64,000 nt of DNA from the human T2T-CHM13v2.0 reference genome, Homo sapiens, in NCBI RefSeq assembly GCF_009914755.1, contig NC_060925.1. The stretch is one strand, 5' to 3'. The notes beneath the pieces are model-generated. The model did no database searches. It was not told the origin of the DNA and was given only the letters and a program-made list of their open reading frames with translations. The position numbers and the translations under genes were made by a program. Below are positions 1 through 64,000 of the stretch, piece after piece (positions within the stretch are counted from its first letter, which is position 1; each line of letters starts with the position of its first letter).

Positions 1-232
1 AGGCAGGTGGATGGACATGAGCCCAGGAGTTCGAGACTAGTCTGGGCAACATGGGAGACCCTGTCGCTACAAAAAATACAAAATTAGCCAGGCATGGTGG
101 TGTGTACCTGCAGGCCTAGCTCCTTGGAAGGTGAGAGGATCACTTGATCCCAGGAGTTTGAAGCTGCAGTGAGCTATGGTGGTGCCACTGCACTCCAGCC
201 TGGGGGACAGAGTAAGACTCTGTCTCTCAAAA
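1..232 (+). mobile_element. Alu (AluJ-like), cut by window start
   Basis: Alu consensus motifs with a purine-rich tail. Confidence 0.93.
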
Positions 233-2966
233 AGGAGAGAGAGGGAGAATGAGGGAAGAAGAGATAGGAAGAGAGAGAAACAGTATACCTTTTATCTCTT
301 TGACAGGCATGTATTTCCTTGGAATGGGCAGGAATCCCTCAGAATCGGTGGCCACAGTGGGGCTTGGGACAGGACAGCAGAGCGGGGGGCAGCCGCTCCA
401 GGATAGGGTAATAAGACAGGACCTTGGTTGGAGTAGGGTCCCCAGAACTGAGTACTAATGGGGGCCCAGAGGCTTGGGAAGGAGAAGGCTTCCAAAACCA
501 GTTCGAAAACCCAGACCCGGAGTGGACCTCCGTGCCAAGGGGTGGTGGTGGGTGGGTGGAGGAAGAGGTGGGCTCCTGCTTCAAGGTTAGGTCTTCCAGT
601 GGAAGGTGGATGCTTTCTGTGAGTCCCCAGGGCCCTAGTTTCTCTGGCCCAGATACTGGAGGACAGAGGACCACCTACTTAGATCCCGTAGATGGTAAGT
701 GGTGCCTGGGACTCTTGAGGGCGGGGGGCGGGGTATGAGAAGCATCAGTTCGCACTTGGTGCTGGGTCCTGGGCCCTGATAAGAACCTGGATGAAATCCT
801 CTTCCATTCTCCCAACATCTGGCTGCATCCATGTGTCTGGTGTCAATGACTCCAGTGAACTGGAACTGCCCATATGGGGACCTGACCTTGAAGGAACTGG
901 GGGGAGAAGCTTTTGTAACTGCAATGCCGGCATCAGTGTGTGTCCCCCTCTGCCTTTCCCCCCAGGCTCCCCAGGTCCCCCACCTGCTCCAGCCCAGCTG
1001 TCCCCTTCACGCTGCCGAGAGTGATATCCACCTGGAGTTGGGTGTAGAAGTTTTTCTTTTCATTGGTTCGGCATTTTATTCAGGCACTCCTGGATCTTTG
1101 CTTCCCAGAATATCAGTGTCTGTCCTTGTTCTCTGTACCTCCCCCGTGCCTCATCTCCTCTCCCTCCGCTGCTGTCCCCTCCCTCACCAACACTGCCTCA
1201 GTAATGCACCCCTGACTCCCTATTGAAGCAGTGTGCTGACATCCTTGTAAAAACAAATTTAATTTTCTTCCTTTTTTGGGACAGATGGAAAGAAATTGAC
1301 GTCTTTGTCTCAAACAAAAGAAAAAAGAAAAAGAAACAATATACTTCTTTTCCCTTTGACAGCCATGTCTTTGGAACAAAAGCTGGGAGGCTGTCACTCC
1401 AGCAGGGACTGAATAGCATGCAGGGGGCTGGGGACTTAGGCACCAAGAGGGGCTTTGGGCACATTAGGGGGAAGGGATGCTCTCAGAGGGCAAAGCACAG
1501 CCCCCTTCTCAGGGTGAGGCTCCCAGCAGCCCCAGACCCGGGGATGTGCCTCCTTTGGGAAATGGCTACCCCGGGTCCTGGAAAGATGTGGGGCCATGCC
1601 CAGCACTCACATCCAGCCTGCCAAGCCATTGTGACCTGGGGTCCCAAGCCACCTAGATCACTCTCACTACCTTGTGACCACAGAGACCCCTGTGTCTGAG
1701 GGTGGGAGGTCGTCAGCATGGCAGGAGACACTTCTCCTCATCAGGGGTCCTCCTGTGAATGCTTTGGGGGTATGGCAGAAAAAGGGACAATCTAGGAACT
1801 GGGGAAGACTCCTGAAGGAGGTGACATTGGAGCCAGGCTGTTTACTCTCCCTGCAGGACCTGTGTCCCCTCCCAGGATAGGCCTGTTTCAAGGCTGCTTG
1901 AAGCCCACTCACTGCCATCTCCTGTGTCTGTAACAGATCTGGCTGTTTTTTGCCCCTTCTGATATGTAAATCTGTCCTGAGGTCAGCAGGGCCCGGGTCC
2001 GGACCACGTGTGTTTAAGGTAGTGCAAACTTGTATTGAAATCTACTTCATGCCAAGCATGCACTCTGGGCATCAGGACTCGGAATGAGTCAGCCTTGGCC
2101 CTGCCCTCAGAAAGCCTGAGCCAGTGTTGGGAGATAAAGCATCAACAGATGATTGCACCTCAGTGTGATGAGTGTGGTGACAGGGAGCCCCAGGGAGGGT
2201 GTCACAGGGAAGTGCCTTTTCTAGCTTTTCACTAAAACACATGTTTGTCGCAGTTCTGTAAGAGGTGGAAAAGGGTCGGGGACCCTGAAGGATGAATAGG
2301 AGTTGGCCACCAAAAAGAGGAAATAGCGTGTGCGGAGGCATGGGGATGTTTAAATGCTTGGCAAACCCAACAAGTTGGGTGCAGCTGGAGCATGGGGCTT
2401 AACTAAGCTCTTCTGTGTGCCAGGCTCTCTGCCAGGTGTCTTGTGTGCATCAGCCCACCTGATCCTCAGGACAGCCTGGTGAGGAAGTAGTGTTATCCCC
2501 ATTGAGGACAAAGAGAGCTGAGGCTGAGAGAGGTCAGGCTACTTGCTCCTAAGTCACAGGGCCTGTTCGTAGTGGCAGAACTTGGGTCCCTGGAATTCCA
2601 GGGTCCATGTTTCCAGTTAATTCCAGGCATCAGTGAAGTAGAAAGGCCTTAGAAGCTGGAACCCCAGAATGAGGTTTTGAAGACCTAAAACCAAATGGAA
2701 AAATCTAAAGGAAACGAGCAATTTTCCATGAACTTTTGTTCCTCCTGAAGCTCTCCAAATCTTCACGTTTCAGAATGTACTGTGCATGGTGCATTTTAAA
2801 GCTCTAAATTGACAGTGTAATTCTAGATCGTCACAGGGTTCTCAACTGCAGAGTAGGTCTGTTTCCCCCAAAATTTCCATTTATCTCCCTCCAGGAGGAG
2901 GGAGGGAAGTTTTTGCCCCTGATTTCAAAATGTCCTACTGTTTCAGATCTCTTCTTCTTCATCATC

Positions 2967-3603
<637 letters not shown>

Positions 3604-4522
3604 TCTCATACCTCGTCTTGATGCAGTAGAAGTAGTGGTTAAGCCTGGAATCAGATCTTGGTTTTCCCTCTCTGAGCCTCAGTTTCCTCATCTGTAGAGT
3701 AGACTTCCTTCACGGGTGGTTGTGAGGATTTAATGTATGTATAGGGATAAGGCCCAGAACGTAAGTAAACTCTAAGTACATGGTAAGTGGCAGTCACTGC
3801 TTACAAGTGGAGCCAGGGTTCAGGGTCAGAGCTAGAGACCTACAGGGAAGAGTAGGTGAGCTGTCGGGGCTAGTGATGGAGAGAGAGAAGAGACTGGAGA
3901 TCCAGCTTGGGGATCCCCTTGCTTCCTGGCCCAGGAGCCACCATGGAGAGTGAGAAGCTGCCAGAGAAGCAGGAGGAGGATGGAGAGAATGTGCTACCAT
4001 GGAAACTGGAGGAGGAGGGCGTTCCCAGGAGGAGGGAGTGATGGATAATGTCAAGTGTCATAAGAGAGGATGCGAGTAGGGAGGGCATGAGGGTGATGGG
4101 AGCTCTCCAATTTAGTTTTTTACATGGCCCAGGCAGCCCCCAAGCCTGGATCAAATCCCAGCTCTCAAGCTAACTGGCTGTGTGACCTAGACAAGGGATT
4201 TGCCTTCTCTGAGCTTCAGTTTCCTTCTAGAGTTGAGATGTGGGAATTGGTCCATCTCTAATACGATCGTCAGCCTCACTTAATAAGAGTCCTAGCTTTG
4301 CCGAATTCTTGGCCACGTGCTAGCAGTGTGATCTTAGGCAAGTCACTTCACCTCCACGAGAGCGCTCTCTGAAAGCTAGAGATATGGTAAGCAAAGTGCC
4401 ACCAAAGTGCCTGGCACATAGTGGGGCCTCGATACAGGCTTATTCTCTGATAATTACACGTGTGCCAGAGGCAGCTGCTCTAAGGAGGCTTGCTGGGCTT
4501 GGAATTAGAAATGCTCCTCAAG

Positions 4523-4821
4523 GGCTGGGTGCAGTGGCTCACGCCTGTAATCCTAGCACTTTGGGAGGCCAAGGCGGGTGGATCATGAGGTCAGGAGTTC
4601 AACACCAGCCTGACCAACATGGTGAAACCCTGTCTGTACTAAAAACACAAAAATTAGCCAGGCGTGGTGGCGTGCACCTGTAATCCCAGCTACTCAGGAG
4701 GCTGAGGCGGGAGAATCGCCTGAACCCAGGAAGCAGAGGTTACAGTGAGCCAAGATCTTGCCACTGTACTCCAGCCTGGGCGACAGAGCGAGACTCTGTC
4801 TGAAAAAAAAAAAAATTAAAA
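4523..4821 (+). mobile_element. Alu (AluS-like)
   Basis: Full dimer; TSD agaaatgctcctcaag on both sides. Confidence 0.95.
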
Positions 4822-6168
4822 AGAAATGCTCCTCAAGTTGGAGAGGGCCCACTAGCATCCTGAGAGGACTTGGAAGAACAACAGTCCAGGCTGGGCACCT
4901 GCTGGGTCTCTGTCCAAAGGCCAGCCCTCTCTTTGTGTCAGCCGCAGATCCCTCACCTAGGGCATGACTACTGGCTGCCAGCTCCCACTAACACCTGCTG
5001 CAGATCCAGACTGAAGCCGGCCCCAGCGGCCCCAAAGCCCCTAGGAAGTGACCACCCCCCATCCCTGGCACCCAGATCCTGGCCCCTGCACTCACACACA
5101 AAACACATACAGATGCCTCTCTTTCATCATGTATTTATTCCTTTATTTCTGGGAGCCGGGAGGAGTGACGGGAGCAAATCAGGACCTGGCCGCCCCACGC
5201 TGAGCTGGCAGATATTGAGAGTTGGGTGACAGATGGCTGTGTGGTTCAGGCTGCAGGCAGCTTGGGAATTCAAAATGGGGCTTAGAGAGGAGCTGGAGGG
5301 GGCCCTCGAGGTGGACGTAGTGATGCAGTAGGGCATGGCACTGCGAGGTTGCCCGGGTTCTAGTCCCAGCACCATCACCGGGGATGAGCTGTTTCAGAGT
5401 GTGGCACTCTGTCACACTCCATTTCATTGAGAGGCCACTGAGACATTATCAATGGGTAATGTACAGCACTTCCATGGCATAACTCATTTAATCTTCACAG
5501 CATGATGATGAGGTAGGCATAGTATCATTACCTCCATTTTACAGATGGGGAAACTGAGGCTCAGAGAAGGGAATGACTTGCCCAAGACCACATGGCTTCT
5601 CAGTGATTGGCCCAGCTAGGATCCCACCTTTGGTCCTTCAAGTCCACTTCCTCTGCTTTCCTCTTCCTGCACCCTGAGAGGAAATGCTCTGAGTATACCG
5701 AGGGTCCTCAGGAGACTCTCACATCCAGCTCACAGTCACAGGCTGAGCATTCCCTGTGCTGGGTTCTGTACCTCATCATGTTGGCAGCAGAGGCACGTGC
5801 CAGCTGCTCAAAAAACTGCTGTAACCTTGGTAGATCCCTCTCCCCATCCATTTCTTCCTTGCCTTGGAAGTCCTGCTTGTTTGATAATTTTCTGACTGAC
5901 TGCCATGTTGTTGCCGTGTGACCTTGGGCATGTCATTTCACTCTGAGCCATTTCTCAGTCATGGATGACAGCACTTAGCTGATGAGAAGTTGAGAAGATT
6001 CAGAAAGAGGCTATGAGTGAAGGACCTTGTCTGTTTTGGTCATGAAAGTGTTCCCAGGAAATGCAAATGGACACACAGTAGTTATCTACTGAGCTAATGA
6101 ACAATGTCCCTGGTGCATAGTAAGTGCCCAATAAAATGCAGCTTTTTTCATATTATCTAATGTTTTAG

Positions 6169-6787
<619 letters not shown>

Positions 6788-7198
6788 TAACGGGGCTCAT
6801 CTAGAATCTCCTCTCGGAATGAGGAGACCGCAAATGTGGTTTTGAATCTTCATTGTCCACTTCATTGCTGTGGTGTTGGGCAGGTCTCTGTCCCTCTCTG
6901 GGCCTCTGCACGATGGAGGGGTAGGAGTTGATGGTTCTGAAGGCTCTGCCATCCTGGAAAAGAACTGAGACACTTCCCTCATGTTCCTGGGTCCCAGAAA
7001 CAGACATCTGTTGGTAAAATCTACTGGGCATTTGCCCAGAGACAGGGAAAAGAATGCCTGGGGGTCTGTAATAGGAGCTGCCCCAATTAGGGGCAGGGAG
7101 GCGGGCATGTAAAAAAGGAAGCTTAAAGCTTTGTTTTCAGGCTTTTTGCCTACCCCAGGCTCCATCTTCGTACCAAGGACTCAACCTTCTGTTTTCTC

Positions 7199-7250
7199 AA
7201 TAAAGTGAGCCCTCTTCTCGGTGTCTGCATCTCTGGCTGTTTTGTTTGCT
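7199..7250 (+). terminator. OPRD1: Polyadenylation signal
   Basis: AATAAA at 7199-7204, CA at 7228-7229, downstream GU/U-rich element (ctgttttgtttgct), upstream TGTA motifs; lies in unique sequence. Confidence 0.65.
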
Positions 7251-7380
7251 TACCTCTGCCAGGTTCCCTTGTAAGGGGCCCCCAGTCTGGGGGATCACAT
7301 AAGCCTATGGGGAAGTCTGGCTCTGCCCTGAGGATGTGTCTCAGAGGGAGAGGCAATGTTGTCCTTAAGAACCCTAGTTT

Positions 7381-12555
<5,175 letters not shown>

Positions 12556-13287
12556 AATTTTTTTTTTTGAGACAAGGTCTCTTCTGTCTTCCAGGCTGGA
12601 TTGCAGTGGCGCGATCTCGGCTCACTGTGCCATCTGCTTCCCAGGCTCAGGTGATCCTCCCCACCTCAGCTTCCCGAGTAGCTGGAACTAAAAGTGAGTG
12701 CCACCATCCCCGGCTAATTTTTGTATTTTTGGGTAGAGACAGAGTTTTGCCATGTTGCCCAGGCTGGTCTCCAACTCCTGGGCTCAAGTGTTCCGCCTGC
12801 CTCCGCCTGCCAAAATGGTGGGAATTACAGGTGCGAGCCACCGCGCCCGACACAACATTTTAAAAAGTAATTATTTATATGTTTGAGTTGAAAAGAACCC
12901 GCACACACACACACACACACACACATACATTTGGGTGTATTTCCTTACCCAGAAGAATGTTCAACGGGTCCATAGCTGATTCCAGAGCCTTTTTAAATGG
13001 AATACGAACTTCGTACTTAACTGCAGGATCCTAAATCTTCATTGGATGCTCCAAGACCCAAAATTTAAGAGCTGCTGCTTTGGGGAGTGGGGGCGGCGGG
13101 GAGCTGTTCACACACACCTCACAGCCACATACAAATAGGCCTCCATCTGTACACCTGTGACCCATACACCTGACCCATACACATGCACATCCGTACACCT
13201 GTGTTCATACACGTGCACACAGTCAAACAGCTTGGCTTGGGAGAAATTTAGGCAAGGCTGCCCGAGACCGGGCTCATTTCACGGACG

Positions 13288-13316
13288 CTGCTGCCACCTA
13301 CCGGCTATATCTTGCA
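13288..13316 (-). promoter_or_regulatory. CTCF binding site
   Basis: Minus strand reads tgcaagatatagCCGGTAGGTGGCAGcag: CTCF core plus an upstream TGCA module. Confidence 0.7.
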
Positions 13317-13498
13317 TTAGCACCCTTGCTTAGTTCCTGCTCTATTCCATTCTGTCCTCCATTGCTCATCCCTGGAAGCTGTGCATTGGAATTGGTTCCT
13401 GAAAGAGGGACACGAACAAGGGAGGTGAGTGGGGTGGGGAATTATCATTGACTAACTGTCCGTTATATGTCAGGTACTGCTGTCCCTTACAGCTGTTA

Positions 13499-14219
<721 letters not shown>

Positions 14220-15181
14220 TCAAAAAAAAAAAAAAAAAAAAAAAAAGAGGAAATGGGCTGGGCTGGGTGTTGTGGCTCACACCTGTAATCCCAACACTGG
14301 AAGGTTGAGGTCTGACAATCACTTGAGCCCAGGAGCTGAGACCAGTCTGGTCAACATAGTGAGACTCCGTCTCTACAGAAAATTTAAAAGTTGGCCAGGT
14401 ATGGTGGCACAGGCCTGTAGTTCCAGCTACTTAGGGGACTGGGGTGGGAGGATCACTTGATCCTGGGAGACTGCGGCTGCAGTGAGCCATGATCTCACCA
14501 CTGGACTCCAGCCAGAGTCAGACCCTGTCTCAAAAACAAACAAACAAAAAATTGGGAGATGGGAGCTCAGAGAGGGGAAGTGACTGGCCCAAAGTCTCAC
14601 AATGCCTTCTTCTGATAGTCAGGAAAGTGCTCTGAAGAGAAGGAGAAGGAAGAAGCAGTGAAGCTGGGAATTTTTACTAAGACGTGCAGGAAGCCCAGCC
14701 CAGATTTGGTTCACACACACCTCACAGACACATACAAATAGGCCCACACCTATACACCTGTGACCCAGAGGCCATGCATGCGCACGCTTAGCTGTGTACC
14801 CAAACATCACCCACCCCTACACCCTCCACAGCCTGGATACATTCTGTCCTCTCTCACAGACTCATTCTTGGCATCTGTTAACATACACATGCACACATAC
14901 ATTCATATTACAGGCACGCACATGCATGCACCTCTTTGTATCCACACCTCCCACTGGGGCACACGTTCAATACCTGTGTGAATCAGGGGATCAGGATGAG
15001 GTCAACCTGGAGGGATAATTTCCCCACCACTGGGAAGTTTCTCCTACCCTGAGCTGCTGCTTTAAATTAATTCATTCAACTAGTATTTTATTGTTCACAA
15101 TGTGGTGGGCTCTGTACTCAGACTAAGGATAAGCAGTGAACAAAGACAAAAGTCCAGTCCCAGGCTGGGCACGGTGGCTCA

Positions 15182-15537
<356 letters not shown>

Positions 15538-16156
15538 CTACAGGCTTTTGGGACCTGTTTGAGTTTCTTGTCGCCATCCCAACTCTGCTGAGTGGATGAG
15601 CAGGGGGAGGTGGGTCGTGGTGGGGAGGGATGGTTCTGTCCCAACTCTTCAGTATTGAGGTTGAGCAAAGAGAACCTCAAACTTGGAGTCAGTTGGACCT
15701 GGGTCTGAATCCAGCCTTAGCCACTCCCTTGTTCTGTGACCTTGGTCCAGTTTCTTACCCTTGCCGGTCTGCTGTTTTCTCACTGGTTAAAGCAAAGAGC
15801 TTGAACTAGGGCAGTGTTTCCAACTCGTAGTTCCTTAGAGAAGCTGGAAGAAGCCACATGGAGGGTGTAGGGGGAGACAGAGGGGAGGCCAACCCCACCT
15901 TACCCACCCACATCCACTGCTTCACTCAGAACAGCCCTGCTTCCCTCTGTTTCATACATTGGGCTTCTATGATTAAGAGTCTGAGGCTGGGCACAGTGGC
16001 TCATGCCAGTGATCCCAACACTTTGGGAGACTGAGGCATGAGGAGCGCTTAAGCCCAGGAGTTCGAGACCAGTCTGAGCAACATGGCGAAACCCTGTCTC
16101 TACAAAATACAAAAAAAATTGGCCAGGCATGGTGGTGCATGCCTGTAGTCCAGCTA

Positions 16157-16318
<162 letters not shown>

Positions 16319-16509
16319 CTAGTTGATATCTAAGTTCTTCTTGGCCCTAAACATTTTAAGACTCCTTCCATGTCTTATTTGACCACCAGACTGTGAATTA
16401 GAAAAGGGCTGGTCGGCAGGGCGTGGTGGCTCAAGCCTGTAATCCCAGCACTTTGGGAGGCCGAGGCGGGCGGATCACGAGGTCAGGAGATCGAGACCAT
16501 CCTGGCTAA

Positions 16510-16724
<215 letters not shown>

Positions 16725-16769
16725 TAACCATGTTGGTCAAGCTGCCCTCGAACTCCTGACCTCAAGTGA

Positions 16770-17027
<258 letters not shown>

Positions 17028-17651
17028 TGAGATGGGGTTTCACCATGTTGGTCAGGCTGGTCTTGAACTCCTGACCTCAGGTGATCCACCTGCCTCGGCC
17101 TCCCAAAGTGCTGAGATTACAGGCATGAGCCACCGTGCCCGGCCTGTATTCTTAACTTCGCATTCTTTATCTAGGAAGACCCCCCACCTCAGACAAGCTT
17201 CAGGCCCCACAATCCTGGATCTGCCCGTTGGGTCTTCGGTTTTCCCAACTGCAAAGAGAGAATAAAGGCTGTGAAAGGACTTCATAGGATGTAAGATAAT
17301 CTCTTTTATTTTTAAAATTTGTATTTATTTTTGAGACAGGGTCCTGCTCTGTTGCCCAGGCTGGAGTGCAGTGGCACAATCACAGCTTACTATAGCCTAG
17401 ACCTCATGGGCTCAAGCGATCCTCCCATTTTAGCTTCCTGAGTAGTTGGGACTATAGGCGCATGCCACCACATCTGGCTAATTTTTCGTATTTTTTTTGT
17501 AGAGATGGGGTTTCGTCACGTTGCCCAGGGTGGTTGTGAACTCTTGGGCTGAAGCAATCACCCTGCCTTGGTCTCCTAAATTGTTGTGATTACAGGTATA
17601 AGTCAGTGCTCCTCGCCTATTTTTTAAATTAAATTTTATTTATTAATTTTT

Positions 17652-17760
17652 AAAAGACTAGTCAAGTGCAGTAGTGAGGAGGGAAAGAATAGAACAAAGA
17701 GTTTGATCTGTAACTGATGGTGAATAATCAATTGAGATAATTCACTACTTTCAGGCCAGC
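17652..17760 (-). pseudogene. Y1 RNA (RNY1) processed pseudogene
   Basis: Reverse complement gctggcctgaaagtagtgaattatctcaattgatt...cagttacagatc...ctcactactgcacttgactagtctttt matches hY1 end to end, followed by an A-rich tail. Confidence 0.92.
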
Positions 17761-18732
17761 ATATTTTCATCTTCTTTTAGAGACAGGGTCTCACCGTGTT
17801 GCCAGGCTGGTTTCAAGTGATCCTCCTGCCTCGCTTCCCAAAGTGCTGGGCTAACAGGTGTGAGCCACCTCGCCTGGCCACTGATGATCTCTCTTATTCC
17901 TTTCAAAGTCCCCAGAGAAGAAAAAATGAAGAGGAAACATAAGGGACTTAGGGTTTCACAGCAAGTTGTGGCAAGCTGTGAGGTTGCAATCCAGGATAGC
18001 CCACTTGAAAGCTCCCCTTTCATATCACCTCCTGCCTTGAGTGCACACCTGTGCACGCAAAGTCACCCGCCTTTCCCAGGAACTCAGCCTCTGGCAGCCT
18101 GGAAGGCTCAGCTTTGCACTTCCGCCCCAACTGCTCCATGACCTCGAGGGGGCAGCAGACACCGTCTTTCCCTCACCCTGGCAACTGCTCATTCCAGTTT
18201 TCAGAGTCCCACATAGCCAGAATCTCAGCTCTCCCCAAACACCTCCATCAGCTCTCTCCTGCCCCTCCCTGCAAACAGCGAGTATCGCCTTCAGGTCCTG
18301 GCCTTGTCATGTTCTGGCTGTGTGATAGTGAGCAGATCACCTCACCGCCCTCTGCCTCATTGAACTCATACATAAAATAGGGCTATCTTGTGAAAACAGG
18401 TCAGTGAAGCGCCCGGCACGTATATAATACACCAACAATCATTGACAGCCATTGATGTTTCAACAAGGCCTTCCGGAGATGTCACCTCCCCTGGGAAGGG
18501 GTTCTCCTGATAGGATTGGCCCCTGCCCCACGCTGTGGCAAAGCCGAGGAACTCCTAGGCAGTGGGGCCTTTCAGGGCTCTTCAGTGTTCATTTGTTGGC
18601 ATCCTCTGTGCCCATACATGGGCCCCTCCCTGGGCTGCAGTGTCTGACTTGGCTTTTTCTCCATCCCTACCAACCCCGATCTCTCCCTTGGAAGGGCTCT
18701 GCAACTTCATCCCCACCTCAATGTCTTCCTGA

Positions 18733-18894
<162 letters not shown>

Positions 18895-19816
18895 TGAGTA
18901 GCTGGGATTACAGGCGCCCACCACCATGTCTGGCTAATTTTTTTCTATTTTCAGTAGAGACAGGGTATCACCATGGTTGGCCAGGCTGATCTCGAACTCC
19001 TGACCTCATGTGATCCGCCTGCCTCAGCCTCCCAAAGTGCTGGGATTATAGGCGTAAGCCACTGTGCCTGGCCCCAAATTTCAAATGCATTCTCCTGGAG
19101 AAGGGTTGCTGACCCACTGCCTACCGATTTTCACTGTCCCCTTACCCACCCCTAAATGACTGCCACACCCTAGTCCCCTCTATCTCAAAGACTCACTGAC
19201 CATCCCCAAATGTCTCTTCCCCTGTGTCTTAACCCAGCATTTGAAGCCTTCCACAATTTGGTCTCATGATTCACCCTGTCCTTCAACTATCCCAGACCAT
19301 TTTCTGTTCCCAGAGTACACCTTCACTATCCTACCTCTAAGCCTTTGTGCAGGCTGTTCCTCCACCTGGAATGCCCTCTCTCATTTCCATGTAGTAAATT
19401 AGTCCTTAATGTCCAGCTGGGAGGTCACCTCCTCCAGGCAGTCTTCCTTACTCCCTCAGATGGAGTCATTTTCCCCTCTGGGCTCTGGGCATACAATTGC
19501 TTTAGGGTCTTCCTCATAGGAAGCCGTGAGTAACAGCAGGAACATCCATTATCCACACTTTGCAAATGCCTTTCCCTTCTAGTATCATGGTCCTGGGAAA
19601 AGCAGCAGGGTGAGAGCCATTAACTCCTTTGACTGATGAGGAGACAGGCTAGGAGGAAGTCATAAGCCCCGTAAATGGTGGAGACAGGATTCAAACCCGA
19701 AACGGCCACACCGGCTGCCTTGGGCCTGAAAGTCCTCTCCCTCTCTACCATTTCTTGTGGCCTGGTCTTGTGACTCTCTGCCCCTTTGTCAGTCTCAACT
19801 TTTAATAATTCGCTCA

Positions 19817-21270
<1,454 letters not shown>

Positions 21271-22754
21271 AATTAAAAAATACTACTAGATTAATTACTA
21301 TTTGCAAATATATTTTCACATACTCTCATTTAACCATCACAACAGCTCTATATAAAGTTAGCACTATTATTAATCTCATTTTACCCCAGGGTGGGGGGCG
21401 GGTGCCTTGCCCCAAAGCCCAAAACCCAGACTCACCTGCCTCCAAATCCCTACCTCGTAACCCCTGGGCAATACTGTCTGGTGGGCAGGTGTGATATAGG
21501 CAAGTGAAAGGTACATCAATGTGCTTGGGAGCCTGGTTGTCTATGTGTGTGTGTGCGCACATGTGTGTGCTCGCGCACCAGGCTTCCCCAGGGGATTCAC
21601 AGGGATAGAGACTGAAAGGGTCTCAAGTGTCCTGATTTCTGGTCGAAGGATCCAACACTTCTCTAGTCCCTTGGAGCCCACCTCCCTCCATCAGAAAACA
21701 TCTCCCCAGTCAAAGGGCTCAGTCTGACCCTCCTCTGCTAGACTATGGGCTCCTTGAAGGCAGGAACCAGGGCCCTGAAGCCTCAAACAGGACCTGATTC
21801 AGAGAAGTCCTCAGTGAATTTGGAGGGGGGGAGAGTCAGTCAATGTATGACTTTTAATTCAGTTATGTATCAATATAACAATAACATCAATAATTATAAT
21901 AAATGCTAATGCTTATTGCATGCTTACCCTGGGACTGGCACTGTTCTTAGCACTTGACATGGATTCTTTCATTCAATTCTTGCCACAACCCTTGAGGAAA
22001 ATACTTTCATTAACCCCACTTTGCAGAGGAGGAAACTGGCTTGGAGAGAGTTAGTAGCTCACCCAAAGTAACTCAATTAGGAAGTGGCAGCGTTGGGGAT
22101 TGGAACACAGGAAGTCTAGTTACCCCATTTAGTAGGAAGATCACTACATTCAGAGGAAGGCTTTGTCCTCAGCGAGCCTCAGTTTGCCATATTTGTCCAA
22201 AGAAAGGGTTAGTTTTCCACGGTGCTCTGGCCTGGAATATTCTATGATCCTATGATTCTGTGACGAAGAGCTTTTGAAGTGTCAGGGTTAGTTTTAAAAT
22301 GAAAGAGGCCATTCTGCCGGGTGGTGAGCTTCCTGACATGGGCATATGTAAGCCAGCTCAGGCCTGAAATGGGAGGGAGGGGATGAGACTTCGGCCAGTG
22401 ACCATGGAAGCGTTGATGGAGTGGACCATCAGGAGGGGAAAAGTCACTGAGAAGAGTGGCAAGGCGGGCACGACAGGATCCAGAACTCGCTTTTACGGAA
22501 CGCCTACTGTGTACCAGACCTATGCTTGACATTTAACTTACATCGCTAATTCTCAGGAAAACATTGTAAGATTTATGGTTGACGAAATTCAGATCCAGAG
22601 AAGTGACTTGTTCAGGGTCACGCCGGACGAAGTGGTAGGACAGGCGATCCAGGTGAGTCTCCTCAGGGTCACTTCCCTAGATCCCCTCTGACCAACCCCT
22701 CTACCTAGTACCTTTAGGAGCAGTACCAAGTGTCAAATTGCTTCACACTTTTGT

Positions 22755-23700
22755 CATATGACGTCACACCAGTCAATCCAGGAACTCCCTGCCCTTCCCT
22801 CCCCTGACCTCTGGGGTCTATCAAAGCAGCCCCCGGCTCAGTGTCCCCGCCGGACGAGGCTACACCTGCAGCCCCCGCCCCTTCCCAACTGCGACTCTCG
22901 CACTCCTCTGCCCGGGCCTCCCCCTCCCCGCCCCGCTGATCGGCAGTTGCCTGCGCCAATCAGAGGGCCTAGCGGGCGGGGCGGGGCCTCACGATGGAGT
23001 TGCCCTGTCAGTGCAGGTGGAGGCCCCGGCGGGGCAAAGTGGCAGGAACCTCTTAAAGGGCGAGAGCGGCGCGGAGCCAGAACGCGGTCGGCCCGGTCCC
23101 CGCCGCACCCAGCCCAGGTGAGCCTGGACCACCTGGGGGGCGACCCTCGGTCCCCGGGAGGGACGGGGTTAGGGACAGAAGAACCTACCCCCAAGGGCTC
23201 GGACCGTCCCGGGAGAGGCGAGACCAGGGTCGAAGGGTCCAGGGCTGAGGGGTCCAGCGGTCCCGAATTCCAGAATCCGAACTTGGGGTCCAAAGGAGTC
23301 TGGGCATCTTAAAGTTCAGGGTGCAGGGAGGGGCGTGGGAGTCTGGAGAGGGGGTCCGGGAGCTCGGATCCGGAGCTAGACACGTCCGGGTCCGGCCGGT
23401 CCTGGCTGTCTGGGGCGGGGGTCCTGCATTCGGTGTCCGCGGGAGAGTCCCTGCAGGTCGGCGCAGCCCCCGGCCGCCCCCTAGCCCCGCCTTGCCCGGC
23501 CCCGCATGCTCCTGCCGGGCCCGCAGCAGCGCTGGAGCGGGCTGGCGGCTAGCAGCGGGAGGGGGCTCCGGGGCCTGGAGCCCCGCGCCCCGCTCCGGCC
23601 CTTACGTAACTGACTTTGAGTTTCCGGACCCAGGAACCGACCCGCCAGCTGGGGCGCCGGCTGTGCCCGCCAGGGTGGCCCCCCCGGCCGTCGCGCCAGC
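22755..23700 (+). promoter_or_regulatory. EPB41: CpG-island promoter of exon 1A
   Basis: High CpG density; CRE TGACGTCA 22759-22766; GC boxes 22927-22934 and 22974-22987; CCAAT 22956-22960; TATA-like TTAAA 23053-23057. Confidence 0.88.
23060..23117 (+). other. EPB41: Non-coding alternative first exon 1A (start approximate)
   Basis: gcggagccagaacgcggtcggcccggtccccgccgcacccagcccag recalled as an EPB41 5' UTR; strong donor CAG|GTGAGC at 23117/23118. Confidence 0.82.
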
Positions 23701-24499
23701 CCCACACCCTCCCTGCCAGGCTTGGTCTAGGGGACTTCCCTCTGTCTGGGTCTCCCGGGTCTCTCTGTCCGGTTCAGGCTCAGGTTCCCTCTCATCTCTG
23801 GGTTCCCTGTATCTCTCATCTGTCGTCTCTGTTTTGCTGTCTTTTCCTGTCTCTGTCCTCTGTCTTTCCTCAAGAATTGTCTCGCCCTCACCTACACTTC
23901 CCGGCAGGCCCCACCTCTTCAGGGTGGGACAGGACCCCTCCTCTCCAGCTAGTTGGAGGCAGGGACCTGTCCAGACCAACCCGAGCCCGAGCTCGCTCCA
24001 GGAGTGGGGAGGAGAGAGGAGGGTTGGGGAAGATGATTCTAGGACCCTTAGCTCCTGGGTCCGGGAACGGACGACCCCTTCTCCGCCTCTGGAGCCCTTT
24101 CCTCCAGAAGGAGGAGGCTTGGACAGAACCTGGCTGGGGCTGGGCTTAGGGCAACTGGGAGTCCCTGTGAGAGCTGCCTAGTGTCTCGTCAGGGTCAGGT
24201 CCTCAGCTATTGAAGGGGAGCGGGAGGGGCTGGGGAGGGGCCAGAGCCCTGGCACGCGCCCCGGAGCTTCAGCAAGCTCCCTACCTCCACCCAGTTTCAG
24301 GCCTGGAGGATGGTCTTGGCAGGAGGCTGGGTGGGGAAGGGATCTGCAGGAGGAGGCTCAAGGGACTTCTGCATGTTGGGGAGGAGGGTGGAGATAGAAT
24401 GACAGACCCGCAAGTCTAAGGAGCACCTACTGGGAACACTCCCTGCCTTGAAGGCTCTCCGGGGTGTCAGACAGACACTTCGGAAATCACTGTAAATAA

Positions 24500-24833
<334 letters not shown>

Positions 24834-25905
24834 GGGAATTATTAATTCTAAGCCAGGAGAAACTTTGCGCAAGGAGGTAGGAGGCTTGAGAAGAAAGGGA
24901 GCCAGAAGCTGAAGGGAGCAGAGGGAGGGATGAAAGGGGACATCCAGTGCCCAGTAGGCTCTGCACACAGCAGAACTGGGTTGAATCCTGACCCTTCCAC
25001 TTTCCTGCTGTGTGATCCTGCATGAGTCACTTCACCTCTCTGAGTCCCAGGCTTGTACTTTGTCAATAATCCGGACCTTGCAGGCATAAGCAGCATCAAA
25101 TAGGCAATGTGTATGCAGACCAGAACGGTAGCTGGTCTGATAGCAGGCCAGTAGTGTGTTTTAAGAAGGGAATGGAGTGGGGAAGTCCTGAGGTTTCCGC
25201 TGTATGTATAGGAGAGCCAGGCAACACCTGCCAGGTCTCAGCAACATGGGGCATGGGTGGAGTGCCTGGGTGTATGGGTGATACTCATTGAGGCCACACT
25301 GGCTGTCTCCTGATTGGCCCATCCCTCCTAGACCAGGGCTGGCCTCCCTCCTGTAGGCTCCAGGTGCCAACAGAAGCTCCCACCCAGGCCGCCTTACTCC
25401 CCAGACGAGTGCGGGTAGAGCCCTGTCAGGGCAGGACCAGCACCCTCTCTGCAGAATGGACCATGGCCAGGAGACTGGCTGGCCGTGCTGGGCAGGAACA
25501 TCCATCTGGCTAGGAAGATGCTGACGCTGTGCAGGCCCCATGGAGGTCCAGACCTCTGTTGGCTGGGGCTGGGCCCAGCTGATGGAACCTAGGCCGCAGG
25601 GTGAGACAGAGGCTGGGGTGGTGGGAGTGAGGAGGGGAGGTGCAAGGAGGGACTCCTGGAGAGGAATCCTGAGCCCAGGTGTGGAACCAAACCGAGCTTC
25701 ATTCGGTTATTCTCTAAGCCTTTCTTGAGCACGTACTGTGCACCATATACAGGTCTGCCAGCCACAGACCTGAACAGGATACTCACAGAGGGCTCACCAC
25801 AGAGTTATGGTGTCCTGAGATTTGTTAGGGGTTTGCAGAATGGGCCTGTATGACAGTTCCTGGGGATAGGGGAGTTCAGAATTTTCCCAGGGCCTTAGAT
25901 TCTGA

Positions 25906-26175
<270 letters not shown>

Positions 26176-27664
26176 TGATCTGCCCATCTCGGCCTCCCAA
26201 AGTGCTGGGATTACAGGCGTGAGCCACCGTGCCTGGCTGATTCTGATATTTATTAAAGGGGGTGGGATTCCACTCCTTTATAGTCTGCAGGCTAGTCACT
26301 TTGCTCCCTGGGTTTCAGTTTCCCTTTCTGTGAAATGAGTAGGGGAGATAAGTCTAAAGTCTCTACGGGTCTTCCAGCGCCTATTACTATAGCCTCGGGA
26401 CCTAGTTTGGGACTTAGTCTACCCCCTACTCTCACTCCACGTGAGGGGATAGGATGGAGCAAGATGAAGGCTGAGTATGACGGGCCCACAAGTCCTGTTC
26501 TTGGCCCGTGTTCTCTAATCATAATTACAGCCACTGCCTGTTAAGCACTTACTATGCACAGCATTCTGTTCTAAGCCTTTAATACGCTGCATTAACTCAT
26601 TCAATCCTTACAATCTCATGAGGGAAATATTATCTTTGTTTTGCAGGAGTTTAGGGAGCTGAACAGACTTGACCAAAGTCACAAAGCTGGGAAGTGGCCG
26701 AGCTGGGATTTGAACTTAGGTTCAACTCCAAAGCCCAGACCTAACTAAGAGTGGGAGCCTCCACCCCACGGGTACTGAGGTGCCCACATTGCTCAGCCCT
26801 TACCTGTGGAACTGTTTGACCCCTGCTGGAGCAAAGCTCTGAGCTCTGGGATCTTGAGGCTGGGGAACTGGGGAACAAGCTGTGCTGCCTCTGTTGGGTG
26901 GCCCCTGGGGCCAGCATAGAGAGAAAGGGGCAGAGGGAGCAACCTCCAGGTCAGCCAGGGCCCACTAGGGGTTTCCCCAGAGGGGCAGCCCCACGCAGCT
27001 ACTGCCCAGGTGCAAGACTGGGCACTGAAAGGCAACCTTGGGTATGTGGCCAACTTTGGACCTCAGTTGCCTCATCTGTAAAGCATGGACTTAAATGAGT
27101 GTAGACACTCCTTGACCCCGGGGTTAGTGGCTGAGGTCAGCAATAGGATAAAGGGTTAGAGGAGAGCTTGGAGTGACAGTGACTGAGTCTGTGAAGGAAG
27201 AGTTTGGGTCAGGAACATCTTGGATCCTGGGCCAGCTGTTTGATAGCTATTTCAGAGGAAGAGACTGAGGTTGGAGAGGTTCAAAGGCTTGTCTGGGGCT
27301 GTTCAGCCAGTACCCCAGAGACTGAAGGGAAATAAACCAAGGGAAAACCCGGAGAACAAAATCCAGGCAGATATGAGCTAGAATCCTGGGTTGGCCACTT
27401 AACTAGGCTTGGAGGTGTGAAGTGGCACCCCTGAGGACACACGAGAGTCCCTTCACCTAACTGTCCTCATCTTTAAAGTGGGAATAGTAACAATTTCTCC
27501 TTTGTCCACTTCCTGGGTTGTTGTGAAGGTTAAAGGAGATGAGGCATTTGTAAAATCAGGTGAGAATGTGGTTGCTGGTCATTTTTCAGTCCAAAGCTGC
27601 AGTTCCGGGTTTGTGTTTGTGGTGGTGGGAGCATTTCTGACAGCTCCTCTGTTGAGATGCTTTA

Positions 27665-27799
<135 letters not shown>

Positions 27800-27827
27800 C
27801 TAACACGGTGAAACCCCGTCTCTACTA

Positions 27828-27992
<165 letters not shown>

Positions 27993-29621
27993 TCAAAAAA
28001 AAAAAAAAAAAAAAAAAAAGAATAACACCACCATTTATTGCACAGTTGCCGGTACCAGGCATTGTACTCAACTTCACCTCTCATTGTATCATTAACCCCC
28101 TACAGCAACTTTGTCAGGTAGGTGGTACCCCTCACCCATGCTGGGTCCCTCCAAAACCCATGCCAACAGCCCCTGTAATGATAGTAGCAAACGCTTCTGA
28201 ATGGTTTACTGTGTGCCAAGCATCCTTCCAGACGTGTTACATGTATTGACCCATGTTAATCCTCACATCAACCCTGTGAGGTGGATACTAATATTATCTC
28301 CAGTTTGCAGATGAATAAATGAGGCATAGACAAGTAAAAACGAGGCCAGGCGTGGTGGCTCAAGCCTATAATCCCAGCACTTTGGGAGGCCGAGGTGGGT
28401 AGATCACCTGAGGTCAGGAGTTTGAGACCAGCCTGACTAATACGATGAAACCCCATCTCTACTAAAAATACAAAAATACACGGTGGCATGCGCCTATAAT
28501 CCCAGCTACTTGGGAGGCTGAGACAGGAGAATCGCTTGAACCAAGGAGGCGGAGGTTGCGCCATTGCACTCCAGCCTGGGCAACAAGAGGGAAACTCTGT
28601 CTCAAACAAACAAACAAATAAACAAAACAAAACAAAACAAATGGCCCCAATGTCACAAAAGGTAGAGCCATAAATAGTGAAGTCAGGATTTTCCCAGGTT
28701 CTTTTTTTTTTTTTTTTTTTTTTTGAGACAGAATCTTACTCTGTTGTCCAGGCTGGAGTGTAGTGGTGCGATCTTGGCTCACTGCAACCTCTGCCTCCCA
28801 GGTTCAAGCAATTCTTGTGCCTTAGCCTCCTGAGTAGCTGGGATTATAGGCACCCACCACCATGCCAGGCTAATTTTGTATTTTTGGAGAGACGGAGTTT
28901 CACCATGTTGGCCAGGCTGGTCTCAAACTCCTGGCTTCAAGTGATTTGCCTGCCTCGGCCTCCCAAAGTGCTGGGATTACAAGTGTCAGGTTCTTTTATT
29001 CTGAGATAGGGTCTCACTCTGTCGCCCAGGTTAGAGTACAATGGGGTGATCACGGCTCACTTCAGCCTTGACCTCCTGGGCTCAAGGGAGCCTCCTACCT
29101 AAGCCTCCTGAGTAGGTGGGACTCCACCACACACACCTAATTTTCGTATTTTTTGTAGAGATGGGGTTTCCCCATGTTGCCTAGGCTGGTCTTGAACTCC
29201 TGAGCTCAAGCAAAACTCCCACCTCAGCCTCCCAAAGTGCTGGGATTATAGGTGTGAGGCACCGTGCCCGGCTGGCCCAGGTTCTTAAAGTCTCCTCCTT
29301 GACACAATCATCACAGTTGTAATTCAGTAGTTATTTACATGATTGTCTCCTCACTGCATTGTAAGCTCCATAAGTACAGGGGCCATGTCTGTCTTCTTCA
29401 GGCTGTATCCCCAACACCTGGCACACAGCAGGTGCTCAGTTAATGTTTGTTCACAGGGACGCTGCTGCCTCTAGTGGGCTGGGCCCTGGAGGCCTGATGA
29501 GCTGAGGGTGGATTATCAGATTATTGCTGACTAGGGCGTCTGCCCCAGCAAGACCCCAGAGGCAGAGGAAGGGCAGGGTTCCCTCCTGGCTCAGGCCCTG
29601 GCTGAAGAAGGGGACCCAAAG

Positions 29622-29746
29622 GGCTTTTTCTTTGGCTGTGCTGTGTGTCTCACTGCTGTCCTTTGTTTCCATGTGCCACTGCGGTGATGGCTCCATGGCC
29701 TCTCCTGGACTGGCTGCGTGACCCCGACGGCTGCTTCTGGGTGAGT
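29622..29746 (+). other. EPB41: Exon 1B 3' part / intraexon: branch point, pyrimidine tract and 5' donor
   Basis: CTCAC 29649-29653, tgctgtcctttgtttcc tract, no AG from 29622 to 29743, donor TGG|GTGAGT at 29740/29741; 6.6 kb downstream of exon 1A. Confidence 0.75.
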
Positions 29747-31251
29747 AATGGTTTGACTTAATGACTGCCACATGAGCTGATTTTAATGCATGTCCTGTGG
29801 CTCTGAGGCCACTGGGAGGCGTAAAGAGAGGCCCGGGGGTAGGGGTGGAAATGCTGAGAGAGGGCACTCTGTGATTTTAGGATCCTACCATAAGCAGGGC
29901 CTACCAATTAAACACACTGGGTGCTGATTTTTTGGTCACATGATACAATGCAAAGGTCTTTGGGGCAGACTGGGCTGGAATAGAATCCTTTTTCTGTTGC
30001 ATACAGGTGGGTGATTCTTTGCATCTCAGTTTCACGTCTGCAAAATAAGAATATGAATACTTATGGGACACAAGTATATTTGTTCTTTTATTCATGTAAG
30101 CCCCACAAGGGCAGGGATTTTTGTTCATCTGTTCACCAGGTGCTGTATCTTCAGCGCCTAGGGTATAGTAGCACGTAGTAGGTGCTCACTGAATGTTTCC
30201 AAAGGAATGAAGATATTTATTGACTGTTTATGGTATACCTATCAATGTGCTTTGTATTGGATTAAATGGCTAATGGATATAAAGGGCCCAGCATGATAGG
30301 GGCTCAGTGAATGTGAATTCCCTATTTGCTCAATAGACTGTGACTTTCTTGGGGATCAGGGCTCTGGTAAAGTGAGCTCTGGGTCTTCTGAACTTAGTAA
30401 GGGGCCAAGTACCAAGCATGTATCAATCAGCACAGAGAGGGGCCTGGCAACTGGACTTCCTGGAGAGGGAGTGACAGAGCCTCTAGTTTTCATCAGAAGA
30501 GAGAGGCAGCTGGGAAGATCTGGGGCAGAAATGGGAGGGATGGGGAGGGACTCTGCCTTCTAGTACTGCCACTTTTCCTTGTCCAGGTGTGACCCTGGAC
30601 AAGGCATGCTCTTCCCTGAGTCTTGGAGACCTCATCTGTGATGTACATATCACAACACTTTCCCCGCATAGGTGTGGGAAGGAGTTGATGAGAAGAGCCC
30701 ACACAGGGCCCCATTTGGTAACTTCCCAGCCCTGGGCTCATTCTGGGATTCTGGGAGGGGACTATGTGTTCCTCTTTCTGGCTTTTTTCTCCTACTTTTA
30801 ACTGCTCACCCAGCTGGGACTGGAATCCAAGGAGCCCCTGAACTTCCCAGCAGACTGGCCAGGGCCCTGGGATAAGGGCTGGGCTCTGCCTGGTGTGGGA
30901 GGAGCTGAGTGGAGGTTCCAGCTCTGCCACTCTCGCTGTGTGACTTGGTTCTGTAACCCCTTCTCTGCCTCGGTTGCCTTACCTGTAAAGTAGGGTTATT
31001 AAAAGACACCTCCCTTGAAGAATTGTTTAATTAGAAAATAGGTGGATTAGGCATTATTATCCATAATGCTATTTGGCTCTGGCTGAGGTGACTCTAGGGA
31101 GGGCCCTGAAGAATTACATCCCACTGTGGCCCAGGGAGCCTGGGACTCACTAGTCATCATGTGTATTATTGCCATTTATTGGCTATTTCTTATGGGCTGG
31201 GCTGGTTATATGCTATTTTAGACACATTATCTCATGCATTCCTCCTAGTGA

Positions 31252-31691
<440 letters not shown>

Positions 31692-33254
31692 TAAGGCCCA
31701 AATTCTTAGTGTGAAACTCTCATATTTCTCCCAAGGAGGTAGAGTGTACATCTGAATTCTCTTTGTCCATCTCCCATGACCAGTACACGGCTGGTGGGAG
31801 CTACTGACGTGTTTGTCGGATAAATAAATTCATGCACACACACTGCACCCCCACCCAGGCCTGCTGCTGTAAGAGTTTTAAAGAGAAAAGATAATAGAAA
31901 ACAGGAGAAGGCTGGACAGCTTGGCACTTGAGGGTCAGACAGGCCTGACTTTGCATCTTGCATCTATTGTTTACCAGTTGTGTGACCTTAGGCAAGATAT
32001 CTAACCTCTTGGAGCCTCAGTTTTCTTACCTGTAAAATGGGGAAAATAAAAGAACCTACCTACCTCTTAGGCTTCTTGTGAGGATTAAATAGTGAGGCAC
32101 ATGGTGAGCATTCAACAAATAGTAGCAATGGTTATTGTTATTATTATAATTATGAATATTATTTGGGGATTATAAAGATGTTCCTCTTGGGACAAAAGAG
32201 ACCAGGTCTGGGAGGGAACTTCTGGGGACAGGTGGTGGATAGCAGCCTAGTCTGACAGACTCCTGAAGGCATGTGAAGGGAGGGAGGTGGCCTCATGGAA
32301 GTAAGAATGTACCTCCCTTTTCTAGTCATCTGCTTTTCCTCTGTGTCAGGCCCTGTGCTGGGCATGGGGCCCAGAGATGAATCTGTGTAGTCCTTCCCCA
32401 CCTTCCCCACCGGGAGCTCGGAGTCTAGTTGGGAAGAAGATGCAGAAATCACCAACTCCACCTTTATTGAATAGGTGTTCTTATGCAAAGGGCAGGAAAA
32501 AAGACATTCCTAGTGGAAGGAACAGCATGTGCCAAGGTACACAACTGCCTGCACTTGGGGGAATGCAGCTGAAGAGACAGGCTCAAGACAATGAGTGAGG
32601 ACTTGACCTATGGCAATGGAGAGTCACTGGATAGTAAGCAGGGAGGGGCAGGGACAGGGGCAGGAGGAACTGTCCAGGTGAGAGATGCCGAGATCTTGGG
32701 CTGGGGACTGTGCCATGGGATAAGGAGCAGTGAGCGATGTGAAGTCTGTTTAGGAGGCAGAGCCAGCAGGGCGTGATAATGAACTGCAGTGGCCAGAGAG
32801 GAGAGGAGAGGGCCAGAGGGAGATCTTGGGGCCTGGGGCCAATGGGGCCCACTGGGGTCTCTGGCTGAGGGACATATCTGGGAGGAGGAGGCAGAGCTGG
32901 GTTGAGGGTAAAAGCCATTCAGCTGCTCTCACTACCTTTCCCCTCAGTTTCCCAGGCAGCAGCTATGTCTGAGCTGGACACTGGGGCAAGGCCTGTGGCC
33001 ACCAGGGCCCAGGGTACCCACTCCTATCTCAGGGGTCCCTTGTGGTGACCCTGGTAGGTCTGGTAGGGATGAGACCTCTTTGGGGTGGGGGCCAGGCAGG
33101 AGCTGTGTGGTGCAGAAAAGCCCTGGGTTCTAGACCTACCAGTGTTACTGAGTGTCTGTGCCACCTCAGGAATCACCAGGCCTGGTGGCTCACACCCGTA
33201 ATCCCAACATTTTAGGAGGCTGAGGCAGGAGGATCACTTGTGCCCAGGAGTTCA

Positions 33255-33416
<162 letters not shown>

Positions 33417-33451
33417 TTATGCTCCAGCCTGGGTGACAAAGTGAAACCCCT

Positions 33452-33604
33452 GTAGGTAGGTAGGTAGGAAGGTAGGAAGGGAAGGGAAGCGGAGGGAAGG
33501 GAAGGGGAGGGGAGGGGAGAGGAGGGGAGAGGAGGGGAGGGGAGGGGAGGGGACAGGAGGGAAGGGAAGAAAGGAAGGGAAGGAAAGGAAGGAAAGAAAG
33601 AAGG
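33452..33604. repeat. Compound polypurine repeat (GTAG/GGAA/GGGGA) grown from an Alu tail
   Basis: About 150 nt of nearly pure purine directly after the Alu at 33176-33450. Confidence 0.95.
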
Positions 33605-36150
33605 CACTCCCATCACTCCCTCTCTCTTGCCCTCCTTTTCCTTGCCTTGAAAGTGAGAATAAGAAAACCTGTTTTGCTTGCCTCGAAGATTCAGTGATAA
33701 AATACAACTACAGACAGTAAACATTTATTGAGAGCTGATGGGCTAGGTTCTGGGGGCACAAAGGTGACTCACTCAGTGTTCCTGCTCCTTAAGGACGAAC
33801 TGCCATGTGCAGAGTGAGCCCAGGGGAGCAGGTGGTTAACTCAGGGGCATCAAGGGGAAAAGAGCTAGGTTGGGCTTTGAAGGATGAGTAAGAGCTCTCT
33901 AGGTAGGCAATGGCAGGAACAACTTTCTAGGTACAGGGAATGGCATGTACAAAGGCTCAAGACTGCATACTGTGCTCAGGATAGATGAGCACTGTCGTTG
34001 GTGTGGCTGGAGCACAAAGGGAAAGGCTGGCAGTGACAGGAGATGAGGCTGGTCAGGGAAGTAGGGCCCACGTCAGGCAGACCTTTGGGGATGTCACTGG
34101 CTCCCCTCTCCTTCCTGCACCCTCACAACTGCCTGTTCTGCTCAGAGAGACAACCAGGACCTTCCCATGCTGCTCCTCCCCTTGAGTTCCCACCTTCTCC
34201 CCTCATCTTCACCACCCCAGCCAGATCAAGTGGCTGCCTCTCTCAGGAGTCAATAACCTGGCTGCCCTGCCAGCCCTGCCACTGAAAAGCCATGTGGCCT
34301 CCAGTCACTCACATACCCTGTCTATCTCAGTTTCCACCTCAGTGAAGTGGGAACAGCAGGCTTTCCTCCCAGAGAAGGGCGGAGGCTTCAATGAGATAAT
34401 CTCCACAAATGGCCTGGCCCAGTGTCTGTATATATTGGGCACCCATAAACAGGAGCTAATTAAGCCATCATTATTTAGACTCCTCAATCTCCTTGGCCCC
34501 ACCCACTGCTTCCCCTTTACCTCTCCTGGCAGCCCGTTCTAGCCAAGAAAGGAAGGAAAAGATTAAGAAACAAGCCCAAGTCTTCAGAGGGGTGCTGGCC
34601 CACTGCCAAGCTGGCTCCCCTCCTGCCCCTTGCCCGCCTTGGCCTTGGGCCCCAGGATTCTCAGTCCTGAGGCCTGGGCACTCTCCCACCCCCTGCACTA
34701 GATGCCCTGCCCTGGCTGGAGGCCAAAGCCAGCAGCAGCCTTGAAACAGGACACATATTTAGAAAATAGCTTTATTTTTTTTTTCCTCTGGGAGTGGATA
34801 AGGAAGCCCTTTTTTTCTGGTGCTTTCGTGAAGAGTGTGATGTTCAGTATTTCTGGAGGTCCAGTGGTCGGGGTAGAGCTGGATCCCTCAGCCTTCTGGA
34901 TCATGCAACAGACGCTAGCCACCAAGTCCCTTATGGAACAGACACGGACCTCAGATCAAAGCAAGTGTCTGTCAGTGCAAGATCACACAGTAGAAGCCCA
35001 GGTCTCCAGACCCTCTGTGCACTGTCTCATAGATGCATGTGGTGCAGTGGCCTTGGCTGTCACTTTACCTCTCTGAGCCTCAGTTTTCTGCACTGTAGAG
35101 TGGCACCGATTTTACCATAAAGATCGGCAATAATGTACAGAAAGCACCTAGTGAGTCCTCAGTGGCAGGAAGCTACTGTTAGAGCTGCTGCCTCTTAAAA
35201 ACTTCTTCTGCCCTTCCCCTTCCTGATCTAGGGACTTGGAATATCTGCTATGATTTCTATTGAACAAATGACACCTGATAAGCCAGTTTTAAAGCAGGAG
35301 GCTCAGCATCTGTTATGCTTCCCTCCCCTCTTCCCCCTTTCCTGGGACATTCTAGCCCCACCCATGACAGTTTCCCTTTTGCAGCCTCCGATGATGCCAC
35401 TGCAGGCACTCAAGAAAAGCAGAGAGTAGGAAGGGCCCCATGCCATCCAGGCTTAGGCTGGGGGGAAAGTGATGGACTGTGAACTTGGAACCATCCTCGG
35501 GAGCTAGGATGACTTGAAGACTTCCACAGATGCTGGGAAATAGGCCTAAAAGAGAAAACCTGGTTCACAGCCCCAAAAATGGTAGAGTGGAAGGAACACC
35601 AGCCCTCCTAGCTCTCCACACTGTGAGATCTTGGGCAAATTACCTACCCTTCCTGAGCCTTCATTTTCTGATTTAAAAAAGGAAGGGGATGGATTGAGGT
35701 CAGAGGTTTCTACTAATACTACAGGATTAAAAGTAGGGATTTGTGAGCAGAGAGACTTTGGTTTAAATCCCAGCTTCACCCCTTACCAGCTGTGAGACCT
35801 CTAGCAAGTTGTTTTACCTAAGTGAGCTTCAGTTTTTTCCCCTATAACGTGGGGAAAATATTAGCATCTTCTCATAGGATTATTTAAGGGCTAAATTAAA
35901 TAATTTGTATGAAGTACTCAGTCCGTAGCTGACAGACATGGTGGAATTATTATTGTTGTTTTTGTCATCGTTATTCTATGATCGGTAGAGATAATAAGAA
36001 GTCATAAAAGAGCTCATTGAGAAGGAAGGACTTGAGAAATGTACAGGATTGATTGAATTATTCATTCATTCAATAAATATTTAGAGTTTCCACAGATAGG
36101 CCAGAGACTAGCAGCAGAAAGGTGGAGTCAGACAGAGCTGCCTATTCTAG

Positions 36151-36564
<414 letters not shown>

Positions 36565-36770
36565 TGAGGCTAAAGAGGGTTTAAGTGCACTAGTCTGTCT
36601 GTGTCTGATTCCTTTCCCACTAGGCCCCTCAGCTGTTAATGACGAGAGGCATGATCCCAGGCAAGTCCATCAAGCACACTTCCACCCCAGGGACTTTGCA
36701 CTTGCCAGTCCTTTGGCCCAGAACACTCTACCCCCAAACACTTTTGTAGCTTGTTCTCTCATCTCTTTAA

Positions 36771-36998
<228 letters not shown>

Positions 36999-37057
36999 TA
37001 GTAGAGATGGGGTTTCACTGTGTTAGCCAGGATAGTCTCGATCTGCTGACCTTGTGA

Positions 37058-37237
<180 letters not shown>

Positions 37238-37351
37238 TGAGTAGCTGGGACTACAGGCGTGCGCCACCATGTCCAGCTAATTTTTGTATTTTTAGTAGAG
37301 ACAGCGTTTCACCATGTTGGCCAGGGTGGTCTCGATCTCTTGACCTCATGA

Positions 37352-37626
<275 letters not shown>

Positions 37627-39189
37627 TGACCAGGCTGGTCTCGAACTCCTGACCTCTGGTGATCCACCCACCTCAGCCTCCCAAAGTACTAGAATTACAG
37701 GTGTGAGCCACCGCACCCGGCCTCCTGACTTCTTACTTAAAATTGTAACACCTTTCTGTCCTCTAACCTTAGCACTGTCTGCTTATTTTTATCCATAGCA
37801 CTTATGACTCTTTGACATACTGTATTTTATTATTTGTTTATTGTCTCTCCTCGCATTGGAATGTAAGCTCTGTGATGATGGTGATTTTTGTCTATATTAT
37901 TCAGCGTTATATCCCTTGTACCTAGAACAGTGCGTGGTGCATAGGAAGTGCTCAGTAAATATTTGGGGTGTAAACTGATGACTATATGAAGCCTGTTCTC
38001 TCTGGATCTAGGAATATTTTGAGCACACAGTAGAATCTCAATAAATGTGTGAATGAGAGAAAAAGTGAGCGGTCATCATCCTTTCCATTTGTCAGATCAT
38101 ACTTTAGCTGGGTCAACCCTGAGGCTCTTTTGCTTCTGATTGCTTCTGATATTTTCTGCCAGGGCATCAGTTTCAATTGGAGTGCCCAAATCTTTTGTTC
38201 TGGAGCCTGAGCTTTGCAGAATTTCTAGTTGGGGCTGTTTGGCTGTTGGGTCCGCAATGGTTATTATGTCATTATTGGTAATTAGCACTTAGGCCTAGAG
38301 GATTGAGCTTTTTGTTTTTCAGCAGAAATCATAGCAGAGAGCTGTGCTAGACACTGGGAGCCAGGCTTGGAGCAGCTTCCTCTGGAACTTTCCCCTTCCC
38401 AGCTCGGGGTCCATGATTTAGGGAGACCAAGACAGAGGTGCCCAAAGCTAGGGGCACATAGGTCACCAGCTCAACTGCTATTTTCCCCAGACAGTATCCT
38501 GCAATGTTTTCCCACAACACCCCTGGGTCTCTATGCCTGGCCTGGTACAGGGGGGTTCGTCACACCTTCAGGGGAGCTAGGTGTAGGGTTTCCAAATATC
38601 CAGTGGACAGGGGCATTTTCTGATGCTCAAGATTATAAGTGGAGGAAATTATCCTGGGTTTGAGACTCAGGAGCCTGAGCTTAAGTGGCTGTGTAGCTAC
38701 TGACTTGCTGTGTGTTCTTAGGCATGTCACTGCCTCTTGTTGGGCCTCAGCTTTCTCACCTGTCAAACAGAGATAAAGACGCCTACTTGACCTCACTAGG
38801 GAAGAGAGGCAAGATAGTGTCTTGAGCAAGGAGTTGGGTTCTGGACTCACACACAGCTGGCTTCCCAACCATACCCCTTCCTAGCTGTGTGACACTGGGC
38901 AAATCACTTCACCTCTCTGACGTCAGTTCCCAAAGCAATAAAATGGGGCTAAAATAGTACCCACTCTACAGGGTTGTTGTGAGAATTAAATAAGAGAATG
39001 CAGTTAAAGTACTTAGGCACTTAGCTGGTACTCTGCACATCTTTGCTGGTATTATGATAATGACCATCATGGAAATGTAGGCAATCTGTAAAAAGAATAC
39101 TAGCAACAGGGCCAGGCAGATGTGGATTTGAATTCTAACTCTGATACTTACTAGCTGGGTGATCTTGGACAAGTTTTTCACTTATCTGA

Positions 39190-39435
<246 letters not shown>

Positions 39436-39708
39436 TGATCTTCAGGTGATCTGCCCACCTCAGCCTCCCAAAGTGCTGGGATTACAGGCATGAGCCACCA
39501 TGCCTGGCCTGAGACTCTATTTCTTCATCTGTACAATGGAAATTATAGTCATATCTTCCTCAAGGGGGTGTTGTGAAGGTTCAGTGACATATTGTATATA
39601 AAACACTTGGTGTAATGGTTGGCACATATTAGCTCCACTTTATAGAAAAGGAAGGGAGGGGAAGTGAATTGCCTGGACTCGCATAGCATCTCAGTGGTGA
39701 AGTTCTGA

Positions 39709-40034
<326 letters not shown>

Positions 40035-40366
40035 TGAGTCACCTTGCCCGGCCCAGCTTTTTTTTTTTTTTTTTTTTAAACTTTTTCTTGCCATCACTCA
40101 AGTATGGGATCATAATGATGGCTGTTATTATAGAGCCACTGGACTCATTCATGCTAGGATCCCCAGTGCCCAATAAATGTGTGATGGATGAAGAAAGGTG
40201 GGACCACTGTGTCCCCACTTCCAGGGAGGCTTTTACCTTGAGGTTGAGGATTCTTTCTGGTTGGTTGCTAGCAGATTTAAAATAAAAATCATACTTAGTG
40301 TAGTATGGGGCTTTGTAATCTGCAGAACCCTTTGCATTCTCCACATCATTTGACCCTTCTTCCTTT

Positions 40367-41598
<1,232 letters not shown>

Positions 41599-41727
41599 TG
41601 AAGGGTGGGTGACTTGCCTAGAGTCATACAGCAAATTTATTGTGGAACTAAGGCTGCAACTTATTTGCAGTCTCTCTTATGACTTCTCTCTTTCTTTTTC
41701 TTTCTTTCTTTTTTTTTTTTTTTTTGA

Positions 41728-41835
<108 letters not shown>

Positions 41836-41874
41836 TAGCTGGTACTACAGGCGCCCACCACCATGCCTGGCTAA

Positions 41875-42066
<192 letters not shown>

Positions 42067-42686
42067 TGAGGTTAGTCAAATGCTGGCTGGCCGGCTCAGA
42101 ACCTGTCCTATAGTAGCAGCTTTGGAGGGTCTTGGAGCAAGTCAAACCTGGCAATTTCTGTGCCCCCAATACCCCTGCTTCCTTATATCTCCCCTTCTGC
42201 CCTGTCCCTCTGTCAAGTGAGGGTTGGGCCAGGCTGACTTTACCAGTTTTAGAAGACTGTCAGCTAGTAGGTGGCACAGAGCCTGTTTCTTGGAAAACCC
42301 TCTACGCCTTGAGGGTTCCCTCCCCTAGTAAGAGAGAATTAGTGGGTTAAGGCTGAGTGAGCTGAGGCTTTGCTGGATCAGGGTCATTAGGCTCATTCCA
42401 GCTGGTAAGAGAATAGGGTTGGAGAGGGTCATGGGAGGCCAGATCAGTGGGTCTCTCCCTGAATGTCCCAGGGCTATTATCAGAAGTAGTCAGGACAGCC
42501 TTTCCCTGAGGTCTTGGGACAGATATTAATATTACTCATTCACATCATTTCCAAAGTGCTTTCCTGAGAGTGCTTTCCTGAAAGCAGTACATAGTAGAGG
42601 ACAGTGGCATCAGACAGACCTAGTTTAAGCTGCGATGTTAGGCAAATCACCTAACTTTTCTTTTTTTTTCTTTTTTTTTTTTTTGA

Positions 42687-42794
<108 letters not shown>

Positions 42795-43522
42795 TAGGTA
42801 GCTGGGACTACAGGCACCCGCCACCAAGCCCAGCTAATTTTTTTGTAGAGACGGGGTTTCACCATGTCAGCCAGGATGGTCTCAATCTCCTGACCTCATG
42901 ATCTGCCTGCCTCTGCCTCCCAAAGTGCTGGGATTACAGGCGTGAGCCACCATGCCTGGCCTTTTTTTTTTTTGAGATGGAGTCTCACTCTTGTCACCCA
43001 GGCAGGAGTACAGTGTGCGATCTTGGCTCACTGCAACGTCCGCCTCCTGGGTTCAAGCGATTCTTGTTACTCAGCCTCCCAAGTAGCTGGGATTATAGGT
43101 GCCCGCGACCACACCCGGCTGATATTTGTATTTTTAGTAGAGACATGGTTTCCCCATGTTGGTCATGGGCTGGTCTCGAACTCCCTACCTCAGGTGATCC
43201 ACCTGCCTCGGCCTCCCAAAGTGCTGGGATTACAGGCATGAGCCACTGCACCCGGCCTTCTTTTTTTTTCAATAGAGATGGGGTCTCACCGTTACCCAGG
43301 CTGGTCCCAAACTCCTGGGCTCAAGTGATCCTCCTCCCTCAGCCTCCCAAAGCGCTGGGATTACATTACCCCTATGCATTGGGGTTGCTGTGCAGACATG
43401 CCAAGAAACAAGGGCCAGAGGGAAGAAGATTGAAATTGTAAAAGTGGACCTGGTGGATGGTTGTTAAGGCATTCCTTGACAACAAGTGAGCCACTGTGCC
43501 TGGCCTTTTTTTTCTTTTTTGA

Positions 43523-43696
<174 letters not shown>

Positions 43697-44008
43697 TAGT
43701 GCCAGATTGGCTGATTTTTTAAAAATTTTAATTTTTTTTTGTAGAGATGAGGTCTCACTATGTTGCCTAGACTGATCTCGAACTCCTGGCCTCAAGCAGT
43801 CCTCCAACCCTGGCCTCCCAAAGTGTTGGGATTATAGGTGTGAGCCCCTGCACAGCCCCTAATTCATCTAAGCTGTAGTTTCTTCAACTGTACTTGAGGC
43901 TAATAATATTGCCTAAGTATTACTGTTAAGAAGTTAAATGCAATAATGATTAAAAAGTACTTACTGTGTGCCTGGCACATAGTAAATACCTCATAAATCT
44001 AGTTGTTA

Positions 44009-44269
<261 letters not shown>

Positions 44270-44309
44270 TTACAGGGCGAGACTCCGTCTCAAAAAAAAA
44301 AAAAAGTAG

Positions 44310-44600
<291 letters not shown>

Positions 44601-44639
44601 TGAGCCACTGTGCCCGGCCCAAGTATCATTTTTAAGAGA

Positions 44640-46110
<1,471 letters not shown>

Positions 46111-49100
46111 ACAATTCAAGTACTACTAGTAAAATTAATCCCCATCCCACTGTATGAATGGTAATTCCCATCCCATTATAGCCTGTTTGATTTATCATTT
46201 GTGTTTACAAGTCTAAAATAACTGTGATTTTTTATCCTGCCATAGGCAGGATGGCAAGCACTACTCTTCATATACTTTTGGTACCAGCATCAGTTTTCAT
46301 TCAACAGTACTGTTCAGAACACTTTGTTGGTGGGCCCAGCTTTTCAAAGCCCTCTTCAATCTCTTGCCACCCTCCACAACAGACACAGGGCTTCAGGCCA
46401 GCTGTGTCCCTAATCCGCCCACGTCCCAGATTTGGGTATGGTTTCCCCGCCCCTCCCCGCTTTCTTCCAGTCTCATCTCTACCAGGTCATCTGAGGCCTC
46501 ATCTACACTCCCTGGCCTTCCCCACTGGTCACCACCTAATTTCACCATCTAATTTCACCCTCTTATGTGCAGCTGGTGTTTGCTTTTGCTTGGGCTCAGT
46601 TTGCTGTAGGGAAGGATTAAGACCCTTTCACACTGTCTTTTTTTTTCTTTTTCTCTTTTGCTTACTGCCCTTGACTGCTCCAGGGGCTAACAGGCAGCTA
46701 GCGGGGCCTGTATTCCCTAGGAAGGAACACAAGGGGTAGGGGGTGGGGAGGTAATGGTGGGCTCAGCTGGCAGGCGAGATAGAGATGGTCCTTAGGGACC
46801 CCATCCTGGGGCTTGGGGCATAGCACAGCTGCCACCCAGATGTGAGCATGGAGCAGAGCTGTTTCTGCCTTGGAAATTAGCCTCAGAGACGGTGCTTGGG
46901 ACCTTTACCCTTGGTACCTGATGGCAGTCTCTGCAGGGTGAGCTGGGACTGGATACCTGGTTTGCAGAAGTCTGAGAGGGCAGATGGGCCCAGGAGTAAA
47001 GGTAGTTTTTCCACCTTCATATTAGGCATTACTTATACCCCCACATCTTCCTATGTGATAGGCCTGGCAACACTCAGAGATTGGGCACTTAGCCTAACAA
47101 CTGAAGATGTGTGTCTAAAATAACAAAAATTCCTCATGTGTGGATAGTACTTTACAGTTTACAAAGCCCTTTCATCTCCAGGCTAAGAATTAAAAGCCAG
47201 CACTGGAATTCAGGTCTTTCAGATTCTAAAGCCTGAGTCAATGGATTATGGTGTGTTATTGCATGGCACTCTGAATTTCAGAGTAGTTCATACCTGCCTT
47301 GTGTCTAGCCTTTTGCTGTTAGCCTGAGACCTCTACTTATTTGCAGAGTAAGGATTATTAAATGCTACATATTCTTTGCATCCAATTAGATGTGCCATTG
47401 GCTAGCACTTCATGGCATAGAGAATACTGGGCTTTCATGAATCTGAATTTGCTGGATAACTTGGTGGTGGTGGAGATGGTAAACCACTGGTAATTGGTCT
47501 TCTATACTCATCCTTCAAGGTACCAGATTTTCCTGTCTGATTGGTGAAGGAAGCCTGAGGCACAGAGGTGGTAGGACTAGAACTCTGAATAAAAAGCACA
47601 GCTGAACCTGAGGACTTGAGGCAGGAGACCAGAGTATTTAAGAACAGGTGTGGCCAGGCGTGGTGGCTCATGCCTGTAATCCCAGCACTTTGGGATGCTG
47701 AGGTGGGTGGATCACCTGAGGCTGGGGGTTCGAGACCAGCCTGACCAACATGGAGAAACCCCATCTCTATTAACAATACAAAATTAGCCAGGCGTGGTGG
47801 CACATGCCTGTAATCCCAGCTACTCACGAGGCTGAGGCAGGAGAATCGCTTGAACCTGGGAGGCAGAGGTTGCAGTGAGGTGAGGCGAGATCGTGCCATT
47901 GCACTCCAGCCTGGGCAAAAAGAGCGAAACCCCTTCTCAAAAAAAAACAGGTGCTTCACCCCTCATACACAGAATGACCCTGGCCAAGTCACCTGACCTC
48001 ACTAAGACTCAGTTTCCTTATATGTAAAATGAGGATGTTCATTAACTCATTCAACAAATATTTATTGAGCGTATACTGTTCTGGGAGATGAATACAGATA
48101 CAGTCCCTGCCTTCCTGAGCTTGCAGTCTAGTGGGTCTAGATTACAGCAATTTATTTGAGAGGCACAATAAATAATAAATATATAGTAGAAAGTCAAGTA
48201 GGGTAAGTGCTATGAAGCAAATTAAAGCAGGATAAGGGTGTTTGAGTGGAGGCTGTTTTAGATGGTATAGTCAGGTGGTTTTCAAGGGGTTTTATGATGT
48301 TTCAAATGGACAATTTACATAACGTGCTCAGCTCAGTGCTAACAACAATTGCATGCTTAACAAATATATTATTATATTTGCCAGTTCCACACCTCTCAGT
48401 CCACATTTTAGTCTCTGAATAGTAATAATAATTAACACACATAGATCTTACTATGAGCTAGGCACTGCTCTAAGTCCTTTACATATTTTAACTCATTTAA
48501 TTCTGTTTTCCTTTTTCTTTTTTTTGAGATGGAGTCTTGCTCTTGTCACCCAACCTGGAGTTCAATGGCATGATCTCGGCTCTCTGCAACCTCCACCTCC
48601 TGGGTTCAAGTGATTCTCCTGCCTCAACCTCCGAGAATAACTGAGATTACAGGTGCCTGCCACCAGGCCCAGCTAAGTTTTGTATTTTTAGTAGAGATGG
48701 GGTTTCACCATTTGGCCAGGCTGGTCTCGAACTCCTGACCTCAGGTGATCCGCCTGCCTCAGCCTCCCAAAGTTCTGGGATTACAGGCATGAGCCACCAT
48801 GCCTGGCCTAATTCTTACAGTAACTCTGTGAGGTGGGAACTATTATTATCCTTCTCCCTCCCCCAACCCTCGTTTTTGTTTTTAGGGATGGAGTCTTGCT
48901 CTGTTGCCCAAGCTGGAGTGGAATGGCATGATCCTAGCTCACTGTGGCCTTGAACTCCTGTGCTTGAGCAATCCTCCCACCTCAGCCTCCCACTATAGGT
49001 GGGAGTCCCAGCTACTTGGACATATTATCCCCTTTTATGGTGTTGAAAAATGAGGCACAGCCGGGCGCGGTGGCTCAAGCCTGTAATCCCAGCACTTTGG

Positions 49101-49121
49101 GAGGCCGAGAAGGGCGGATCA

Positions 49122-49364
<243 letters not shown>

Positions 49365-50139
49365 TCAAACCATTAGAAAAGGCTGGAGACTAAGAATTGA
49401 ACCCAGGCAATCTGTTTCCAGAGGCTGTGCTGGGATCGTGAAGGGGCTGTGATTAGATATCAGGAATGTCTAGCTGGCATCTACAGACTCTGCTGTCAGA
49501 TGGCCTGGCTTCTTATCCTGTCAGTTTTAAGTCTCTCTGCTTCAGTTTCCTCATCTCTAAAATAGAACACCAGATCCTATCTTACCTTCTAGGTATCATG
49601 CTTAAAACAAAAGCCTTCTTTCTGCACTGTGGGTCCGAAGCCTGTTCACAGACCAGCCTAGCAGGGAGTAGGAAGGGTCAAGGGGTCTCTGACACTTCTG
49701 GAAGGAAATAAAGACACACTAAGCAATTGTCAGAGCAACCCTCAGTTCATCTGGAGACCAGACCTCGGAAGCTAGGTCTTTATAATGTTGAGATTGCCAG
49801 GGGGGAATTAGGAGATCCTTAAATGCAGAAGACAGGTTCAATCTTGGCGTGGTCTCAACACTTAGCTTCCATTTCAGGCCTTACACAGCTGGCACGAGAG
49901 GTAAAGTCTCATCGAATGTCAGGGTTGGAAGGGCGCCTAGAGACAGTCAAACTAGTGGATGGGGAAACTGAGGTACAGAGAAGCTGAGTGACTTACCCGA
50001 GGTCACTAAGCGTTTAGGGGGAGTCAGTTGGGGTAGCCTGGCTACAACCTCTACGCGAGTTACTTCCCTGAGGCTTCCAAATCTCGGCCTCTTACTTGGA
50101 AGGAGGAAAGGGCCTCACCGTCCAGGGCTCTAGCTGCCT

Positions 50140-51360
50140 CATGCCCCACGTGGGTGCTGCGGGATCCCGGAACACCCCGGCTCCAGACCGGGTTCGACTT
50201 GCGCGTGCGCACACGCGGCCAGCCCCTTGCCTTTTCCTCTCTCTTTTTCGTTCCCCTCTCCTCTCCTTACCGGCCTAGGGGAGGGGGGAAACAAGGGGAG
50301 CTAGAAGTTGGCCTCAGCCAATGGGCGGACGGGCCGCGGGCCCGGCCCCCTCCTTCCCTCCGGCGCGGCCCAATAGAAATTTACTACAATGTTGTGGCGA
50401 ACTGAGGGGGAGGGGCGCGGGCCGGCGGGCGGGCTGCGGGCCGGGCTGGCCTCGCCTCGCAGAGGGAAGGCGGGAGGGCGCGCGCCAGGGTCGCTCGCTC
50501 GCTCCCTCCCTCCGCTGGTGCGTTTAGTCAGTCAGCCAGCAGCAGCCGGCGGGCCCGCGAGCCGCAGAGGGCCCGAGCCTCGGACGCCGGCGCCTCCTCC
50601 TGCCATTGTTCGTCGGGCTGCAGCAGTGGCGGGCGCAGGAGCCCGGCCCCGGAGCCACCGGTGAGGCGAGGCGGCGGCGGCGGCGCGGGAGCCGGGGCGG
50701 TGGGCGTGGAGCTGTCCCCGTGGGGACGGTCCTGGCGGCCGCGGCGGCGCTGCAGCCTCTTTGTCTGCAACCCCCGACAGGCCCCGGGCCGGGGCGCGGG
50801 CTCTCCCGCGGAGGAGCCTCGTGTGCACGCCGAGTCGCCAGCCGGGACGCGGCCCGAGGAGCGAGGGGCGGGCCAGAGCCGCTGAGGAAAGGGGAAGGGG
50901 TTGCGTCGCGGGAGTGTTGGAAAGTTAGGCTTGAGATGTATTTTTGACGAGGGAAAATCGGTCCCCTCGGGTGCGTCAATCACGGTGCGGTGTGCAGGAG
51001 CCTCGGGAGGAAACCAAATGCGGAGAATCGCAGGTTTCAGACGGTGAAGGTGTTGCGTGCAGCCGCGGAGCGATTTCTTCCTGGCGAGGGAGCTGGGCTG
51101 TCTGCAGAAGTCAGGCGGAATCTGAGGACTGCAGGGAGCCCTGGCAAGACTTCGCAGGCCTTCCCGCCACCGACGCCTGCATCATTGAAAAACATGTTCC
51201 CCCTTAGTCTTCTGGGTTCCCAGCGAGCAGAGGGTTAAATCTATTCTCTCAGCGTCGTGACCTCCTTTTTCAGTTCGCGCATCTGTCGGCTTGGAAATCT
51301 TCCTCCGTGCTCGCTGGGCTGCTGTACCTGTGGAGAGGCCGGGTCTGGGCTCGCCCTCCG
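50140..51360 (+). promoter_or_regulatory. EPB41: CpG-island promoter of exon 1C
   Basis: Very high CpG density; E-box CACGTG 50147-50152; NRF1 TGCGCGTGCGCA 50200-50211; CCAAT 50318-50322 and 50370-50374; GC boxes; no TATA. Confidence 0.9.
50506..50660 (+). other. EPB41: Alternative first exon 1C, no ATG (start approximate)
   Basis: Ends ...ggagcccggccccggagccaccg with donor CCG|GTGAGG at 50660/50661; position relative to exon 1A fits recalled EPB41 layout. Confidence 0.8.
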
Positions 51361-52430
51361 AGATTGACCAGCAGGCCATTATTCCTGGGGAGGTTTTGCC
51401 AAAACAGGTCATGCTCCCCAAGAACAGGCATTCTCTTGAGAAAAAGTGATCTCACGTGAAACAGATTGCTGATGGACTGGTTTCTGGCCACATGATAGCG
51501 ACTGTCATCCTGTTGTTTCTTTAACTGTACCCTGTACCCTGCCATAAATGACTAGTCTGTGGAGACTTGTTTTTTGGCATGTAGTTGCTCATTAGGAGAT
51601 AGTTTTTTCTTTTTCCTTTTTTTTTTTCAGATGCTTTTTTTTTTTTTTTTTGTAGTCTGGGTGATTTCACAGCTGCTATTTTCTTCCCTTCTGTTTTTAG
51701 GGAAAATTGCAAGAAATGGTTGTGTCTTGTGTCTTGGATATTATTATAGTGGATTTATACTCTCTTGAGGATGTACTGTAGTCAATGCTGTTGCTCATTG
51801 TTGTTTTCTGTATTCTCAGTCCTGGCAAAAATTTTAGTTGGTTTGATCCCTTTAATCAAAAGCAGGATATATAGCCCGTATATGTTTCTTCCCGTCCCAG
51901 TTTTGTTAATGTAGCACTAACCCCTACTTTTTATGGAAACTTGATGTACTCTTCATTTTCCTTTTCTGTAAATTGAAAGTGTAATCAGTTCTTCGCCAGT
52001 TGTAAAATTTTTGGTTTGGGGTGTTATTAATATAATCCATGTAGCGTACATGCTATCTGGCGTACAGTAAGCACTCAATAAATGGCAGATTCAAAAATAG
52101 ATGTAATAACTGAACACCAGATTGCCTTAGAATCAAAGTAGTTAATTCAGTGTGCTTTCTATAAGAAGCTTATAATTAAGGTAAATATAGATATTATTCA
52201 TACACCTGGGGAAACAAGTACAGTATATCTTTGGCACTATTAAAAGTGAACTATGTCGGGCACGGTGGCTCACGCCTGTAATCCCAGCACTTTGGGAGGC
52301 CAAGGCGGGTGGATCACTTGAGGTCAGGAGTTCGAGACTAGCCTGGCCAGCATGGTGAAACCCCATCTGTACTAAAAATGCAAAAAAGTAGCTGGGTGTG
52401 GTGGCATGTGCCTGTAATCCCACCTACTCA

Positions 52431-52532
<102 letters not shown>

Positions 52533-52664
52533 TCAAAAAAAGGTGAACTCATTGTTGAACATAAGTTCAGAATGCCAACCTTCTGATTCCTCTGTCTTCT
52601 ACCAACAAAACTATACATTTTTCCTTGTATGTTTGAATTCAGGCTTAGAAATAAATGTTTTTAA

Positions 52665-52874
<210 letters not shown>

Positions 52875-53108
52875 TAGAGACAGTCTCACTATGTTGCCTA
52901 GGGTGGTCTTGAATTCCTGGACTCAAGAGATCCTCCTCCCTGGGCCTCCCAAAGTGCTGGGATTACAGATGTGAGCCACCTCACCCGGCCTCTCCCAACA
53001 TTTATTAAGTGTTTTATACCAAATGTCTTGTAAGTTCTTATGCAATATGGCTACAATCTACCTTTCCACCTTTATTCTCCTTATTTTTTGTATTGTGCAA
53101 CCAAATAG

Positions 53109-53459
<351 letters not shown>

Positions 53460-55355
53460 TGAGCCACCGTGCCTGGCCCTGTATACATATGTTTTTAGAG
53501 ACAGGGATCTTACCTTGTTGCCCAAGCTGGAGGGCAGTGGCATGATCCTGGCTCACTGCCGCCTTGAACTCCTGGGTTCAAGTGATTCTCCCACCTGAGC
53601 CTCCTGAGCAGCTGGGACTACAGACGTGCACCACCATGCCCAGCTTTTTTTTTTCGTTTTTAAAACACGGGGTCCTGCTATTGTTTCCCAGGCTGGTCTC
53701 AAACTGCTGGTCTCAAACTCCTGAGCTCAAATGATCGTCTCACCTCTGCTTCCAAAAGTGCTGGGATTACAGACATGAGTCACTGTGCCCAGCTTAGTCT
53801 GTATTACAGACATGAGCCACCATGCCTGGTGTGTAATTTTTGGTGTGAATGATAGAGTTTGCTTACTTTTTTTTAATGTAGTAATCCAGTTTCATATTGC
53901 TAATCTGATTTCATAACTTTAGAATATCAGTGGCCATGAGAGGCTGAGTTTGGTTCTGAAATCAAGAGGAGCATAGATGTAGACCACAGTCTGTTTCCTT
54001 GTTATCTAAGAGGCAGGACAGCATAAGTGTTGCCAGTGTATTTTTGTTTTTCTTGTCTTTTCTGTCTCAGCCTCCTGAGTAGCTGGGACTACAGGCACAC
54101 ACCACCACACCCAGCTAAATTTTTGTATTTTTAGTAGAGACGAGGTTTCACCATGTTGGCCAGGATGGTCTCCAATCTCTTGACCTCGTGATCTGCCCAC
54201 GTCCGCCTCCCAAAGTGCTGGGATTACAGGCATGAACCACCACACCCAGCCAATGGCCTGTATTTTTCTGAGTTTCATCAAGTTTGTGTTTGGTTAAATG
54301 CATATTCAGATGTGGATTCATTGCTACCTCTATATTTGAATTTTTTCTTTAATTACTTGAACATGGAATCACTTTATTTTGTGAGCTAAACAACAATAAT
54401 TCCAATAACTTTTCTTATGAATAACTTTGTTTTTTTCCTCTAAATAAAGCCCCCAAAGATGGCCTCTGAATTAATCAGTTATGGGCCTTATGTATGTGAA
54501 GGATCCAAAATTATTGAAAAGTAATTGCTAGCTAGGTGCAGTGGTTTATGCTTGTAATCCCAGCACTTTGGGAGGCCGAGGCCCACGGATCACTTGAGCC
54601 TTTGAGTTTGAGACCACTGCATTCCAGCCTGGGCAACAGAGTGAAATTCTGTCTCAAAGAGAAAAAAGAAAAAGTAATTGCTTGATTGCATTTATCATAG
54701 CATTTAGTTAGAGGAGAGGAGAGGCAGATGCCAAATGTATGTTATTTTTTGTTGTTCATTTAAGTTTCTTGGTATGTCACTGGTGGCTTTTACCGTGCGT
54801 CCTTTTTAAGAGTGGGTTCATGGTGTGTTTAGTCAAATGCAATATAACTTACTCTGGAGTGCACACTGGGTTAGATTAGTATTTTGATTTACTCTGCTGC
54901 TATTTAATGAATACATAGAAAGATAAAGAAGAATGCTGTAGCAGTGAGGAGTATTCAGAACTTGGAGGTGTTAGAAAGGAGAACTTTGATATTTTATATT
55001 GAGTGCTGATCTCATTTAGAACTACCCACCTTACTGACACTTTGCTTCAAATATTGGTTTTGGGAAAATCCGATTATGATGAAAGTCTGTTTATACTTAT
55101 TTTGCTGATTTTTTATTTAAATTGAATTGTATCCACTTAAAATATTTGAAAATAAATTGGCTAGCTCTTTGAACTTTGGAGAACAGCAGCCAGTATAATT
55201 CAAGGAGTAGCTTGAAGAGACTTTAATATCCCCTACCCGCTAGCTTCGTCAGCTTCCCACTAAGTCACCCTAAGTAAACATGCAATCTGGGTAGGAACTG
55301 GGAGCTTGATATCCAAATATTCTGTCTCTCCTTCCAGTCAAATTGCTATCCTTAA

Positions 55356-55573
<218 letters not shown>

Positions 55574-57819
55574 TGAACTCCTGATCTCAAGTGATCCATC
55601 TGCCTTGGCCTCTGAGAGTGCTGAGATTACAGGCATGAGCCACAGCATCCAGCCCAAAAGTCCTTTCTATATAGAAATTCCAGAGACATTCTGGCGTCAT
55701 GCTTTTAAATTATTTATTGTTTTATTATTTTTATTATTTTATTATTGCAATTAAGAGCAGTTCTCTTTTTTGCAAGTTATCTCTTATCTCCAAGTTAAAT
55801 CTATGTGGATTAAACTGTGATTGTTTATTGAATTGCTGCTCTCCCTCTTCCGTAGCTGATGACTCTTTGAGTCAGTTCTACCCAATTAATCTAGGCCCTC
55901 AACTCTCAGGGTGATCTCTGCTTGTGGAGATTAAAATTGTTTCTAAGCTATGTGGAATAGAGCTTGGGTAAGGTTAAAGAAATTTTGGCAGGGTGGGTAG
56001 GAAGGGGCAAGATTATCTGTCTGATGGAATGGATAAGAAATATGACTGTGAGTTTATATTGATTAGATTGGAAGAAGCAATAGATGCTCTATTAAGATTA
56101 TTTTCTATTACCTAATTCTATATTCAATGTATATCTACAATTCTGTTCTGTTATCTAATATCTATTAATAGAGACAGGAACACCTCCATCTTTTTTTGGA
56201 AATAGGTGGAAATAATCAAATAAGATTGGATATAATCTGTACTCTTGTAGTTAATTGTTATTTATAGATGCAACCTGATTCCATCCTCCACAAAAGTCAC
56301 CCTAATGCAGATCAGCTTTTGGTAGGCCCTCTATATGTTTGAATCATAGCACCGGACACAACATAGACTGAGGTTTTGGTACTTTCTACATTAATATTCA
56401 CTCAGAAAACTTTTGCCCATGCATTATATTTGTTATATCTGCATTAAATCATAAAAAAGTTATGATAGAAAAGTTTCAAGTGAGAAACTCCCCGTGATTT
56501 AACTATATTAGAGCACAGGATTATTTTATTTTTATTTATTTATTTATTTATTTTTTGAGACAGGGTCTTACTCCTGTCACCCAGGCTGGAGTGCAGTGGT
56601 GCGATCATGGCTCATTACAGCCTCAACTTCCCAGGCTCAGGTGATCTTCCCACCTCAGCCTCCTGAGTAGCTGGAGCTACAGGCTCCACACCTGGCTGAT
56701 TTTTTATATTTTTAGAGACTGGGTTTTGCCATCTTGACCAGGCTGGTCTTGAACTCCTAGGCTCAAGAAATCTGCCTGCCTTGGCCTCCCAAAGTGCTGG
56801 GATTACAGGTGTGAGCCATGGCGCCCAGCCTATTTTAATTTTTAAAAATTTATATGGGGAGTCTCTCTATGTTGCTGAGGTTGGTGTTGAACCCCTGGGC
56901 TCAAGTGATCCTCCTGTCTCAGCCACCTAAATAGCTGGGACTACAGGTGTGTGCCATCACATCTAGCTAATAGAGTTGTTTTGAATTGGTTAAATTTAAG
57001 CCTGTAACCCATACGTGTAATAGAAATGTATATTTTTGGTGATTTATGAATACATAGTATTAGGCCAAGGTTTAGTTGTGATTGATATACAGCTATTAGT
57101 ACTTACATATACTCTTAAGTAATCCTATTAAAATCATTTTAACACAATGGGATCTTAATGGCATATCTTTAAACATATCTTATAAAGAAATGCTGCTTTA
57201 ACTTAGATGCCAAGCACATATTTTAATTTACCAATTAGAAGTTCTATATGTATTCAAGTGAAGAGTGTTTCACCTTAATAATACATTTCATACAGATTGT
57301 TGAAATTCATCCCATTCCCCCTTCCCTCCCCAGTTTTTGGCCATATGGACACAGGCAGGACTCTCAGGAGTGCCAAGGATTTAAGCCCTCAAATTTTACC
57401 TGCCTACCATTTCAGCATGCGATAGGGACACATGGAAGGCAGCTTAAAGTAAAGGCTTTAAAAAATTTTTTTTGCTACCACCCACTTGCTGTTTCTTGAC
57501 CTTTTCTCTTTTTTTTAATGATTCAGAGGATCGACACTGTTGCCAGCTTACTACCTGCAGTCTTTCCAGTCTTGATGGTATTACGTAATTATATAAACCT
57601 TTTGCATGGTATCATATGATATTGTATATTTGTCTTCCTACACATGTGTCTTTAGAGTAATTTCTTTCCATCTGGTGTTGAAAATGAGCTCTTTGTGAGG
57701 TTATTTTTAAATCTTCAAGCTTTCTGGCATCCTCAACACTTGAAATAACACAATTGCTTTTGGAGGCAAGAAAATCCACATAGTATACTTTGTGGTTTTT
57801 CCAGTGAAAATGTAAATAG

Positions 57820-58167
<348 letters not shown>

Positions 58168-58524
58168 TGAACCACCGCACCTGGCCTATAAAATTATATT
58201 TTATATTTAGATAGTCTTGAGATAATTGTGTTAGGTTGGAAATAGTTGTTGCCAAGTAAATAAAGTAAAGGAGAGCTACTTAAGGGAAAGGAGACCAAGA
58301 ATAAGAAGCCTGGTAGAGGAAAGAGGTTTTAAAGATATCTTCTTCTCTGAAGATTTATTGTTATCTTTTTATCCTCTGTCTCATTCTGTTGCCCAGGCTG
58401 GAGTGCAGTGGGGCAATCATGGCTTACTCTAACCTTGAACTCCCGGGCACAAGCAGTCCTCCCACCTGAGCCTCCTGAGTAGCTGGGACTACAGGTGCAT
58501 GCCACCGTGCCCCGCCAGTTTTAA

Positions 58525-58725
<201 letters not shown>

Positions 58726-59770
58726 TAGTAGAGTCGGGGTTTCACCATATTGGCCAGGCTGGTCTCAAACTCCTGACCTCATGATCCGCCTGCCTCGGCC
58801 TCCCAAAGTGCTGGAATTACAGGTGTGAGCCATTGTGCCCAGGCTGAGATGATCTTATGATATTGCCCAGCCTGGTCTCAAGAGATCCTCCTGACTTGGC
58901 CTCCCAAAGTGTTGGGATTATAGGTGTGAGCCAACACACTCAGCCGTGATGCACTGTTTGATTCTGATAATCAGGTATGTGTAATTAGCCTTAAACCTTT
59001 TTCTTCCTTCTTTCCTTTCTTTTCTTTTTTTTTTTTTTTTTTTTTTGAGATGGAGTCTCACTCTGTCACCCAGGCTGGAGTGCAGTGATGGGATCTCAGC
59101 TCCCGGATTCAAGCGATTCTCCTGCCTCAGCCTCCCAAGTAGCTGGGATTACAGGCGTGTGCCACCACACCTGGCTAATTTTTGTATTTTAGTAGAGACA
59201 GGGTTTCACTATGTTGGTCAGGCTGGTCTCGAACTCCTGACCTCAGGTAATCTACCCGCCTCGGCCTCCCAAAGTGCTGGGATTAGAGGTGTGAGCCACT
59301 GCGCTTGGCAACCTTTTTATTTCTTAACAGTAGATTGATATATCCTCTAGCTTACTAAGTAACCTTTGAATTTTTATTATTTCTTTAATTGTAATATAAA
59401 AAGCTGATCTTTTATTAAGTGCCATTCCGTCTCCTAAAGATGATGCCTATAATGATTAAATAGTAAAGGTCAGTGTCATCTACTTAGCAAGATTTACCCA
59501 GTAAGTCTTTTTTTCTCCAGATGCTATTTTTGTTGACTTATCCTTGCTAGTTGTATTATCTCTAATATGACCATTAATGGACACTGGTTAACAAGATATG
59601 TTCAATATTTAATGTATTCTCTTTGGTATTTTGTAAGATGGAAAAGACTAGCATTGGGATGAATAATTGCATAATGATCATAGAATCATATTTAAATAAA
59701 TATACCAAAGAATATATAACTAAAGGGCAAGTTTTTTTGTTTTATGTTTTTAAATTTTTATCATGCGTAC

Positions 59771-60601
<831 letters not shown>

Positions 60602-60609
60602 TCTACCAC

Positions 60610-61830
<1,221 letters not shown>

Positions 61831-62122
61831 ATATATGTGATCACAAAAATATAAAAGATGGGGCTCATGCCTGTAATCCCAGCATTTTGGGAGGCCGATG
61901 TGGGAGGATTGTTTGAGCCCAGGAGTTTGAGACTAGCCTGGGCAACATAGAGAGACCCTTGTCTCAAAAAAAAAATTATAGGCCAGATGCAGTGGCTCAC
62001 ACCTGTAATCCCAGCACTTTGGGAGGCCGAGGCAGGTGGATCACCTGAAGTCAGAAGTTCGAGGCCAGCCTGGCCAAACATGGTGAAATCCCATCTCTAC
62101 TAAAAAAAAAAAAAATACAAAA

Positions 62123-62173
62123 ATTACAATTCAAGATGAGATCTGGGTGGGGCTACAGAGCCAAACCATATCA
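62123..62173 (-). mobile_element. First ~50 bp of a THE1/MST LTR
   Basis: Reverse complement tgatatggtttggctctgtagccccacccagatctcatcttgaattgta. Confidence 0.8.
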
Positions 62174-64000
62174 CCTCACTTCTAATCATTCTGTAATGTA
62201 GGTATGATACAAATACATATCTTTTAAGGTTATTTTGATGATTAAATGGATTAGAACAGTGCCCAGCACCAGATAAATGTTACCCATTATTATTTTTGCA
62301 TTTAATCTTCACCACAGCTCTTTGGAGTAGGTATTAACCAGGCCAAAAGTTAAGTAACTTGTCCAAAGTTACACAACTAGCAAGCGAAAATTCGCTTCAA
62401 AGCCAGTATTTTTTACGACTATACCTTTACTTATGTCCATGAGTGGGTGGGGAAGGAGAGATTTGGATCTTCTGTCAAAGCCAATGATTTCTTACTAATT
62501 GTGATCTTGTGAAAGTACTTTTCCACACCTCAGTTTCTTCTGTAGAATGAGCATAATACTCACATTGCAGATAATCTATAGAATAACTAATAAAAACAAA
62601 CCTTGTAGTGTGCCTGTCAGAGGTACTCAATAAATGTTAGTTCCCTTTTCCCTTTGATAAAATCTGACCTCATGGAGATGGGAGAGAATAATCTTGCAAT
62701 GAGAATAATTTTTACCTCTTGACTTATGCATTTTTCTACTTAAATTGGATGTCTGTCTAATGCTTATTATATATAAACATGTGTAATATAGCTGCACCTG
62801 GTTTTGTCTAGTGTTGATCTTTGGATTTGATCCAGACTTATACTGTAACATTTTTATGCCTGAGTGTGAGTATTCTAAAGACCCATTTCACAGCAAGTCT
62901 GGCTTCAGAGCTTTATTTCCGGTTGGGTAGAACACAGTCATGTGGTTGATGTCTCCATTGTTGCTTTTATCTTTTGCAGCAGATGTGAAAGTAAACATAC
63001 AAGGTTGAAAAACAGGAAGGGGTTTGAGTTGGGAGGGTGTTTTTGAAAGGGGAACTTGTACACAAGTGACCTGCAATCTGAAGTGTAGCTTTTAGCAGTT
63101 ACAGAAAGATATACCTTATTGTCTTAAAGTAAATAAAATAGCAAGTGATTTTGCAGTTTAATGAATTCGTGAATTTACATATATTTTTGCTTTTATACAT
63201 TTTGGAGAAGCGCATATTGTGTTCCTCTTTTTGATTGAAACAGAGAACTGATGAATTCACCCCAATTCTGGGTTCTTTTTACCTGTGAAAAAAAATTTTC
63301 AGTAAGGAAGCATGGAGTTTTTTGTTGTTCGTGTTGGGTATCTGTTCTAATATCATTATATTTGGACTTCCTCAAAAGCCAAAACATAAGACCGCATTTT
63401 TCTACTTGGCTCTATGGTCTTTGTTCCTAAGGAAGGGAATTAACACATACTGAATGCTAGCTATGTATCAGATACTACTCTCTGTGTATGCTAATTAATT
63501 TAAATATTTCTGTGTTTTACATCCAATCTACAAGGAGTTTTTATTGCTTTGATGAAATCCCTCCCTCCCCCTTCTTTCCTCTCATCTCTCCCTTTCTCCT
63601 TCTCCTCTTAAATGATTCTCTGGCTGAACAATTTTCTATTAATAGTATATTTGGGAGGCAGTATGATGTAACAGCGAGTAAGGATATGGGATTTGGAGTC
63701 AGACCTGGATTTACAGTAAGGTTTTGTTTTTGATAGGGAAAAACTGCTTTCTATCTCAATAAATAAAAGCCAGGGTCCCACAGAACTGGCTTTAGAAGGA
63801 GATTCTGCACATGGGGTGGAGTAATTGGAGCTCACAGCAAGGACTTTTGTTCCTGAAGATTCACTTTCCCCTGGGGAATCCCTTGCTGACCTCAGAGGTG
63901 CTGCTTTCTTTTAATTTTCTGCCCCAGAGGAGAGTCTTCTCTTAATACTCCTGCAGAACACAGCTGAGACCAGGCTGTAACATCTGGTATGTTACTAAAG

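What the first reader, a model, noticed from the sequence alone, without database searches (positions are those of the whole stretch)
29622..29746. Intraexon: an acceptor lacking its AG fused to a perfect donor (nested intrasplicing element)
Seen: yUnAy branch point CTCAC (A at 29652), a pyrimidine tract, no AG for about 120 nt (29622-29743), then TGG|GTGAGT. A normal exon has AG after the tract; here it is missing. Known (recalled from Conboy-lab work on 4.1R): exon 1B first splices to the proximal exon 2' acceptor, bringing its branch point next to the distal exon 2 AG, and exon 1A then re-splices over it and removes AUG1. Promoter choice thereby sets the 80 vs 135 kDa isoform; exon 1C lies downstream and escapes this. 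Inference: this element is that exon 1B. It is the most remarkable system here but is already described.
Basis: partly seen in the sequence, partly recalled or inferred. Interest (0 to 1): 0.85.

Follow-up and report, generated by a model that had tools for sequence, protein, structure and literature searches.

The report
Known EPB41 intraexon (exon 1B)
This deep-intron stretch of the red-cell protein 4.1 gene fits the published 'intraexon' that makes transcripts from the upstream promoter skip the first start codon, so it is real and elegant but not new.

Summary
Window 29622-29743 has no AG (122 nt), CTCAC sits at 29649-29653, and TGG|GTGAGT has its cut after 29740.

An AG-free run alone is common: 6 runs of 120 nt or more lie in the 100-kb intron. 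The pairing with a strong donor is unique. [quoted passage not shown]

Joining 29740 to the proximal exon 2' acceptor makes the distal acceptor the first AG after the branch motif. That AG lies behind the 17-nt exon 2' that holds AUG1.

A blind scan of the paralogue EPB41L3 found one matching element, 120,959 nt upstream of its own pair of consecutive AGs around AUG1. It has 117 nt without AG, CTCAC and TGG|GTGAGT.

RefSeq first-exon usage fits. All 58 models starting at the downstream exon use the proximal site. Of 12 starting at the upstream exon, 9 use the distal site.

This matches the Conboy-lab intrasplicing element. Those primary papers were not readable here, so identity with 'exon 1B' is inferred. 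Verdict: already known, absent from RefSeq.

The parts
23007..23117 (+). Upstream alternative first exon of EPB41 (exon 1A by position), donor CAG|GTGAGC. Its transcripts contain the element.
   Evidence: RefSeq rows: 12 NM models start here, 9 joined to 123404 (distal) and 3 to 123387 (proximal). U1 duplex -11.1 kcal/mol.
29618..29633 (+). AAAG followed by the T-rich tract CTTTTTCTTT, upstream of the branch motif. The AG at 29620-29621 is the 5' border of the AG-free zone. It has no pyrimidine tract before it (5 of 20 pyrimidines in 29600-29619), so it is a poor acceptor.
   Evidence: Read. The same AAAG + T-tract arrangement is in EPB41L3.
29649..29653 (+). CTCAC, candidate branch-point motif (A at 29652).
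   Evidence: Only yUnAy match in the 119-nt body. CTCAC occurs twice in the EPB41L3 element at similar offsets. Use as a branch point was not tested.
29654..29670 (+). Pyrimidine-rich tract downstream of the branch motif (14 of 17 pyrimidines), with no AG after it.
   Evidence: Read.
29622..29743 (+). AG exclusion zone, 122 nt in the genome. The exon-like body is 29622-29740 (119 nt).
   Evidence: After joining to exon 2' the AG-free stretch extends 15 nt further and ends at the distal acceptor AG.
29738..29748 (+). Strong 5' splice site TGG|GTGAGTAA, cut after 29740.
   Evidence: U1 duplex -12.0 kcal/mol, among the 4 best of 3386 GT on the + strand, stronger than the donors of both annotated first exons. 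Unique among AG-free-preceded GT sites of the intron.
50461..50660 (+). Downstream alternative first exon (exon 1C by position), in a CpG island. Its transcripts start 20.7 kb downstream of the element and so lack it.
   Evidence: all 58 models starting here join 123387 (proximal, keeps ATG1). CpG o/e 0.89.

Best explanation
Window 29622-29746 (chr1:28,735,622-28,735,746 of T2T-CHM13) is the intraexon of EPB41, which the literature calls exon 1B or iE(R). It is half an acceptor (branch motif plus pyrimidine tract, with no AG) joined to a strong donor.

Step 1, in pre-mRNA started at the upstream promoter (exon 1A, 23007-23117): the element's donor at 29740 splices to the proximal acceptor of exon 2' (window-equivalent 123387). 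This removes 93,646 nt, including that acceptor's own branch site, tract and AG.

Step 2: the element's branch site now faces an AG-free stretch that ends at the last two bases of the 17-nt exon 2'. The exon 1A donor therefore splices to the distal acceptor (123404). That discards the element and exon 2' together with AUG1. Translation then starts at AUG2 and gives the 80 kDa protein.

Transcripts that start at exon 1C (50461-50660) lack the element, use the proximal acceptor and keep AUG1 (135 kDa).

Shown here: the anatomy, the logic of the simulated intermediate, the RefSeq pairing of first exons with acceptors, and the paralogous element in EPB41L3. Inferred from literature passages and recall: the order of the steps, branch-site use, and the name 'exon 1B'.
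For: Anatomy.

Uniqueness. This is 1 of 48 GTRAGT sites in the window with more than 55 nt AG-free upstream. In the full 100,269-nt intron it is the only one of 36 GT sites with 80 nt or more AG-free upstream that pairs well with U1 (-12.0 against -4.1 or weaker).

Target. The proximal AG, then the 17 nt CAACATCATGACAACAG holding ATG1, whose last two letters are the next AG.

Intermediate. The first AG after 29621 is the distal acceptor, 105 nt from A29652. [quoted passage not shown]

Coupling. 58 of 58 exon-1C models use the proximal site and 9 of 12 exon-1A models the distal site. PMC5507979 (passage) says exon 1A transcripts encode only the 80 kDa protein. PMC2614411 (abstract and passages) says the two mRNA types differ by 17 nt that hold AUG1.

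Paralogue. A blind scan of EPB41L3 found one element with 117 nt AG-free, a T-tract, two CTCAC and TGG|GTGAGT. It ranks first of 66 GTRAGT sites by AG-free run and first of 86 AG-free-preceded GT sites by U1 pairing in the 130 kb upstream of exon 2. It lies 120,959 nt upstream of a proximal AG, followed by 33 nt that hold ATG1, followed by the next AG. Its CTCAC-to-AG distances are 109 and 123 nt.

Genome-wide. GTCTCACT-N60-90-TGGGTGAGT has 16 matches. By eye, only 2 are AG-free in the 80 letters shown, and they are EPB41 and EPB41L3.

Literature passages. PMC7373989, PMC3439910, PMC4482092 and bioRxiv 10.1101/159350 describe intrasplicing and the intraexon in EPB41 and the 4.1 genes.
Against: - The primary papers were not readable, so no published sequence or coordinate of exon 1B was compared.
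- No RNA data were available: no junction, lariat or start-site evidence. RefSeq has no exon or functional-element row here.
- The region is not a CpG island (o/e 0.20), so its role as a first exon is unsupported by sequence.
- AG-free runs of this length are common: 6 of 120 nt or more in the intron. Given its base composition, the EPB41 run has p = 0.056.
- The EPB41 and EPB41L3 bodies show no significant overall sequence similarity (z 0.77; 493 of 2000 shuffles score as well). BLAST of 29560-29800 against the genome finds only itself. Common descent of the two elements is therefore not shown; they share architecture and short motifs.
- The motif pairs are not enriched genome-wide: 16 matches against 41 for the reversed control, and 800 against 658.
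- Three of 12 RefSeq exon-1A models use the proximal acceptor, so the coupling is not absolute in the annotation.
- Orthologues could not be examined.
Confidence: 0.9

Rival explanations
1. It is only an ordinary alternative first exon (or a chance donor in an A-poor stretch). On this view the missing AG has no function, because a first exon needs no acceptor.
For: AG-free runs of 120 nt or more occur 6 times in the intron. Given the composition, 5.6% of shuffles are AG-free. No overall similarity to the EPB41L3 element.
Against: No CpG island or annotated start site here. The AG-free stretch continues through exon 2' exactly to the distal acceptor. EPB41L3 has the same arrangement, with composition-conditional p = 0.0045 and the same consecutive-AG target around ATG1. 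It is the only strong donor preceded by a long AG-free zone in either intron.
Confidence: 0.05
2. It is a cassette, poison or decoy exon that uses the AG at 29620-29621 as acceptor and 29740 as donor.
For: An AG lies directly at the 5' border, and a 119-nt exon would be of normal size. Decoy exons in erythroid introns are described by the same laboratory (PMC7373989, passages).
Against: The 20 nt before that AG hold 5 pyrimidines. The tract and the branch motif lie downstream of the AG, the reverse of an acceptor. RefSeq shows no such exon in 70 EPB41 models.
Confidence: 0.03
3. It is a recursive splice site (ratchet point or RS-exon) that only serves to remove the long intron in pieces.
For: Deep-intron position in a 100-kb intron, with a strong donor. 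Reviews liken RS-exons to intrasplicing (PMC5126111, passage).
Against: A recursive site needs AG directly before GT. Here the bases before GT are TGG, and there is no AG for 119 nt.
Confidence: 0.01
4. It is only a U1-binding site that protects the long intron from premature cleavage and polyadenylation, with no splicing role.
For: Very strong U1 pairing. [quoted passage not shown]
Against: It does not explain the branch motif, the tract, the AG-free zone or its continuation to the distal AG, nor the matching EPB41L3 element.
Confidence: 0.01

Closest known systems
EPB41 (protein 4.1R) exon 1B / intraexon iE(R), intrasplicing (Parra et al., EMBO J 2008; Mol Cell Biol 2012; titles seen in reference lists, contents recalled)
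   Same: Gene, and position between the two annotated first exons. Strong donor, no acceptor AG, branch motif. Target is the 17-nt exon 2' with AUG1. The outcome is tied to first-exon choice. I take it to be this very element.
   Different: Nothing known to differ. Published letters and coordinates could not be compared because the papers are not held. RefSeq does not annotate it.
EPB41L3 (protein 4.1B) intraexon iE(B), recalled as about 120 kb upstream of exon 2
   Same: Found here blind at chr18:5,770,427-5,770,311 (minus strand). It has AAAG plus a T-tract, CTCAC, 117 nt AG-free (119 in EPB41), the identical TGG|GTGAGT, and consecutive AGs flanking ATG1. Branch-motif-to-AG distances are 109 or 123 nt, against 105.
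   Different: Exon 2' is 33 nt rather than 17. There are two CTCAC motifs. The removed intron is 120,959 nt rather than 93,646. No significant overall sequence similarity.
Exons with distant branch points and AG exclusion zones (Gooding et al. 2006, PMC1431707)
   Same: Branch site and tract at the 5' end of a zone of 100 nt or more without AG. The 3' site is chosen as the first AG downstream.
   Different: There the zone is contiguous in the genome. Here it is assembled only after a first splice joins two pieces that lie 94 kb apart.
Recursive splice sites and RS-exons (Drosophila Ubx; vertebrate long introns)
   Same: Deep-intron element used in a multi-step removal of a long intron. A strong donor is used and then discarded.
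   Different: Recursive sites are AG|GT junctions used first as acceptor and then as donor. This element has no AG and is used first as donor and then as branch site.
Decoy exons in retained introns (Parra et al. 2018; PMC7373989)
   Same: Unannotated deep-intron splice signals with a regulatory role in erythroid genes.
   Different: Decoys have both splice sites and block intron removal. This element lacks the acceptor AG and promotes a productive two-step splice.

Membership tests
4.1-gene intraexon (intrasplicing element) | Lies deep in the first intron, downstream of an upstream first exon and tens of kb upstream of the regulated acceptors | tested here: met
   6,504 nt after exon 23007-23117 and 93,646 nt before the proximal acceptor. 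The 'tens of kilobases upstream' wording is in PMC7373989.
4.1-gene intraexon (intrasplicing element) | Strong consensus 5' splice site | tested here: met
   TGG|GTGAGTAA, 7 of 9 consensus positions, U1 duplex -12.0 kcal/mol, among the best 4 of 3386 GT sites.
4.1-gene intraexon (intrasplicing element) | Branch-point motif and pyrimidine tract with no AG after them (feature as recalled) | tested here: met
   CTCAC at 29649-29653, tract at 29654-29670, no AG from 29622 to 29743.
4.1-gene intraexon (intrasplicing element) | Target is a pair of consecutive AG dinucleotides, with the upstream start codon between them (title of Parra 2012 seen; details recalled) | tested here: met
   Acceptors at 123387 and 123404, 17 nt apart, ATG1 inside, no AG between. 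Likewise in EPB41L3, 33 nt apart.
4.1-gene intraexon (intrasplicing element) | After the first splice, the first AG downstream of the element's branch site is the distal acceptor | tested here: met
   Simulated intermediate: the AG falls at nt 16-17 of exon 2', 105 nt from A29652.
4.1-gene intraexon (intrasplicing element) | First-exon choice predicts acceptor choice | tested here: met
   58 of 58 downstream-first-exon models use the proximal site. 9 of 12 upstream-first-exon models use the distal site and 3 of 12 do not.
4.1-gene intraexon (intrasplicing element) | Spliced intermediate and lariats exist; mutating the donor or branch site redirects exon 1A to the proximal acceptor | not testable with these tools
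   No reads and no experiments. Reported in the primary papers as I recall them, which were not readable here.
4.1-gene intraexon (intrasplicing element) | Conserved among vertebrates | not testable with these tools
   No vertebrate genomes are on hand. Only the human paralogue EPB41L3 could be compared: the architecture is kept and the sequence is not.
4.1-gene intraexon (intrasplicing element) | Also serves as an alternative first exon (exon 1B) with its own promoter | tested here: inconclusive
   No RefSeq transcript starts here. CpG o/e is 0.20. No start-site data.
Recursive splice site | AG immediately followed by GT | tested here: not met
   TGG precedes GT, and there is no AG within 119 nt upstream.

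The most novel reading that the evidence does not exclude
The two human intraexons share almost no sequence. Yet they keep nearly the same body length (119 and 117 nt), nearly the same spacing from CTCAC to donor (88 against 90 or 76 nt), and nearly the same spacing from CTCAC to the final AG (105 against 109 or 123 nt). They also share an unexplained AAAG + T-tract upstream of the branch motif. This may reflect a physical ruler: a U2-U1 complex must assemble across an AG-less 'exon' of fixed size for the two steps to be coupled. If so, the simple recipe used here could find further unannotated intraexons genome-wide. The recipe is a strong U1 site preceded by 80 nt or more without AG and carrying a branch motif. 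It picked out exactly one site in each of two introns of 100 kb or more.
Probability: 0.2. Interest if true: 0.5.

Novelty: already known. Interest (0 to 1): 0.3.

Why it matters
The element decides whether red-cell precursors make the 80 kDa or the 135 kDa form of protein 4.1R. It sits 6.5 kb from the nearest annotated exon and has no row in RefSeq. A variant in its donor (29741-29746), in its branch motif, or one that creates an AG inside 29622-29740 would therefore be filed as deep-intronic and ignored, although the model predicts it would switch the isoform.

For the scan, this is a positive control. A reader working from raw sequence recovered a real, experimentally described regulatory element. 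A simple rule also recovers its paralogue. A preprint states that the regulatory effect of intrasplicing has been shown in a single case, the 4.1R gene (10.1101/159350, passage). A genome-wide search by this rule therefore remains open.

Tried and rejected
Literature. Look-ups of Parra 2008, Parra 2012, Parra 2011 and Huang 2009 by DOI or PMC id all failed as not held. Six full-text searches gave only secondary mentions. None gives the sequence, size or coordinates of exon 1B. PMC9750877, PMC7550591 and PMC3038977 were opened and held nothing on this element. Supplements are closed. Supplementary primer tables and figures of PMC5507979 (exon 1A analysis) might bear on exon coordinates and were not seen.

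Homology.
- BLAST of 29560-29800 against the whole reference found only itself.
- The exon 2 peptide found no paralogue, only itself and one E = 1.4 match.
- A MAFFT alignment of the two elements was out of register.
- A global alignment was no better than shuffles.
So descent of the two elements from one ancestor is not shown.

Structure. Folds of both elements are no more stable than shuffles (z -0.22 and -0.09). Rfam gave 12 sub-threshold matches, all in 28500-29274 in the Alu-like repeat and none in the element. ORFs and repeats around the site show nothing of note.

Genome-wide motif pairs are not enriched over the reversed control. The second list was cut at 99 of 800 places, so it could not be used to look inside EPB41L1 or EPB41L2.

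Rejected readings: recursive site (no AG|GT); cassette exon (no tract before the AG at 29620); chance (paralogue and composite AG-free zone).

Full report
**What is there.** AAAG ends at 29621. From 29622 to 29743 there is no AG (122 nt). CTTTTTCTTT lies at 29624-29633 and CTCAC at 29649-29653 (A at 29652). A tract with 14 of 17 pyrimidines lies at 29654-29670. TGG|GTGAGTAA has its cut after 29740. CTCAC is the only yUnAy match in the 119-nt body. The stretch lies outside the masked repeats; the nearest are 28692-29276 and 31384-31695. It has no RefSeq exon or functional-element row.

**Is it more than chance?** The AG-free run alone is not.
- It is the longest on the + strand of the window (next 106), but the - strand has runs of 155, 140 and 135.
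- The complete intron from exon 1A to exon 2' has 10 runs of 100 nt or more and 6 of 120 nt or more. I assembled that intron from the window and seven fetched loci (100,269 nt).
- The body has only 8 A in 119 letters, and 5.6% of 100,000 shuffles of it are AG-free.

The conjunction with the donor is more than chance.
- Among 48 GTRAGT sites on both strands of the window, the median AG-free distance upstream is 6 nt. The second longest is 55, and this site has 119.
- Among 5540 GT sites in the intron, 36 have 80 nt or more AG-free upstream. This site pairs with the U1 5' end at -12.0 kcal/mol. The next best of the 36 reaches -4.1.
- The donor matches 7 of 9 consensus positions, so it is not 'perfect'. 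It is still among the best 4 of 3386 GT sites on the + strand, and it is stronger than the donors of the two annotated first exons (-11.1 and -8.8).

**The target.** RefSeq gives two acceptors for the second exon, at window-equivalent 123387 and 123404. I fetched that place (L001).
- A good pyrimidine tract ends in AG.
- Then come the 17 letters CAACATCATGACAACAG. They hold ATG1, which is where the RefSeq coding part starts.
- Those 17 letters end in the next AG, with no AG between the two.
- PMC2614411 (abstract and passages) says the 135 and 80 kDa mRNAs differ only by 17 nt that hold AUG1.

**The logic of the two steps.** I joined 29740 to 123387 in a script. In that product the first AG after 29621 is the last two letters of exon 2', which is the distal acceptor. 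It lies 105 nt from A29652. The first splice therefore removes the proximal acceptor with its own branch site and tract. It also builds a composite 134-nt AG-free zone, with the element's branch motif and tract at its 5' end. [quoted passage not shown] A second splice from the exon 1A donor then has to land on the distal AG and removes AUG1. I could not test the order of the steps or which A is used as branch point.

**Coupling to first exons.**
- All 58 RefSeq models that start at 50461-50660 join the proximal acceptor. That exon lies downstream of the element, so the element is absent from those transcripts.
- Of the 12 models that start at 23007-23117, 9 join the distal acceptor and 3 the proximal one.
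- PMC5507979 (passage) says exon 1A transcripts were shown to encode only the 80 kDa protein.
- The three exceptions in RefSeq count against a strict rule, or they are composite models. I cannot tell which.

**A paralogue as an independent test.** No vertebrate genomes are on hand, so I scanned EPB41L3 in the same reference with the same rule and without using any motif of the EPB41 element.
- In the first 13 blocks of 10 kb (130 kb, every other 10 kb of the gene), 60 GTRAGT sites lie on the gene strand. One had 117 nt AG-free upstream and the next 70.
- After I filled the gaps, the contiguous 130 kb upstream of exon 2 holds 7237 GT sites. Of these, 86 have 80 nt or more AG-free upstream, and this site is first by U1 pairing (-10.4, next -7.3). 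It is also first of 66 GTRAGT sites by AG-free run (117, next 85).
- Its anatomy repeats that of EPB41: AAAG, a long T/C tract, CTCAC twice, then TGG|GTGAGT.
- I found EPB41L3 exon 2 in L019: a tract ending in AG, then 33 letters holding ATG1 that end in the next AG.
- The element lies 120,959 nt upstream of it. In the simulated intermediate the first AG is again the distal one, 109 or 123 nt from the two CTCAC adenines.
- This agrees with my recollection of the abstract of Parra et al. 2012 (an intraexon about 120 kb upstream of exon 2 in the 4.1B gene). It also agrees with passages I read: deep-intron elements tens of kb upstream of the regulated acceptors in two 4.1 paralogues (PMC7373989), and the 'intraexon' of vertebrate 4.1-family genes (PMC4482092).

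**What the paralogue does not show.**
- The two bodies have no significant overall similarity (global alignment z 0.77; 493 of 2000 shuffles score as well).
- BLAST of the EPB41 element finds only itself in the genome.
- The shared motif pair is not enriched genome-wide. GTCTCACT-N60-90-TGGGTGAGT has 16 matches against 41 for the reversed control. By eye, only 2 of the 16 are AG-free in the 80 letters shown, and they are the two 4.1 genes.
- The looser pair has 800 matches against 658 for the control, and only 99 were listed.
So the two elements share an architecture and short signals. Whether they descend from one ancestral element is open.

**Other checks.**
- There is no stable RNA fold (z -0.22 and -0.09).
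- There is no Rfam family in the element, and no repeat or ORF of note.
- The place is not a CpG island (o/e 0.20, against 0.62 and 0.89 at the two annotated first exons). Its second published role as a first exon (as I recall it) finds no support in the sequence or in RefSeq.

**Comparison with what is known.**
- It works like, and I believe is, the EPB41 exon 1B / iE(R) of the Conboy laboratory.
- Its nearest relative is the EPB41L3 intraexon.
- It differs from recursive splice sites, which need AG|GT and act first as acceptor.
- It differs from ordinary distant-branch-point exons, whose AG-free zone is contiguous in the genome.
- It differs from decoy exons, which have both splice sites and hinder splicing.

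**Verdict.** The element is real and already described. The session adds its exact place in T2T-CHM13 (chr1:28,735,622-28,735,746), the fact that RefSeq omits it, and a simple rule that singles it out, and singles out its paralogue, in introns of 100 kb or more. Confidence that this is the published intraexon working by intrasplicing is 0.9. The remaining doubt is that I could not read the primary papers or any RNA data. Interest is 0.3.

Noticed in passing
window 29618-29633; L013 431-406 (minus strand): In both EPB41 and EPB41L3, an AAAG directly precedes a T-rich tract that lies upstream of the CTCAC motif(s). It could be an alternative branch site plus tract, since an AG that close to a branch can be bypassed (PMC1431707). 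It could also be a protein-binding site. Unexplained.
   Followed up: partly
L013 405-398 and 313-306 (minus strand): In EPB41L3 the first CTCAC with its flanks (GCTCACCC) is complementary to the donor core and pairs with it in the minimum-energy fold. The fold is no more stable than shuffles (z -0.09).
   Followed up: partly
L027, chr18:5,747,839 (minus strand): A second, weaker candidate of the same kind in the EPB41L3 first intron: 85 nt AG-free, TTAAC, CAT|GTAAGTAA, U1 pairing -7.1.
   Followed up: no
window 29671, 29687, 29695: There are three ATGs inside the element, all out of frame with AUG1, opening frames of 16, 29 and 8 codons. They would be upstream start codons in any mRNA that begins with this exon.
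   Followed up: no
window 23007-23117 joined to 123387: Three RefSeq models (NM_001166005.2, NM_203342.3, NM_203343.3) join the upstream first exon to the proximal acceptor. This is against the reported exclusive coupling.
   Followed up: no
window 19668-21388: RefSeq lists GATA1-motif enhancer elements 2-3 kb upstream of the upstream first exon. That fits its use as the erythroid promoter.
   Followed up: no
window 28560-29276: Sub-threshold Rfam matches to SRP RNA and to Alu-derived microRNA families lie here, inside masked repeats. This is an Alu-like repeat about 350 nt upstream of the element.
   Followed up: no
window 29451-29867 (minus strand): A 138-codon open frame runs antisense across the element. 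It was listed mechanically, has no annotation, and was not searched.
   Followed up: no
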